Shown here one piece after another: positions 1 through 64,000 of a stretch of DNA of 64,000 bases (position 1 is its first letter; every line of letters starts with the position of its first letter). Source of the DNA: Candidatus Bathyarchaeia archaeon (GTDB lineage: Archaea > Thermoproteota > Bathyarchaeia > Bathyarchaeales > Bathycorpusculaceae); contig JBEKBM010000017.1 in assembly GCA_050015395.1 (NCBI GenBank), forward strand, positions 1 through 64,000. Direction: 5' to 3'. The translations under genes and the position numbers were made by a program. The notes under the pieces were generated by a model. It did no database searches and had not been told where the DNA came from. It saw nothing but the letters and a program-made list of their open reading frames with translations.

Positions 1-123
1 TCAAAATTAAAAACAAAACAAAAAACAAACCGAAAAACGAAACAAAAGGCAAAACAAAAAACAAAGGAAAAAAGACGTGGAAGCAGCAGTAAAAAAGAGG
101 AGAAGAAAAATGAGCATAAAAAA
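1..123 (+). repeat. A-rich ~123-bp repeat, inverted copy at 8112-8234 (probably extends past the window start)
   Basis: Bases 1-123 are the exact reverse complement of 8112-8234. Confidence 0.9.
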
Positions 124-559
124 ATTGTTACTCTATCAGTAGATCCGCAAGTTGCTTTTTAGCAAAAAAGAGCCACAAGTTTTCATTGGTTTTGCTTAAA
201 GTAACCTTTGCTATTTGGGTCTTCTTCTATTGTCATTGTTTTCAATAGGGTTGAATATACGTGTAGGCTACTACCTATCAGGGGTCAAATGTATATACGT
301 TTTGACAGTACACTTTGTCGGTACAGTCACATGTGCCTAAAGCGTTTGAGACCTTCAAGCGCGCTGCCTTGTCCCGATATTATGTGATGTGGGAAAGATA
401 TTTTACTTTCAGGTATGTATCTGATATATGGAAATTGTATCAAATGATAAATTGATACTTAATCTTAGCCGGTCTCTCTAGCCTTAGAAACTTAGACTAA
501 ATAATCTTACTGAGTACATGCTAAGTCTCTATGCTTTCATGTACACAGTAACCTTTTTT

Positions 560-706
560 CTACTTTTTCACAAATGCGCTAAGATATGTCGCTTCTAATT
601 CTTTGAATATAGCTTTTGTTTCATCTGAGTTCATACCCACAACTTCTATTTCCGTTGTCGGTAATTTCACTTTTATTTTCCATGCTACACCTATTTGCTG
701 TTCCAT
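560..706 (-). CDS. Small hypothetical protein, 48 aa (MEQQIGVAWKIKVKLPTTEIEVVG...), not in ORF track
   Basis: Open frame ATG706-TAG560 with a GAGGTGA Shine-Dalgarno just upstream. Confidence 0.55.
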   Translation of the reverse strand: MEQQIGVAWKIKVKLPTTEIEVVGMNSDETKAIFKELEATYLSAFVKK

Positions 707-981
707 TTTCTCACCTCTATTCTATTTTATGCTATGCAGCGCTATAGCCTTCTAAACCTCTCCGTTTTGATTGGTTGAACGTCGTCTATATATAAGCAAA
801 TTGGTATAAAGTTGAAATGTGAAAATTTGACATTTTGAAAATCTCATTTTTCTCTTTTTCTGTTTTTCTGTTATTCAGGTTTACGCAAAAATGTTTTTTT
901 CATTCATAGTAAATGCTTTTGTACATTGTCGCTACACGGTTTGCATCCAAAGCTTTCTCTCATTTTCTAATCGTATGTGTA

Positions 982-1539
982 TTAACTCGTTGGTGTTATT
1001 TCTACGCGAAATTGAATAGCTTCTTGATAGTAACCAGCAACTGCGGAGAATGTAATGGTGGCATTGGCATGTGGAGCAATTGTAACGGGTAATATTGACG
1101 TAAGATGCACCGATAAAACGCTGAAGTAACCACCGCTAAATGAACCATTATTAAATGCAGCAAATCCTCCACCACTACAATCTTGGAAAACTATACTGCC
1201 TGTTTCAAAGTTTGGGGCAGTCGGATAGGGTATAACGCACGGCGCATTTCCATAATTTGTAATAGTTATGCTTAAAGTTGCTGTTGTATTGGTAACCACT
1301 TCCGAATAAGGAAAGAGCACAGACATAGAACCATATCCATCTCCAAAAGTTCCACTGACGTTTTGTCCACCACTATTGGTAAATACGTTGTCAAAACTTG
1401 CTGCTGTGATAACAGGGTCAGATACTAAAACCTCTGAATCTCGGAAAGTCGGGTGAGTATTAATATAAACAACGGCAGTAGTAAGCAACATTGCTATTAT
1501 CAAACAAGAAATACAAATTCCTAATTGTAGATTATTCAT
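982..1539 (-). CDS. Membrane-anchored extracellular beta-rich protein (surface/virus-like)
   Basis: N-terminal TM helix, then an S/T/G/N-rich region with Ig-like ITITNYG motif and N-glycosylation sequons. Confidence 0.6.
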   Translation of the reverse strand: MNNLQLGICISCLIIAMLLTTAVVYINTHPTFRDSEVLVSDPVITAASFDNVFTNSGGQNVSGTFGDGYGSMSVLFPYSEVVTNTTATLSITITNYGNAPCVIPYPTAPNFETGSIVFQDCSGGGFAAFNNGSFSGGYFSVLSVHLTSILPVTIAPHANATITFSAVAGYYQEAIQFRVEITPTS

Positions 1540-1612
1540 TTTTTCACTTATTATTAGCCCTTGACCTTATGCTAAGTCACTATGTAGATTTAAGACTTAT
1601 TTTTATGAAAAA

Positions 1613-2488
1613 TTAGCTACTAAGTTCTTTTTTGTAAGTCTCAATTACTTCCTTCGCTATATCTGAACCCAAATATTTTTTCAAGTTAGAACTTAAACGA
1701 GTGAGAATGTCTATGCATTCTTCTGAACCACCACAATGGAAAGGTTCTAAAGCTATTGTTATTATTTGTGCAACGTTAAGAAAATTGATGAAAACATCCG
1801 ATTTTAGAATCGTATCGATATTTCTAACATTCATCGCCCACTTTTGCTCCTCTGAATCTTCGTAAGTGAAATAGTCAAGATCAATGTCTAAAACAAAGTT
1901 TCTATCCCTTACACCTTTATTGAATGCTCTCTGAACATCTTGATGCTGATTTCTATCACCTAACAAACCAGTATAATTATCCAGTTGGTTAATAGAAGAG
2001 CCACCAATATAGAAAGAATGTAATTTCCCCTTCTTGTCTTTGTATGGTATATTGTCAGTAGTACCTTCTGTGGAGATTCCATTGATTATGTTATTGTGAT
2101 TTTTTTCACTGTATATTGAAAGAGCATCACCTATCAATTCTCTATACATAGAAGGGACTATGAAATCACTGTTGTTCGGATCAAGTTTGTTTTTCACAAA
2201 CTCTTTCAGTTTTTTTTCTTGATTTTCCTGTATACCTGCACTCTCAATAATTATTTCTTTAAGAGGATAAGCAAAATCTGAGTGCCAATCTATATGACAG
2301 AGGAATGCATTATGTTTAATGTAACCCTTTCTTAAGGCATCCATCCAGCATAAGCAAGCAACCCTGTGATTTAACATTACATAAAAATACTTGCCAAGAT
2401 TGCTAAAGGTAAGATATTTCATGTTGTACTTTTCTGGGGCTTGTCTTTTCATATACTTCACTATTGAAGAAGCGTGGTTATTTTTCAT
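1613..2488 (-). CDS. UPF0489 family protein (arginase/deacetylase-like fold)
   Basis: Motifs NH, HIDWHSD, LDIDLDYF and ITIALEP. Confidence 0.75.
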   Translation of the reverse strand: MKNNHASSIVKYMKRQAPEKYNMKYLTFSNLGKYFYVMLNHRVACLCWMDALRKGYIKHNAFLCHIDWHSDFAYPLKEIIIESAGIQENQEKKLKEFVKNKLDPNNSDFIVPSMYRELIGDALSIYSEKNHNNIINGISTEGTTDNIPYKDKKGKLHSFYIGGSSINQLDNYTGLLGDRNQHQDVQRAFNKGVRDRNFVLDIDLDYFTYEDSEEQKWAMNVRNIDTILKSDVFINFLNVAQIITIALEPFHCGGSEECIDILTRLSSNLKKYLGSDIAKEVIETYKKELSS

Positions 2489-2507
2489 ACAATTCTTCTA
2501 TTCTAAA

Positions 2508-2943
2508 CTATACAGATTTAAAACTTATCATCAATGAAAACTTAGCCGAACACTGTTCAAAGGTTAGTTCTTGTTTATTATGTAATCTCTGATATCTGTT
2601 ATAGTGTAACCAGTTACTTCTAGCTCTACCGTATGGAGTAGCTAAGTACTTACGTTGTGCGTCTGCATGAATCCTTTGTTTTTGGTCTTTGTTGGTATTC
2701 TTCATTCCATACCCTACCCTCTAAGCTAGAACGAAACCTAATATTAGATTCCTTCTTACTTTCCTTAAGACCTTTCACTCTGCACTCTTCACAGAACCGT
2801 TTACCTTTTTCTTTTAGCTTTCCACACTTACAATGAGGTAGGTCTCGACAGTTATCACAATACTTAATCTGCCCACCTTTTAATGGGGATTGGCAAATAA
2901 GACAGAGTTTACCATTAGGCTTAGTTCTAACATCAAAATCTAT
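2508..2943 (-). pseudogene. Cys-rich zinc-finger protein, virus-like, apparently frameshifted
   Basis: Frame 2943-2650 (ATA start after GAGGGGG) encodes CLIC..YCDNC..CKC..FCEEC..EEYQQRPKTK; the reading appears to continue in another frame as QRKYLATPYGR (track ORF 2508-2705). Confidence 0.45.
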
Positions 2944-3035
2944 GCCCCCTCAAGATATTGACATTTAAAACTGCTTTTCCTTTAATAGAGGGAACTTGCA
3001 AAAAGTATTATTCTTCGTTGAAGAATCAATTTATT

Positions 3036-3710
3036 ATGTTGCGTATTGGTCATAGGGGCGCCAGAGCTTATGCGCCTGAGAACACGTTAACGAGTTTTAA
3101 GAAAGCATTAGAAATCGGTGTAGATGCAGTTGAGTTGGACGTTAGAAAGACCAAAGACAACCAAATTGTCGTTATTCACGATGCAGATGTTAAGCGGACA
3201 ACCAACGGCGAAGGCTTAGTGAGTGAGCTTACGCTTAAAGAAATCAAAAGCTTTTCTGCTGAGAAAGGCGAAAAAATTCCGACTTTGGAGGAAACGCTGG
3301 ATTTTTTGGATAAGAAGGTGAAGGTGGTTATTGAGCTTAAGGAAACGGGCATTGAAGAGCAAGTGCTTTCGATAGTGCATATGAAAAGCCTAGAGAAGAA
3401 TGTTGTTATCGTTTCTTTCCTTGAAGATGCGCTGAAGAAAGTTAGGGAATTAGATAAGGACATTGAGACGGGGTTGATTTATGCGAAGCACAAGAACCCA
3501 ATTAAAGCAGCGTTAGAGCTAAAAGCGAACTATCTTCTTTCCTTCTATAGATTCACGCACACGGCTAACGTTGAGAAAGCGCACCAGAACGGTTTAAAAA
3601 TGATAGTGTGGACCATAAACAAACCCGAAGAAGTAGAAGAATACGCTAAGAAAGGCGTGGACGGGATATCCAGCGACAAGCCAGACATACTTATGCGTGT
3701 TAATGCATAG
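3036..3710 (+). CDS. glpQ: Glycerophosphodiester phosphodiesterase (GDPD)
   Basis: HRGA..PENTL, ELDV, HD and WTIN motifs; start placed at the ATG preceding IGHRG. Confidence 0.9.
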   Translation: MLRIGHRGARAYAPENTLTSFKKALEIGVDAVELDVRKTKDNQIVVIHDADVKRTTNGEGLVSELTLKEIKSFSAEKGEKIPTLEETLDFLDKKVKVVIELKETGIEEQVLSIVHMKSLEKNVVIVSFLEDALKKVRELDKDIETGLIYAKHKNPIKAALELKANYLLSFYRFTHTANVEKAHQNGLKMIVWTINKPEEVEEYAKKGVDGISSDKPDILMRVNA

Positions 3711-4626
3711 CAACCTGCCCTTTTAGAACCTGCTCTATCCGCTCTGCTTCAATGCGGCTTTCATCATTTAGAGGAGTTAAGCGTATTTCGGCGGCTGCTT
3801 TCACTCCGAACCCCAGCTCTGCTGCCCGTCGTAACTGGGCTTGCTCAAAAATGTCGGCTTCGCCAACTTTGCCTTTAGCTCCGTACATTTTGAGAATCGC
3901 CACACCAACTGCGTCTATGGCTACTCGGTCCCGGCTTGCAAGCAAAAGGTTCGGCTCAACCAATGTGCCCCGGTCAGGACCGCCAGTTGTGAACGCTTTT
4001 ATTCCATCCATTAAAACAAAGTCTAAGTTGTAATTGTTGTTTATCTCCGCAATCATCTGCCGCTGATAAGGTGAAGTATGCAGTTCCCACATGTAATCGT
4101 ACATTCCGCCAGGAACCTTTTTCGCCACTAAACCCACGGAATTCTTCATTGAAAGCGTGAAGTGGCCGCCGAACCTATGAGTTTTTATGCAGCATGTCTG
4201 AACCACTTTGTCAGCGTCGTGGAATACTTTTGCCATGTAGAATCCTCTTGCCCAATGGGTGCCTCCTCGTTCAACTTTAAGCCAGTCTTCTTTGCCCACG
4301 TCATTTAAGACAACAGCCTTAAACCCTAGTTCCCTTGATAGGGCTAAAACGCCCATTTTCTCCAGAACTTGCTCGGTGTCGCCCATGCCGCTTCGTTCAG
4401 CCAACGTTATGCCGCCAGCTCCAGCGCCCTTTAGTGTTTCAACGATTGCTCTTAAAGTGTCAAGGTGGGTTGATGCTGGAAACGGGTCAGCACTGTTATA
4501 ATTAGCTTTCAAAGCCACCTGCTTCCCGGAATACTCGCCCAAGCCCAACTTGTTGAGCAATGCAGGCACGCCATTCGCTCTATCGGTAGTTTTTAGAATG
4601 AAAACTTCGCCCATGGAGTTTGCCAT
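3700..4626 (-). CDS. DUF362 domain-containing protein
   Basis: KAN, KTH..FTLSMKN and DRVAIDAV motifs. Confidence 0.85.
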   Translation of the reverse strand: MANSMGEVFILKTTDRANGVPALLNKLGLGEYSGKQVALKANYNSADPFPASTHLDTLRAIVETLKGAGAGGITLAERSGMGDTEQVLEKMGVLALSRELGFKAVVLNDVGKEDWLKVERGGTHWARGFYMAKVFHDADKVVQTCCIKTHRFGGHFTLSMKNSVGLVAKKVPGGMYDYMWELHTSPYQRQMIAEINNNYNLDFVLMDGIKAFTTGGPDRGTLVEPNLLLASRDRVAIDAVGVAILKMYGAKGKVGEADIFEQAQLRRAAELGFGVKAAAEIRLTPLNDESRIEAERIEQVLKGQVAMH

Positions 4627-4750
4627 AAAAACTTCTCCATTAAAAGTTAAAGGGCTGCTGTGTTATTAGTTTTTCACTGCATCAAGCTGCAACAACAAAC
4701 CGTAAGCTCTATATTATTCAATGAAACCTTTTTCAAAAGAAGCTTTATGC

Positions 4751-4825
4751 GGGCCCGTGGCTCAGTCAGGCTAGAGCGGCGGACTCTTAATCCGTAGGTC
4801 GCGGGTTCAATTCCCGTCGGGCCCG
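4751..4825 (+). tRNA. tRNA-Lys(CTT)
   Basis: GGGCCCG/CGGGCCC acceptor stem, anticodon loop CTCTTAA, GGTTCAATTCC T-arm. Confidence 0.95.
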
Positions 4826-4916
4826 CTTCAGCTTATAGATAATCTATTTTTGAACAGCTTTTTTTCTTGAGTTAAGGCATTAAAGCTTAAATTTTTGCAG
4901 TTGTTGTACATTACGT

Positions 4917-5144
4917 ATGACATCAATGAAGACAGTGTGCGTGAGAATCTCAGAAGAAGAAAAGCGCCAATTATGTAAGTATGGGACTGTTTCACATACT
5001 TTAAGAGAAGCAATGAAACTCTACCTGAACACCAAAAAAACCGAGGAAGTCCTTTCTAAGTTGGGGGAACTGCAGGCAAAGAATCGGATAAAAACTTCAA
5101 CAGAGGAAGAAGTCAAGTTAATCCGTGAAGATAGAAGCCGCTGA
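4917..5144 (+). CDS. VapB-like ribbon-helix-helix antitoxin (orphan)
   Basis: KTVCVRISEE RHH start and IREDRSR tail typical of archaeal VapB. Confidence 0.65.
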   Translation: MTSMKTVCVRISEEEKRQLCKYGTVSHTLREAMKLYLNTKKTEEVLSKLGELQAKNRIKTSTEEEVKLIREDRSR

Positions 5145-5181
5145 CAATACTTCTAAGTCCACTGGAAGCCCAATGCCCGAA

Positions 5182-5574
5182 TTAATGCAACGCCAAACTT
5201 GTTGTCAACACAATGAACACAAAGAGAGTTATCAACACGTAATTGCGGTTCTTTTCCCATGCAAAATAGACGACAGAAGAAATTGCTCGGATGTAGGGGG
5301 TTAAAATTAATATTATTAGCCCTATTGTCATGAACCAGAGAGCGTTTTGTGATACGAGTAAGTGTTGGATTTGGTTGTATATGAAAGCGAAAAAATCCTG
5401 TCCAGTAATAAACACAGCCTTATTTTGAGAAACTTGCAGGTTACCGTAAGCCTCATAGAAGAGGGCTATTCCGATAATTTCCAGCAGTACACTGATGACG
5501 ACGCCTATTATTAGAATGTAACTTACAGCGGTTTCTAGTTTTGATTCGCCGCTGCCTAAGCCCTGAGAAGTCAT
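5182..5574 (-). CDS. DUF1634 membrane protein
   Basis: Three TM segments, GLIILILTPYIR motif, overlaps the TauE gene. Confidence 0.8.
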   Translation of the reverse strand: MTSQGLGSGESKLETAVSYILIIGVVISVLLEIIGIALFYEAYGNLQVSQNKAVFITGQDFFAFIYNQIQHLLVSQNALWFMTIGLIILILTPYIRAISSVVYFAWEKNRNYVLITLFVFIVLTTSLALH

Positions 5575-6401
5575 AGTGTGGTCACTCCTTTGTATAGCAT
5601 CTGAATGATTAGCAGTGTAACTATGACGAGGAAGAGTATTCTGAGGTTTCTGTCACGGATTCTATTTAACAGTCTTCCGCCAACTACTGCGCCGATTGTT
5701 GTGCCCACAGCCATTGGCGCCATTAAGGTTAGGTTCAAAAGACCTGAAAAAAGGTAAACGCTCACGCCAGCCAGTGCAGTCATGCCTATGATGAAGCTGC
5801 TGGAAGCGCTGGATACTTTTGAGGGTATTTTTAGGACTTTCTCGTGAACAATGACTTTGAAGGCTCCCGCCCCTATTCCAAGCATTCCCGCGGCAATGCC
5901 AGCTACAAACATTCCTAAGCCGCCTAGGAGCGAGTTGGTGGCTTTGTATTTTATTACTTGATTTTTGGCTTTATCAAAGTAGCTTCCCTCAAGACCGAGC
6001 CGTTTGGAAATTTTATCTTGTTTCTCTGGCGGAGTATAAACTTCTTTGAATGAGCTTCTAAAATTAATGAAAGAAGTAAGTAGGAAACCTGCGAATAGGA
6101 AATAGAGGAAAACTGGCGCGACTATTACAGTGATTGTTGCTCCCACGATGGCACCAATGATGGTGAACATTTCAAGGTACATAGCGACTTTTATGTTTGT
6201 AATCCTGTCTTTCACGAAGGATGAGGCTGAACCGCTGGAGGTAGCGATTATAGCTACCATTCCGCATGCCACCGCCTCCTTAACGGGGAAGCCCAGTAAA
6301 ACCAAGATAGGAGTTAGAATGCTGGCGCCGCCCAGACCTATAAGGGAACCTATGAGGCCAACAGCGATAGACAGCAGAAGCAATGTAACCATGTCTAGCA
6401 T
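5571..6401 (-). CDS. Sulfite exporter TauE/SafE family permease
   Basis: GSLIGLGGA and AGMLGIGAG repeats, multi-TM. Confidence 0.9.
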   Translation of the reverse strand: MLDMVTLLLLSIAVGLIGSLIGLGGASILTPILVLLGFPVKEAVACGMVAIIATSSGSASSFVKDRITNIKVAMYLEMFTIIGAIVGATITVIVAPVFLYFLFAGFLLTSFINFRSSFKEVYTPPEKQDKISKRLGLEGSYFDKAKNQVIKYKATNSLLGGLGMFVAGIAAGMLGIGAGAFKVIVHEKVLKIPSKVSSASSSFIIGMTALAGVSVYLFSGLLNLTLMAPMAVGTTIGAVVGGRLLNRIRDRNLRILFLVIVTLLIIQMLYKGVTTL

Positions 6402-6723
6402 GCTTTTCTCCGCTATTGATAATTAATAAGTTATTAAATAACATAATTGGTGACTAGCTGCTAGGCATCATACCCTTATACATCTCTACTTTTTGAGACG
6501 AGTTTCACTAGCTAAAAATGACGGGTCTCCCCTTTCTGAAAAGCTTGTTTTGGGCTGTTTTTTTGGTTTAGGGTTTGTCAAAGTAATCGTTTTGATTTCG
6601 GTTTAAATTCACTTTTTTATCGTATTTCTTGAAGGTCTATTTCAGTTTTAAGTTTGTGTCTCAATAGTTGAAAACGTTGCTTGGAAAGTCTTTTATGCTG
6701 TTTGGATTAAAATTATACACGTT

Positions 6724-7392
6724 ATGTTTGATTTAGAGGAGTTACAGTCAAGACTCATCTCTTTTCCAGAAGAATACGTAAGCAACTTCAATTACGTTTG
6801 GAAAAGAAAAATTGAGATAGAATCCTCAGGCAATGCTAGCGTTCTTGACGACAGTCACCGCGACGAGATCTATCGAAGATTATGTTCCATACTTCCTAAG
6901 TGGCAAACATACCGTCCTATGGACAACACTCCTTGTCTCGCCACTTTGAAAAATTCGCTAGTCAACATTTCCGAAGCCTATAACCAACTGAGAAAGCATA
7001 CTTTACTTGACTTTGAGAATATTCCTAATGAAGCATTAGAATCTGTTTGGCACGAATTAGGTAAGGCAAAGGAAAATGGCGGTGAAATGAATGATTACGG
7101 TTCATACTCAGTTATCTCTATTTGCAAGCCTCTTCTTCTCATTTGGGGACAAACATTAGCCTTTGACTCCAAAGTTAGAAAAAACATGCTACAAAAATAT
7201 CGAATCGACAAATATTCAGGCAATTGGAACCTTAGAGAATGGAAAAACATAATGATATTACTGAGCAGAGAACTTAATGAGGACAAGAATGCCATAGAAT
7301 TTATGAAGAAAAAAACGGTCGAGTGGTATGGGAAAAACACGCCCGTGCCTTATGGCAGATTCTTGGACATTTACTATTTCGAAGGAGCTTAG
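6724..7392 (+). CDS. Hypothetical protein, possibly DNA-glycosylase-like helical fold
   Basis: 222-aa ORF with TATA-like CTTTTAT upstream; ICKPL..GQTLAFDSKVR and GRFLD motifs. Confidence 0.55.
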   Translation: MFDLEELQSRLISFPEEYVSNFNYVWKRKIEIESSGNASVLDDSHRDEIYRRLCSILPKWQTYRPMDNTPCLATLKNSLVNISEAYNQLRKHTLLDFENIPNEALESVWHELGKAKENGGEMNDYGSYSVISICKPLLLIWGQTLAFDSKVRKNMLQKYRIDKYSGNWNLREWKNIMILLSRELNEDKNAIEFMKKKTVEWYGKNTPVPYGRFLDIYYFEGA

Positions 7393-7399
7393 CAAAAAA

Positions 7400-7985
7400 A
7401 TGAGTGAAAGAAAAGCTTTGAACCTGTTACCCATTATTCAGCAGTTTGCTGGACAAATTGCCGCGGATAAGATTGAAATCTACAATGAAGCCAGTATCCA
7501 ATATGAATTGGCAATTTTTTTTCGACGAAACCTTAGCGAGGGCTACAAGGTTCAGCTTGAAAGAAACACACGTTTTTTTTGAACTAACAAACAAAGACGA
7601 CGAACCTTTCAAGAAGAAAGAAATGGACATTGTAGTTTTCGATTTAGCAAAGAAAGAAAAACATTGCATTGAACTAAAGTACCCGATAAATGGGCAATAC
7701 CCCGAACAGATGTTTAGCGCATGCAAAGACATCAAATTTCTTGAACAATTAGTGTTGTCGGGTTTTGATGAATCCTATTTCGTGATGTTTGCAAAAGATA
7801 CGCCATTTTATTCAGAAACAGGTGATTCAGGAATATATCTGAATTTTCGTAAAGAAAAGCTGATAAAAAACTTGATTACAAAACCCACAGGAGCCAAAGA
7901 TGAAACGCTGAACTTTAAGGGAAAATATGCAATTAATTGGATGGACGTTAAGAACAAACTGAAGTGGTTTGTAATCAAGGTCTAA
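7400..7985 (+). pseudogene. PD-(D/E)XK nuclease-like protein split by a frameshift in a T8 tract (7573-7580)
   Basis: IYNEASIQYEL..QLERN joins KKEMDIVV..IELKYP..GQYPEQMF if one T is removed. Confidence 0.7.
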
Positions 7986-8011
7986 TTTCTGCTTTGTTGA
8001 AGTTACATCCC

Positions 8012-8381
8012 TGAAAACGACACAGCTAAACTATTAACCCCATAGATTTCTATTACCAACGCATTGCGGGAACAAGCTGTTCCTCAAGGAGAATATTGTC
8101 GTAGGAAACTATTTTTTATGCTCATTTTTCTTCTCCTCTTTTTTACTGCTGCTTCCACGTCTTTTTTCCTTTGTTTTTTGTTTTGCCTTTTGTTTCGTTT
8201 TTCGGTTTGTTTTTTGTTTTGTTTTTAATTTTGATTGCCCCTCCTGCACTCTTCTTTCCACTGTTCAATTGTCCCGCACCCTTATTCGTTTTGCCTCTCT
8301 CGAAGCCAACAAATGGGTATACATTGTTGAAAACGGCACAGCTATAGAAATCTAAGGGGTTAATAGTTTAACCAACGCATT
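8012..8381. repeat. Two 54-bp units (8012-8065, 8328-8381) with direct flanks and an inverted 28-bp core
   Basis: TGAAAACGRCACAGC-[core]-ACCAACGCATT twice; cores are reverse complements at 26/28. Confidence 0.85.
8112..8234 (-). repeat. Inverted copy of the 1-123 A-rich repeat
   Basis: Exact reverse complement match. Confidence 0.9.
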
Positions 8382-8480
8382 TCTGTTTCTTATCTAAAGA
8401 TTTCATTACTAGAACTCTAATTTAAACCAAAATCATAAGGAAAAGCTTGAAAAATTAGGGTTTGAATTGTTTGCAGGTTG

Positions 8481-8540
8481 AGGGTAGAAAAGGTGCAAAA
8501 AGGTTAAAAAAGGTGGAAAAAGGCAAAATTAGGCAAAAAA
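8481..8540. repeat. Six degenerate 10-bp units AGGNNNAAAA (phased A-tracts)
   Basis: agggtagaaa aggtgcaaaa aggttaaaaa aggtggaaaa aggcaaaatt aggcaaaaaa. Confidence 0.7.
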
Positions 8541-8587
8541 GCTAGAAAACCATGAAGAGGGCTAAAAAAAAAAGGGCATCTGACTGT

Positions 8588-10192
8588 TTATTGTTGCTTG
8601 AATTCTTCCCTAATTTTCATCTGCCGCCTCTTAAGGTTGTAACTCAACGAAAAGTCATGTGCAGCGTCACGAATCTTCCTTAGCAGAAGCATCATTCGGC
8701 TATTCTTGTCAAAGTTTCTTGGCACAGACTCATCTGGCAAATAAATTTCCTCATGCTCCTTAGCCAAACCAATAAGCGGAATCTGCAATCCAAGCGTTTG
8801 CAATGCCGCTTTTGCCGCGCTCACCTGCCCTGGTCCGCCATCAATCATCACTAAATCGGGAAGTTGACTTTTTTCTTCTACCAGACGCTTATACCTTCTT
8901 GAGACGACCTCGTTGACTGCGGCGAAATCGTCTTGCCCCATGAAAGTTTTGATTTTGAATTTACGATAGTTCTTCTTGTCAGCCTTTGCGTCCTTGAAGC
9001 TTACCATGCCTGAAACCACATGCTCCTGTCCCAAGTTGGAAACATCAAAGCACTCGATTATGCGCGGCAGCACTGGAAGGTTAAGCGCAGCCTGCAGGTC
9101 AACAAGTGCACTATCAACTTCCAATGTGGATTCCAAGTTTTTCTCCGCCAGCTGCACAAGCGCAAGCTTATCTGCTCGCCTAGGAATCGTCAACGAAACA
9201 GGCGCGCATCTTTTCGCTGAAAGAAAGTCTTCCAGGGCTTTTTTCTCTTCCGTTTCCTGCCAACACGGCTTATTTAGCAATATTTCGCGGGGTATTTGGT
9301 TGGTTGTGTAGAAAGCTTTCAGAAATTCCTGTTCGATCTGAGGCTGAAGGTCAACAGTGAACTGATTTTTGCCACGCAAAACGCCTCTTCTCACTCCCAT
9401 CTGAACGGCCAGCATTTTTTCGCCAACCTGCCTAAATGCCATAATGTCTTGGTCAAACCGCCGTTCATGGTCAACAATCTGATGTTGTGTCAAAAGCTTA
9501 ATGGAAGCGATTTGGTTGCGGAGATCAAGTGCAGTCTCGTATTGCTTTTGTGCAGAGGCGGTTTGCATTTGAGAGTTGAGTTGTTCGATTGTTTGCTGGT
9601 AATTGCCGTTTAGAAAAGAGCGGGCTTGCTTAACTTGATTGGCATATTGTTCAGCAGTGACTTTTCCGATGCAGGGTGCAGTGCAAATGTGGATGTGAAA
9701 GTTTAGGCACGCGCGTTTATGCATGGTCTTGCATGTGCGTAGTTTGAACACTCGCACTACTAAGCGCTGAAGATCCTGTCGTATGAAGCCTTCAGTGTAT
9801 GGTCCAAACGATTCGAGTTTGCGTGACACTTTGCGGCTGGTCAATATCCTTGGATAGGGCTCTCTTGTGAGTGAGATGTAAGCGAAAGTTTTAGCATCCT
9901 TAAGGTCAATATTATACTTGGGCGTGTACTGCTTAACCAGCTTGTTTTCCAAAAGCAAAGCTTCAACTTCATTGTTCACAATAATCCAGTCGATATTTCG
10001 AATCCTAGAAACCAGCTGTCGTGTTTTCGCAGGCTGGTCAGTGTTTGAAAAATAGCTTTTGACGCGTGACCGCAGGCTTTTGGCTTTGCCAATGTACAGG
10101 ATCTCGCCTTGCTCGTTCTTGAAGAGGTAAACTCCAGGGTTTGTTGGCATATCTTGGCTTTTAAAGTCCGAGGGGCATGTTATTTGGATCAT
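8588..10192 (-). CDS. uvrC: Excinuclease ABC subunit C (lacks C-terminal HhH)
   Basis: GIY-YIG PGVYLF..YIGKAK, UVR domain, ECFDVSN and IDGG RNase H-like domain. Confidence 0.95.
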   Translation of the reverse strand: MIQITCPSDFKSQDMPTNPGVYLFKNEQGEILYIGKAKSLRSRVKSYFSNTDQPAKTRQLVSRIRNIDWIIVNNEVEALLLENKLVKQYTPKYNIDLKDAKTFAYISLTREPYPRILTSRKVSRKLESFGPYTEGFIRQDLQRLVVRVFKLRTCKTMHKRACLNFHIHICTAPCIGKVTAEQYANQVKQARSFLNGNYQQTIEQLNSQMQTASAQKQYETALDLRNQIASIKLLTQHQIVDHERRFDQDIMAFRQVGEKMLAVQMGVRRGVLRGKNQFTVDLQPQIEQEFLKAFYTTNQIPREILLNKPCWQETEEKKALEDFLSAKRCAPVSLTIPRRADKLALVQLAEKNLESTLEVDSALVDLQAALNLPVLPRIIECFDVSNLGQEHVVSGMVSFKDAKADKKNYRKFKIKTFMGQDDFAAVNEVVSRRYKRLVEEKSQLPDLVMIDGGPGQVSAAKAALQTLGLQIPLIGLAKEHEEIYLPDESVPRNFDKNSRMMLLLRKIRDAAHDFSLSYNLKRRQMKIREEFKQQ

Positions 10193-13089
10193 GCAGACTG
10201 TTTCACTGCCAAACTAATTTCTTCTCGCGGACGGTTAAGCATTTTCTTCAAAAACATACCCGTATAAGACGCAGCCTTTTGCGCGACTTCCTCGGGCGTT
10301 CCCTGCGCCAGCACTTCGCCGCCAGCAGCCCCGCCTTCAGGACCCAAATCGACAAGGTAATCGCAGCTTTTAATCACGTCTAAATTATGTTCGATGATGT
10401 AGACGGTGTTGCCGTTGTCAACAAGCCGATTTAACACTTTAATCAACCGTTTAGTATCATCAAAATGCAGACCCGTGGTTGGTTCGTCAAGCATGTAAAT
10501 AACGTGCCCAGACTTGTTTTTGCTAAGTTCACGGGTGATTTTGATGCGTTGGCTTTCCCCGCCTGACAAGGTAGTTGAGCTTTGCCCAAGTTTAATGTAT
10601 CCCAATCCAACGTCTAACAGTGTGGTTAGTTTTCGTGAGATTCTTGGAGTGTTCTCAAAGAACTTTGCCGCTTCCTCCACAGTCATATCTAAGACTTCAG
10701 CAATGTTCTTGCCCTTATAGAGAACGCTTAAGGTTTCCTTGTTGTACCGTTTGCCCTTGCAGTCGCTACATTGCACGTAAACGGCAGGCAGAAAGTTCAT
10801 TTCTATGCGCAGAACGCCGTCGCCTTGGCAGGTTTCGCATCTGCCGCCTTTCACGTTGAAACTGAATCGCCCTTCCTTGTAACCGCGCGCCTTTGCCTCT
10901 TTGGTTGAAGCGAAAATGCGCCTAATCTCATCGAAAAGTTTCGTGTAAGTTGCAGGGTTGCTTCTTGGTGTTCTGCCAATTGGATTTTGGTCGATAACTA
11001 TAACATTCCTGACTATGTTTGGGACATCAATCGATTCGTGTTTACCGACTTTGTCAACCCGTTCCCCGAACATTTGCCGCAAAACAGGAATAACAGTCAA
11101 ATTCATCAGCGTACTTTTGCCCGAACCAGAAACACCAGTAACTCCACACAATACACCTAACGGCAGCTGCAAGGTGAGGTGTTTGAGGTTGTTTTCTTCT
11201 GCTCCTTTAACGGTGATGCAGCCAACGGGTTTTCGCCTTATCGCGGGCACTTCAATTTTTAATTCTCCGGAAAGGTATTTGCCTGTGAGGCTTCGCTTGT
11301 TCGCCATGATTTCAGCTGGCGAGCCCTCCGCGACAATGTGTCCTCCATGGACTCCTGCGCCAGGTCCCATATCAACAATGCAGTCTGCATTGCGTATTGT
11401 TTCCTCGTCATGTTCTACAACAATCAGCGTATTACCTAAATCGCGTAAACGGTGAAGTGTGCTTATGAGTTTAGCATTGTCCCTTTGATGCAAACCAATG
11501 CTGGGTTCATCAAGAATGTAGAGTACACCCATCAAGTTGCTGCCAATTTGCGTAGCCAAACGAATCCTTTGCGCTTCGCCGCTGGAGAGTGTTCTTGCCG
11601 CACGAGAAAGCGAAAGGTAGCCCAAACCAACATTCTTAAGAAAACCCAATCGCTCGTTGATTTCCTTTAGCACCTGCTTAGCAATGGCTAATTCTTTCTC
11701 GTTCAGCTGGACGGGCAGATTGCTAAAGAAGTCAACTGCTTCTTCAATTGAAAGGTCAGTTACATCGATTATGTTTTTGTCCAGTATTTTTACGGCAAGC
11801 ACTACTGGCTGCAATTTTTTCCCTTTACACGCGTTACAGGGTCTAGAGGTCATTAACTTTTCAATGTCTTCTTTCCGCCATTCACTTTCAGTTTGACGAT
11901 AAAGCCTTGCTGTTTGCGGGATTACGCCTTCCCAACCTTCACGCATCCACATGTTTGCCCCATTCGACCAGTGACCGTTCATGGGTTCTTTGTCACCGTG
12001 CAAGAGCACATGCAGTTGCTGTTCCGTAAAATCCTTTATTGGAGTAAAAACGTCAAATCCATGTTTTTTGCCAACCGTCGCAAGCTGCTGAGCCCGCCAG
12101 CCAAGATCCATACTGCCGTAAACAGCTAATGCTCCATCCATAATGGAGAGATTCTTATCTGGAATCACTAGGTCTTCAGAGATTTCTGTGATTTCGCCTA
12201 AGCCGTGACAGCTTGGACAAGCACCAAAGGGCGAGTTAAACGAGAACATGCGCGGCTCAAGGCTTTCAAATACTATTTCTGGATGGTTAGGGCAGGCTCC
12301 AAAAGTGCTGAACATTGTTTCATCTTCAAAGCGTTCAAGCTCCTTCTTCTTTTCCCCGTCAGCTTTTTTGGCGTCGATGACTATTATTGTTCCTTTGCCG
12401 ACTTGAAGCGCCTGCTCGACAGCTTCAGAAATACGTGAGCGCTCTTCATCGACCATTTTTACCGTGTCAATAACGGCTTCAATCCAGTGCTTTTCATAAC
12501 GCACAAGCTTTACTTCTTCTTTGATTGAGTCTGAATCGTAAATTTTTTGGTCTGCCCGTATTTTGGTGTATCCTTGTTTTTTGAGGTCGTCAAAAACTTG
12601 CTCGTGTGTTCCTTTTATTCCGCGAATTATTGGTGCTAGGAAGGTGAGTGTTTTTTCTTTCTCAGCCATAATTAGGCTGGTTATGTTTTCGGGGCTTTGG
12701 GGATGAATTGAGCTGCCGCATTTTGGACAATGATGCGTGCCAATGCGTGCGTAAAGTAGCCTGAGGTAATCGTATATTTCGGTAACTGTGCCAACGGTTG
12801 AGCGTGGGTTTTTGCTGGTGCTTCTCTGTTCGATGGAGATTGCTGGAGATAACCCTTCAATCGAGTCAACGTCAGGCTTATCCATTAAGCCGAGAAATTG
12901 CCTGGCATAAGCGGAGAGGCTTTCAACATATCTTCTTTGGCCTTCAGCATAAATAGTATCGAAGGCAAGGGTGGATTTTCCTGAGCCTGAGAGCCCAGTG
13001 ATCACTATAAACTTGTTTCTTGGCAAGTCTACATCTATGTTTTTGAGGTTGTGTTCTCTTGCGCCTTTGATTGAAATGGTATCTCTCAT
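10189..13089 (-). CDS. uvrA: Excinuclease ABC subunit A
   Basis: GAREHNLKN, two Walker A motifs, Zn fingers, LSGGESQR. Confidence 0.98.
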
Positions 13090-13171
13090 AACGTTAACCA
13101 GTTCCCTACTCCGCTTCTGTAAATTGTAACCTGTTTAATCATGAAAGATTTCAACCTTTTGTCCTAAATAC

Positions 13172-15127
13172 TCATTTTTCTGGTTTAAGTTCGCTTTCCA
13201 TCTTCCTAGACAACGCCCTATTCAACTCCGCAATCGCATCCCTAAGCTCAATAGCTCGCTCAAACTCCAGTTTCTCTGCCGCCTCCCGCATTTGCGCATC
13301 AAGCTCAACCAACTGGCGCCTTATGTCTGTTTTTGCCAGGTGTTTGGTGCCCTTGATTGTGCCCTCTTTCAAAGAGACACTCTTCACTATCGTCTTTGGC
13401 GTGATGTGATGGAGTTGGTTGAAGCGTCTCTGGAAGGAGCGCCTGTGCTTCGTGATTTCCATGGCTCGCTTAATTGACGCTGTTTCCACGTCAGCGTAGA
13501 GTATTACTCTGCCGTTAACGTTTCTCGCTGCTCGCCCGATGGTTTGTATGAGACTTCGCTCGTCCCGCAGAAAACCTTCCTTGTCAGCGTCTAAAATGAA
13601 AATTGTTGCAACCTCAGGAATGTCTAAGCCTTCGCGCAGCAGGTTTATTCCGACTAAAATGTCGAATTCGCCGACTCTCAGTTGCCGCACAAGTTCTATT
13701 CGGTCTAAGCTTTCGATGTCAGAGTGCATGTATCTGACGCGGAAGCCTTCCTTAACAAGGTAATCCGCAAGGTCTTCAGCCATCCGCTTGGTCAGCGTTG
13801 TAATCAGGATGCGGTCGCCTCGCTCGATGGTTTTCTTAGCTTCCGCCATTAAATGCTGCATCTGCCCAGCTATCGGGTGAATCTCCACTTCAGGGTCCAA
13901 AAGTCCCGTCGGTCGGGTGATTAATTCGACTGGTGAACCACTTTTTTCTAGCTCGTATTCAGCTGGAGTTGCTGAGACGAAGAGGGCTTTGCCCATTTTT
14001 CGCTCAAACTCCTCAAACTTCAGTGGCCTGTTGTCAAGTGCGCTGGGGAGTCTGAAGCCGAAGTCGACGAGGTTCTTTTTTCTTGAGTAGTCACCGTTGT
14101 ACATGGCGTGTGCTTGAGGAATCGTCTGGTGGCTCTCGTCAATAATCAAGAGGTAATCTTTAGGAAAGTAATCCATCAACGTGAACGGTGGTTCGCCGGG
14201 TTTGCGCCCGTCGAAGTGTCTGCTGTAATTTTCCATTCCTGCGCAGAAACCAATTTCCTTTATCATTTCTAAATCATAGTTTGTTCGTTGTTTGAGTCGT
14301 TGCGCCTCAAGCGGAGCAAGATTGGGCAGCCTCTCTTCCAATTCCTGTTTGATATGCTCAAGTGCGAGTGCATGTTTCTCTTCAGGCACCACGTACTGCC
14401 GTGCAGGGTAAAGCGTAAGCTTATCAAGCGTTCCTGTAACATCTCCCGTTAACAGGTGGACTTCTTTGATTTTACCGATTGTATTTCCTGCAAGTTCAAT
14501 CCGAAGAATGTCATTCTCGTAAGATGGCACAACATCCAGCACATCGCCTCGCACGCGGAACCTGCCCGGCTCAAGCACCATATCATTCCGCTCGTACTGC
14601 ATGTCTACTAGGGCATGGATGAGTTTCTGCCTTGTAGATTGCTTTCCAACCTCTAATTCGATGGCCATGGTTCTGAAGTCGTCTGGGTTTCCAAGGCTGT
14701 AAATGCAGCTTATGCTTGCGACTATTATGGTGTCGTTTCGGCTAACGATGCTGGATACGGCGTGCATGCGCATTTTTTCTATTTGTTCATTTACGGATGA
14801 GTCTTTCTCAATGTACATGTCTTGGGCTGGCAAATATGATTCTGGCTGATAATAATCGTAAAAAGAAATGAAGTATTCCACGCGGTTATGCGGGAAAAGC
14901 TCTTTTAGTTCACCGTAAAGCTGAGCAGCCAATATCTTGTTGTGTGCGATGATGAGCGTTGGCTTTTGCAGCCCGCTGATTACGTTAGCCATCACAAAGG
15001 TTTTTCCCGAACCGGTGATTCCTAGAAGGGTTTGCTTGTCTTTTTTGGAGAAGTTGTTCACTAACTGTTCTACTGCTGCCTGCTGCCCTGGCGAGGTTTG
15101 ATACGGCGCTATAAGCTGGAACTGCAT
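13172..15127 (-). CDS. uvrB: Excinuclease ABC subunit B
   Basis: GITGSGKT, YDYYQPE, DESH, C-terminal UVR domain. Confidence 0.98.
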   Translation of the reverse strand: MQFQLIAPYQTSPGQQAAVEQLVNNFSKKDKQTLLGITGSGKTFVMANVISGLQKPTLIIAHNKILAAQLYGELKELFPHNRVEYFISFYDYYQPESYLPAQDMYIEKDSSVNEQIEKMRMHAVSSIVSRNDTIIVASISCIYSLGNPDDFRTMAIELEVGKQSTRQKLIHALVDMQYERNDMVLEPGRFRVRGDVLDVVPSYENDILRIELAGNTIGKIKEVHLLTGDVTGTLDKLTLYPARQYVVPEEKHALALEHIKQELEERLPNLAPLEAQRLKQRTNYDLEMIKEIGFCAGMENYSRHFDGRKPGEPPFTLMDYFPKDYLLIIDESHQTIPQAHAMYNGDYSRKKNLVDFGFRLPSALDNRPLKFEEFERKMGKALFVSATPAEYELEKSGSPVELITRPTGLLDPEVEIHPIAGQMQHLMAEAKKTIERGDRILITTLTKRMAEDLADYLVKEGFRVRYMHSDIESLDRIELVRQLRVGEFDILVGINLLREGLDIPEVATIFILDADKEGFLRDERSLIQTIGRAARNVNGRVILYADVETASIKRAMEITKHRRSFQRRFNQLHHITPKTIVKSVSLKEGTIKGTKHLAKTDIRRQLVELDAQMREAAEKLEFERAIELRDAIAELNRALSRKMESELKPEK

Positions 15128-15340
15128 GTTGCTTCTCCACAAATAACTAGAAATGTTCCAATGAAGAATTGATTTAATAAGTTTTTTCCAAAAAAATAGT
15201 GATTTAAGCCTGTTATCTTTCCAGTTGGTATTAAAATGAAAAAAGAATTTGGTTGATATTGAAAGCTCTGTTTCCTGCAGGAGTGTTCCATGTCCGGTGT
15301 GGTGTCATATTTGGCCAGTGTAGCCGTTAACGTTTAACAG

Positions 15341-15455
15341 TCTACAAGGTTTGGCTTGCGCAATTAATTATCTGCTGTATATGACGTGCGTCATAACGAG
15401 TTTAAGGGCACTTCTAACCAAACCACAGTAGCTACATGCAAAAACAAAACCCCTA
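15341..15455 (-). repeat. Diverged copy of the dispersed intergenic repeat
   Basis: Reverse complement keeps TAGGG..TTTGT..TGCA..AGCTAC and TATGA..CA....CA.CA.A.AATTAA.TTGCGCA in the same order and spacing as 42408-42512. Confidence 0.55.
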
Positions 15456-15531
15456 ACAAACTCGGCACATAAGAGGTAATCATTATTAGTAAAACAATCG
15501 AAAGAAAAAAAATGCGTTCTTAATTGAATGT

Positions 15532-15825
15532 TTACCCAACGGCTAATTTTCCGAATTTCCCAACGTTAAGCTGAATTTCACCCTTAAAACTGGTGACGTA
15601 CCCGTTGTCAATTTTAATGTTATCGCCAACGTTAACTTGGTCAATCTGCTCATTCCAGAGCGTCAGCTTTACACTGCCTGTCTCGTCTGCAACCACAGCA
15701 TCAACTATCCTGTAAGTCTCATCCTTAAAACGTGATTTGACTTCTCGGGGGTCACCTTTTTCAACAACTTTCGCTTCAACGCTAACCCGTTTCATTCCAT
15801 TCTGCAAATCTTTAATTGCCGTCAC
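15532..15825 (-). CDS. ssb: Single-stranded DNA-binding protein (single OB fold)
   Basis: VADETGSVKLTLW..NGYVTSFKG. Confidence 0.9.
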   Translation of the reverse strand: MTAIKDLQNGMKRVSVEAKVVEKGDPREVKSRFKDETYRIVDAVVADETGSVKLTLWNEQIDQVNVGDNIKIDNGYVTSFKGEIQLNVGKFGKLAVG

Positions 15826-15975
15826 ATTAAGTCACCTAAACTGTGAATTCCCTACTGAGGGTTTTCACTTGCAAAAGTGACCTTCAATCATATAAATCTT
15901 GCCTAGCTACATCTGCATCAGCCGGTAGAGAGGAAAAAACTGGGAAAATTTAGGTTCAGACGCATTAGTACTGGT

Positions 15976-17259
15976 TTAAACAATACCCACCAGCAAAAGC
16001 AAGAGCAAAACCACAACTCCTATGCTGACAGCCGAAATCACTATCCTCTTTATCATTGAAAACTCTGGTTTCAATGTTCCAATGATTATTGTGCATAAGC
16101 CGCCTAACCAGACATACGAAATGGCAAACATTGCGAAAACCGCGTCTCTGAAACCTGCAGTCGCCGAGTTAATGCTGTTGAAGATGGCTTGAGACTGCGC
16201 TGATAAGACGCCCACTGCCTCCTGAGGATAGTATATTGCTCCGTAAGAGTCAAAACGCACACCAAGCGATAAATCATATGGATAGTAGAGCGGGGGCAAA
16301 GTGACTGCTACAACAAGATTTACTAATGCTCGAATAACCAGTACGAACAAAGCAAACGCTAAAGCAACAAACAGAGGTTTCCAAAGTACACTGCTTTTTA
16401 GCCCTTTAAAGAACAGGTAAATGAACCCTGTTATTAGGAACCAGCCTAAAATGAACTGCAGGGAGAACGCCTGCAAAAACTGCAGAATGAGGCCAGTGCT
16501 ATTGTATTGGATGGGCGTTTGGTATTGGCCTCGGAAGAATAAGGCGCCGATACGAATAGTTATGTTAGAACTGGCTGGGTAGTTGAGGCTTAATTGTAGA
16601 GCTGTCACATTCCCCCATGAAGGTGAACCGCTGCTTGTCCAGCCTTGGGCAGTTGGTCCAACGGGGATGGTTAAATTGTTCCAAAGACCAATTGCTGTCG
16701 TGTTTGATAAAGCAGAAGTTAAGTCATATTGGTAAGAGTTTGAGTCGCTAACTGAGTACAGAGTTAAAGTTGCACTTTGAGGCGCTACCGTAGGCTCCAC
16801 CTGTTTTATTGTCATTGAAAGGTTTTGGAAGCCTGAGGGGGCGCTGCAGTCCACGTTGAAAACGTTGCCTAAACGTGCTGAAATGTTGTTTGTGTTTGTG
16901 GTATTCATTTCTAGGCTGCTGTTTCCAAATATACTATAGTACCCGTTCGGGTCTGTTGGTGTGGTTCCAAGCGCTGCTACATAAATGCTATAATTGAAGA
17001 AATCATTGTAATTGTTGCTTAAGACTACGTTTGAGGTACTGTTCCAATAAGTCTCGTTGATATACGTTGGTAAGTGGTCAACGGTAGGCGACGTGTTCTC
17101 AGTGTAGGTTTTAGAAAACTGCACATACTCGTAGCCTATTTGTACGCCTATGAAAAGAAGCAGAATTATTATTGCGCCCAAGTATTTTGGGTTCTCAATT
17201 ATTTTCTTGAACACTTTCACAGGCGCATAAACAACTTGCGGTATGTCATCGAGAATCAA
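15976..17259 (-). CDS. Yip1-like multi-pass membrane protein with a large glycosylated extracellular loop
   Basis: VVYAPVKVFKKI N-terminus, one plus several TM helices; TTG at 17259 avoids overlap with the HMG-CoA synthase gene. Confidence 0.7.
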   Translation of the reverse strand: MILDDIPQVVYAPVKVFKKIIENPKYLGAIIILLLFIGVQIGYEYVQFSKTYTENTSPTVDHLPTYINETYWNSTSNVVLSNNYNDFFNYSIYVAALGTTPTDPNGYYSIFGNSSLEMNTTNTNNISARLGNVFNVDCSAPSGFQNLSMTIKQVEPTVAPQSATLTLYSVSDSNSYQYDLTSALSNTTAIGLWNNLTIPVGPTAQGWTSSGSPSWGNVTALQLSLNYPASSNITIRIGALFFRGQYQTPIQYNSTGLILQFLQAFSLQFILGWFLITGFIYLFFKGLKSSVLWKPLFVALAFALFVLVIRALVNLVVAVTLPPLYYPYDLSLGVRFDSYGAIYYPQEAVGVLSAQSQAIFNSINSATAGFRDAVFAMFAISYVWLGGLCTIIIGTLKPEFSMIKRIVISAVSIGVVVLLLLLLVGIV

Positions 17260-17311
17260 GAGTCTTGGCTCCGTCGTTATGAAGTTCACAGGTGATTTAT
17301 TAAAGTATTTG

Positions 17312-18820
17312 TTACATCCCAAGTTTAAGCCGGCGATAAGTCGTATAATCCACATATTGTATAAACGGGTTTTCAGCTTGGAATTTAACATTAACTTTTT
17401 GGCGCTTTCGCTTATCAACAAGTTGGCTTGTGGTTCTAAGCAAATACGCGTCGCTTCCCGCACCTGAACCGTAACTTGCAACTAAGATGCGCTCTTCAGG
17501 TTCTGCAATGTCTAACACTGCAGCTAAACCCACAGGCGAGCAACCTGAATAAGTGTTGCCGAACTTGTTAATTTGAAGCGAAGGCAAATACTGCTCATCC
17601 CTAAAACCAAGCTCCTTCGCGATCTTAACTGGGAACTGGGGGTTAGGCTGATGCGCCACAAAATAGTTCAAATCACTTGCCTTCAGGTTAAAGCGTTCCA
17701 TAAGTTTACATGTTGCTTTGCGGACATGCTTGAAATAAGCTGGGTCACCAGTGAATCGTCCACCATGCATCGGGAAAGGTTCACCGTCTCTGCGCCAAAA
17801 ATCGGGTGTATCAGACGTGCATGAGTACCATCCTTCAACTTCAGCGATAACATCATGTTTTCCGAAAATAAACGCGGCGCCGCCGTACCCAACAAATGTA
17901 TCAAGTTCACCGCCAGGGCAGCCTCTGGGTGCTGCTTGAGCGTTATCTGCGCCAATAACCATAGCGTATTTTATGCCTGACCGTGGGTAGCTAACAAGGG
18001 AGGCTGCGTCTTTAAACATGCTTGTAGCCGCTTTACAAGCAAACTCCGTGTCCACTGCGTCAACACCTTGAACGTCGCCTTCTTCTTCGCCAAGTTTGAG
18101 AACTTGAGCTACCTTTGACGCGATAGGCTTAACCGCGTATGGGTTAGACTCTGAGCCAACATAAACTTTGCCAACCAGCCTGCTGTCAACACCTGAATGA
18201 ATCAGCGCTAGTTTCCCAGCCTCTACTGCAGCTGTAACTGCATCTTCGTCGACGAATGGAACAGCACGTTCGAATCCGCTTTCTTTTATTCGAAACCTTG
18301 AAGTGTAAACGCCGTAACCTACCACTCCAGGGATGTCGTATTCTTTGTTTGGCGTGAGTACGCTGTACTCTTGGTGCGGATAGTACTCGTCGGCTAACGT
18401 GAAAGCCAAAGAGATTGTTGGAATCAAATCGCTTTTGCCGACTGAATAGCGTCTTCTAAAACGCGGAACCACTTCTCTTCCCTCAAGGCTTGAAAAATCA
18501 ACATCGTCATCATCAGTTATCAACTGGTCAGTTAGCCTTCCTGGAACACGGATTTTACCGTCATGAAAAGAAATAATTCCATAAATGAAGCAAGAGAGTT
18601 TCATGAACTTGTTTGTAGGCTCATTGATGAAAGTGCATAATTCAAGTTTGCCTTTATCATAAAATAGGTCTATATTATCCATTTTTCCGTAGCTTTTTCT
18701 GCCACAGTTGCTACAGTAATATCTCACTTCAAAATATTCTTTGCCGCAACTTTGACAGCGGCTTGCTCTTAACCTGTCACCTAAATAAGAAACCCGTCGC
18801 TCTATCGGCTCACTACTCAA
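17312..18820 (-). CDS. DUF35 (Zn-ribbon/OB) - hydroxymethylglutaryl-CoA synthase fusion
   Basis: N-terminal CQSC..CSNC plus OB fold; C-terminal GSESNPYAVKP, EFACKA, HQPN, GNTYSG. Confidence 0.9.
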   Translation of the reverse strand: MSSEPIERRVSYLGDRLRASRCQSCGKEYFEVRYYCSNCGRKSYGKMDNIDLFYDKGKLELCTFINEPTNKFMKLSCFIYGIISFHDGKIRVPGRLTDQLITDDDDVDFSSLEGREVVPRFRRRYSVGKSDLIPTISLAFTLADEYYPHQEYSVLTPNKEYDIPGVVGYGVYTSRFRIKESGFERAVPFVDEDAVTAAVEAGKLALIHSGVDSRLVGKVYVGSESNPYAVKPIASKVAQVLKLGEEEGDVQGVDAVDTEFACKAATSMFKDAASLVSYPRSGIKYAMVIGADNAQAAPRGCPGGELDTFVGYGGAAFIFGKHDVIAEVEGWYSCTSDTPDFWRRDGEPFPMHGGRFTGDPAYFKHVRKATCKLMERFNLKASDLNYFVAHQPNPQFPVKIAKELGFRDEQYLPSLQINKFGNTYSGCSPVGLAAVLDIAEPEERILVASYGSGAGSDAYLLRTTSQLVDKRKRQKVNVKFQAENPFIQYVDYTTYRRLKLGM

Positions 18821-20022
18821 TCTTTCTTCTCTCCTAGAATACTAACGTAAGCTTTAGTTCCAAAACCCTCAAACTCTAACACACAACCACTCTTAGGTGA
18901 ACCATTACCAACATTAACTTGACGTTCGCCTGCCTCACCTCTTAACTGGCGGTAAATCTCAAAAATCTGTGCCCCGCCAGTAGCGCCTAACGGGTTTCCA
19001 TCTGCTTTTAACCCGCCATCCGTATTAACGAAAAGCTGCCTTCCGTTTATTTCATAGCAGTTTTTGTTGTTTTGGCAGCTTTCATATATGTTCTTCCAAG
19101 CTGTTCCCGGTTCGCAGAAGCCTAAATCTTCGAGAGAAACAAGCTCCATCATGGTTGACTGGTCGTTTACTTCGATAACCTGCAGGTCAGACAAAGCGGT
19201 TTTAGCCATTTGAGAAGCATTCTTCATGGCAATTTCAGCCGCGACAAAACGGGATAGATCTTCTCTTGCTGAATAATTCAGGTAATCAGTGGCTGAAGTG
19301 CAGCCTAAAACGTAAACTGGATTGTCACTCAACTTTTTGGTAACTGCCTCGCTTGCAAGAATCAAGGCTGATGCGCCGTCAGAAATTGGGGCAAAATCAT
19401 AGAGCCCCAAGGATTTATGCGCTGCTTTCCGCGCGTTTAAGACTTGGTCAACAGTGATTTTTCTTTGGAACTGAGCATACTTGTTTTTGGTTGCGTTCGC
19501 ATGGTTTTTAACTGACACCTGAGCTAGAGCGATGTTGAGTTTGTCAAGGTTTTCGCCGGTTATGTTGTGCTTTTTTATGTAAGCTCTCAGCATAAGCTCA
19601 TGGTTTGCTTCTGGAGTTCCACCTGTATAGTAGCTCCATGGGTCTTCCAAAAGCATGAGGTCATCACGTATTTTGTCCCAGCGGTCAGTCATTTTTTCTA
19701 TGCCACCAACAAGAACCGTGCTGTAAACTCCAGCCTGAATTGCGTGACAAGCGGTTAACAATGCAGCGCTGAAAGAGCGGGTTACTTCCATGGGCACGTG
19801 AAGTTCGGTGAGTTCTGAGAGAAAGCCTTCTTCTAAGCCTAGTTTATTTGTGATTGGAAGAAAACAATCTGACATGTAACAGGCTTCTAGGTCCTTGCGT
19901 TCTATGTTGCATTCGTTTGAAGCGGCAAGCCAAGCTTCCTCAATTAGTTTTTCTGGTTCTTTGCCGTAATGCTCTCCAAACTTGGTTCTGCCAACAGCAA
20001 CTATGGCTGGGCGATTTTGCAT
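18817..20022 (-). CDS. Thiolase-fold protein lacking catalytic residues (pseudo-thiolase)
   Basis: GGIEKMTD, KNHANA, PISDGA and GGLKA..GATG retained; nucleophile Cys loop deleted, HDCF to NDQS, GHP to GNP. Confidence 0.85.
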   Translation of the reverse strand: MQNRPAIVAVGRTKFGEHYGKEPEKLIEEAWLAASNECNIERKDLEACYMSDCFLPITNKLGLEEGFLSELTELHVPMEVTRSFSAALLTACHAIQAGVYSTVLVGGIEKMTDRWDKIRDDLMLLEDPWSYYTGGTPEANHELMLRAYIKKHNITGENLDKLNIALAQVSVKNHANATKNKYAQFQRKITVDQVLNARKAAHKSLGLYDFAPISDGASALILASEAVTKKLSDNPVYVLGCTSATDYLNYSAREDLSRFVAAEIAMKNASQMAKTALSDLQVIEVNDQSTMMELVSLEDLGFCEPGTAWKNIYESCQNNKNCYEINGRQLFVNTDGGLKADGNPLGATGGAQIFEIYRQLRGEAGERQVNVGNGSPKSGCVLEFEGFGTKAYVSILGEKKD

Positions 20023-20320
20023 GATGGTTCTTCCCTTTTTGAATAGCAATTATCCTTTTCTGAAAAGACTATTAAGTGTTTGCCATATTTCCACGAAATA
20101 AGGGATTAACTAATATGTGGATTGATTAATAATTTCATCAGGCGTTTTACGTGGGGAGAGTAAAGGAAGTATTTAGTGGTCTTAAAGAGAGAATTGACGC
20201 GGTTTTCTATAAGTGCGAGTATCTGAAAGAATGTGATAAAGTTACACCACAATGATGGGAAGGAGGAAACAGCTATTGTGGCGAATATAAAAAGAGAACC
20301 AACAAGAAACATAAGAAAAG

Positions 20321-21694
20321 TTAAGCGTGAATGCCAGAAACTCCATGGTTTATCTCGTTTATGGTTAACTGGCGCTTTAAGGTTTTAACCAGGTTCAGCA
20401 AGTTTCTGCTTAACTCTACTGGATAAACAGGCGCACCCGTTAACGCCTTATACTCCTCTGGAAGTTTAGACAGGTTCTCTGCGGCAGTGGCTCGAATGTT
20501 ACCCAGCGACGGAAACTTGTAGATTAATTTGCCCTTTTCTATGACTTTAACAAGCAACGGTTCGCCCTGCACCTTCTCATCAGCCAAGGCAATGGTGTCT
20601 TTTTCAAAATTTCCCGCAGCGTCCATGAAGCGGTAAACTTGTTTTCGTCCTGGCAAAGTAATTTTGTCCTTGCTTAACTTCATTATAGGCGAAAAGCTGC
20701 CGTCAGCCGTCATGGTTTCACAGAGTTTGTAAATTACATCCAAATAAGGTCTATCCGCTGAAGTGCCCATTTTAGTCCCTACCCCAAACGAGTCTATTCT
20801 TGCGCCTTTGCTCAGCAGTTCTTCTATTTTGAATTCATCCAAGTCGCCGCTGGCAAAAATCTTCACATATTCCAAGCCTTGGTCATCAAGGATTTTCCTG
20901 ACTTTTTTGCTGGTTTGCACCAAATCGCCGCTGTCCAAGCGGACGCCTCCAAGCCTAAAGCCCTTAGCCTCAAGCTCTTTAGCTACAACTGCGGCTTTTT
21001 CCGCGCCTGAAATGTCATTATAAGTGTCTATGAGAAGCGTGGACTTGTTTGGGAAAGTTTTAGCGAAAGCCCGGAACGCATCAATCTCTTTTGGGTAAGA
21101 CATGATAAACGAGTGCGCCATGGTTCCGAAAACTGGAATGCCATAGACTTGCCCTGCTAAAACGTTACTTGTGCCTTGGCACCCAGCGATGTAGCTGCTT
21201 CGCGCCACTTTCATTCCAGCGTCAATACCAGGTTCTCTTCTTAAGCCAAACTCAATCACGGATTTTCCCTTGGCTGCGTGTACTACCCGCGATGCTTTGG
21301 TGGCTATCATGGATTGCAGGTTAACAGTGTTAAGCAAAAAAGTCTCAACTAGCTGAGCCTCAATAATCGGAGCTGTAACGCGAATTAAGGGCTCATTTGG
21401 AAAAGCTACAGTGCCCTCAAGAACAGCCCAAACATCACCCGTAAACCTGAAACCACGCAAATAATCAAGAAAATCCTCTTTGAACCCCTGCTTTTTCAGG
21501 TAAGCCAGATGCCCCTCGGTGAATTTGATATTTTGCAGATACTGCAGGGCTTCTTCTAACCCTGCAAATAAGAAGTAGGAGCGGTTTTCAGGCAGCCGCC
21601 TAATGAAAAGGTCAAAAGTGGCAGGCTCAAAGTTTTTGTTGTCAAAGTAGCTTGCGCACATGGTCAATTCGTAAAAATCGGTGAATAAGCTCAT
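20321..21694 (-). CDS. pncB: Nicotinate phosphoribosyltransferase
   Basis: TDFYELTM, EFGLRR, GTMAHS, RLDSGD. Confidence 0.95.
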   Translation of the reverse strand: MSLFTDFYELTMCASYFDNKNFEPATFDLFIRRLPENRSYFLFAGLEEALQYLQNIKFTEGHLAYLKKQGFKEDFLDYLRGFRFTGDVWAVLEGTVAFPNEPLIRVTAPIIEAQLVETFLLNTVNLQSMIATKASRVVHAAKGKSVIEFGLRREPGIDAGMKVARSSYIAGCQGTSNVLAGQVYGIPVFGTMAHSFIMSYPKEIDAFRAFAKTFPNKSTLLIDTYNDISGAEKAAVVAKELEAKGFRLGGVRLDSGDLVQTSKKVRKILDDQGLEYVKIFASGDLDEFKIEELLSKGARIDSFGVGTKMGTSADRPYLDVIYKLCETMTADGSFSPIMKLSKDKITLPGRKQVYRFMDAAGNFEKDTIALADEKVQGEPLLVKVIEKGKLIYKFPSLGNIRATAAENLSKLPEEYKALTGAPVYPVELSRNLLNLVKTLKRQLTINEINHGVSGIHA

Positions 21695-21855
21695 ATTTTC
21701 CTCTTTTAGGTAACAGAGAAAAGCTTTCATGCGTTAATAGTGGAAAGCTAAGGGATTTAATGCTTTCTAACCGCGGTAAGATAGCCTCAGCATTTCGTAT
21801 AATGGCAATTTGCGTTTAACAATTTTTATCTATGCATGTGTACACATACACAGGT

Positions 21856-22123
21856 ATGGTCACTAAGACTATTTCAATAACGGAAGAAGCTTATGACGCA
21901 TTGCTTCGTGAGAAAATAAACAAAGAAAGCTTTACAGACACCATTCTACGCATAACAAAGAAATCAGGCAAAATAGCTGATTGCTTTGGATCTTAGAAGA
22001 TGACAGACAAAGAAGAGGAAGCGATTCGCATTGAACTCTCTAAAAGATGGCATTTAATCCAAGAGCGAATATCTAATGAGATGCCTCGATACTGACCTTC
22101 TCGTTGCCATTTTAATCCTGTAA
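21856..22123 (+). pseudogene. Decayed VapB (DUF217-like)/VapC pair
   Basis: MVTKTISITEEAY antitoxin with in-frame TAG at 21994; overlapping MRCLDTDLLVAIL PIN start truncated after 15 aa. Confidence 0.75.
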
Positions 22124-22179
22124 ATCCCTTTTTTGTTGCGAATACTTTTTGTCTATCTAACCCGCATAAATAGCCATAA

Positions 22180-23055
22180 GTGAAATGTGTGCCGTTAATT
22201 TCAAGGTTTGACCCATGGCGTTCTGGGATGTGTACTTGTCCGCCGAAGCTTACTTTTAACCCTTACACTGGATGCGACCACCAATGCATCTACTGCTACG
22301 CTTCCAGCTACATCCCGAGCTTCAGCGATTGCAGACCCAAAAAAGACCAGCTTGCAGCTTTAAAGCGTGAAGCGGCAAAACTCAACGGCGAAACAGTTTC
22401 AATAGCCAACTCATCGGACCCCTACCCGCGTGCCGAAGAGTCCGCTGGCTTGACAAGGCGATGCCTCGAAATTTTAGCGGAGAGCAACTGCAAAATACAA
22501 ATCATAACTAAAAGCAATATTGTAGTTAGAGACGATGACTTGCTAAGCAAGGTTCCCTCAACTGTAGCGTTAACCATAACCACAGACGACGATAACTTAG
22601 CAAAGCTCATCGAGCCGCATGCACCCTTGCCGTCTCAGCGTCTTAGAGCGGCGCAAGATTTAATTAAAAAAGGCATACCCATCTCAGTGCGAATAGACCC
22701 AATCATACCCTCCGTAAACGACCAACCGCAAAAACTCGTCGCCGCTCTAGCAAGCATAGGCGTTAAACATTTAACATGCTCAACGTACAAGGCTAAACCA
22801 GACAATTGGATGCGACTCGCCCAGGCCATGCCTAAAGTAGCGGAGAATCTGAAACCGCTCTATTTTCAGCAGGGCGAAAAAATCGGCGGCAACACACTTT
22901 TGCCAAAAGAATTCAGGTTTAAACTTCTAAAAAGCGTTCGTGACCTAGCTGTTGCGAATAATATGAAGTTTGGTGTTTGCAGGGAAGGCTTACCCGAGTT
23001 GAATACGGCGTCATGTGACGGGTCTTGGCTTATGCCTAAGAGCAAAGGAAAGTGA
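22180..23055 (+). CDS. SPL-like radical SAM protein
   Basis: NPYTGCDHQCIYCYA, SDPY, TKS, RIDPIIP. Confidence 0.85.
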   Translation: MKCVPLISRFDPWRSGMCTCPPKLTFNPYTGCDHQCIYCYASSYIPSFSDCRPKKDQLAALKREAAKLNGETVSIANSSDPYPRAEESAGLTRRCLEILAESNCKIQIITKSNIVVRDDDLLSKVPSTVALTITTDDDNLAKLIEPHAPLPSQRLRAAQDLIKKGIPISVRIDPIIPSVNDQPQKLVAALASIGVKHLTCSTYKAKPDNWMRLAQAMPKVAENLKPLYFQQGEKIGGNTLLPKEFRFKLLKSVRDLAVANNMKFGVCREGLPELNTASCDGSWLMPKSKGK

Positions 23056-23059
23056 TTGG

Positions 23060-24163
23060 ATGCAAAACCGAGTCATCATGCTGGTTGATTTCGACTATTT
23101 CTATGCGCAATGCGAGGAGCTACGCAACCCAACCCTGAAAGACAAGCCTGTTGTCGTAGGCGTTTATTCAGGACGCACAGAGGAAAGCGGAGCAGTAAGC
23201 ACAAGCAACTACATTGCCAGAAAATACAGCGTTAAATCGGGCATGCCCCTCTTCCTTGCTAAGCAGAAACTAGAAGGCACAGACGCAGTTTTTCTGCCAG
23301 TTGACCACGAGTACTACGACCAAATAAGCAACAGGATAATGCAGATTCTCCGCGGCTACGCAAGCAGCCTGGAGCAAGTCAGCGTTGATGAAGCTTATTT
23401 GGATGTTACAGAGCAAGTTCAAGGCAGCTTCGAGAAAGCGAAAGATTACGCTCAAAAAATGAAAAATGAAGTCACCAAAGAGGTCGGAATTTCTTTCTCC
23501 GTGGGAGTTGGTCCCAACAAGCTTGTCGCTAAGATTGCTTGTGACAGTCAAAAGCCGGACGGCTTAACAATTGTAAAATCTGAAGAAGCAAAGAATTTTT
23601 TTGCGCCGTTGCCCGTGGACCGACTCTTAGGTGTCGGAAAGAAAACTTCGGCAAGAATGGATTCCTTAGGCATCAAAACAGTCGGCGACTTAGCAAATTA
23701 TGACGTGCAAAAACTCGTAGACATTTGGGGAAAAATTCTCGGTGTCTATTTCCATAACGCCGCTAACGCAGTTGATAATGAACCTGTTCAAGAGCAAGGG
23801 GAAGCCGAATCCATAAGCAGAATCGGCACATTAAAGCAGGACACAAAGGATTTGGCGTTTATTTTGCAGAAAACAGATGAATTAACAGATGATATCTCCA
23901 AGGAACTAGCGGAGAAGAACTTGAGCTTTAAGCAAGTTGCAATTTACGTGGTCCTGACTGATTTAAGCAGTAAAAGCAGGTCAATAACACTTGAGCAACC
24001 AGCAAAAGACTCAGAAACAATCAAGAAAAACGTAAAAGAACTATTCGGAAAATTCCTAAGCGAAACCCAGCTTGAAGTTCGAAGAGTCGGAGTGAAAGTC
24101 TCAGGCTTCAGCAGGGAAGAACCGCAGCAAAAACAGCTGACAAGCTTTTTCCAAACAAGCTAA
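23060..24163 (+). CDS. dinB: DNA polymerase IV (Y family, Dpo4/DinB)
   Basis: DFDYFYAQ, SVDEAY, NKLVAKIA, KPDG. Confidence 0.95.
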   Translation: MQNRVIMLVDFDYFYAQCEELRNPTLKDKPVVVGVYSGRTEESGAVSTSNYIARKYSVKSGMPLFLAKQKLEGTDAVFLPVDHEYYDQISNRIMQILRGYASSLEQVSVDEAYLDVTEQVQGSFEKAKDYAQKMKNEVTKEVGISFSVGVGPNKLVAKIACDSQKPDGLTIVKSEEAKNFFAPLPVDRLLGVGKKTSARMDSLGIKTVGDLANYDVQKLVDIWGKILGVYFHNAANAVDNEPVQEQGEAESISRIGTLKQDTKDLAFILQKTDELTDDISKELAEKNLSFKQVAIYVVLTDLSSKSRSITLEQPAKDSETIKKNVKELFGKFLSETQLEVRRVGVKVSGFSREEPQQKQLTSFFQTS

Positions 24164-24217
24164 ACATCAAAGCAAAGTTTTTCTCCCTGTAAACCCATTT
24201 TAAGCTGGGTCAAAATT

Positions 24218-24814
24218 TTGTCTTGCGAAGAACAAAAGAAAAGAAAACTGCCGCCCAACCAAGTGGCTACCGACCATATTTTACGGTGGGGCATTGACCA
24301 TCCAGGCGTAACCTCAACTAACCCACAGCTCAAACTTGAAACCTACACACTAACAATCGATGGAGAAGTAGAGAAACCAGTGAAGCTAAGCTGGAATGAC
24401 TTCATGAAGTTACCTAAAACCGTCTCAATCAGCGATTTTCATTGCGTTGAGGGCTGGAGCGTTGTGGATTGTAAATGGGAAGGCGTACACGTCCGCGAAA
24501 TCGAGAGGCTTGTTAAACCTAAAGATGTTGCTAAAAGTGTAACTTTTGAATGCGCTGACTCGTATGTCACTTCGCTTTTCCGAGAAGAACTCTATGGCGA
24601 CGATGTTCTTTTAGCCTACAAGCTAAACGGGGAAGTGTTGGAGGAAGGGTACGGGTTTCCAGTGCGTCTCGTAGTTCCGAGTAAGTATGCGTATAAGAGC
24701 GCGTTGTGGGTGGTGCATTTGCGGTTTACTCGTGGCAAAGAGTTAGGCTTCTGGGAGCGACGGGGATACAGTGACAGCGCGGACGTGTGGCGAAACGACC
24801 GTTTCAAACGCTGA
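24218..24814 (+). CDS. Molybdopterin-dependent oxidoreductase (sulfite oxidase/MsrP-like)
   Basis: DFHCVEGWS, GFPVRLVVP, KSALW, GFWE. Confidence 0.85.
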   Translation: MSCEEQKKRKLPPNQVATDHILRWGIDHPGVTSTNPQLKLETYTLTIDGEVEKPVKLSWNDFMKLPKTVSISDFHCVEGWSVVDCKWEGVHVREIERLVKPKDVAKSVTFECADSYVTSLFREELYGDDVLLAYKLNGEVLEEGYGFPVRLVVPSKYAYKSALWVVHLRFTRGKELGFWERRGYSDSADVWRNDRFKR

Positions 24815-24961
24815 TTAAGAAATGCTGTTTAAGCATAATCAATCCATATTCATAATTTTTATTAACAATAAATTTATTGATTCAAAAGGTCGCTTTTAAA
24901 ATTGGGATAACATTTATAAGCTTACTCTAAGTTGTCTGGACTCTTCAAGAGGTTGAAAAAT

Positions 24962-25111
24962 ATGTCTCAGAAAAATAAAGCAAGGCACCTTTCAAACTGC
25001 CAGATGGCCGCCGAAAGCGCAGTTATAGCAACGGATGGCAGCACATCAAACGTGCCTACGCGAAAACGAAAAGAAGACGCAAAACAGATTCTCTACTTAA
25101 ACAGGATATAA
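24962..25111 (+). CDS. Small hypothetical protein, 49 aa, not in ORF track
   Basis: TTTATAA box, GAGGT SD, MSQKNKARHLSNCQ...YLNRI. Confidence 0.45.
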   Translation: MSQKNKARHLSNCQMAAESAVIATDGSTSNVPTRKRKEDAKQILYLNRI

Positions 25112-25214
25112 ATCACAAAAGGCTTGCTTCTCTAATATCCCGAGCACTTTTGCCAAAGTTGAAGTCTTTTATATTTGACTACCCATCAGTTTTGATGAAA
25201 AAAGGGGCAAAACC

Positions 25215-25661
25215 TTGAACTATACCGAAGCCAAACTCGGAAGAATCTTCATACTCAGACTCCACCAAGGCGAGCGCTTACATGAAGTTATAGAAAAATT
25301 TGCTGCCGAAAAGCAAGTTTCAAGTGCACTCTGCTTCTTCTTAGGCGGCGCAGAAGACAAAAGCAAAGTTGTCGTGGGACCAAAAGACGGAGCAGCGCTT
25401 CCTCCTGAACCGATGGTTACGCTTTTGAGGGGAGTGCATGAAAGCTGCGGTGTGGGAACAATCTTCACCGATGAGCAGGGCAAACCGAAACTGCATATGC
25501 ATGCAAGCTTTGGAAGAAATGACACAGCCGTTACAGGCTGCGTGCGCATGGGAGTTGATGTATGGCAAATAGGCGAAGCAGTCATTTTGGAACTGGCTGG
25601 TTCTTCAGCTAAAAGAGCTAAAAACAAGGATACGGGTTTTGAATTTTTAGAAATCGGCTAA
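25215..25661 (+). CDS. PPC domain (DUF296) protein
   Basis: LHMHASFG..GC motif. Confidence 0.85.
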   Translation: MNYTEAKLGRIFILRLHQGERLHEVIEKFAAEKQVSSALCFFLGGAEDKSKVVVGPKDGAALPPEPMVTLLRGVHESCGVGTIFTDEQGKPKLHMHASFGRNDTAVTGCVRMGVDVWQIGEAVILELAGSSAKRAKNKDTGFEFLEIG

Positions 25662-25725
25662 GTGTCAGGTTTATTATGGAACAGTTTCTTATCAGCTACA
25701 ATTTCGAATTCCTATAAGTCGAAGG

Positions 25726-27402
25726 CTAACCTAAGAAAGTCAGGATGAAGATTCTACGGGGGTCAGTGCCAAAAGCAGGAATCAAACCCTGTTTAACAAG
25801 GTCTTCTATCATCGCATTGCCTGAGAGATATTGGAATTTGCCAGATTCATACAGCATCTCATAAACGCCCATCGCGGTAAGCGTCGTGTTGAAGTAGGGC
25901 ACGTTGCCGCCGTACTCATAAGTAAATACGTACTTCACATTGTTTTGACTACATTTCTGCACAAACTCAGTTATGTTGAAAACAGGCGTGTAAGCATCCA
26001 CAGGCTCCGCGGGATATTGGACAACTGAGATATTCTTGCCCTGCGCATTAAGGTAAAACTGGACCATACCACTGCTGAAAAGGTTCTGGGGACACATAAC
26101 CATAATCGACTCATTCGGAGCAAGGTGGGCAGCCGCGTAATCTGTGGCTTCCTGAATAGGGATGTGGATTTGGTCTTGAGCAACCCAACTGTAAGCATCG
26201 CTGACACTGTAAGTTGTGCCCACCAAAGTGAAGACTACAAGAAGACCAGCGGCAACCTGCACTAACCGTTTCTTGCTGACGCTCAGATGAGGGAGTTTCC
26301 AGGTTTTCTGCGCTTTTTCCAATGCAGACGTAATCAAGCTTGCCCCGGAGATGGCTAGCACTGGGAAGGCCGGTATTAGGTAGCGCCACTGCCTGTTCGG
26401 TATGGCGGTGAAGAAGATGTAGACCACGACGAACCAGATAAGCAGGTACTTGTCTTCGGCTTTTCGCCGCAACGCCAGCCAACCCAAACCCACCAGCCCC
26501 ACAGCATACAGGAGGAACGAAATCGGGTGGACATTCGTGTATGGCTCCGTTATCTCTATGAAATAGAAAATCGACACTCGGATCCAGTTGGGCAGCGGGT
26601 CAAACCACGCGGGAAATCGATCAAGTCCAGTACTGTAGAGTGTCTTGTCAGGGTTACCTATGTTCATGGCGTATAGCCACTGGTTCAGCAATCCAGCTGA
26701 ATACAACCAGTAAAACACCAAAACCAGAGGCACCGCCACAGCCACAACTGTTATGGCTAAGCGGGGGACAGTGCGAAACTTCTTCTTCAAGTAGTCCCTG
26801 CCCAAAAACGCCAAGCCCACAACCGCTATGACAGCCACAATCACCGTCTGATACTTCGTCGCCACGCCCAAAGCAAACGTCACAATGCTCAACGCCAAGA
26901 ACTTGTTTTTGTGTTCTTTGAGCCACAAAAAGAAGAACAGCGTCGAAACCGTGAAGAAAAACACAAGCGTCGTCTCAATCATAGCCATCCGGCTAAGCCA
27001 AACGTAACCCGGCATAACAGCGAGCAGGATGCTGGCAAGCAAACCCGTTTTCGCGCCATAAATGCGATAAGCAAACTCGAACACAGCGTACACGGAAAGC
27101 AGCGAGAACACCACGGACACAAACCTGCCCATGAACAAGCTCACGCCGCCCGCTGCAAAGAAACCCGCCGTAAATATGTCGTACATGGGTGGGTAGAAAG
27201 AGTTCCAAGATAGATACTGCTGGAAGTTGCCCCGTAGCAGAAATAAGCCGCCGTTCAGGTTGGTTACTTCATCCCATTGAGGGGACATATAGGAGAGGTT
27301 ATAAAGCAGAAAGGCGACATAGACGAAGGCAAAAATCAAGAAGGCTATTCGCCACTTGTTTAAGCCACCCTTAAACCACTTTAACAGCGAATTTAGATTC
27401 AA
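25726..27402 (-). CDS. GT-C glycosyltransferase family 39 (PMT/ArnT-like)
   Basis: WDE, YPP, TKY and RY motifs with many TM helices. Confidence 0.85.
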   Translation of the reverse strand: MNLNSLLKWFKGGLNKWRIAFLIFAFVYVAFLLYNLSYMSPQWDEVTNLNGGLFLLRGNFQQYLSWNSFYPPMYDIFTAGFFAAGGVSLFMGRFVSVVFSLLSVYAVFEFAYRIYGAKTGLLASILLAVMPGYVWLSRMAMIETTLVFFFTVSTLFFFLWLKEHKNKFLALSIVTFALGVATKYQTVIVAVIAVVGLAFLGRDYLKKKFRTVPRLAITVVAVAVPLVLVFYWLYSAGLLNQWLYAMNIGNPDKTLYSTGLDRFPAWFDPLPNWIRVSIFYFIEITEPYTNVHPISFLLYAVGLVGLGWLALRRKAEDKYLLIWFVVVYIFFTAIPNRQWRYLIPAFPVLAISGASLITSALEKAQKTWKLPHLSVSKKRLVQVAAGLLVVFTLVGTTYSVSDAYSWVAQDQIHIPIQEATDYAAAHLAPNESIMVMCPQNLFSSGMVQFYLNAQGKNISVVQYPAEPVDAYTPVFNITEFVQKCSQNNVKYVFTYEYGGNVPYFNTTLTAMGVYEMLYESGKFQYLSGNAMIEDLVKQGLIPAFGTDPRRIFILTFLG

Positions 27403-27891
27403 TCTATCCCTCTCAGCGAAGCACCCAAGCTGATTAAATAATTACCGTTTATGTCGGGAGAGCGAGACCTCGTCTTATTGATTAAGATGCACAGGTCAAT
27501 TCCTCCCCCAGCCTTTTATTTAAGAACTTGGATTTAACTCTTCTTTTCTCCTTATTCTGGGAAGACCTCCATACTATCGTAACGAAAATTTTTAAAAAGG
27601 ATTATCCACATGAAAGAGTTTCAAATATAACCCTTCTATCTAAGCTTCTTGAGAGCATGCTTTTAGCAGAATCAAAGTTGAATTATATGTTTGGGGTTTC
27701 TATTTTGTGCAAGGCTAGAAAATAGGTCGTTTTTTCCTGATTCTGGTTGATTCTATGTCTGTGTAAGTTTAAAGCTGGGGAGATAGGGTAGGCTTTTTGC
27801 TTGGTCATCCTGATAGCAAAAAGAGAACATTTTTGGACTGGTAATCTTCTCAAATAAGCCTTTTGATGCCAAACTGATTTTGGAATGCGCA

Positions 27892-28551
27892 TTAAGCGCC
27901 AGAGATTCTTCTTTTTATCAGTTTGTATTGCCTTTCCAAATTCAACGTTAACGGCACAGGCTGACCGAAAGGCTGACATTTCCCGTTTACAATTGCTTTA
28001 ACTATCGAGTCAACGTTGGGTTCAGAATCAATAACCGTGTAGCCGTAACCGATTGTCGGACCGTAATGCGAGTCAGTTCCGCCCACACACGGCAGATTAA
28101 GCTTCTGCGCTATTTCTCCTGCCTTTTTCTTGCAACGGTTAAACGGAAACGCCGAAGCATTGAGGGTTTCCACAGCGTCAAATTTTACATCTGCAACATG
28201 ACTATTTAAGCTACCTTTAAACCAAGCGTAAGGGTGAACTGCAATAGCTATCCCGCCCGCCTCATGGATTCGGTCAACTGTTTCCCTTGCACTTAAGCCT
28301 CTTGGAATTAAATCCTGAAGGTTCAGGGCAACTATGTGGCCGTCTGCGCTTGAAACCTCCATGCCTGGAATAACAAGAAAGTCTGCTTCTTTAGCTATTT
28401 TGCAGCTGCCCTCAATCTGGTTGTGGTCTGTGACAGCAACAGCATTCAAGCCGCGCTTTTTGGCATAAAAAACGAGCTCTTTTGGAGTTATCAATGAATC
28501 CGTGGAGTAGTTTGAGTGCACGTGAAGATCGGCACTTATTCGATTCGACAT
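27892..28551 (-). CDS. PHP domain metallophosphoesterase
   Basis: DLHVHS, TDH, HP, GTDSH. Confidence 0.9.
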   Translation of the reverse strand: MSNRISADLHVHSNYSTDSLITPKELVFYAKKRGLNAVAVTDHNQIEGSCKIAKEADFLVIPGMEVSSADGHIVALNLQDLIPRGLSARETVDRIHEAGGIAIAVHPYAWFKGSLNSHVADVKFDAVETLNASAFPFNRCKKKAGEIAQKLNLPCVGGTDSHYGPTIGYGYTVIDSEPNVDSIVKAIVNGKCQPFGQPVPLTLNLERQYKLIKRRISGA

Positions 28552-28598
28552 ATAATCCCTCTGTTCCAGATAATTTTTGACGTTTTTATGATACTAAT

Positions 28599-29063
28599 TC
28601 AACGCTTGAATGTATCTATGTAGTCACTTATGAATAAAAGAGACTCTTGTTCGGTCTTCACTTGTATTTCTGTTATTTTCTTAAAATCCACGTCATCACT
28701 TAGCATTATTGCATCATTGTAAAATGCAGTCGCCGATATGAGGGAGTCTGCTATAGGAATGCCATATTTTCCTTTAAATTCGCCTGCTTTAATTGCTATT
28801 TTTTCGTCTATCTCAAGCTTTTTGAGATAGGTAGCGTACTTTAGCTCTTCAACCCTTGCCTTAGCTAAGTCCACTCTTTTTTCATGCAAATATTTATAAT
28901 AAATTTCGGTTAGCGTAACCACGCTTATAGCTGCTTCTATCTCTCCGCTTTCAATCCGTAAGAGTATTTTTTGAACTGTTTCCCAACCTTTTTCTTTTGC
29001 AAACAGTTTAATCAGCGGCTCAGTATCTAGCAGTAACCTATAGTTTTTCGATTCTTTTGTCAA
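28599..29063 (-). CDS. VapC PIN-domain toxin
   Basis: LLDT..E..IADSLI..SDD. Confidence 0.85.
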   Translation of the reverse strand: MTKESKNYRLLLDTEPLIKLFAKEKGWETVQKILLRIESGEIEAAISVVTLTEIYYKYLHEKRVDLAKARVEELKYATYLKKLEIDEKIAIKAGEFKGKYGIPIADSLISATAFYNDAIMLSDDVDFKKITEIQVKTEQESLLFISDYIDTFKR

Positions 29064-29304
29064 ATTCTTCCGTCCACTCCTTCCGCATAGCCTTTAATTC
29101 CTCAGAAGGTTTTCTGTTTGCAAATAACTCTTTGTCGACACCAGCTAGCTTGGATAGTTTGGGAACAGGAACCAATTTGATGATGTTATCTTCGCTGACA
29201 ACCAAGAGTTTTTCGCCCTTGACTATCTTTAGTCGTTTTCTTAGTTTTGAAGGAAGAGTAACTTGCCCTTTTGATGAAACTGTAACTGTTTCCGCATCAG
29301 TCAA
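29038..29304 (-). CDS. AbrB/MazE-family antitoxin
   Basis: VSSKGQVTLP..RKRL. Confidence 0.85.
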   Translation of the reverse strand: MTDAETVTVSSKGQVTLPSKLRKRLKIVKGEKLLVVSEDNIIKLVPVPKLSKLAGVDKELFANRKPSEELKAMRKEWTEEFDKRIEKL

Positions 29305-29429
29305 AGAACATTCACCTTACGAATTAATATGACGCCTTACATTTATAATATTGTCGGATAACTTGATTTGCAACTTAGTATTTTCAAACCAATGAGTTAC
29401 TATAAGCAAAAAAACTTTATACTTTCTAC

Positions 29430-31130
29430 TTATTTTGGCTGGCTTGCCAGTTTAGCTCTAATCTGAGCCAACTGTTCATCAAGTTTTGCCTCGTCAGTTT
29501 CGATTTTGTGGAATAGCGGTTTTGGCTTAGCTATTTTATGCCCAGCCTCAAGCGGTTTTACTGCTTCGTTCCAGTTGCTTTTGTTGACGCTTCCTGGAAG
29601 GTTGAGTGTTTGCCAAAGCTGATCCGCCGTATCAGGCATGAAAGGCGCTGAAACCACCGTTATAGCTTTCACTACTTGGGCGGCAACATAGAATATGGTC
29701 GCTGCTTTTTCCTTGTCAGTTTTCATCAGGTTCCATGGTTCCTTATCGTTAAGGTACTGGTTTCCAATGCGACTTATTCCAATTAGCGTGTTGGCGGCAG
29801 ACTGAAGCCATGAGCTTTCGATTTCTTGGGCTGCAACTCGCACTTTCGCTTTGATTGCCTGCAACACAGCTTCGTCGCTGTTGTCTAGTTTAGTGGGGTT
29901 TGGAATTTCGCCATCAAATTTTGAAGCAATAAAGCTTAAGGTTCGGTGAATAAAGTTGCCGAAGGTGTCGTTTAAGTCAGCGTTGATTTTGTCGATGAAA
30001 GCGCTCCATGTGAAGTTGGTGTCTTTGCTTTCTGGTCTTGTGGCGATTAAAAAGAAGCGCCAGTAATCCACTGGAAACATCTCGAGCGCCTCGTCTATCC
30101 AGATGCCGACGCGTTGGCTTTTTGAGGCTTTTTCTCCTTTGAACTGGAGGAATTCGGTGGCGGAAACGTTCCATGGCAGGTTATAGTCTTCGCCTGAAGC
30201 CAACAGTAAAGCGGGCAGAATTATGGTGTGAAATGGGATGTTATCTTTGCCTACGAAGTAGAGGGTTTTAGCTTGCTTGTTAAACCAGTATTCCCGCCAT
30301 TTTTCTGGTTGCCCCATGCGTTGGCATTGCTCTATGGTTGCTGAAACGTAGCCTAAAACGGCGTCGACCCAAACGTAGATTGTTTTGCCTTCGGCGCCCT
30401 TGAAAGGTGCGGGGATACCCCATTCTACGTCGCGGGTGACGGCTCGTGGTTTTAAGCCTTCTTTTATCCAGTTTAAGCTGAAGTTTTTAACGTTGGCTGG
30501 AAGCTGCTGATTATTCTGCAGATACTCGGTTAAGGGCTCAGCAAATTTGGATAAGTCAATGTACCAGTGACGTGTTGTTTTCACTGTAGGCGTGTTTTTG
30601 CAGATTACACAGTACGGCTCGATTAGCATGGTTGGCTCCAAAAGCCTGCCGCATCGGTCGCATTGGTCTCCGCGGGCTTTTTCGCAACCGCAGTATGGGC
30701 ATTTGCCTTCCACAAACCTGTCGGGCAGGAAGCGCTGGTCATGCAGGCAATAAAGCATCTGAGTTTCTTGCTCGAAAATGTAACCGTTCTTTTGGATTTC
30801 AAGCAAGATTTTCTGGACAAATTCTTTGTGCACCGGACTTTCAGTGCTGGTGTAATTATCAAAGGAAGCATTCCATCTACGAAAAAGTTCGGCTACGCGG
30901 GCGTGGTTTCGGTCAGTTAACGCTTTAGGCGTAATGCCTTGCTTTATCGCTTCTACCTCGATGGGTGTGCCATGCGTATCTGAACCGCTCACCATCAACA
31001 CGTCGTCGCCCTTTAGCCTGTAGTATCTGGCTGTAACGTCGGCTGATAGGACTGAGCCGACAAGGTTTCCTAAGTGGGGCGTGACGTTGATGTATGGCCA
31101 GGCGGATGTAACTAAAACTTTTTCAGGCAA
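29430..31130 (-). CDS. metG: Methionine--tRNA ligase
   Basis: PYIN..HLGN, Zn knuckles, YVWVDA, GKDNIPFH, KASKS. Confidence 0.97.
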   Translation of the reverse strand: MPEKVLVTSAWPYINVTPHLGNLVGSVLSADVTARYYRLKGDDVLMVSGSDTHGTPIEVEAIKQGITPKALTDRNHARVAELFRRWNASFDNYTSTESPVHKEFVQKILLEIQKNGYIFEQETQMLYCLHDQRFLPDRFVEGKCPYCGCEKARGDQCDRCGRLLEPTMLIEPYCVICKNTPTVKTTRHWYIDLSKFAEPLTEYLQNNQQLPANVKNFSLNWIKEGLKPRAVTRDVEWGIPAPFKGAEGKTIYVWVDAVLGYVSATIEQCQRMGQPEKWREYWFNKQAKTLYFVGKDNIPFHTIILPALLLASGEDYNLPWNVSATEFLQFKGEKASKSQRVGIWIDEALEMFPVDYWRFFLIATRPESKDTNFTWSAFIDKINADLNDTFGNFIHRTLSFIASKFDGEIPNPTKLDNSDEAVLQAIKAKVRVAAQEIESSWLQSAANTLIGISRIGNQYLNDKEPWNLMKTDKEKAATIFYVAAQVVKAITVVSAPFMPDTADQLWQTLNLPGSVNKSNWNEAVKPLEAGHKIAKPKPLFHKIETDEAKLDEQLAQIRAKLASQPK

Positions 31131-31283
31131 ATGGCATCTCCAACAAACCGTTTAGTAGCGCCCTTATTTAAAATTACTAGGGCTTAATTATTACCAAATG
31201 AAACATCACAAAGTAAGAGAAAATTTTGGTAAAGGCTTAAATTTTTCAAGTTGCAGTACCCGTAGCTTGAGGTTTCATGCGAT

Positions 31284-31652
31284 TTGCCTTACTGCCGAAT
31301 ATGCGGAACTAAGCTGGAAGAAAACGCACGGTTCTGCCATAAATGCGGGACACCAGTTGCCACTTTTACTCCTGCACCTCCGTCAGCAAGGCCAATGGAG
31401 AAAAACCCATTTCTGGTACCAGTCATTATTTTGATAGCCGTAGTGACCATAGCGGTAATTGTAGGAGTCTTCATTTTTTGGACGTTTTACTCTGTGAATA
31501 TTAATCAAGCAAACGGAGCAAACCAAACAAACGTTAACGAGTTAAGCTTCAATTTTCAAGGTGGAATGGCAAAAGCAAACTTTATAGCCCAAAACTTGAT
31601 GGGTAAAAGCATCCTCATCAATACTTTTGCAAAAGGATTGGCAACATACTAA
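31284..31652 (+). CDS. Zinc-ribbon membrane protein
   Basis: YCRICG..FCHKCG followed by a TM helix. Confidence 0.7.
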   Translation: MPYCRICGTKLEENARFCHKCGTPVATFTPAPPSARPMEKNPFLVPVIILIAVVTIAVIVGVFIFWTFYSVNINQANGANQTNVNELSFNFQGGMAKANFIAQNLMGKSILINTFAKGLATY

Positions 31653-31836
31653 TCCTCAATCGCTCTTAGCGTAAGAAATTAAGCATAAAGTGTTATTTTG
31701 CTCTTGTCTTTTTATGTTTAGTGCAAGTTCTTTTCCCCTGCTTAAATCTATCCGAAATAATCGGAACCTGAGAGCTTCCGTCTATTTGGAGCATTTTTGA
31801 ACATCTAACAATAAAGTCCATGTTAAAAGTAAGCTT

Positions 31837-31975
31837 CTTCAACATGTAAAACAGCTTAATTCATGTAGAAAGTGCGGGCATTAATTCTATGTTGAACTAT
31901 GTTGAATCATATTTGAAGCATATTAGAAGCATCTAGTAGACCGGGTAGGTAGGCTGAGCACACACAAATACCCTA
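31837..31975 (-). repeat. Inverted partial copy of the dispersed intergenic repeat
   Basis: 35-bp core at 31881-31915 identical (reverse complement) to 42470-42504 and 46840-46874. Confidence 0.85.
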
Positions 31976-32058
31976 AGACAAGAGACAAAAGCTAAATACA
32001 TACAGCATAAACATTTTAAATGCAAGTCTCAACTTTAAAATGTAAGAAGTGATTTTTT

Positions 32059-32298
32059 TTGACCGAACTAAAAAAGGTAACCGTGCAAGAACTTGAAGAA
32101 AGTAACGGGAAAAATGGTAAACCAGCCTACTTCGCCTATAAAGGAAAAGTCTATGATGTCTCGGAAAGCGGCTTCTGGCTTGATGGAGACCACTTGGGAA
32201 TGCATCAAGCGGGCAAAGACTTAACTGAAGAATTAGAGATGGCTCCGCATAGGGAAGAAAATTTTCAGAGAGTTAAGCTGGTAGGCGAATTAGTCTAA
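32059..32298 (+). CDS. Cytochrome b5-like heme/steroid-binding protein
   Basis: GKVYDVS..W..G.H..HQAGKDLT..APH. Confidence 0.85.
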   Translation: MTELKKVTVQELEESNGKNGKPAYFAYKGKVYDVSESGFWLDGDHLGMHQAGKDLTEELEMAPHREENFQRVKLVGELV

Positions 32299-32311
32299 GC
32301 ACACAGCGCCA

Positions 32312-33553
32312 CTAAAAGATAAATTGAAGTACAGAGTCAATCCTGCGCAAATCATCCATTATATTTTTTACATCTTTAACGCTTAATGACTCACGCATCT
32401 TGTTCAATCTACGGATTGTTTCGTATAGGCCGTCAAAAACAGTTTTCACGTCTAAATCGTTATTCATGCCATTCTCGAAGACAGAAACGATAGTGCCATT
32501 GACCCCCTCCGTCTCTGTCTCTGTATTGGAATTGTCTGATTTTTGCTCTTGCAGGTCTTTAACCATGCTTTTGAAGGAATCCAGTTTTCGACTAGTTGCA
32601 GCCAACTTTTCAAAGGTAAAGTTTAGTTTTTTCCTGTAGGGTCCATATGTAAGAAAGAACCTTAAATGTTCGCCACTAAAACCTTTCTTTAAAATGTCGC
32701 TTGTGTAATACACGTTGCCAGTGCTTTTAGACATTTTCTTGCCATCAACAAAAAGGTGACCGCCGTGAAGCCAGTAACGCGAGAGCTGTTTACCTGAGAC
32801 GGCTTCTGCAATGGCAATAGTATAATCATGATGCCTGACCAAATTGTCGATTCCGCCGCAAGCAACATCAATTGAGAAGCCAAGATGCTTAGTTACTATT
32901 GCTGCGTCTTGAATGTTCCACGCTGGCCTGCCACTGCCAATCGGCGCCACATAACAAACGGCGTCTTGTTTGCAGCCATCCCAAATAATAAAATCACCCA
33001 TGTTCCATGGTGTGCCATGATAAGTGTCCTTGTGAAAGCGGCGTTTCTTTTTCGGCCACTTGCTCATGTCCAAATGCGCCAGTTTTCCAAAGTCTTTGAA
33101 TTTTAATGGGTCAAAATAAACGTTTTTTGCACCCTTGTACGTGTACCAGTACGCGTAGCCTTTTTCTAACAGTTGAGCAATTAGTTTTGCCGCTTGGTCC
33201 ACAGCTGAGGAAGCCCTTATGGCGTAGTCTGGCGTTTTGATTTTTAGGAGCTTGAAATCTTGGAAGAAGACGTCTTCGTTTTTTCTTGTCAGTTCTTCTA
33301 CGGTGAGATTTTCTTTTTTTGCCTCTGCTATGGCTTTGTCTTCAACATCTGTTAAGGTAATTAGCCGCGTAACATGGTAGCCCAAGTATTCCATGTAGCG
33401 TTGAAGTATGTCTTCAAAGAGGAAAGTGCGGTAGTTTCCAATGTGCGCTTGCTGATATGTCGATGGACCGCAAGTGTACATTTTAACCTGCATGTCTTCT
33501 GCTGGTTTGCATGGCTCGATTTTTCGTGTAAGGGAATTGTATAAATTCAGCAA
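32312..33553 (-). CDS. Cysteinyl-tRNA synthetase paralog with altered amino-acid pocket and no anticodon-binding domain
   Basis: CGP, HIGN and KMSKS retained; WHIEC to WNIQD, HHENE to HHDYT; ends after the DALR-like helical domain. Confidence 0.85.
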   Translation of the reverse strand: MLNLYNSLTRKIEPCKPAEDMQVKMYTCGPSTYQQAHIGNYRTFLFEDILQRYMEYLGYHVTRLITLTDVEDKAIAEAKKENLTVEELTRKNEDVFFQDFKLLKIKTPDYAIRASSAVDQAAKLIAQLLEKGYAYWYTYKGAKNVYFDPLKFKDFGKLAHLDMSKWPKKKRRFHKDTYHGTPWNMGDFIIWDGCKQDAVCYVAPIGSGRPAWNIQDAAIVTKHLGFSIDVACGGIDNLVRHHDYTIAIAEAVSGKQLSRYWLHGGHLFVDGKKMSKSTGNVYYTSDILKKGFSGEHLRFFLTYGPYRKKLNFTFEKLAATSRKLDSFKSMVKDLQEQKSDNSNTETETEGVNGTIVSVFENGMNNDLDVKTVFDGLYETIRRLNKMRESLSVKDVKNIMDDLRRIDSVLQFIF

Positions 33554-33571
33554 TTAGCAAGGCTTCTCCAC

Positions 33572-34048
33572 TTAAACGGTGACTTGCTGCTCTTTTTCCA
33601 GATCCTTCAGCGTGTTTTTTGCTTCTTCAACATGCCGTTGAGTTTGGGTTTGGGAAGAGAAAATGTGCCTGACAACACCTTGCTTATCAATTATGTAGGT
33701 GACTCGTCCTGGAAGTATGCCCATTGTTGAGGGAACACCGTACAGTTTGCGAATCTTGTTATCTTCGTCGCTTAGCAGTATGAAGGGTAAGCCATAATGA
33801 GTTGCAAAAGACTTATGGGACTCCACACTTTGCCCACTTACGCCGAGTACTTCAGCACCCAAATTTGTTAGTTCTTCGTAGCTATCTCTGAAACTGCATG
33901 CTTCCCTTGTGCAGCCGGCTGTTTCATCTTTGGGATAAAAGTATAAGACTACGTTCTTTTTGCCGAAGAATTCTGAAAGAGTCACATTGTCCCCCATTTG
34001 CGAGGGAAGCGTAAAATCTGGCGCTTTATCGCCAACTTTAACAGACAA
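33572..34048 (-). CDS. bcp: Peroxiredoxin (BCP/PrxQ)
   Basis: FYPKDETAGCTREAC. Confidence 0.93.
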   Translation of the reverse strand: MSVKVGDKAPDFTLPSQMGDNVTLSEFFGKKNVVLYFYPKDETAGCTREACSFRDSYEELTNLGAEVLGVSGQSVESHKSFATHYGLPFILLSDEDNKIRKLYGVPSTMGILPGRVTYIIDKQGVVRHIFSSQTQTQRHVEEAKNTLKDLEKEQQVTV

Positions 34049-34148
34049 AAAATCACCAATTAATGAAACATTAGAGGGCTATTATTCTTTTCGCATATCC
34101 GTTAGTAAGCAGTCAAATGTTATAAGAAGCGAAAACTTAGTAGAAGTT

Positions 34149-34754
34149 ATGGAAAAAACATTATCCGCCGCTGGTCATAAATGTCAGGCTTTATACTTCG
34201 CTCCGCCAGGCGTTCCGATTGTTTTTCTGCATGGATTATCTTATACAATAGATATTTGGCATCGCATTGGAGTAACAGAACTATTAATTGAGAAGCGGGT
34301 GCCGTTTTTAGCTTTAGATATGCCTTACGGTTTGAGAAGCCAGTGCCAACCTAAAACCAGAAACCCCGAAGCTAACGTGGTAGTTGCGGCTGAGGCTGTC
34401 AAGAATGTGTTCGGTTCAGCGGTGCCTGTTCTTGTCGGCGCCAGCATAGGTGGAAACATAGCATTAAGGTATGCCACTCGGTTTCCAGTAAAAGGCTTAC
34501 TTTTGATTGCGCCTGCCAGAGCACTGGACAAAGATTTATTGAAGCTTTATGGCAAGTTTAATTTTCCAGTTAAGATAATTTGGGGTTCACAAGACAATTT
34601 CATTTCAGGGGAAGAAATGAGAACCCTATCGGATAAACTGCCTAACGCTAAACTTTTAGTCTATAATGGAGCCTCTCATTCAGCATACAGAGATCAGCCT
34701 GAACTGTTCAAACGAGACCTGCTGGAACTTTACGCTACTGCTGAGCAAACATGA
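34149..34754 (+). CDS. Alpha/beta hydrolase (ABHD14-like)
   Basis: FLHG, GASIGG, WGSQD, SH. Confidence 0.85.
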   Translation: MEKTLSAAGHKCQALYFAPPGVPIVFLHGLSYTIDIWHRIGVTELLIEKRVPFLALDMPYGLRSQCQPKTRNPEANVVVAAEAVKNVFGSAVPVLVGASIGGNIALRYATRFPVKGLLLIAPARALDKDLLKLYGKFNFPVKIIWGSQDNFISGEEMRTLSDKLPNAKLLVYNGASHSAYRDQPELFKRDLLELYATAEQT

Positions 34755-34759
34755 TTTTA

Positions 34760-35320
34760 CTAAGGCAAAGGTTTTGCGGTAACAACGTAATGGTAGCTTC
34801 CAACATCTTTAACGCCTTCAATTTGGAAGCCTGCCTTTTTGATTAAGCTTGATGCATGCTCTTCGCTGAATCTAATTTTGACTGGCGGTCCAAAAGGCAT
34901 GTCTTGTTTTTTCCAATCCAAATCAACTAGCAGACCAGTAGGTTTTGTCATCTGTTTCGCGTTTTGTAGCACTTTGGCTGGATCAGCGAAATCGTGAAGC
35001 ACCATGCTATAGAAAACAAAATCAGCGCATTTGCTGCAGAAAACCGTTTCTTCAGCCGCGTCAATCTTGGCAATAATATTTTCCAAGCCTTCTGTTTTGG
35101 CTTTGCAGTTTAGTTTTTCAATTGCTGAAGCGTCTGAGTCCACGGCGTAGACTTTCCCTTTTCCACCTACCTTTTTGGCTGCTAAAATGCTGAAGAAGCC
35201 GTCCCCGCAGCCTATGTCTATGAACGTCATGCCCAAGTGTAAGTCTTGCAGGATAGCCTCTGGAGTATACCATGAGCGTCTAGTTGCTTCGTCAAGGGCG
35301 AAACCGCCGTGGCAGACCAT
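34760..35320 (-). CDS. Class I SAM-dependent methyltransferase
   Basis: DIGCGDG, VYAVD, DWKK..GPP. Confidence 0.9.
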   Translation of the reverse strand: MVCHGGFALDEATRRSWYTPEAILQDLHLGMTFIDIGCGDGFFSILAAKKVGGKGKVYAVDSDASAIEKLNCKAKTEGLENIIAKIDAAEETVFCSKCADFVFYSMVLHDFADPAKVLQNAKQMTKPTGLLVDLDWKKQDMPFGPPVKIRFSEEHASSLIKKAGFQIEGVKDVGSYHYVVTAKPLP

Positions 35321-35337
35321 AATAGAAGACCGCTACG

Positions 35338-35634
35338 TTATGGCTGAAGGAGTACTCTTATTTGTTTCTCATGCGTTTGCCTTGTCGTTAGCGGGTAGAT
35401 TTCGCGGTCGCATTCAAAAAACAAGGGGTCTTGACCTATGATTTTTGAGAGTTTCTCGTCTGAATCAACGTTCACTATCAACATGCTGCCCTGCTGCCCG
35501 ATAAGGTGATAGTATACTTCAAGCGTCTTCTCTTTCTCCAAGTTATCGAAGTACTTGAATTGCAGTGGAAGCAGTTTAGCCCATTTCTCGATGGTAACCT
35601 CACGTTTTACTTTTTGTATGATTAAAAACTTCAT
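35338..35634 (-). CDS. Muconolactone isomerase-like (dimeric alpha-beta barrel) protein
   Basis: MKFL..G..G..IVNVDS..L..P..IYPL pattern. Confidence 0.6.
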   Translation of the reverse strand: MKFLIIQKVKREVTIEKWAKLLPLQFKYFDNLEKEKTLEVYYHLIGQQGSMLIVNVDSDEKLSKIIGQDPLFFECDREIYPLTTRQTHEKQIRVLLQP

Positions 35635-35884
35635 GTTCATCCTTAAAGAACAGTGCATGTTTGGGTATAAAATCTTTCTTTAAAACACAAAAAGAGTAAA
35701 AGCGTTTTAGAAAATCGATCATTCTTAGCGCGAAGCAAGCCAAAAATGAAATCGCTTACTTGTTTTTTTATGAATATTGTATTTTATGCTAGATTTCCCG
35801 GATTAAAATATTCAGATTTAGAAATAAACCTTTATAGATCCGACCTATGGTACGTGGAATGCTCTTTGGGAAGGTTGAAGCTGG

Positions 35885-36124
35885 TTGGATGTTAATGTTT
35901 CCAAGAAGAATCCAAATGGTAACGCTGGGTTGCCTGTAATTAAATGTTCTTGTGGGGCTGAAATTTTGTTATTTCCCAACGTTAAGCTTATGAGCGAAGC
36001 GATTGAAGCCCACGTTGAGGAGCACAAGCAAAAAGTGAAGGATCCTAAGGAAGCTGAAGCAGAAGCAGAATGCATACGCGACGATTTGATAGTGAAGGTG
36101 CTGGATAAAGCAAGCAAAGCATAG
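35885..36124 (+). CDS. Small putative Zn-binding protein
   Basis: CSCG..H...H. Confidence 0.6.
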   Translation: MDVNVSKKNPNGNAGLPVIKCSCGAEILLFPNVKLMSEAIEAHVEEHKQKVKDPKEAEAEAECIRDDLIVKVLDKASKA

Positions 36125-36231
36125 GGTTTTCGCTTTTTTGATGAGCAGATGAGAAAGTTATATTGATATTGATGAAAAAACGTTTTTCTTAAAAAATAAG
36201 AAAAAGATCGGCCATTTCAAGTTCGGAGCGT

Positions 36232-36387
36232 TTACTCTTTCTTTTCTCCGCCGTGCCCCTTCCACATTTCCTGCATCCTCATAGGCATCTTAGACATCGC
36301 ATCTTTAGCTAAATCCATCAACTCCTCGTTTACTTCAACCTCTAATGTTACTTTCAATTTGCCTTTCTTTTCTGCTATTTCAGTCAT
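36232..36387 (-). CDS. Small hypothetical protein, 51 aa (MTEIAEKKGKLKVTLEVEVNEELM...), not in ORF track
   Basis: AGGAGGTG SD; start overlaps the end of the upstream ORF. Confidence 0.7.
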   Translation of the reverse strand: MTEIAEKKGKLKVTLEVEVNEELMDLAKDAMSKMPMRMQEMWKGHGGEKKE

Positions 36388-36682
36388 GGAACCACCTCCT
36401 GAATCGGCTTAATTGTTTGGGGAATAAGTTAACGAAAAGATGAATCGCCTGAATACCAGTTAAATCCAAATCAACTTCAATACGGTAATGGAACTTTCCT
36501 AAGCGTTTAGTTTTAGTTTTGTAATTTCCAATTGCGCCCGCTTCCTTGAACCTGTGCAGCTGTTGATTCATCAATATAGTTATGGCTGTCGGCGCCAGAG
36601 GTTCAAAAACAAAAATAACTCTTAAAAGTACACGAACAGCAATTCCGATAAGTGATTCAGATACGGACTCTTCCTCAGTCAT
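36380..36682 (-). CDS. Hypothetical protein
   Basis: 100-aa ORF coupled to the 51-aa gene. Confidence 0.65.
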   Translation of the reverse strand: MTEEESVSESLIGIAVRVLLRVIFVFEPLAPTAITILMNQQLHRFKEAGAIGNYKTKTKRLGKFHYRIEVDLDLTGIQAIHLFVNLFPKQLSRFRRWFHD

Positions 36683-36815
36683 TTTTCATCCTTCGAAAAC
36701 ATTAAAATTCCTATTCGCTCCCATTAGAAAGAAGCAAGAACTTAATTATAAACTAACGGGCGCGATTTTTTTAAGGTTGTGTGACTGTCATAACCCAACA
36801 ACAAGGCGACTTATT

Positions 36816-37325
36816 TTGGCGCTTGAAGATTTAAATTGGCAAATTTACTGTTGCAGAAATTGCAGGCTTTGGCAAGGAGCAAAACATGGTGTACCCGGCG
36901 AAGGACCATTAAATGCTAAGGTCATGCTGGTAGGGCAGAACCCGGGAGCTGACGAGGACGAAACTGGCAGGCCTTTTGTTGGGAGAGCAGGAAAATTCCT
37001 AACTAAAGTGCTAGCTGAGAATGGCATAAAACGTGAAGACGTCTTCATAACCAACATTGTCAAGCATATTTCTCCACAGAACAGAAAACCCTATCCCGAC
37101 GAGGTAGCGGCATGCTTACCCTACTTAAACACACAAATAAGCGTTATCAAACCAAAAATAATCGTACTGCTTGGTGCATCGGCAAAAGATACCCCACGGT
37201 TAGAGGGCATAGAATACATGCAAGTTATTCATCCTTCAGCAGCCATGCGTTTCAACAACATGAGAGACAAGTTCAGAGAACAAGTCGCTGAATTAGCAGA
37301 ACGAGTGGCAGCAATTAGCAATTAA
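36816..37325 (+). CDS. udg: Uracil-DNA glycosylase family 4
   Basis: C..C.L, GQNPG, GRPFVGRAG, TNIVK, HPS. Confidence 0.9.
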   Translation: MALEDLNWQIYCCRNCRLWQGAKHGVPGEGPLNAKVMLVGQNPGADEDETGRPFVGRAGKFLTKVLAENGIKREDVFITNIVKHISPQNRKPYPDEVAACLPYLNTQISVIKPKIIVLLGASAKDTPRLEGIEYMQVIHPSAAMRFNNMRDKFREQVAELAERVAAISN

Positions 37326-37448
37326 TACTTGAAAATTCCTCACAACCATAGCGATAAAAATATTCTAAAAACCATAGCAACTAAGAATAAAACTGCTTTC
37401 AATTTGAAACTTTTATATATTGCAGATGCTAATTCACTGTTGAGTGTC

Positions 37449-37757
37449 ATGGCTGAAGTTTGTTCAACATGCGGGCTTCCAAAGGACTTATGCGTTTGTG
37501 GAGAAATAGAGAAAGAGCAACAGAGAATTCGCATTAGGCTTGAAACTAGAAAATTTGGCAGACCAACCACTATAGTTGATGGTATGGACGATAAAAACAT
37601 AAACTTGCCAAGTGTTGCGCAAAAACTAAAAACATATTGTGCATGCGGCGGAACCAGCAAAAACGGGCAAATCATGTTGCAAGGAGACCACCGAGACAGA
37701 ATACGCGACTTCTTAATCAAAATGGGTTACCCCGCAGAAAACATCGAAGTCCAATAA
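37449..37757 (+). CDS. Translation initiation factor SUI1 (aIF1)
   Basis: CSTCGLPKDLCVC, CACGGT, LQGDHR. Confidence 0.95.
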   Translation: MAEVCSTCGLPKDLCVCGEIEKEQQRIRIRLETRKFGRPTTIVDGMDDKNINLPSVAQKLKTYCACGGTSKNGQIMLQGDHRDRIRDFLIKMGYPAENIEVQ

Positions 37758-37784
37758 AGCGCAAAGTCGGAGCAGTGGTGCAAA

Positions 37785-38003
37785 TTGACGAAAAAAGTAG
37801 ACGGCATTCGCGAAGTATTCAAATCGATCAAGCATCGAAAACGAACGCAGATTTATTGTCCGAGATGTTGTAGCCCAAAGTTAAAGCTGACAAGCAGTCT
37901 AGCTGTTTGGTTAACGGGTGAACAATATTACTGTGAAGACTGTGGTTACATTGGAGCCGTAGTTATGGAGCTTGAAGAAGAAAAAGAAGAAACTGATGCT
38001 TGA
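37785..38003 (+). CDS. Small zinc-ribbon protein
   Basis: CPRC..YYCEDCGYIG. Confidence 0.7.
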   Translation: MTKKVDGIREVFKSIKHRKRTQIYCPRCCSPKLKLTSSLAVWLTGEQYYCEDCGYIGAVVMELEEEKEETDA

Positions 38004-38019
38004 TTGAAAGAAAAAGGGT

Positions 38020-38958
38020 TTAATCGGGCAACTCAAGATTCAATTGTTTCTTAAGTGTCTTGTAGCGGTTGCGTACGGTTACTTCAGTTACGCCAGCAGC
38101 TTCAGCGATGTCTTTTTGAGTCTTTTTCTCGTTGTTCTGCAAGCAAGCAATGTAGAGGGCAGCAGCAGCTAAACCCATCGGGTCTTTTCCAGCAGCAGCA
38201 CGTTTGCGTCTTGCGTCTCTGAGAATTTGGATGGCTGCACCCTGGGTCTTGCCTGAAATTCCAGTTTTCTCTGCAATTTTAGACACGTAAGTGAGTGGGT
38301 TAGCGATAGGCATGCGAACATCAAGCTCACGCAGCAATAGTCTGTAGCATCTTGCGACGTCTTTCTTATCGACGAGACTAGCTTCAGCTATTTCCCGCAG
38401 TGTACGTGGTGTTCCGCTTCCGCGGCAAGCAGCATAAAGCGCGGCAGCAGCGATAGCGGCGATTGATCTTCCTCGAACAAGGCCTTTGTCTAAGGCTTTT
38501 CGGTAAATTACAGCGGCTTTTTCTTTGATTGGTGGTGGAATGTAGACTTTGTCGGAGAGACGATCAAGTTCTGCCATGGCTTGAGCTAGGTTTCGGTCGA
38601 CGGATGAGTGCACTCGGCTGCGTATTTGCCATTTCCTAAGGCGCCACATTTGCAGCCTTGTGGATAGGGGCAGTTTTCTTCCAAAGGCATCTCGGTCGAC
38701 TTGGCTAATGGCTGTGGATAAGCCTTTGTCATGAACAGAGTAGGATGTGGGGACTCCAACTCGGCTTCTTGACGCTTTCTCCTCTTGGGTAAATGCGCGC
38801 CATTCTGGTCCTTTATCCATCATTTGTTCGTACAGGACTAAGCCGCAGTCGCCGCACACGGTTTCTCCGGTGTCGTAATCGTGAACTAGGTTTTCGCTAC
38901 CGCACTCTGCGCACTTGTCAGACAAGCGCGTTTGTGTTTTAGTTTCTTTTTTGCTCAT
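38020..38958 (-). CDS. tfb: Transcription initiation factor IIB
   Basis: Zn ribbon, GPEWRAF B-reader, two cyclin repeats, VTEVTVRNRY. Confidence 0.98.
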   Translation of the reverse strand: MSKKETKTQTRLSDKCAECGSENLVHDYDTGETVCGDCGLVLYEQMMDKGPEWRAFTQEEKASRSRVGVPTSYSVHDKGLSTAISQVDRDAFGRKLPLSTRLQMWRLRKWQIRSRVHSSVDRNLAQAMAELDRLSDKVYIPPPIKEKAAVIYRKALDKGLVRGRSIAAIAAAALYAACRGSGTPRTLREIAEASLVDKKDVARCYRLLLRELDVRMPIANPLTYVSKIAEKTGISGKTQGAAIQILRDARRKRAAAGKDPMGLAAAALYIACLQNNEKKTQKDIAEAAGVTEVTVRNRYKTLKKQLNLELPD

Positions 38959-39262
38959 TTTTTTGACTCCTTTTCAACATGCGTAGAACCGTCACTATAG
39001 GCCAATCTGGCTAGAAAACAGTACATTCGGCCCGCGCAAACTAAGGAATGGAATGTTAGTTGTATTTAAGCTTTGTGGTCTTAATAAAGCTATTGCACAC
39101 TTTATTTAACAAATTTATGCACTATCGACATCTGGCTGATGGAGATTAGCATAAAAAAAATGTTAATGAAAAACAAAGTGCCAACCCCCATCTCTCATGA
39201 AGAACGCTTATTAGGATAAAAAATGTCCTAAAACTCTAGCGTTAACAAAAAAGAAGACTTGC

Positions 39263-39335
39263 AGCCCGGTGGTGTAGTGGTCAAGCATAGCGGGCTTTGG
39301 ACCCGCCGACGAGAGTTCGAATCTCTCCCGGGCTA
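39263..39335 (+). tRNA. tRNA-Gln(TTG)
   Basis: AGCCCGG/CCGGGCT acceptor stem, loop CTTTGGA, GTTCGAATC T-arm. Confidence 0.95.
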
Positions 39336-39641
39336 CGTTAAACCCTGGTCAGTTCGACTTTCAAACTCTCGGGTAATCATTGAAAACCTACCCAGCTTCT
39401 GGGGGTGAGCCCATAGAGACCCAAACCAATTCCAGACCGTGTGAAAACTCAAGTTTAGTTTTGGAAATTGCGTCTTATATGTCGAAAACACGTCCCTAAG
39501 CCCTACCACTTCGCCATAAACTTAGCAATTTTATAAAATTAAAATTAGTTTTCACACAGTCTCATTCAGGTTCGCATCTCCACAAAATTGGGGTTAGCAC
39601 CGAGATTTACCCGGTGCATGAATAGCCGCGGATGCCAGCGG

Positions 39642-40469
39642 CTAGTTTGTTTTCACTGCAGATACTTTTACGCTTACCACCGAGTTTGCCGCTTCTTTTA
39701 CTTCTTCGAGCGACATATCTAAACTTTTGACGATTTCTTGGGTTGCGGATTCGCTAATGATGTATTCGAGCGGATACGTCTTTTCTTCAATTATTCTTAC
39801 TTCTTGGAAGCCAGCTTTTCGTATCAGTTCAATATATTTGTCTTTTATTTCTGCTCCTGAGATGCATCCTGCGTAAGCTTCAACGTTTTTGCGTATGGAT
39901 TCAGGCAGCTCCCTCAAGAGAACAATGTCCGAAACCATCAATCGCCCCTTAGGGGATAGAACTCTGAAGGCTTCTTCAAAAACTCGCTTCTTGTTTGGCG
40001 AGAGATTGATTACGCAGTTTGAGATTATGACATCGACCGAGTTATCTGCGGCCGGCAGGTTCTCGATTTCTCCAAGTCTGAACTCGACGTTTGTGTATTT
40101 TCCTTTTCTCGCGTTCGCTCTTGCCTTATCGATCATTTCAGGAGTCATGTCTACTCCTATTACTTTGCCTTTCTTGCCCACTTTGTTGGCGGCCAAGAAA
40201 CAGTCAAATCCTGCCCCTGAACCTATGTCAAGAACCGTCTCGCCTTCTTTTAGCGACGCCATAGCAGTTGGATTGCCACAGCCAAGACCCAGATTTGCCC
40301 CCTCAGGAACGGCAGTCATCTCATCTTCACTGTAGCCTATCATGCTGCTTACTTCCTTGCTGGTTGGACCTGAGCAACAGCTAATAGGCGATGCGCAGCA
40401 AGAGCCGCTGGTTTTGGCGACTTTGGCGTATCGGTTTCTAACGAGTTTTTTAATTTTTTCTTCTTTCAT
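39642..40469 (-). CDS. arsM: Arsenite S-adenosylmethyltransferase
   Basis: N-terminal CC pairs, LGCGNP, SNCVINL, GCISGA. Confidence 0.93.
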   Translation of the reverse strand: MKEEKIKKLVRNRYAKVAKTSGSCCASPISCCSGPTSKEVSSMIGYSEDEMTAVPEGANLGLGCGNPTAMASLKEGETVLDIGSGAGFDCFLAANKVGKKGKVIGVDMTPEMIDKARANARKGKYTNVEFRLGEIENLPAADNSVDVIISNCVINLSPNKKRVFEEAFRVLSPKGRLMVSDIVLLRELPESIRKNVEAYAGCISGAEIKDKYIELIRKAGFQEVRIIEEKTYPLEYIISESATQEIVKSLDMSLEEVKEAANSVVSVKVSAVKTN

Positions 40470-40617
40470 AAAATCAATCCTCCTTTTTTAATCGCATCTT
40501 TAAACTGCGCACGTAGGTTTTCCGCTTTAAGATCAGATGCGCAAGTGGAGCATCCACCGCAATCCTTTTGGGCAGTTTTCAGAACTTTTTATCTGTCTCC
40601 AAATCGTCCATCTCCTT

Positions 40618-40959
40618 CTAGCTGCATGTCATATACTCAAAAACCTCTTTCGTAAGAGCATCCACAAGTTCTGACGTTAAGTCATCGGTAACATCGTAAA
40701 TTCTTTGGTCAACAATCGAGTACATTCGTTTGGTTCCATCCTTTCTGCACCTTACTAATCCGGCGTCTTTGAGGATTTTTAAGTGACGCGAAACTACCGG
40801 TTGAATGAGGTTTAAATGCGGAACAATTTCGCATACACACTTTTCGCCATCGCGCAAAAATGAAAGTATTTCCAGTCTGATTGGATCGGAGAGAGCATGG
40901 AAAACTATTGATTTGAAACGATTCTGATTTTCCTTCTGATTTTCCACTTTTGCGGACAT
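40618..40959 (-). CDS. arsR: ArsR/SmtB metalloregulator
   Basis: ALSDPIRL, EKCVCEI, SRHLKIL. Confidence 0.9.
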   Translation of the reverse strand: MSAKVENQKENQNRFKSIVFHALSDPIRLEILSFLRDGEKCVCEIVPHLNLIQPVVSRHLKILKDAGLVRCRKDGTKRMYSIVDQRIYDVTDDLTSELVDALTKEVFEYMTCS

Positions 40960-41042
40960 GACTTACTTTAGAGTCAATAACAATATTTAAAAGTTGCTAT
41001 GGATGTGAGTTTATATAACAAGCATGTAAGGCGGCAAAAAAG

Positions 41043-41384
41043 ATGTCTGAAGAAACTTGGCACGGAATTCCCCGAAGCAAAATACCCTGGTACCCAACGA
41101 TTGATTATGAAAAATGTGCTAGCTGTGGAAAATGCGGTGAATATTGCAAGCTTGGTACCTACGCATTTGAAGAAAAAGAAGGAAAAAAGATACCTATAGT
41201 CAAAAATCCTTACAATTGTGTTGTTTTATGCAATGGATGCGATGTGATATGCCCCGCTGGCGCGATAACACATCCATCGAAAAAAGAGACAAGAGAGCTA
41301 ATTCGAGAAATGAGAAGATCCCAAACGAGCAGTAAACAGTATGAAAAAGGTCAAGCTCATGAACGAGGGCCATATAAGGATTAA
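41043..41384 (+). CDS. 4Fe-4S ferredoxin family protein
   Basis: WHGIPR..WYPTID, CASCGKC..C, CVVLCNGC..CP. Confidence 0.85.
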   Translation: MSEETWHGIPRSKIPWYPTIDYEKCASCGKCGEYCKLGTYAFEEKEGKKIPIVKNPYNCVVLCNGCDVICPAGAITHPSKKETRELIREMRRSQTSSKQYEKGQAHERGPYKD

Positions 41385-41688
41385 AAGCTGGGAAGAATTC
41401 AAACGCTTAGTCAGCGAAAAGAAACCAGGCTCAATAGTGTACATTCTTGAGCAAAACGGTTTTTCCCCCAATAAGGAACTAACAACGCTAAGAATTATAA
41501 TGCTTCATGACAGGCGCTACTATATCTTTCTTGACTTTCCCAAAGGCGAAAGGCTGAGAGAAACAGGAATTCCCTTGCACAAAGATAAAAAGGGCATTTT
41601 TAATTTGGATGAAGACGAAGTTAAGGTCATTTTGAAGAAGCAGTTTGAGAAAGAGAAGTTAGAAGTTTTTTCTTTCTGGACTGCTTGA
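41359..41688 (+). CDS. Hypothetical protein in the ars operon
   Basis: ORF between ferredoxin and arsC; start uncertain (41341 or 41359). Confidence 0.7.
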   Translation: MNEGHIRIKSWEEFKRLVSEKKPGSIVYILEQNGFSPNKELTTLRIIMLHDRRYYIFLDFPKGERLRETGIPLHKDKKGIFNLDEDEVKVILKKQFEKEKLEVFSFWTA

Positions 41689-41759
41689 AAAGGTGAAACA
41701 ACTATTGCTATAGAGAATATATCGATGATGTTTTTATATTTCAAAAAGAATCTTTTGGG

Positions 41760-42254
41760 ATGAGTCTAATGGCTAAAACCAAAATCTTGTTTTTGTGTAC
41801 TCATAATTCAGCTCGATCTCAGATGGCTGAAGGGTTGCTTAGACACTTTTATGGTAATGAGTATGAGGTTTTTAGTGCTGGAACGAATCCTACGCAGGTG
41901 AATCCATTGGCCATTAAGGTTATGGATGAGATAGGGATAGATATTTCTAGGCAATATTCTAAGAGCCTCGAAAATTTCAAAGAAGCCGATATCGACTTGG
42001 TTGTATCAGTTTGCCACAGCAGTTCAAAGATAAATTGTGCAATTTGCTCTTCACCGATAGTTATGGGCAGACCTGAGTTGATTAGCTCAAGATTGCCTGG
42101 AGCAAAACATTATTTCCAGCACCCTTTTGATGACCCTTCCGAAGTAGAGGGAAGCGAAGAAGAAAAGATTGTGGCCTTCCGTCATACAAGGGATGAAATT
42201 AAAGAGTGGATTATCGAGCGGTTTGCTGATTTGAAAATTGATAATGAACAATAG
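41760..42254 (+). CDS. arsC: Arsenate reductase (LMW-PTP/thioredoxin type)
   Basis: CTHNSARSQMAEG, DDP. Confidence 0.9.
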   Translation: MSLMAKTKILFLCTHNSARSQMAEGLLRHFYGNEYEVFSAGTNPTQVNPLAIKVMDEIGIDISRQYSKSLENFKEADIDLVVSVCHSSSKINCAICSSPIVMGRPELISSRLPGAKHYFQHPFDDPSEVEGSEEEKIVAFRHTRDEIKEWIIERFADLKIDNEQ

Positions 42255-42372
42255 TGATTTTTATTAACTCAACGCCGTTTGAGGTTCAGCTAAGCATTCC
42301 TTTTACTGGTTCTGGTAACTTGGCGTGGAATTTGTTCTCCATGTTAATTTTCGTGGGATAGGTTGCTACAAC

Positions 42373-42676
42373 GGTTCTGTTAACCTGGCGTGAGATTTCG
42401 GCTTAGATAGGGTATTTGTGTGTGTGCACAAGCTACCTCCTCGGTCTACTAGATGATCCTAATAGACGCCAAATATGATTCAACATAGTTCAACATAGAA
42501 TTAAGTTGCGCACTTTTCATGCAGAATTGGTGAAATTACATGTAGAATTGCGTGTAAATTTGTTAACTTAACATCCTTGCTTACAAAATTGAAGTAAGCG
42601 TTGATTGACGATTTCTCACAGCTTAGGGCTCGAAGCCGTCGCCTCACATCATCCCGACACTTAAATGGGTCTTGGA
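42373..42676 (+). repeat. 304-bp non-coding repeat, copy 1
   Basis: Direct repeat of 46743-47046, roughly 92% identical by manual count. Confidence 0.92.
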
Positions 42677-42894
42677 GCGCTTGAAATATATTTAGAAAAA
42701 ATGTTATAAACTCAGTTGACATCACCACTTGGGGCGTGGTTCAAATCACAGCGACCCCGCATCGGTCGAAAAAAGGGAAGATTTCGGTAGAAATTACAGT
42801 CCGGAAACGATAACTCCCAGGCTACTACTGCATAAGCTCTTGTATACCGTTTGGTTTTTTTTGGGGTTCTTTGACTATTGCTTGCTTCAGCGCT

Positions 42895-44151
42895 TCATCG
42901 GTTTTTCTTAACCATCCGCCTTTTTGCTACTATAACCAAGACCAAAGACACAACAAGGATCACAGAGACAGCTAACACGATCACAGCAGGCGAAGGCGCA
43001 GTAGTTATAGCAGATGGGATGCCGAAAGCGTACACACTATGATCCCAAGATCCTACGTAGACATAGCCACCAGCTATAGCAGGAGAAGAACTTACAGCCG
43101 CTCCAGTTGTGTAGTTCCATATTTTTACACCTGTGGTTGCGTCAAAGCAGTATACATTGTGGTCCCACGATCCTATGTAGACATAGCCGCCTGCAACTGC
43201 AGGAGAAGACTCCACGGTACCTCCAGTTGTATAGTTCCATATTTTTGCGCCAGTTGAAGCATCAAGACAATAAACACTATTATTGCCTTCAGATCCTATG
43301 TAGATGTAACCATTAGCAACTGCAGGAGAAGACTCTCCTATCCCTCCGGTTGTGTAATTCCATACTTTTGTGCCAGTTGAAGCGTTAAGACAATAAACGT
43401 TACCATCTTCGGATCCTACATAGATGTAACCATTAGCAACTGCAGGAGAAGACTCCACGATACCTCCAGTTGTATAGCTCCAAACTTTTGCGCCAGTTGA
43501 AGCATCAAGACAATAAACATTGTTGTATGTTGACCCTACATAGATATAGCCATCAGCAACTGCGGGAGAAGACTCGACAAGACCCCCAGTTGTATAGCTC
43601 CAAACTTTTGCCCCGGTTAAAGCATCAAGACAATAAACATTGCCATCCCAAGACCCCACGTAGACATAGCCACCGGCAACTGCGGGAGAAGACTCCACAG
43701 TATTTCTGGTTGTGAAATTCCATACTTTAGCGCCGGTGGAAGCGTTAAGGCAATAAATATTGTGGTCATAAGAACCTACGTAAACGTATCCACCGTCAAC
43801 TGCGGGAGAAGAGCCTATGGGTCCCTGGGTTGTGTAGTTCCATACTTTTGTGCCGCTTGAAGCATCAAGACAATAAATGTTGCCATCGTCGGAGGTTATG
43901 TAGACATAGCCATTGGCAACTGCGGGAGAAGCCCAGATAACACTTTTCGTCGTGTAATTCCAAATGGGAGTGGCAGAAGCTGCTTGAGCAGTGCTGGTTG
44001 AGTAGCCTGTATGAGTTAGATCATGATGAAACATTGGCCAGTCATCTGGGGAAGAACTGGCGAAGATCAAGTTCGGTGGCATAGCGCAAAACGAAAATAA
44101 GATTAGAAATAGGGGAATGAGAAAGACAAGCATTCGCTCAGGTTTTTTCAT
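42895..44151 (-). CDS. PQQ-like (BamB-type) 8-blade beta-propeller surface protein
   Basis: Signal peptide, DWPMF, eight SSPAV..YVGS.D..VYCL.A.TG..W repeats, C-terminal TM. Confidence 0.92.
   Translation of the reverse strand: MKKPERMLVFLIPLFLILFSFCAMPPNLIFASSSPDDWPMFHHDLTHTGYSTSTAQAASATPIWNYTTKSVIWASPAVANGYVYITSDDGNIYCLDASSGTKVWNYTTQGPIGSSPAVDGGYVYVGSYDHNIYCLNASTGAKVWNFTTRNTVESSPAVAGGYVYVGSWDGNVYCLDALTGAKVWSYTTGGLVESSPAVADGYIYVGSTYNNVYCLDASTGAKVWSYTTGGIVESSPAVANGYIYVGSEDGNVYCLNASTGTKVWNYTTGGIGESSPAVANGYIYIGSEGNNSVYCLDASTGAKIWNYTTGGTVESSPAVAGGYVYIGSWDHNVYCFDATTGVKIWNYTTGAAVSSSPAIAGGYVYVGSWDHSVYAFGIPSAITTAPSPAVIVLAVSVILVVSLVLVIVAKRRMVKKNR
43030..43965 (-). repeat. Intragenic ~120-bp tandem repeat x8
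   Basis: TGCRGGAGAAG recurs at 43198, 43321, 43441, 43561, 43681, 43801 and 43921, with a variant near 43078. Confidence 0.85.
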
Positions 44152-44518
44152 TGCGAGGTCACCCTAACAGTATTGAACTGTATTTGTATATTTAAGTTCT
44201 TAGAGGTGCGCGGGGTTGTCGCCTAATTCTAATTTAAGTATCTTTCAAAGTTAGATCTCCTCTGGAAAGAGAGTTGGGTAAAGTCCCAGCGGCCCACAAT
44301 AGGCGTATTTTCATAAATAAAGGCTGCCGTAGTGAGTATTCTGAAAATAGCATGTCTAGGACGCCTAGGCTTTTGGGTAGCCATAACATGTGCAAAACAT
44401 GACCTCTGAAAATTGTCGAACTCTCGGGTAAACCATCAAAAAGCGAGAAAAACGTTGCCATTTCAATTGCAATTAAGCTATTTCAATCGCAAATTGGTAG
44501 TACTTGAAAAATGTTTGA

Positions 44519-44549
44519 ACGAGAGTTTGAAGAACCTATCCCGGGCTAC
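44519..44549 (+). repeat. Degenerate copy of the tRNA-Gln 3' end (attR-like scar)
   Basis: ACGAGAGTTTGAAGAACCTATCCCGGGCTAC versus tRNA ACGAGAGTTCGAATCTCTCCCGGGCTAC (39309-39336). Confidence 0.7.
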
Positions 44550-44854
44550 TTTGGATTTTTCGTTCCTTCTTATGAGAAAATCGTTAAGTTAAGTTCTTTA
44601 GCGTGCATAGGCGGTTAGGCAGAACTTTCATTTATATAATCTGTCTATACAGGTAGCGAGCAATTTTTGGTTAAGGACTGCATTTTTTAGTGCGGTTGCT
44701 TCTTCTTTTTGGTTTATGCGTCTTTTGGCTTTTTTAGGATGGATAATAAGAAAGGGGCATGTGTAAGCTGGGAACAAATGCAATGTTGTTCTTTCAGTTT
44801 GTATCATCGGAAGGAATGATTTTCTAAGTTTAGCAATTTTCTGTTAACTGGGGT

Positions 44855-45283
44855 TTATGGGCAACATTTGCCTTTTGGGATAGCGTGTCCATGGGGGCAT
44901 TTTCTTGGATGGTTAAGTTGTGTGCATAAGGCATCCATGAATGCTTCATCCATGTGGTGTTCCATGCCGCAAACGCTTTCTTCTTGGATGTCTGTCTTGA
45001 GCGTTTCTTTCATCAATACTTCAGTCAGTCTGTGGGCGCGGATAATTCTTTTGGCTATTTTTCTTCCCTTCTTAGTAAGTTCGATGCCCTGTCTTGCCCT
45101 GTAAATTACGTAGCCTTCTTTTTCTAATTTCTTAAGCATTTCTAAGGCGCTTGGCGCTGCTATTCCTAGGTGATCTGCCACCCACGTGAGGTGCGCTAAT
45201 TTTTCGCCTCTTTCTTCCGATATCCAAAGTGCTTCTAGGTATTCTTCAACGCTTTCGGAGGTTGGCATGAGTTGTGTTCTCAT
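44855..45283 (-). CDS. DtxR/MntR metal-dependent regulator
   Basis: EEYLEAL, HRLTE, MEHH, CPHGHAIP. Confidence 0.92.
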   Translation of the reverse strand: MRTQLMPTSESVEEYLEALWISEERGEKLAHLTWVADHLGIAAPSALEMLKKLEKEGYVIYRARQGIELTKKGRKIAKRIIRAHRLTEVLMKETLKTDIQEESVCGMEHHMDEAFMDALCTQLNHPRKCPHGHAIPKGKCCP

Positions 45284-45349
45284 TAGTTAATTGTTGATTT
45301 TGGATATAAGTTTTGAAGTCTGAGCGTTTGTTGTGTATGGGGGAAATGA

Positions 45350-45404
45350 TTTAGGTGTGCCTAAAAGTTAATATAGCATGTGTGTTACTTAGGTTGACCT
45401 AAGT
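45350..45404. promoter_or_regulatory. Two DtxR-type operators flanking a TATA box
   Basis: TTTAGGTGTGCCTAAA (45350-45365) and ACTTAGGTTGACCTAAGT (45387-45404) around TTAATATA. Confidence 0.8.
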
Positions 45405-45442
45405 GTGCGCGATTTGACCTGCGACTTTAAAGAGGCGTCAAC

Positions 45443-46627
45443 ATGAATTTCAAAGTAGGCGACTGGCTTAGAAACTTCGGTCCAGCCTGGATCGTAATGA
45501 TAGCAGACATAGACATAGCCTCAATTATCACCGCACTACAATCCGGCGCAAGCTACGGCTACAGAATGGCATTCATTCTTCTTTTATTGATCTTTCCCCT
45601 CTTCATTATCCAAGATGCGGCGGGTAGACTAGGAACGTGCGCAGGGCTTGGACTAGGAGAGGCAACCAGAAAACAATTCGGAAGCCGCAAGGCAATACTT
45701 GCAGCTGTCCCCATGGGCATAAGCGATTTCCTCGAGTACCTAGCCGAATACGCGGGCATGGCCATTGGCCTTTACTTACTTGGCTTTCCTATCATTCTTG
45801 GACTTATACTAATTTTCTTGATCCATACAGCTGTAGTGGTTGGCAAGCAGTACCGTAAAGCAGAGATGGTGCTCATACCCTTAAGCTTCATGTTAGTTGC
45901 AGCTATAGTAGCATCTGCCTTCATATTTCCCGTCAATCTAAAAGAATTCATTTCGGTAGGACTCTCCCCATTTCAGCCATACACTAAACCATCCTTTGAC
46001 TTCCTTCTCGCAGCCAGCGTAGGCGCAGTAATCATGCCATGGATGCTCTACTATCATTCTGGCGCCGATGCCCGCAGAAAGAAACAGCCAAAGGACCTTA
46101 AGAACGAACGCATCGAAACGCTCCTCGGAGCTATAGTATCAGAAGTTCTAATGGTCATACTGATTTTTCCAGGAATACGTCTTTCCAACGGAGGCAGCGT
46201 GATCAGTGCGTTAGCCCTGTCAAAAGTGCTGTCATTCTTTGGACCGTATGCAATGCCCATTATGGGAGCGTTGTTTCTCTTCGCGGGCTTTCTTGCACTT
46301 ATCGTTATATCCCTTGGCTCAGCTTGGGGGGTCCTCGAAGCAACAGGCAAAACATCACAAACCTCTTTCGTGACAGTGTACATGCTGGAAAGTCTTCCAG
46401 CTATAATCCTTGTAGCCACAATAACAGGTTACATCCAACTCATGCTAAGTCTAATGGTTATCTATCCGATAGTGATCATACCGTCTTTGTACTTTCTGGG
46501 GAAACTTGTCTCGGATAAAAAAGTGATGAACGGATACCACTACAACAAATATGAAATAGCAGCCTTCGTTATAGCATCAATCATGATTGTAGCGGGCGGA
46601 ATCCTCGGCTTGTCCTCTCTGCTCTGA
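45443..46627 (+). CDS. NRAMP-family divalent metal transporter
   Basis: FGPAW..AD.D, GA.YGY, GAVIMPW, about 11 TM. Confidence 0.9.
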   Translation: MNFKVGDWLRNFGPAWIVMIADIDIASIITALQSGASYGYRMAFILLLLIFPLFIIQDAAGRLGTCAGLGLGEATRKQFGSRKAILAAVPMGISDFLEYLAEYAGMAIGLYLLGFPIILGLILIFLIHTAVVVGKQYRKAEMVLIPLSFMLVAAIVASAFIFPVNLKEFISVGLSPFQPYTKPSFDFLLAASVGAVIMPWMLYYHSGADARRKKQPKDLKNERIETLLGAIVSEVLMVILIFPGIRLSNGGSVISALALSKVLSFFGPYAMPIMGALFLFAGFLALIVISLGSAWGVLEATGKTSQTSFVTVYMLESLPAIILVATITGYIQLMLSLMVIYPIVIIPSLYFLGKLVSDKKVMNGYHYNKYEIAAFVIASIMIVAGGILGLSSLL

Positions 46628-46742
46628 AAACTCGCCTTTGCTAACGAGACGAACAGTTTTGAGGCTGGGCGCCAGTAAGAGCTCCTTGCTCCCAGCAAAA
46701 GTTTCTTTTGCGAACTTGCAGAAACCTCGCTTGGCAAAGAAG

Positions 46743-47046
46743 GGTTCTGTTAACTTGGTGTGAGATTTCGGCTTAGATAGGGTATTTGTGTGTGTGCAAC
46801 AGCCTACCCCCTAGTCTACTAGATGATCCTAATAGGCTCCAAATATGATTCAACATAGTTCAACATAGAATTAAGTTGCGCACTTTGCATGTAGAATTGG
46901 TGAAATTACATGTAGAATTGTATGCAAATTTGTTAGCTTAACATCTTTGCCTATAAAATTGAAGTCAGCGTTGATTGACGATTTCTCACAGCTTAGGGCT
47001 CGAAGCCGTCGCCTCACATCATCCAGACACCTAAATGGGTCTTGGA
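46743..47046 (+). repeat. 304-bp non-coding repeat, copy 2
   Basis: Direct repeat of 42373-42676. Confidence 0.92.
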
Positions 47047-47329
47047 AGACTTATTTATTTTGATATTCAAAAATCAAAATGGTACTAAACCACTAAAAAG
47101 CATTATGAAATTTGACGGCTTTCCAAGAGAAAAGACAAACTTATCCTTCAAGCTAACAAATGGTGTAGGCTGGTTAACCACTCATCGCCTCATCATCCAA
47201 AAGGAGACACTTAACCCGCGCTTTAACATCATGGAGAGGCAAGACCCTGAAATGTACCTTTTACGCGATTTTGATAAAGCCGAAATAAGTCTTCTTACGC
47301 TTCCTGCAACTTCAATCCTGTCGCATTGA
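47042..47329 (+). CDS. Hypothetical protein or fragment (PH/GRAM-like G.LT..RLI motif)
   Basis: GVGWLTTHRLII; abuts the repeat end, may be truncated. Confidence 0.35.
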   Translation: MEDLFILIFKNQNGTKPLKSIMKFDGFPREKTNLSFKLTNGVGWLTTHRLIIQKETLNPRFNIMERQDPEMYLLRDFDKAEISLLTLPATSILSH

Positions 47330-47364
47330 GCTTCGACAAAAAAGAGAGAAGGGAAGCTAACTGA

Positions 47365-47586
47365 TTATTTTCCCATGACTTTTCTAGCGGCGATCTCTAT
47401 ATCTTCCGCTTTGATGGTTTTTCTTCCAGCATGCATCGCAAAATCCAGTGCTTCTTTAGCAATTTTAACGCCGATTTCTTCAAGTGCCTTTGCAAGTTCC
47501 TTTGCTGCTGCTTCACTTACCCTGTCAGCGCCAGCTTTCTTACATAATCTGTGCATGGGAGCTACAGCTATTTCTAATTCAGTCAT
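47365..47586 (-). CDS. Archaeal histone (HMf family)
   Basis: [21 protein letters not shown]. Confidence 0.95.
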
Positions 47587-47926
47587 AACGACTTCTCCGT
47601 AGTCTCTTTTTCTTTTTAAAACTGTATTTAACCTTTGTTATCGCTTTTTCCTCTAAATTACCGTCAGCATCAAACTTGCCATTATAAACAAGGGGGTTTC
47701 TAATCAGCTTTTTGAGGGTTTGCTTCACCTTCAAGAGATGTCAATACAGGGGGTAATTAGGGTTTTCTTGAATTTTTCTCGCTTGTAAATCTTCTTGAAG
47801 GAGTTTTTCCAGTTTTTGAGACGAAGCATCCGCTAAGACGCCTTGTCCTCTCTGTTGTCCGAATAGAAGCTACCTGATGAACGCCTGGCTTGCCAAGCTT
47901 TTGAAGGTGCCGTTCTGCACCCTGTC

Positions 47927-48175
47927 GTAGGCCGCTGCTACGCTATCCGCGACAGATGGTTCGAAAAGCCCAAAGGCCACATACTAATCACGCGCAAGTT
48001 TAAGCAAAGACTAGGCGACATAAGCGAAGCGGAGGTGCAGAAAGAAGGCTACAGTAACCTCGAAGAGTTTAAGCAAATATGGACGGAAATAACCAGATCG
48101 TGGAATCCTAAGCAGGTCGTAACCGCCTACGAATTCAAACGAGTGAAAAAAATAATAGCTAATGAAATCCTTTAG
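47927..48175 (+). pseudogene. ASCH-domain protein, 5'-truncated
   Basis: VGRCYAI..RLGDISEAEVQKEGY..EEF..W..WNP..V.AYEF with no in-frame start after the stop at 47864. Confidence 0.65.
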
Positions 48176-48349
48176 TTTGAACCTTACTGGTACTTTTTCG
48201 ATAATGGACAAGCAAACGAAAACCTGAAACTTTTAGACTATACTGACTTAATCCTTGCGATTTCGAGTAAAGATTCTCAAATACAGCGCGGGCTGTAACA
48301 AATTATAAATACAAATTACTGATATATGTAGAATCCCGAGGTTATATTA

Positions 48350-48406
48350 GTGACCAAGAAACCAGTTAAGAAAGAAGAAAAGAAAGCCCCAGCAAAGAAA
48401 AAGTAA
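48350..48406 (+). CDS. 18-aa Lys-rich micropeptide MTKKPVKKEEKKAPAKKK
   Basis: TTATAAAT box, GAGGT SD, GTG start, downstream T-tract. Confidence 0.5.
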   Translation: MTKKPVKKEEKKAPAKKK

Positions 48407-48855
48407 AACCTCGGTATAGGTACATTTACTTCTCTATTTTTCTCTTTTTTTCGCATAAAGAAGCGGGCTTACTCGCCAAGATTCTCATGGGAAATGGAGA
48501 GGCAAAAGAAACCCTAAAATTTTTGGAGATTATGCTGGCTTAGTCCTTGCGATTGTCATCGTCACACCACACCTTCAGGTTTACCCCAGAACAGGTAAAC
48601 CTTCGTCTGCAAGAGCATTCCAACAAGCTTGACTAGCTTTGCCATTTTCACATGGTCTGCATTCTCAATGCGCGCTGGTTTGTCCCTGAAATCCTTAATG
48701 TTTATTTTTGAGTTGGGGCCTCGTATTTTTTTTAAGCGCGCGCTTGCTTGCCTCGTGAAATTATTTTATGGTTGGGTTGTTACAGTCACATAGCTTTAAG
48801 AATTATACTTCGACTAGAAACTTGCTTTTTCTGTAATTGAATGGAGGTGTTGGTT

Positions 48856-48996
48856 TTGGAATCTGAAAAATCTAATATGCCTAAGCCGAAAAGGACGGGT
48901 GAAGGCAAATACAAATGCCCCAAGGACAATGAAGAGTACGATACAAAAGAGGACTATGAAGCGCATTGCATGGAAGAACATGCTGAAGGCATGTAA
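48856..48996 (+). CDS. Small C2H2-like zinc-finger protein
   Basis: GGAGGTG SD; YKCPKD-x12-HCMEEH. Confidence 0.65.
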   Translation: MESEKSNMPKPKRTGEGKYKCPKDNEEYDTKEDYEAHCMEEHAEGM

Positions 48997-49102
48997 AGTA
49001 CATTGTTGTCTAAGAACAGTTTTTAACACTTACCTTTTTTTTAACTTATAGTTAGACAGAATAGAAACAAAAAATTGAGCGGAAGAGTTTTTGCCCTTTT
49101 TG

Positions 49103-49609
49103 CTACTTGATTTCTTTCTCTTCTGGCTCTTGGAAGAGTTTCTTGATTGCGCTGATTCTTGCTTTCTGCGCCAGCACGTCGCTTGTGACTAGTGTTAATG
49201 CTTCTTCAGGGCACCATTTGATGCATTGTGGGCCGTCGGCTTTTTCTTTGCATAGGTCGCAAACGTAGACTACTTTGGTTTCAGGATGCAGCATTATGGC
49301 GCCGTAGTCGCATGCTTCGATGCACCAGCCGCAACCGTTGCATTTGTCTTTGTCGAGGATTATTGTTCCTGTTTCTTCTGACTGAGTAAGCGCGTCTCTT
49401 GGGCAAGCTGCTACGCAAGCTGGATCTTCGCAGAGTCTGCATGTAACCGACATGTTGGCTAACTGGTTAACGCGCACAACACGGATGCGTGACTTAAGCG
49501 GGTTGAAGGCTTTCTCCTTCGTGAATGAGCAAGCGTACTCGCAGACTTGGCAGCCCACGCATTTTTCTGGGTCAACTGAAACAAATTTTCTATCATGAAT
49601 CTTTACCAT
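49103..49609 (-). CDS. 4Fe-4S dicluster subunit (AOR-associated)
   Basis: Four CxxCxxC-type clusters. Confidence 0.9.
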   Translation of the reverse strand: MVKIHDRKFVSVDPEKCVGCQVCEYACSFTKEKAFNPLKSRIRVVRVNQLANMSVTCRLCEDPACVAACPRDALTQSEETGTIILDKDKCNGCGWCIEACDYGAIMLHPETKVVYVCDLCKEKADGPQCIKWCPEEALTLVTSDVLAQKARISAIKKLFQEPEEKEIK

Positions 49610-49612
49610 TTT

Positions 49613-51484
49613 TTATGCCCCTTTCCCTTCTATTATGTTGAATAAGTCTTCCATTCCCAGTTTGTCTAGTTGAGATTTTGTAGGTATACCGTCTGCTGTC
49701 CAACCGCGTGATTGATAATAATCATCCAGCAACAAGTCAAGTTCATCTTGGGTTATCATGGCGCCTTTTGCTGGTCCATCGTCAGGGATTGGCTTGTTCA
49801 TAACTTTCCATGGCAACGTGTCATCCTTGCGGCTTAATCCTTCTCTAACGTTAATTAGCCGTGCAAGAGTGTTTATCCTTTGGCCGGCAAGGCTGAGTTC
49901 TTCAGACGTCATCTCGTAGCCCGTTACTAAAGTGTAGAGCTTTGCCATATCAGCTAGTTCCTTATAGAAGGTACCTTTGGCATTCTTGCAGACGATGAGT
50001 GAATCAAGCAACGCGTAAACATCTTCTGAATCTTTGACAAGTTTACCGCGACCCTTTTCAGCTTTCAAACGATCAACTTTACCCGTCATGTCAAACGCGT
50101 AAGCGCCGCTTCGGTTATGGTCTGCTCCTCGGAACGAGACTGCAAAGCCTAAAGCGGCAGTTTTGAGGCATCGTAAATCATAGCCTGTGACTTCCAAGCC
50201 CTTAATGTTTTGAGCAAGCTTATCGGAGCCTTTGCCGATTTTTTCTGCAGCTACTTTTACACCGTCAGCGAGAACATCGCCGATTCCTTCCCGTTTGCCC
50301 ATCTTCTCTATAAGTTGCAGGAGCGCTTCTGCGTTACCAAAGTGAGCGTCAATCCCACCAAGATTCTCATGGGAGAGGATGCCCGTTTCATGGCAGTCCA
50401 TTACGAAACTTACGGTTACACCTGTGCTTTGCGCGTCAAGACCATAGTAGTTGCAGAGTTCAGCAGCTTTTATTATCGCATCAAGTCTATCTACACCACA
50501 GTTTGGTCCAAGCGCCCACAAATTGTCATATTCCATTCGTGCCATAGTTCCCTTGTAGGGTCCGTCGCGAACCACAGCTTCATGTTCGCACCGCATGGCG
50601 CACGAGTTGCAAGCGATTATTTTTGCGATGTACCGCTCGTTTAAAGTTTCGCCGCTTACTTTTACAGCGTTCTCAAAATGAGCATTATTATAGTTGCGTG
50701 TGGGCATGCAGTACAAAGCGTTTTGAATCATGACGTTTTCGGCTGACCCTAAAGTTCGGTATTTCTGAGCTGCAGGTCCCTTCATTCTTTCATGGAATTC
50801 TTTCACCATTTCCATGAATTCGTCAGGCTTGGCGACAATAATGTCGCGGGTTCCTCGAACAGCGATTGCTTTAAGGTTCTTGGAGCCCATAACTGCGCCT
50901 AATCCTGTTCTTCCAGCAGCACGAGTTTTCTCGTTAATTATGCTAGCTATTTTTGATAGTTTTTCACCAGCTAAACCTATAGATGCTACACGTACGTAGT
51001 AATCGCCAATTTCATCTTTAATTGCGTCTTCGGTTTCAGATGGTGATTTGCCCCAGATTTGTTCGGCGTCAAGTAATTGGACTGAATCATCATCGATCCA
51101 TAAGTAAACAGGTCTTTCAGCTTTCCCAGTTAAAATAACCGCGTCATATCCAGCTCTTTTTATTTCTGCGCCAAAAGTGCCGTGGCTTACTGCTTCCCCG
51201 ACACCGTTGGTGGCTGGTGATTTTGATATGAATGCATGCCCGTTTCCGCCTGTTGGAAACATTGTTCCTGAAACTGGACCGACTGCTAAAACTAGTGGAT
51301 TGTCAGGGTTGAATGCGTCAACGCCTGCTTTTGAATTGGCTAGCCATAGTTTCATGCCTAATCCTATGCCGCCAACGTATTTTTTGGCAGTTTCCTCGTC
51401 TAGTTTTTCAAGGCGAGTTTTGCCTGTGGTTAAGTCAACGCGTAAAACTCTTCCTGCGTAACCAAGCAAACATTGTTCCTCCAT
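49613..51484 (-). CDS. aor: Tungsten aldehyde:ferredoxin oxidoreductase family protein
   Basis: SPAT, AGRTGLGAVMGSKNLKAI, CNSC..C, YGLD, DSLIVC. Confidence 0.93.
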   Translation of the reverse strand: MEEQCLLGYAGRVLRVDLTTGKTRLEKLDEETAKKYVGGIGLGMKLWLANSKAGVDAFNPDNPLVLAVGPVSGTMFPTGGNGHAFISKSPATNGVGEAVSHGTFGAEIKRAGYDAVILTGKAERPVYLWIDDDSVQLLDAEQIWGKSPSETEDAIKDEIGDYYVRVASIGLAGEKLSKIASIINEKTRAAGRTGLGAVMGSKNLKAIAVRGTRDIIVAKPDEFMEMVKEFHERMKGPAAQKYRTLGSAENVMIQNALYCMPTRNYNNAHFENAVKVSGETLNERYIAKIIACNSCAMRCEHEAVVRDGPYKGTMARMEYDNLWALGPNCGVDRLDAIIKAAELCNYYGLDAQSTGVTVSFVMDCHETGILSHENLGGIDAHFGNAEALLQLIEKMGKREGIGDVLADGVKVAAEKIGKGSDKLAQNIKGLEVTGYDLRCLKTAALGFAVSFRGADHNRSGAYAFDMTGKVDRLKAEKGRGKLVKDSEDVYALLDSLIVCKNAKGTFYKELADMAKLYTLVTGYEMTSEELSLAGQRINTLARLINVREGLSRKDDTLPWKVMNKPIPDDGPAKGAMITQDELDLLLDDYYQSRGWTADGIPTKSQLDKLGMEDLFNIIEGKGA

Positions 51485-51706
51485 TATTTTTAAAGTTATT
51501 AGTCAGTTGAAAAGTATATTAACTTAATGGGTTTCTAATTTGGAAATTCACGGCTAAAATGGAGTCTTCTGCTTGCCGTCATGTACAAACAGTCATAACG
51601 GTTTTCTTGGCTATTGCAGGTTAAAGCTTCATTTGAATAGAGAAAAAAGATATCAGATACCCCCGCTTAATTCCTTTGTATCTACAACTCGGCACCGGAT
51701 TGAAAA

Positions 51707-51994
51707 ATGAGGATAAAAGTTCACTATATCAGCTTGGTTAAAAGCTTTACAAAAACAAGCCAAGACGAATTCGACCTAAAAGAAGCTACCCTGCTATCAG
51801 ATGTGCTATACAAAGTCGCTGAGAAATATGGGAAACCGTTCACCCAAGAAGTTTACGACCCAGACCGGAAAGAAATGAAATCAACCTTTGTAGCAATGGT
51901 TAACGGCGTCTTAATGGACCAATTAAAAGGCGTTAACACACCGCTAAAAGACGGCGACAACATAATATTAATGTCGCTCATGACAGGCGGATAA
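51707..51994 (+). CDS. MoaD/ThiS (SAMP) sulfur carrier
   Basis: VNG..LKDGD..C-terminal GG. Confidence 0.9.
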   Translation: MRIKVHYISLVKSFTKTSQDEFDLKEATLLSDVLYKVAEKYGKPFTQEVYDPDRKEMKSTFVAMVNGVLMDQLKGVNTPLKDGDNIILMSLMTGG

Positions 51995-52155
51995 AAACAC
52001 TCGTTCTATCGTTGCAAGCGGTTTTTCCTACGAGTAAAAGGCAATCAGGAACTGTTTTTGGCGATTACACGTCCACTAGGGTAACAGCTTAGCGTTTAAA
52101 GCGCAAGAAAAATGTTATAAACAAAAGCAAATGATATAAAAATTGAGAGTTACTC

Positions 52156-52668
52156 ATGCAAAAAAAGCCAGAGGAAAAGCCCGACCTAACAAAAGTGAAC
52201 TCAACTTTAGCAGCGAAAATTTTAATTGCGATAAAGGCTCACGCAATTGTTCCACATTTATTAAAAACCGCAGCGCCACCATCAAAATACGAATTGTTAG
52301 GGCAGAAATTAAACTCATACAAAAATGCCGTTGATTCTAAACTTAAAGAAACTCGCGACAAGGCAATTATAAACTTGGTTTTCATAACTGCAACATTTGT
52401 CTTTCTAATTTTGGCGATTGTTTTCTCAAATTTAGCGAGTCTTGTTGGTTCAGTCGGCTTGGGAACCACAAGTGTAGTAGCCCAGACGACAAGTTGGAAG
52501 GATACTTTGATAGCTTACGTTACTGATAGCGGGACGTTAAAAAGACAGGTGGAATATCTTGAAGGCGAGTATAAGAGCTGCGATCCTAGCGATGACGCTC
52601 AAGTGAAAAAGATTGACGATATGATTGAAAGCGATTTTGGGGCTCTCGACAAAGCTCAAGCAGCCTAA
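52156..52668 (+). CDS. Hypothetical membrane protein
   Basis: Central hydrophobic hairpin flanked by coiled-coil-like segments. Confidence 0.6.
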   Translation: MQKKPEEKPDLTKVNSTLAAKILIAIKAHAIVPHLLKTAAPPSKYELLGQKLNSYKNAVDSKLKETRDKAIINLVFITATFVFLILAIVFSNLASLVGSVGLGTTSVVAQTTSWKDTLIAYVTDSGTLKRQVEYLEGEYKSCDPSDDAQVKKIDDMIESDFGALDKAQAA

Positions 52669-52764
52669 TCCAAATTCACCCTATTTTCCAAGTACTTTTG
52701 ACTACCGCCGACCCCCCGATTAAGTTAAACGTTACATAACATTTTACTTTCAAACCAGACACCC

Positions 52765-53403
52765 GTGAAGAGCATGGATAAAAGCGAAAAATCCAAAACC
52801 GTCTACTGGCTAGACAACAAGCTTTACCTAAACATAACTAATCAGTGCTCAAACTGCTGCTTTTTCTGCCTCAAACGCTACAAGCGCGGCGTCGGCGGCT
52901 TCAACCTTAAACTAGCTGAGGAGCCGAGCATTGCCCAAATCACGGGTGAGCTTGGCGAGGTTTTGAACATGAGAAGTTGGAATGAATTGGTTTTCTGTGG
53001 TTTTGGCGAGCCAACGGAGAGGTTGGATGTTTTGTTGGAGATTGCGCGGTGGGCAAGGCAGCATTATGGCAGGCCACTGAGAATCCGAGTTAACACGAAC
53101 GGACATGGTTACGTTCGTAATAGGGGCAGGGATGTGGCGGCTGAGTTAAAGGCTGCTGGCGTTGATGCAGTAAGCGTCAGCTTAAACGCTGGCGACAGGG
53201 AAACCTACATGGAAATTTGCAAGCCAACTTTCGCTGATGCCTACGAAGCAGTGATTGATTTCATAAGAAAAGCCAAGCCTGTGCTCGAAGTTGAGGTTAC
53301 AGCGGTAAGAATGCCCGAAGTAGACATAGCAAAAGCTGAGGCTGTGGCTGATGGTTTGGGTGTTAAGTTTAGGGTTAGAGAGTATATTCCTTGCTTCTAC
53401 TGA
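52765..53403 (+). CDS. TatD-associated radical SAM protein
   Basis: YLNITNQCSNCCFFC, VFCGFGEPT, NTNG, FRVREY. Confidence 0.9.
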   Translation: MKSMDKSEKSKTVYWLDNKLYLNITNQCSNCCFFCLKRYKRGVGGFNLKLAEEPSIAQITGELGEVLNMRSWNELVFCGFGEPTERLDVLLEIARWARQHYGRPLRIRVNTNGHGYVRNRGRDVAAELKAAGVDAVSVSLNAGDRETYMEICKPTFADAYEAVIDFIRKAKPVLEVEVTAVRMPEVDIAKAEAVADGLGVKFRVREYIPCFY

Positions 53404-53583
53404 CAGATTGACGCCATGGGCGAGTCTAAGCTTAAATGTTTAATTTATGCAATTACAGAAACTTAACTTCAAAAGATTTGATAGCGGCGGATTGAAAAAG
53501 CGTTCTTGTAAGAGCGATAATGGTAAAATATATATTATTTGTTAACAAGATATTTCTTAATTGTGTTGAATGAGGAATAAACA

Positions 53584-54570
53584 ATGGTTTCTCTTAGATC
53601 ATTAGCCCCATCATTAACAAGAATAACAGTCGCAGCAGCAATAGGCGCTGCTTTGCATGTTGGTCAAGGCGACTGTGACTTAATCGATGCAAAAGCCATT
53701 GAATATTCAAGAGCAGTCCTTGCCCAAACAGATGTAGAAGGCGAAGTAATCTGCTGCGAAGGACCAAAAGACCACGCGCCATCATTTGAACACCGCGAAA
53801 AAGTCGGAACAGGCGGAGGACCCAAAGTAGAGTTCATTATTGATCCAGTTGACGGAACCACAGCCGCCAGCAAAGGCAGAAAAGACGCCATAGCCGCATT
53901 GGCATGTGCGCCACCAGGATGCTTCCAAGTTTTGCCCGATGACGGCTACTACTTTAAAATTGCCACAGACTACCATTCAATAGGCAAAATATCCCTAGAC
54001 ATGTCCATTGAAGAAATTGTGCACAATGTAGCCCATGAAAAAAAGCTCTCCCTACCTAACTTCACTGTCATCATGCTGGAACGCGACCGCCACAACGAAA
54101 TCCTCGCCCAACTCAGAAAACTCGGAGTACGAATTTTACTCATCCCAGACGGAGACATCGCAGCCGCAGTAGTCAGCTGCCAACCGAACAGCGGAGTCGA
54201 CTTGCTGATTGGCGCTGGCGCAGGACCTGAAGCCACCATAGCCGCAACAGCAGTAAAGATTCTCGGCGGAACCATGCTCGCCAACGTTTGGCGGGACAAA
54301 AAAGATGACCCAAAACGCTTAGAACGTTTAAAGAAAACTGGGGTTGATGTGGATAAAACTTACAACCAAGATGAACTTGCCAAAGGCAAAGAACTAGTGT
54401 TTGCAGCTTCAGGTGTCACTAAGGGCGAACTGTTAGATGGCGTAAGAATAATTTCTGGTGGCGCAGTTGTCTATTCAATTTGCATGCGGTTGCCAAGCGG
54501 AACCCAAGAGAAATCTGAAACTACATTGCGGTTCAAGGATCACCCGGTTTACCAGCAGTTCCAGCCATAA
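53584..54570 (+). CDS. glpX: Fructose-1,6-bisphosphatase class II family
   Basis: EG.KD.AP, DPVDGT, DGD, G.PE, GVT.G.LL.GV. Confidence 0.88.
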   Translation: MVSLRSLAPSLTRITVAAAIGAALHVGQGDCDLIDAKAIEYSRAVLAQTDVEGEVICCEGPKDHAPSFEHREKVGTGGGPKVEFIIDPVDGTTAASKGRKDAIAALACAPPGCFQVLPDDGYYFKIATDYHSIGKISLDMSIEEIVHNVAHEKKLSLPNFTVIMLERDRHNEILAQLRKLGVRILLIPDGDIAAAVVSCQPNSGVDLLIGAGAGPEATIAATAVKILGGTMLANVWRDKKDDPKRLERLKKTGVDVDKTYNQDELAKGKELVFAASGVTKGELLDGVRIISGGAVVYSICMRLPSGTQEKSETTLRFKDHPVYQQFQP

Positions 54571-54600
54571 TCCTTCTTTTCTTTAGTAGAAGGCGTATTG

Positions 54601-55023
54601 TTATAGTGGCATGAACATTGCTCGTACTTGTTGGATCCCATGCATGCCTCTTAGTCGGTTAATTAAGTTAAGTATTCTATCGTTGTTTCCTTCAGCGACG
54701 AATATTTCTACGCAGTATTTTCCATTTATGTGTCTGTGAACGTTTTCGATGACTACGTCATCAAATTCATGTCGCAACTCTGATATCTTTAAGTCAACAT
54801 CCTTACGTGCATAATCACATGTTGTCATTACAGTGGCAGCCACGTTTCCTGAAGAAAATTTCGCAATTTCAGCTTCTGAGATGAGGTTTCTTATGGCGTC
54901 TCGGAAAGCTTCTGATCTGCTGAAGTATCCTCTTGACTTCATAAATTCGTCAAACTGGTTGAGAAGATCCAACGGTAACGTTATACTTATTACTGTCAAG
55001 GTTGATTCCCCTGTTATTAACAT
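54601..55023 (-). CDS. nikR: NikR-family RHH regulator
   Basis: ISITLP..SRSEAFRDA, H..HRH..C metal ligands. Confidence 0.85.
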   Translation of the reverse strand: MLITGESTLTVISITLPLDLLNQFDEFMKSRGYFSRSEAFRDAIRNLISEAEIAKFSSGNVAATVMTTCDYARKDVDLKISELRHEFDDVVIENVHRHINGKYCVEIFVAEGNNDRILNLINRLRGMHGIQQVRAMFMPL

Positions 55024-55035
55024 TCAAGAGAATAG

Positions 55036-55053
55036 TTAATATCTGGATATTAA
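55036..55053. promoter_or_regulatory. Palindrome in the nikR/ATPase divergent promoter
   Basis: TTAATATC-TG-GATATTAA. Confidence 0.5.
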
Positions 55054-55115
55054 TTTTTGCCATCATCTTAGCACTATCTTAATATTTTCTCAGCCTTTTT
55101 CTTTAAAAGATAACA

Positions 55116-57080
55116 ATGACTACTGAAGAAGAGAAAATCTGCCTAGAAAAGCCAGGGCAGAAAGAAGCAGAGGAACATGAAAATAAACGTGTAATGATTT
55201 TCTTCGCGATTTTACTAGGCTTAACTGTTCTCGTAGGCGGTTTACTGGACTTTTTCTTTGCAGGGGTTCCCCTTAACTTCACCTTACCGATTATAAATGT
55301 TCGAGCAACCTTAAGCACGATTTTGTACTATGCGTCTGTTCTCTTTGCTTCCACGTACATTGGTATAATGGGTTTTAGAGAGCTGTTTGTTGAAAAAAGA
55401 TTTTCTGTCGAATTTTTGATGGCTGCCGCAGCGCTAGGCGCCTTGTACCTAAACGCGCGATTCGAAGCGGCAACGGTACTTTTTCTTTATTCTATCGCTG
55501 AATACTTTGAAGGCTACATTGAGGACAGAGCGCGCCGAACAGTTGAGAAATTATCAAAGTTCATGCCAGACCAAGCCAGAATCGTAACGGATGGAACGGA
55601 AAAAACTGTTAACGTCAACGAAGTCGAGCCTAACATGACTTTGCTTGTGAGACCCGGCGAGCGGATACCTTTAGACGGCAACGTTGTTGACGGTTTCTCA
55701 CATGTTGACCAAGCCATAGTCACCGGTGAATCCGTGCCTGTCACCAAGAAAGTGAACGATTGCGTTTATGCTGGCACATTAAACATGAGTGGCGTTCTAA
55801 AGATAGCTGTCACAAAAAAGGCCAGTGAAACTCTTGTCTCAAGGATTATGGTGCTTGTGGCTCAATCGGGCAAAAGAAAGGCATCCATGGAAAAACTTGT
55901 TGACCGATTCGCAAAAATTTATGTTCCAATAGTTATCGTGTTAGCCGTTTTAACCGCTGCTTTGCCAACGTTGATCGCTGGCATGTCTTTTCACGTGTGG
56001 CTATATCGTTCGCTTATTCTTCTTGTGGTTTCTTGCCCAAGCGCCTTCATTATTTCGGTTCCTGCAACAGTCCTTGTAGCCATAACAATCGCGGCTAGAA
56101 GAGGAGTCATAATCAAGGGTGGAATCTATGTTGAAAAATTAGCTAAAGTAAAACGAGTGGTTTTTGACAAAACAGGCACATTAACTTTGGGCAGACCAAC
56201 AGTTCATGAAGTAAGACTTGTGCAAAGAACTGAAGAAGACGCGTTGGCTTTGGCTGCGTCACTTGACCAGTTTTCAAATCATCCCGTCGCTCAAGCCATT
56301 GTTAGACGCGCCACGGAAAGAGGCATTGACCTAAGCAAGTTCAAGGTAACCGACGTGGCTGAGGTCCCTGGAAAGGGCATCGTGGGCAACGTTGACGGGA
56401 GTTTTGTGGCGGTTGGCAACTTGGAGTTGATGAAAGATTTCGGTTGCAATTGTAAGGAAGCCTTTGAAATCACTGAAAATGACACCCATACTACAGTTTG
56501 TGTTTCCCTGGGTAAAGAAGGGTTGGCTACAGTTTGCGTTGTTGACCAAGTTAGGGAAGATGCATTAAAAGCAGTGAATGATTTGAAGAAAAATGGCATA
56601 AAAACCGTCATGTTAACTGGCGACAGAACAGAGATTGCCAAGGAAACCGGGGATACATTGCAGATTGACGAGGTCTATGCGGAACTGTTTCCTGAGGATA
56701 AACTGAAGTGTATTGAAGAGATGAAGGGTAAAGACGGGCTAGTAGCAATGGTCGGCGACGGCGTGAATGATGCTCCTGCGCTTGCCGCTTCAGACGTGGG
56801 CATTGCTATGGGTGCAGCGGGGGTTGATGTTGCTTTGGAATCTGCGGATGTGGTGTTGGTAAAAGATGAGTTGGCGCAAATTCCATACCTAATTAAGCTC
56901 AGTAACAAAACGATGACTATTGCAAAACAGAACATCACTGCATCACTTATCATAAAATTAATTTTAGGAGCACTAGGAGTACTCGGCGTGACAGGTTTGC
57001 TGGCAACTGTGATTGCCGGCGACGACGGACTTACAATGCTTCTTTTGCTAAATTCGCTTCGTCTTGAAAGAATAAAATAG
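55116..57080 (+). CDS. Heavy-metal P1B-type ATPase (CPS variant)
   Basis: TGES, SCPS, DKTGTLT, HP, GDGVNDAP. Confidence 0.93.
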   Translation: MTTEEEKICLEKPGQKEAEEHENKRVMIFFAILLGLTVLVGGLLDFFFAGVPLNFTLPIINVRATLSTILYYASVLFASTYIGIMGFRELFVEKRFSVEFLMAAAALGALYLNARFEAATVLFLYSIAEYFEGYIEDRARRTVEKLSKFMPDQARIVTDGTEKTVNVNEVEPNMTLLVRPGERIPLDGNVVDGFSHVDQAIVTGESVPVTKKVNDCVYAGTLNMSGVLKIAVTKKASETLVSRIMVLVAQSGKRKASMEKLVDRFAKIYVPIVIVLAVLTAALPTLIAGMSFHVWLYRSLILLVVSCPSAFIISVPATVLVAITIAARRGVIIKGGIYVEKLAKVKRVVFDKTGTLTLGRPTVHEVRLVQRTEEDALALAASLDQFSNHPVAQAIVRRATERGIDLSKFKVTDVAEVPGKGIVGNVDGSFVAVGNLELMKDFGCNCKEAFEITENDTHTTVCVSLGKEGLATVCVVDQVREDALKAVNDLKKNGIKTVMLTGDRTEIAKETGDTLQIDEVYAELFPEDKLKCIEEMKGKDGLVAMVGDGVNDAPALAASDVGIAMGAAGVDVALESADVVLVKDELAQIPYLIKLSNKTMTIAKQNITASLIIKLILGALGVLGVTGLLATVIAGDDGLTMLLLLNSLRLERIK

Positions 57081-57296
57081 GGTTGCTGAAACGAAATCGC
57101 GACTCATGCAAACCTTATCGGAGATTGAAGTGGGTAAAGCCTTATGCTTTGCCTATCTTGCTCGTTTTTCGGGGTCTTTTTAATTTTGGGCTGTCGCTAA
57201 TTTAGCCCTTTACACTTGTTTTTTACGAAGTTGACTGAGGACTTTCTTGTTATTCAATGAAAAATTAATTAAGGGAAAAAAGTAGTCAGATGAGTC

Positions 57297-57779
57297 ATGC
57301 TTAAGACTTATCCGAAGACTCAGCCTAAAAAGAGCAAGCGTAAGAAGCCTCAGCCTAAGACTCAATCGAAACCAGTGAGCATAACAACGCGGAAATCTTA
57401 CTGGATATCGCTTACGTTATTTACAATTGTTTTTGCTTCTGTTTTCGGATATTTCGTGAACATGTCTTTAGAAAGAATAGTAATGATGCTTGTTACTGTT
57501 CTGTTACTGATAGGCTTTGCATTCCATATAAGATTTAAACCTTCCACTGCAACGGTCAACAAGAGAGCACTATTCATTTTTGTTGGAGCATCCGTCATCG
57601 GTTTCAGCATCTGGGCTGTAATGGTACTTTCCTTAAACGCAACTGAGCTTCAAACGCAAATAGCAAATACAATAGGTGACGATTTCTTTGCCATAACAAG
57701 CCTAATGATTTGCTTGATTTTAGGAGCATTTATAGGTGACTGGATAGGCGAAAAGAGAAACCATTACTTTAGCACTTAA
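57297..57779 (+). CDS. Hypothetical 4-TM membrane protein
   Basis: Basic N-terminus and four TM helices. Confidence 0.7.
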   Translation: MLKTYPKTQPKKSKRKKPQPKTQSKPVSITTRKSYWISLTLFTIVFASVFGYFVNMSLERIVMMLVTVLLLIGFAFHIRFKPSTATVNKRALFIFVGASVIGFSIWAVMVLSLNATELQTQIANTIGDDFFAITSLMICLILGAFIGDWIGEKRNHYFST

Positions 57780-58129
57780 TTTATTATTAAAAAAATACAT
57801 GGTTTCTTATTTTTACATTGCATTGAGCCTTCCCCAGAACTGTTCGGTTGACTTGGCACGCCAGGTATTACAGTTAAACCCGCGTTTTCTTGCCTAAACA
57901 TCAAAAGAAATCTCCAGGGGCTTAATTGAGTGGCTATGATTTAAGGTCTTTTGACTAAAAATCTCGTCCAAAGGACGCATGCAAGCTTGATTGATCTTGT
58001 CCTCTGATTATTGGTTGGTGGAAGAGACAGAATAAGCCGTAATTTTCCATTTTCGGTGCTTTGTCACAGAAACTTTAAGAGCTTAATCATTAAGCATTTT
58101 CTAAAAGACCAACCAAGGATAGACCTGTA

Positions 58130-59008
58130 TTGAAATTTGGAATAATGACTCGGAACATGGAAGCATGGAGCAGCACGCAAGTTCGGGAAGCCTTAACTAA
58201 ACGGGGCATTCCATACGAGTGCTTCACTTTCCCAAAACTTGTTGCAAGACTTGCATACAAACCCTACTTCAAAGTTAACGGCACCAGCATCCTAGACGAT
58301 TTAGACGCGCTTATTATTCGTCCAATTGGGCGCGGTTCACTTGAGGAACTTGTTTTCCGAATGGATATGCTCTACAAGCTTGAACGCCAAGGCTTCTACA
58401 TGGTGAATCCGCCAACTGCAATCGAGCATTGTGTTGACAAGTACGATATTTTGGCTATCCTTGAGGATGTGGGTGTTCCTGTACCGCGGACGTTAGCCAC
58501 TGAAAGCGTAAATGAAGCGCTAAAAGCGTTTTCGGAACTAGGCGGAGACGTGGTAGTTAAACCAGTTTTTGGTTCCAGAGGACAAGGCGCAACTCGCATA
58601 GTTGACGTAGACATCGCTGACACAATTTTCAAAGCAATAACCTTCCATCACGGCGTAATTTACATGCAGGAATTTGTACCTCACGGATACTCAGACATAC
58701 GGGCATTCGTAATCGGCGACCGAGTAGTTGCATCCATGCGCCGCGTAGCTAAAGGCTGGAAAACCAACTACAGTCAAGGAGCCAAACCAGCACCAGCAAA
58801 AATCAGCAAAGAATTCGAAGAATTAGCAGTTAAATCTGCCAAAGCTGTAGGCTGCAAAATAGCAGGAGTAGACATCCTGGAAGGACCCGAAGGACCACGT
58901 ATAGTTGATGTGAACAGTCAGCCGGGATGGAAAGGTTTGCAGGTAGTGACAGAGGTCAACATTGCCGAAGAAATAGTAAGCTTTATGCTATCTGAATTGA
59001 AAAAGTAA
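58130..59008 (+). CDS. RimK-family ATP-grasp ligase (MptN-like)
   Basis: GSLEE..FRMD.L, DK, KP.FGS.G, DIR, W.TN, VNSQPGW. Confidence 0.88.
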   Translation: MKFGIMTRNMEAWSSTQVREALTKRGIPYECFTFPKLVARLAYKPYFKVNGTSILDDLDALIIRPIGRGSLEELVFRMDMLYKLERQGFYMVNPPTAIEHCVDKYDILAILEDVGVPVPRTLATESVNEALKAFSELGGDVVVKPVFGSRGQGATRIVDVDIADTIFKAITFHHGVIYMQEFVPHGYSDIRAFVIGDRVVASMRRVAKGWKTNYSQGAKPAPAKISKEFEELAVKSAKAVGCKIAGVDILEGPEGPRIVDVNSQPGWKGLQVVTEVNIAEEIVSFMLSELKK

Positions 59009-59009
59009 A

Positions 59010-60008
59010 TTATTTTCTAGAAAGAATCAAAGCGTAAGGGTCGTCGGCAACTTGTGGAAAAGATGTTTCTTTTCCCGTTTTTATTAAAACACGTTCTTTA
59101 CTTTCCGTGAATTGCCCCAAAAAACATGCGGAAAGCCCGTTCTTTCTTAATGTTGCTTTCACTTTTTCTTGCGCTTGAGGATCTACAGCAGCCAAAATCG
59201 TGCCCGTTGAAGACGCAGCCAATACTTGTTCATCAATGAACTTAAAGTAATCCTGCAAAGCCAACACTTCCTTGCAGACTGGTATTTTTTCCCAGTTCAC
59301 TCGAAAGCCTACTTTTGACGCTTCTGCCAACTCGTTTAGCGCTGCTACGAATCCTCCTTCAGTAGCATCGTGCATGGCGTGGACACCGCTTATTTCAGCC
59401 AGTTGCATGGCTTCCTTTACGCAGGTTTGCATGTGAACTTGCTTGGAAAGGTTTTCTTGCTGCTCAACCCCGAAGAGCTTTTGCGCGAATACTTTGTCTG
59501 TGAGCGAGAAATTAGTGGCTGTTTCTAAACCAAGCGGCTTAGTGCATAATATTAGATCTCCCGGCTTAGCGTTTCCTGGCGTAATCAGCTTTTCAGGTTG
59601 AACCGACCCATAAACCGTTGCGACGCCAAGCAAGTCTGAAAGACTATCGTACATGCCTGTGTGTCCTCGAACGATGGCTATGTTCAGTTCGTCTGCTGCC
59701 CTGCATGTTTGCTCCATTATTTTTTGGAAAGTGGCTGGTTTAGTTGATAGTGGTCCTAAGAGGTTAATGGTGCAGAATTCTGGTTTAGCTCCGGAAAGTG
59801 CTACATCTGAAGCAGCATAGTTGATTAGTAGCCAGCCGAACCATTCTTCTGGGACGCCAGTGCATGGGTCACTAGCAACTACCATGTATTTGCCGTCTAA
59901 GAGGTGCACGCCTGAATCGTAGCCAATCGTGGGCGGAATGATAACTCGTGAATCCTTCTTTATGCAGCTTAACAGTGTTTTCAGTTCCTTGTTGGACAGT
60001 TTTCCCAT
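59010..60008 (-). CDS. AIR synthase (PurM/ThiL/HypE) superfamily protein
   Basis: DP.T, SDVA..GA.P, GHT, HDATEGG. Confidence 0.88.
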   Translation of the reverse strand: MGKLSNKELKTLLSCIKKDSRVIIPPTIGYDSGVHLLDGKYMVVASDPCTGVPEEWFGWLLINYAASDVALSGAKPEFCTINLLGPLSTKPATFQKIMEQTCRAADELNIAIVRGHTGMYDSLSDLLGVATVYGSVQPEKLITPGNAKPGDLILCTKPLGLETATNFSLTDKVFAQKLFGVEQQENLSKQVHMQTCVKEAMQLAEISGVHAMHDATEGGFVAALNELAEASKVGFRVNWEKIPVCKEVLALQDYFKFIDEQVLAASSTGTILAAVDPQAQEKVKATLRKNGLSACFLGQFTESKERVLIKTGKETSFPQVADDPYALILSRK

Positions 60009-60021
60009 GTTTCTTTGAACC

Positions 60022-60579
60022 TTACATGTAAATTTTTAGCGTTTTGCTTTTTTGCAGTAGGAAGATTGCAAATGCACAGATTATAATGCTTGGCACCATG
60101 TAGATTCCATTGTATACTGCGGAGTAAACGATTGGGCTCATGCCTGGTGGTCTGTACTGGGAAAAATAGATTACGCCTGAAGTAAAGTGAGACATGAAGC
60201 GTGCTGTACCGCCTACGACTACACCGGTGACCTGACCAGCGACTGAAAGTTTTCGGAAGAATCCTGCGAGTCCAAGACATGCAAACGCTAAGGGATAATC
60301 AAGAATGAATTGAGCAGGGTTGACAACGAAAGGCTCAATCGCAAGGTCAACCACGCCAAGCACGGCACCAGCGAATATGCCGATTTTTGGTCCTCTTCTA
60401 AGTGCCAGCCAAAAGATAGGCACCATCCCAAGGTTAATTGTCCCTCCTTGCGGCATGACGAAGAAGGAGTGGCTAACCAGAGCTAACGCTCCTGCCATTG
60501 CGACAAATACAATTATTTCTGCAAGTATCTTGGTTGAGAAAATATTATTATTTTTAGTCGGTTCAGTTTGTTGTTTCAT
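60022..60579 (-). CDS. thiT: ECF thiamine S-component ThiT
   Basis: MPQGG, LDY, RF..H..SG..YF, YS..YN. Confidence 0.92.
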   Translation of the reverse strand: MKQQTEPTKNNNIFSTKILAEIIVFVAMAGALALVSHSFFVMPQGGTINLGMVPIFWLALRRGPKIGIFAGAVLGVVDLAIEPFVVNPAQFILDYPLAFACLGLAGFFRKLSVAGQVTGVVVGGTARFMSHFTSGVIYFSQYRPPGMSPIVYSAVYNGIYMVPSIIICAFAIFLLQKSKTLKIYM

Positions 60580-60582
60580 TTT

Positions 60583-60676
60583 TTTCCCTCCGCCAGTATT
60601 ACCTGGTTCAGGTTCTAAGGGTCGACAGCACTTAGCCGTCCTCTCAGCCGGGTCATTCTCCCAGCTCCCCGAGACC
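60583..60676 (-). ncRNA. TPP riboswitch
   Basis: GGGGAGC..GCTGAGAGG..GACCCTTAGAACCTGAACCAGGTAATACTGGCGGAGGGA directly upstream of thiT. Confidence 0.93.
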
Positions 60677-60853
60677 TTATCTTAAGAAGATATTGCTGCT
60701 ATGTCGCATATTAGTTTTGCTAAAGTGTTGATTTTCCGGGTAGCCGAATTTTTCGCCGCGGACTATTTTTTGCTAATGACATATTTTTGCTTTAAATGAT
60801 TGTTTTGGTAGAAATGTAAAAACTTATTTACTTGTAGAATATTTTAGTAATAT

Positions 60854-61117
60854 ATGACAGAGCAAATCGAGGATATAATCAAGGTTTCACCTAAAGGTCA
60901 AGTAGTAATCCCCCGAGAGGTCCGCAAGAAATTGGGAGTGAAAGGCGGCGAGAAGCTTTTGGTGCTTACGCGCAATGGAGATATACTGCTTAGGAAAACC
61001 AAGGAAGTATCCATTGAGGACATAGCTAACAAAATTGAAAAGGCAACCAATGAAGAATCTATTGATGTTGATGCAATTGTGGCTGAGGCAGTCGAGTGGG
61101 CAAGAAGGTCAAAGTAG
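60854..61117 (+). CDS. AbrB/MazE-family antitoxin
   Basis: VSPKGQVVIP..RKKL. Confidence 0.85.
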   Translation: MTEQIEDIIKVSPKGQVVIPREVRKKLGVKGGEKLLVLTRNGDILLRKTKEVSIEDIANKIEKATNEESIDVDAIVAEAVEWARRSK

Positions 61118-61521
61118 TTTTCGACACGAATGTTTGGCTTTCAATCTTCATGAAAAAGATCCTTAGCGACGAGTTTTCGCAGGCAAAGCAAGATCTAACA
61201 GTTTATGTTAGCAAAGACATCATCTTGGAAATGTCTAAAGTCCTATTATACCCCAAAATCGCTGAAGTCCTGAGCAAGGCAGGCGTAAACGAAAGAGAAA
61301 TTCTACGAGCCATCGAAGCGAACTCAATAATAGTTAAGCCTAAGATGAAACTACAAATTATAGATGAAGATGCAGAAGACAACAAAATACTAGAATGCGC
61401 CTTGGCATCTGGAGCAGACATCATCGTATCTGGAGACAAACATCTTCTTAAACTTGGCAGGTTCAGAAAAACCAGAATTCTTACGCCCAGAGAATTTTTC
61501 GATAGCGTCAATAGAAATTAG
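61096..61521 (+). CDS. PIN-domain toxin
   Basis: VVFDTNV, D.EDNKILECA, VSGDKHLL. Confidence 0.88.
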   Translation: MGKKVKVVFDTNVWLSIFMKKILSDEFSQAKQDLTVYVSKDIILEMSKVLLYPKIAEVLSKAGVNEREILRAIEANSIIVKPKMKLQIIDEDAEDNKILECALASGADIIVSGDKHLLKLGRFRKTRILTPREFFDSVNRN

Positions 61522-61725
61522 CCTTTTTAGACTGATGAAACATACCCACAACTACCTCTCAGCGGCTTGCGTTGCGGATATTGTTTTTGCATCAGGTTGG
61601 AGTATGTATTGCCTTCTGGAATTACTAAACCCGAGTGCTGAGTCTTTTTGACCGTATGCTTTCTTTTTGCCAAATGTTATAAGTAAATCGGGAGTATAGC
61701 AGGATGTACTTGGATGGATGCACAC

Positions 61726-64000
61726 ATGACAACGCATCTTTCTGTCAGATTATGTTGGCATGACTCTGGATGGGACGGTAATGTTTGCAAAGTGCCTGAA
61801 AAAAACACGTTTTGCGTTTCTGTCGATATTGTACGAAAGAAAAGGGACAAGGCATTTGCAAAAACAGAAAGTAAGATAGCAGGTACTCCTCTAACGGAAT
61901 TGGTTGACTCGGATTACGACTTTGTGACTACTTTTCCATGCCGAGAAGATGTTTGCGTCTTCTCAAAGAGCAGTATTCCAATAAAATTTGAGCACCCCTT
62001 AAAAGAAAGACACATTCCAGGGTATGATCTTCCACCCTGTTTTATTGATGCGGCACCATTTTCATTTTGTCCCGCACCCTATCGATGGATGATTGTCGAC
62101 AACTATGAATCAATAACAAAAAAAGAAAATCTTCAATTGAGACCACTAACAAATGAAGATAAATTTCGTTTTGATAAGAGAAAGAGAAAAATAATAAAGC
62201 AAACGTGGATTTACGATGTTCGTCTCCAGAAGCTCCTTCTCGATCACTTTTGGAACGAACTTGAAGAGAGGAAATCTTTAGTCGCATTTTATGTAAATTC
62301 GACACCAGCAGCCGAAGATAAAAAAAGAGTAATTATCGGATTAGGCAGACTTGATAAGATTTACAAGATGTCCTTTTTTGGCACTAATGAAGATATGCCA
62401 GGTCCAAATCCAGCGTGGCAACGACAGCTAAGCCATAACTACCCCGAAGAAGGCTTCAGGCTACCATACCAAGAGTATCTAGAACAAGGGCTCGATACTC
62501 AAGAAATACTTGTGACCGCTCCAGAAGAGATTGACGACCAATTCAAATTCGTCGCCGAACACGTTTCTGATGGAGCAATGCTCTCACTTGTGGAAAAAAT
62601 AGGTAAATCAATTGAAATTATAATAAATGATGTTAAATCAGGAAAAGTAAAATTAATTGAAGATTGGGAAAAACACAGGCGCTGGTTGCAAAAAGTAATT
62701 GAAGAACTTTGGGACAATCGTGGACAGTACCCAGGAATTGGGAGCGTGCTTCAATTTCTTGGATTCAGCTTAGGTCAAACCTACCAAAAAGAAGTGCTCG
62801 TTCAAATGCAAAAGCTGAACCTTGACGTTTTGCAGCATACAATAGATATCTTGGAAGGAAATTTAGACCCTGAAGAATTTTATAGAGATGATTTTGACGC
62901 TTCAAAGCAAAAATGGACAGCATATTCCTCAGACCTTGATCACAGACGATTCTTAAACTTACTCATGAGAATGGAACTATCGGAAGACCAAGTTGAACGA
63001 CTAATAAAACCTGATTTAAGATTGGATTCAGGGATTAAAGCTGAAATCAGAGAAATGATCGATAACCCCTACATTATATGTGAAAATGACAAAGGTCGTT
63101 TTGATGAAAAGGGCCGTGTCATTTCTGATAAAATTTCACTCGACACAATAGACCAGGCAATGGTTCCATCTTTTAACATAAAGGGAAAGTACAAGCCAGA
63201 CGATAACAGACGAGTAAGGGCAATAATGATTGAGACCTTGAAGGAAGCTAAAGAAAATGGCGATACCTTGCTCAGCATGAAAGAACTTATCGACAACGTT
63301 CATAGTAGATTTTCAGGAGAAAGAGAATGCAAACCAGATCTATTCATGGTGAAGGCGGACAAAAAATTCTTTGAAAAAGAACTCGAGTTTGTAAGCGATG
63401 ATGACAAATTCGTTGCGTTAAGAATGGTTAGAGGCTGGGAAAAGTTCGTCTCTCAGAATATAAGAGAATTGATTCAAGTCAAGTATAAGGACAGAAGCCC
63501 AAACTGGTCAGCAGTAATGAATAAGCGATTTGGAAGGGCTTTAGATACCCTTGAAGAATCCGCCAGAATTGAGAAAACCAAAGCTCTTGAAATTTTGTAC
63601 CGAAATAAGTTCTCAGTGTTAACAGGTCGAGCTGGAACTGGAAAGACCGAAATCGTGAGCCTACTGATAGAAGGCATAATTCAAAATGATGAAGCGGTTC
63701 CTAGTGATTTTCTAGTTTTGGCACCTACAGGAAAAGCTAGCGTTCGATTGAAAAAGAATTTCAGCAAGAATCCAGTTTTGTCAAGGATAGAACCAAAAAC
63801 AATACATAGCCACCTAAACGAATCTGGCTGGCAAGGCAACAATTTTGAACTCAAGGAAAAAGGAGGAACAAGAACTTCAGTCGAAACGGTGATAGTTGAT
63901 GAATGCTCTATGCTTCCAATTGATCTGCTTGCCACGCTGATAAAATCTCTTAACTTCGGCAACGTGAAAAGGTTTATTCTCGTCGGAGACCCCAACCAGT
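61726..64000 (+). CDS. Large RecD2-like SF1 helicase with long N-terminal extension (3'-incomplete, not in ORF track)
   Basis: Open frame from MTTHLSVRLCWHDSGWDG through GRAGTGKT, VDECSM and LVGDPNQ to the window end; alternative start 61714. Confidence 0.9.
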   Translation, partial: MTTHLSVRLCWHDSGWDGNVCKVPEKNTFCVSVDIVRKKRDKAFAKTESKIAGTPLTELVDSDYDFVTTFPCREDVCVFSKSSIPIKFEHPLKERHIPGYDLPPCFIDAAPFSFCPAPYRWMIVDNYESITKKENLQLRPLTNEDKFRFDKRKRKIIKQTWIYDVRLQKLLLDHFWNELEERKSLVAFYVNSTPAAEDKKRVIIGLGRLDKIYKMSFFGTNEDMPGPNPAWQRQLSHNYPEEGFRLPYQEYLEQGLDTQEILVTAPEEIDDQFKFVAEHVSDGAMLSLVEKIGKSIEIIINDVKSGKVKLIEDWEKHRRWLQKVIEELWDNRGQYPGIGSVLQFLGFSLGQTYQKEVLVQMQKLNLDVLQHTIDILEGNLDPEEFYRDDFDASKQKWTAYSSDLDHRRFLNLLMRMELSEDQVERLIKPDLRLDSGIKAEIREMIDNPYIICENDKGRFDEKGRVISDKISLDTIDQAMVPSFNIKGKYKPDDNRRVRAIMIETLKEAKENGDTLLSMKELIDNVHSRFSGERECKPDLFMVKADKKFFEKELEFVSDDDKFVALRMVRGWEKFVSQNIRELIQVKYKDRSPNWSAVMNKRFGRALDTLEESARIEKTKALEILYRNKFSVLTGRAGTGKTEIVSLLIEGIIQNDEAVPSDFLVLAPTGKASVRLKKNFSKNPVLSRIEPKTIHSHLNESGWQGNNFELKEKGGTRTSVETVIVDECSMLPIDLLATLIKSLNFGNVKRFILVGDPNQ

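What the first reader, a model, noticed from the sequence alone, without database searches (positions are those of the whole stretch)
32312..34048. Rewired CysRS paralog without anticodon domain downstream of a peroxiredoxin
Established: CysRS selects cysteine through Zn bound by C28, C209, H234 and E238 (CGP, WHIEC, HHENE) and reads the anticodon with a C-terminal domain; MshC lacks that domain but keeps the Zn ligands. Seen: HIGN and KMSKS are intact, but WHIEC is WNIQD, DIHGGG is DVACGG, FPHHENE is VRHHDYT, and the 413-aa protein ends before the anticodon domain. It starts 18 bp after bcp on the same strand. Inference: an adenylating ligase for a non-cysteine or oxidised/modified cysteine substrate, possibly tRNA-independent and linked to thiol redox (a new low-molecular-weight thiol or repair route), or a non-canonical aminoacylation pathway.
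Basis: partly seen in the sequence, partly recalled or inferred. Interest (0 to 1): 0.8.

Follow-up and report, generated by a model that had tools for sequence, protein, structure and literature searches.

The report
Short rewired CysRS paralog in Bathyarchaeia
This peat archaeon carries, beside its normal cysteine-tRNA ligase, a conserved shorter copy whose metal site and substrate entrance are rebuilt, so it probably joins cysteine or a close relative to something other than the usual tRNA; its product is unknown.

Summary
Window 32312-33553 (-) encodes a 413-aa CysRS-family protein. HIGN, KMSKS, C28 and H241 are kept; WHIEC is WNIQD and HHENE is HHDYT. The C-terminal alpha/beta anticodon domain is missing, and the gene lies 18 nt after a Bcp/PrxQ gene.

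It is a paralog. The genome also has a full-length cysS, one tRNA-Cys and two cysK/M genes, but no SepRS or SepCysS.

The substitutions are conserved: WN.QD and RHHDY occur in 120 of 120 close clusters and persist in relatives down to 43% identity. The family was found only in Bathyarchaeia (50 of 401 class genomes; 9 of 401 phylum genomes, all Bathyarchaeia). It sits inside a well-supported clade of short CysRS-like proteins. Micrarchaeota members of that clade keep the zinc ligands and coexist with full-length CysRS.

MshC itself reads HHEYS at the same spot, so the lost Glu ligand and the new Tyr are MshC-like. The helical tRNA-contacting domain evolves much faster than in the canonical enzyme. 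Bcp linkage holds in only one family.

Best reading (0.4): a tRNA-independent, MshC-like ligase with an unknown acceptor. Main rival (0.3): a stress or backup tRNA-charging enzyme. The amino-acid substrate is unresolved.

The parts
32312..33553 (-). CDS of the 413-aa short CysRS-family paralog (WNxQD/HHDY family), TTG start
   Evidence: ORF and translation. Pfam PF01406 259.1 bits. TIGR00435 317.3 bits, below the 340 cut-off. AF2 model mean pLDDT 94.4, pTM 0.94. Foldseek best match CysRS 8qhp, TMq 0.89.
33470..33472 (-). Codon of C28 (CGPS motif), the retained first zinc ligand of CysRS
   Evidence: Invariant in 35 paralogs and 89 canonical sequences. Aligns to E. coli C28.
33434..33445 (-). 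HIGN (residues 37-40), the class I HIGH signature
   Evidence: H37 and G39 are invariant in both families.
33002..33058 (-). Family-specific CP-domain segment W166-N184 (WPKKKRRFHKDTYHGTPWN), basic and aromatic, over the active-site entrance
   Evidence: Present in the WNxQD family only, not in the other short forms or in canonical CysRS. R171 is kept in 33 of 35 and G180 in 33 of 35 paralogs. Column identity for block 161-180 is 0.88 within the genus. Its position over the active-site entrance is inferred from CysRS domain knowledge (recalled).
32906..32920 (-). WNIQD (residues 212-216) replacing WHIEC; D216 stands at Ec C209
   Evidence: N213, Q215 and D216 occur in 35 of 35 paralogs, against H, E and C in 89 of 89 canonical sequences. 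WN.QD is found in 120 of 120 close clusters.
32819..32833 (-). HHDYT (residues 241-245) replacing HHENE. H241 (Ec H234) is kept. Y244 replaces Ec N237. T245 stands at the Ec E238 ligand position.
   Evidence: Y244 occurs in 35 of 35 paralogs. The Ec238 position varies (T/N/V/I) within the family. MshC 3c8z/8hfm reads HHEYS in the same alignment.
32723..32737 (-). KMSKS (residues 273-277)
   Evidence: K273, M274 and K276 are invariant in both families.
32312..32614 (-). C-terminal helical region (about residues 314-413). The protein ends after the helical bundle, with no alpha/beta anticodon-binding domain.
   Evidence: AF2 helices 314-336, 354-363, 369-385 and 392-409. The alignment to 1li5 ends at residue 391 of 461. 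There are 136 residues after KMSKS against about 190-200 in canonical sequences. Mean pairwise identity is 0.472 against 0.722 for the same region of the canonical enzyme in the same 17 genomes.
33554..33571 (-). 18-nt spacer between bcp and the paralog, with a GGAG 12 nt before the TTG
   Evidence: Sequence read. Co-transcription is an inference; no RNA data were available.
33572..34048 (-). bcp/PrxQ-type peroxiredoxin, 158 aa, directly upstream on the same strand
   Evidence: Pfam AhpC-TSA 137.8 bits. NCBIfam PRK09437 112.2 bits, below the 140 cut-off. Upstream of the paralog in 18 of 20 loci.

Best explanation
This is a conserved accessory paralog of cysteinyl-tRNA synthetase, found only in Bathyarchaeia among the genomes searched. 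It belongs to a wider archaeal clade of short CysRS-like proteins that coexist with full-length CysRS.

Shown:
- It keeps the apparatus for making an aminoacyl-adenylate: HIGN, KMSKS, G29 and T68, and W212.
- It keeps three possible metal ligands: C28, D216 and H241.
- It has lost the Glu ligand and gained a Tyr (HHDY[T/N]), as MshC has (HHEYS).
- It has a new, strongly conserved basic/aromatic segment in the CP domain.
- It lacks the C-terminal anticodon domain.
- Its helical bundle is under relaxed constraint.

Inferred: it most likely acts without tRNA. It would activate cysteine, or a close thiol or oxidised analogue, with ATP on a three-ligand metal site, then pass the acyl group to a non-tRNA nucleophile. 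This is an MshC-like amide-forming reaction. The role is accessory and probably stress-linked, because the gene is operon-like with a peroxiredoxin in one family and with a Y-family polymerase in two others. The acceptor, and therefore the product, is unknown.
For: Paralog status:
- Canonical cysS lies at G000 C6:65823-67208 (499.4 bits).
- A canonical-level match is present in 40 of 41 relatives.

Catalytic residues are invariant in 35 paralogs and 89 canonical sequences: C28, G29, H37, G39, T68, D69, K73, W212, H241, H242, K273, M274 and K276.

Family-specific fixed changes:
- H213N, E215Q and C216D
- P240R and N244Y
- a CP-domain insert

WN.QD and RHHDY each occur in 120 of 120 close clusters.

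MshC chains 3c8z and 8hfm align as WHVEC and HHEYS. The Tyr at Ec237 and the absence of a Glu at Ec238 are therefore shared with the one known tRNA-independent CysRS relative.

Relative rates in the same 17 genomes (136 pairs):
- paralog core 0.759 and C-terminal helical region 0.472
- canonical core 0.815, helical region 0.722 and ABD 0.811
- single helices of the paralog 0.43-0.54 against 0.78 for its core

No partner tRNA was found:
- Only one GCA/U73 tRNA lies among the 45 Rfam tRNA hits in a 98.9% complete assembly, and there is no suppressor.
- No tRNA gene lies in seven loci holding the paralog or a short relative.

The genome has no SepRS and no SepCysS, and it has two cysK/M genes.

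Operon-like spacing to stress genes:
- 18 nt after bcp
- 15-19 nt before a Y-family polymerase in L051 and L056

The fold is confident: pLDDT 94.4.
Against: - No acceptor pathway was found. MshA, MshB and MshD are not present above cut-off.
- Neighbours differ between families, and no partner is conserved across them.
- The one ABD-less CysRS paralog described in print, CysRS* of Desulfobacterales, was proposed to charge a tRNA. An engineered ABD-less CysRS mimicking it was functional in vivo (PMC5389517, passages).
- The helical bundle is retained.
- The new CP segment is rich in Lys and Arg, which would also suit RNA binding.
- The nearest relatives (P0132 and P0143 groups) keep all four Zn ligands, score above the cysS cut-off (392.6 and 378 bits), and are named cysteine--tRNA ligase by their sources.
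- The fast C-terminal evolution could reflect an accessory role rather than loss of tRNA binding.
- The HHxY[ST] likeness to MshC is convergent, not inherited. The MshC model scores 181.2 bits against a cut-off of 485.1.
- There are no expression or biochemical data.
Confidence: 0.4

Rival explanations
1. A second, tRNA-dependent CysRS. In this reading an anticodon-domain-less enzyme still cysteinylates tRNA-Cys, or a tRNA with another anticodon as CysRS* is proposed to. It would be kept as a stress or backup isoform whose metal site has one thiolate fewer (Cys to Asp) and so resists oxidation or metal shortage.
For: - All adenylation motifs, C28, H241 and W212 are kept.
- Several full-length CysRS representatives read WHIED (P0151, P0228, P0239, P0248, P0264). 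Asp at Ec209 therefore occurs in full-length proteins that cluster with canonical CysRS.
- There is a published ABD-less CysRS* precedent, supported by an engineered ABD-less variant that worked in vivo (PMC5389517).
- Zur-linked CysRS paralogs are known in proteobacteria (PMC2770081).
- The gene is operon-like with a peroxiredoxin or a Y-family polymerase.
- The CP segment is basic.
- Short relatives in Micrarchaeota score above the cysS cut-off.
Against: - H206, E208 and N237 are invariant or nearly so in 89 canonical sequences and are all replaced here. The Ec E238 position is not even conserved within the family.
- The helical tRNA-contacting region evolves much faster than in the canonical enzyme of the same genomes.
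- No second tRNA-Cys or suppressor tRNA was found.
- The protein scores below the cysS cut-off.
- Among paralog-holding genus genomes, at least 7 of 79 carry internal stops or split frames. A further 22 of 101 genus genomes lack the gene.
Confidence: 0.3
2. A ligase with a changed amino-acid specificity that still acts on an RNA. It could charge tRNA-Cys or another tRNA with a non-cysteine residue (serine, phosphoserine, cysteine sulfinate, cysteate, homocysteine). Alternatively it could modify a tRNA base, as the GluRS paralog GluQRS does.
For: - The pocket gains Arg240, Tyr244, Asn213 and Gln215 and loses two acidic residues. That would suit an anionic or more polar side chain; this is an inference.
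- GluQRS/YadB is a known truncated class I paralog that acts on a tRNA base (table in PMC9437257).
Against: - There is no SepCysS to convert a precursor on the tRNA.
- Free cysteine synthesis is encoded.
- There is a single tRNA-Cys.
- C28, H241 and W212, which frame the thiolate site, are invariant.
- No test of specificity is possible with these tools.
Confidence: 0.1
3. A decaying or non-catalytic paralog, either regulatory or structural, or on its way to being lost.
For: - Internal stops or split frames occur in G021, G022, G205, G421, G430, G433 and G438.
- The gene was not found in 22 of 101 genus genomes.
- G017 has bcp directly beside the b5-like gene, with no paralog between them.
- One family member, P0249, has lost CGP, HH and KMSKS.
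Against: - The catalytic core has 0.78 column identity within the genus.
- Motifs are intact in 120 of 120 close clusters.
- Orthologs at 51-57% identity in four other families keep the motifs.
- The new CP segment is itself strongly conserved.
Confidence: 0.1

Closest known systems
MshC (L-cysteine:GlcN-Ins ligase of mycothiol synthesis, Actinomycetota; PDB 3c8z, 8hfm)
   Same: - It is a CysRS-derived protein of about 410 aa without the C-terminal anticodon domain.
- It keeps HIGH and KMSKS.
- It has Tyr at Ec237 and no Glu at Ec238: HHEYS against HHDYT here.
- The fold is similar: TMq 0.82-0.84.
   Different: - This protein is not an MshC family member: TIGR03447 scores 181.2 bits against a cut-off of 485.1.
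- MshC keeps WHVEC, whereas this protein has WNIQD with Asp at Ec209.
- No MshA, MshB or MshD is present in the genome.
- This protein is archaeal.
- It branches inside an archaeal clade of short CysRS-like proteins. MshC itself was not in my trees, because I had no MshC sequence to use.
Canonical CysRS (TIGR00435; E. coli 1li5/1u0b; the genome's own copy on C6)
   Same: - The catalytic Rossmann fold, CP domain, stem-contact fold and helical bundle are shared.
- It is the best sequence and fold match.
- C28, H241, W212, HIGN and KMSKS are kept.
   Different: - This protein is 36% identical to the genome's own CysRS.
- It scores below the family cut-off.
- Two of the four Zn ligands are changed, and H206, E208 and N237 are replaced.
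- It has a new CP segment.
- It has no C-terminal alpha/beta domain.
- It is accessory rather than universal.
CysRS* of Desulfobacterales (Mukai et al. 2016, PMC5389517)
   Same: [quoted passage not shown]
   Different: - CysRS* sits next to selC* tRNA and selB* and is proposed to serve UGA decoding.
- Here no tRNA gene lies in the window near the gene or in seven loci holding the paralog or a short relative.
- No suppressor tRNA was found in the genome.
- Whether CysRS* keeps the Zn ligands I could not see, because the supplements are closed.
Short CysRS-like proteins of Micrarchaeota, Hadarchaeum and others (P0132 and P0143 groups)
   Same: - They share the same clade: 65 tips, all 435 aa or shorter, support 0.987.
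- They share the CGPS and EDKA signatures and the same C-terminal end point.
- They coexist with a full-length CysRS in 2 of 2 genomes tested.
   Different: - They keep WHIEC and HHENE and score above the cysS cut-off.
- They lack the WPKKKRRFHKD...WN segment.
- Their function is also untested.
Zur-regulated CysRS paralogs of proteobacteria (Haas et al. 2009, PMC2770081)
   Same: They are an extra CysRS copy tied to a stress condition, namely zinc shortage (passages).
   Different: Those paralogs keep the zinc-binding residues according to the paper; this one does not. No link to a metal regulator was seen here.

Membership tests
Canonical cysteine--tRNA ligase (TIGR00435) | Score at or above the curated family cut-off | tested here: not met
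   317.3 bits against a cut-off of 340; 317.1 in the genome search.
Canonical cysteine--tRNA ligase (TIGR00435) | HIGH and KMSKS class I signatures | tested here: met
   HIGN at 37-40 and KMSKS at 273-277.
Canonical cysteine--tRNA ligase (TIGR00435) | Four zinc ligands: Ec C28, C209, H234 and E238 (ligand set recalled from Newberry et al. 2002; that paper is not held) | tested here: not met
   C28 and H241 are kept. Ec C209 is D216 in 35 of 35 paralogs. The Ec E238 position is T/N/V/I.
Canonical cysteine--tRNA ligase (TIGR00435) | C-terminal alpha/beta anticodon-binding domain | tested here: not met
   The model match ends at position 401 of 466. The 1li5 alignment ends at 391 of 461. There are 136 residues after KMSKS against about 190-200 in canonical sequences. 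PF23493 is listed for canonical homologs but not for this family.
Canonical cysteine--tRNA ligase (TIGR00435) | Charges tRNA-Cys with cysteine | not testable with these tools
   This needs an aminoacylation assay.
MshC (TIGR03447) | Score at or above the curated family cut-off | tested here: not met
   181.2 bits against a cut-off of 485.1.
MshC (TIGR03447) | CysRS-like core without the anticodon domain, and an HHEY[S]-type motif without the Glu ligand | tested here: met
   HHDYT aligns to HHEYS of 3c8z and 8hfm. The protein is 413 aa; MshC chains are 413-414 aa.
MshC (TIGR03447) | Second Cys ligand (WHVEC) kept | tested here: not met
   WNIQD here against WHVEC in MshC.
MshC (TIGR03447) | Mycothiol pathway partners MshA, MshB and MshD in the genome | tested here: not met
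   The best MshA match is 146.7 bits against a cut-off of 462.5. MshB has no match. The best MshD match is 28.6 bits against a cut-off of 163.1.
CysRS* (ABD-less CysRS paired with selC* tRNA) | Lacks the anticodon-binding domain and has an altered CP region | tested here: met
   The feature list comes from PMC5389517.
CysRS* (ABD-less CysRS paired with selC* tRNA) | Adjacent selC*-type tRNA and selB* gene; a UCA tRNA-Cys in the genome | tested here: not met
   The only tRNAs in the window are Lys at 4751 and Gln at 39263. No tRNA gene lies in seven loci holding the paralog or a short relative. There is one tRNA-Cys GCA and no suppressor among 49 ARAGORN and 45 Rfam hits. Odd cloverleaf structures could have been missed.
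Archaeal short CysRS-like clade (this report; not a curated family) | Groups with the short forms to the exclusion of full-length CysRS; CGPS signature; ends after the helical bundle | tested here: met
   FastTree on 167 sequences gives a clade of 65 tips, all 435 aa or shorter, with support 0.987. The alignment is shown. The tree is unrooted, rests on one method, and includes no MshC sequence.

The most novel reading that the evidence does not exclude
The Bathyarchaeia WNxQD/HHDY proteins, and perhaps the whole archaeal clade of short CysRS-like paralogs (including those kept beside a full-length CysRS in Micrarchaeota genomes of 0.8-1.1 Mb), would be a second, independent invention of a tRNA-free cysteine ligase. 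On this reading they are an archaeal counterpart of MshC. They would make a still unknown low-molecular-weight thiol or cysteinylated cofactor, or would salvage an oxidised cysteine derivative, as part of an oxidative-stress response in anoxic peat archaea.
Probability: 0.25. Interest if true: 0.8.

Novelty: new variant of a known kind. Interest (0 to 1): 0.6.

Why it matters
CysRS is the textbook case of amino-acid selection by a zinc-thiolate bond. The paralogs listed in the review I read are MshC and CysRS* (PMC9437257). A further paper adds Zur-linked CysRS copies in proteobacteria (PMC2770081).

This family shows a third, conserved way of rebuilding that site, with Cys to Asp, loss of the Glu ligand and a new Tyr and Arg. 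It also has a new conserved segment at the substrate entrance. It belongs to a clade of short paralogs that reaches into DPANN archaea.

If the family is tRNA-independent, it points to an unknown thiol or cysteine-conjugate chemistry in Bathyarchaeia, an abundant and uncultured group of peat and sediment archaea. If it still charges tRNA, it would be a natural example of a CysRS with a different metal site and no anticodon domain. That would be useful for understanding CysRS specificity and for engineering orthogonal pairs.

Automatic annotation currently calls these proteins cysteinyl-tRNA synthetase or class I tRNA ligase family protein. The first name is probably wrong.

Tried and rejected
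**SepRS-like or indirect cysteine route.** Rejected. No SepRS is above cut-off, there is no SepCysS, and two cysK/M genes are present.

**Mycothiol pathway.** Rejected. No MshA, MshB or MshD is above cut-off.

**Dedicated tRNA.**
- None was found in the window.
- None was found in seven loci holding the paralog or a short relative.
- None stood out among the genome's tRNAs.
- Two Rfam tRNA hits (C4:23170-23275 and C13:22560-22686) were left unassigned by ARAGORN and I did not type them.

**Conserved gene partner across families.** None was found. The neighbours are:
- bcp in f1
- a Y-family polymerase in f7 and f19
- carA and carB in L055 and an Ftr-like gene in L054; both names are my reading of the translations and were not scanned against any family library
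- an ABC transporter, or a radical SAM gene with a hexapeptide transferase, in the two Micrarchaeia loci

**Promoter and terminator scan.** Nothing rose above the shuffles, and it is a bacterial model in any case.

**Expression.** No RNA holder was listed. The 24 runs are all DNA, from peat or wetland metagenomes.

**Literature.** I found no description of this family or of the short archaeal clade. I read passages in:
- PMC5424206 and PMC2922099
- PMC9437257 and PMC8762117
- PMC5389517 and PMC2770081
- PMC7373986 and PMC5370406
- PMC11580382 and PMC9976931

Two structure papers are not held: Newberry 2002 (PMC126036) and Tremblay 2008 (PMC2628295). The roles of Ec H206, E208 and N237 and the MshC ligand list therefore rest on recall or stay unknown. 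Supplements are closed. Figure S14 of PMC5389517, the CysRS* alignment, might show whether CysRS* keeps the Zn ligands.

**Limits.**
- MshC could not be placed in the trees, because I had no MshC sequence as a record.
Full report
**1. The observation.**
Window 32312..33553 on the minus strand is an open frame of 413 codons. It starts at a TTG that directly follows an in-frame TAA. The first residues already align with the conserved N-terminus of CysRS, so that start is the right one.

Eighteen bases upstream on the same strand ends a 158-aa gene (33572..34048). It matches the AhpC-TSA family at 137.8 bits and, below cut-off, the thiol peroxidase Bcp model. The spacer contains a GGAG.

The 413-aa protein matches the CysRS catalytic-domain family PF01406 at 259.1 bits. 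Its score on the NCBIfam cysS model is 317.3 bits, below the 340-bit cut-off, and it covers only model positions 1-401 of 466.

- CGP, HIGN and KMSKS are kept.
- WHIEC is WNIQD.
- DIHGGG is DVACGG.
- FPHHENE is VRHHDYT.

One nuance applies. The genome's own canonical enzyme already reads DIHCGG, so only the His-to-Ala change in that motif is special to this protein.

**2. It is a paralog in a genome with an ordinary cysteine system.**
The window is contig C17 of a 2.59-Mb assembly that is 98.9% complete. That assembly also has a full-length cysS on C6 (499.4 bits, 476-codon frame), which is 36% identical to the window protein.
- There is no SepRS (best 50.3 bits against a cut-off of 380.65).
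- There is no SepCysS (39.4 against 365.25).
- Two cysK/M genes score above cut-off.
- ARAGORN with introns finds 49 tRNAs and the Rfam tRNA model finds 45. Among them is one tRNA-Cys with a GCA anticodon and a U discriminator, and there is no suppressor.
- ARAGORN left two of the Rfam hits unassigned, and I did not type them.

Source names on close homologs place the organism in Bathyarchaeia. Near-identical DNA occurs in 24 listed peat and wetland metagenome runs, none on record as RNA.

**3. The substitutions are conserved, and the family is confined to Bathyarchaeia among the genomes searched.**
The 120 best homolog clusters are 73-100% identical to the window protein and mostly 411 aa long. 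WN.QD and RHHDY are present in 120 of 120, and CGPS in 119 of 120.

In a library clustered at 50% identity, the more distant full-length members of at least 380 aa are P0123-P0126 and P0129, at 43-56% identity. They keep CGPS, H[IL]GN, WN[IV]QD and RHHDY[NT] and have 123-140 residues after KMSKS. Canonical sequences have about 190-200.

Distribution in the genome samples:

| Sample | Genomes with the family |
|---|---|
| Genus | 79 of 101 |
| Class | 50 of 401 (families f1 35/103, f7 10/18, f6 2/11, f19 1/2, f26 1/16; 9 of 131 genera) |
| Phylum | 9 of 401, all in families f1, f7 and f19, which the class sample places in Bathyarchaeia |

Every relative but one keeps a canonical-level CysRS match: 40 of 41. 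The exception is 56% complete.

The gene is dispensable:
- At least seven genus copies carry internal stops or split frames (G021, G022, G205, G421, G430, G433, G438).
- G017 has bcp directly beside the downstream b5-like gene, with nothing between them.

**4. What changed and what did not.**
I compared 35 family members with 89 canonical sequences.

Invariant in both sets:
- C28, G29, H37, G39, T68, D69 and K73
- W212, H241 and H242
- K273, M274 and K276

These cover the ATP and amino-acid backbone contacts and two of the four zinc ligands. That functional reading rests on recalled knowledge of the E. coli structure.

Fixed differences between the sets:
- T31S, T115S and Y155F
- H213N (Ec H206), E215Q (Ec E208) and C216D (Ec C209)
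- P240R (Ec P233) and N244Y (Ec N237)
- an inserted segment in the CP domain, W166-N184 (WPKKKRRFHKDTYHGTPWN)

That CP segment is found only in this family. It is among the best conserved parts of the protein, with column identity 0.88 for residues 161-180. The position of the fourth ligand, Ec E238, is T, N, V or I within the family. It is therefore not a ligand here.

Asp at Ec209 also occurs in several full-length CysRS representatives that read WHIED. That change alone need not abolish metal binding.

**5. The MshC comparison changes the picture.**
I aligned the motif region to solved structures. M. smegmatis MshC (3c8z, 8hfm) reads GRPGWHVEC and FPHHEYS. MshC therefore keeps three, not four, of the CysRS ligand positions. 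It has Tyr at Ec237 and Ser at Ec238, the same pattern as HHDY[T/N] here.

The likeness is convergent:
- The MshC model scores 181.2 bits against a cut-off of 485.1.
- No MshA, MshB or MshD is encoded.
- The protein branches among archaeal short forms (section 6).

**6. A wider clade of short CysRS-like paralogs.**
I built a FastTree of 167 sequences. The family, 37 tips including two aberrant members, has support 0.993. It sits inside a clade of 65 tips, all 435 aa or shorter, with support 0.987. No full-length CysRS falls inside that clade.

The other members are:
- P0176, the sister to the family at support 0.949, which reads WNVQC and HHENT and looks like a halfway form
- P0211 and P0222
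- the P0143 group
- the P0132 group

The last two groups keep WHIEC and HHENE. Their sources name them cysteine--tRNA ligase in Micrarchaeota, Hadarchaeum and others.

Only two species genomes hold close P0132 relatives. In both, the short form (392.6 and 378 bits) lies beside a full-length cysS (568.4 and 533.6 bits) in genomes of about 1.1 and 0.8 Mb. The two full-length proteins are 50% identical and cluster together, which argues against stray contamination.

The short clade is therefore a paralog lineage in at least two archaeal phyla. The Bathyarchaeia family is its most derived branch. The tree is unrooted, built with one method, and contains no MshC sequence.

**7. Evidence bearing on tRNA dependence.**
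I compared the paralog and the canonical enzyme in the same 17 genomes (136 pairs).

| Region | Paralog mean identity | Canonical mean identity |
|---|---|---|
| Catalytic core | 0.759 | 0.815 |
| Helical region after KMSKS | 0.472 | 0.722 |
| Anticodon domain | absent | 0.811 |

When I left out the low-confidence linker, single helices of the paralog's bundle stand at 0.43-0.54, against 0.78 for its core (G040 dropped, 16 genomes). In CysRS that region contacts the tRNA body (recalled), so relaxed constraint fits loss of tRNA binding.

The AF2 model is confident: pLDDT 94.4 and pTM 0.94. It dips only in the CP segment (77-89) and the linker (65). It superposes on CysRS (8qhp, TMq 0.89) slightly better than on MshC (0.82-0.84).

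Points against tRNA independence:
- The ABD-less CysRS* of Desulfobacterales was proposed to charge a selC*-type tRNA. The natural enzyme showed no activity in E. coli, but an engineered ABD-less variant carrying its CP1 motif worked in vivo (PMC5389517, passages).
- The bundle is retained.
- The new CP segment is basic.

**8. Gene context.**
Within family f1 the order is bcp, then the paralog, then a convergent cytochrome b5-like gene, and this order is stable. bcp is upstream in 18 of 20 loci.

In the genus sample, 72 of the 79 paralog holders also hold the bcp ortholog. Only G017 holds bcp without the paralog. This assumes the two draws are the same 101 genomes, as the handles suggest. The genomes are kin and the genes are neighbours, so this shows a shared block and not an independent association.

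Outside f1 the linkage is gone:
- In f7 (three loci) and f19 (one locus) the paralog is followed after 15-19 nt by a Y-family DNA polymerase.
- In L055 it is followed by what read as carA and carB, and in L054 by an Ftr-like gene (my reading of the translations).
- In L053 no same-strand neighbour is adjacent.
- The two Micrarchaeia loci share no neighbour.

In the window itself a radical SAM gene and a Y-family polymerase lie 9 kb away, at 22180-24163. Two different stress-defence partners are suggestive of a stress regulon, but nothing more can be said.

**9. Verdict.**
The finding is real. It is a conserved, apparently undescribed variant of the CysRS family. My six literature searches found no description of it.

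My confidence in each reading:

| Reading | Confidence |
|---|---|
| tRNA-independent, MshC-like ligase that activates cysteine or a close analogue on a three-ligand metal site and passes it to an unknown acceptor | 0.4 |
| Stress or backup enzyme that still charges a tRNA | 0.3 |
| Changed amino-acid specificity, still acting on RNA | 0.1 |
| Decay or a non-catalytic role | 0.1 |

The amino-acid substrate cannot be settled with these tools.

Noticed in passing
L063/L145 (G418) and L064/L146 (G419); P0132 and P0143 groups: Micrarchaeota genomes of about 0.8-1.1 Mb carry a short (about 405-415 aa) CysRS-like gene with an intact WHIEC/HHENE site beside a full-length cysS. This held in 2 of 2 genomes tested. 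The short forms are annotated as cysteine--tRNA ligase, but they form one clade with the Bathyarchaeia family.
   Followed up: partly
P0242, P0151, P0228, P0239, P0248, P0264 (representatives): A separate clade of mostly full-length CysRS reads WHIED, with Asp at Ec C209. Its one short member, P0242 (407 aa), reads WHIQD and HHSAQ. This looks like a second, independent case of a short form combined with Gln, Asp and loss of the Glu ligand.
   Followed up: no
window 60568-60681 (-): A TPP riboswitch match lies above the Rfam gathering score (60.7 against 54.3 bits) in this archaeal contig.
   Followed up: no
window 22180-24163 (+): A radical SAM gene (291 aa) overlaps the start of a Y-family DNA polymerase gene (IMS family, 382 aa). 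The same polymerase family lies directly after the paralog in families f7 and f19. A uracil-DNA glycosylase family gene lies at 36582-37325.
   Followed up: partly
window 39642-42254: A cluster holds a SAM methyltransferase (39642-40469, -), an ArsR-type regulator (40618-40959, -), a small 4Fe-4S-like protein (41043-41384, +) and a low-molecular-weight phosphatase or arsenate-reductase-type protein (41760-42254, +). It may be a metalloid resistance cluster.
   Followed up: no
G021, G022, G205, G421, G430, G433, G438; L157 (G017): The paralog has been disrupted repeatedly by stops or frame breaks within one genus. In G017 it is cleanly missing between bcp and the b5-like gene. In L022 (G015) the bcp gene itself gives two overlapping partial matches, and the genus search shows a TAA inside it.
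   Followed up: partly
P0249 (430 aa, representative library): One member of the family clade has lost CGP (YTSGPGLA), HH (GRHEAS) and KMSKS (RMTAR). It looks like a catalytically dead offshoot.
   Followed up: no
G040 canonical CysRS (L171) against G000: The canonical CysRS of G040 is only 46% identical (core) to that of G000, while the paralogs of the same two genomes are 57% identical. The canonical gene of that family may be of a different origin.
   Followed up: no
window 33960-34754 (+): The longest frame of the alpha/beta hydrolase gene overlaps the bcp start. The ortholog in L157 starts at a Met matching about window 34149. The true start is therefore probably later, which leaves a divergent intergenic region of about 100 bp before bcp.
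   Followed up: partly
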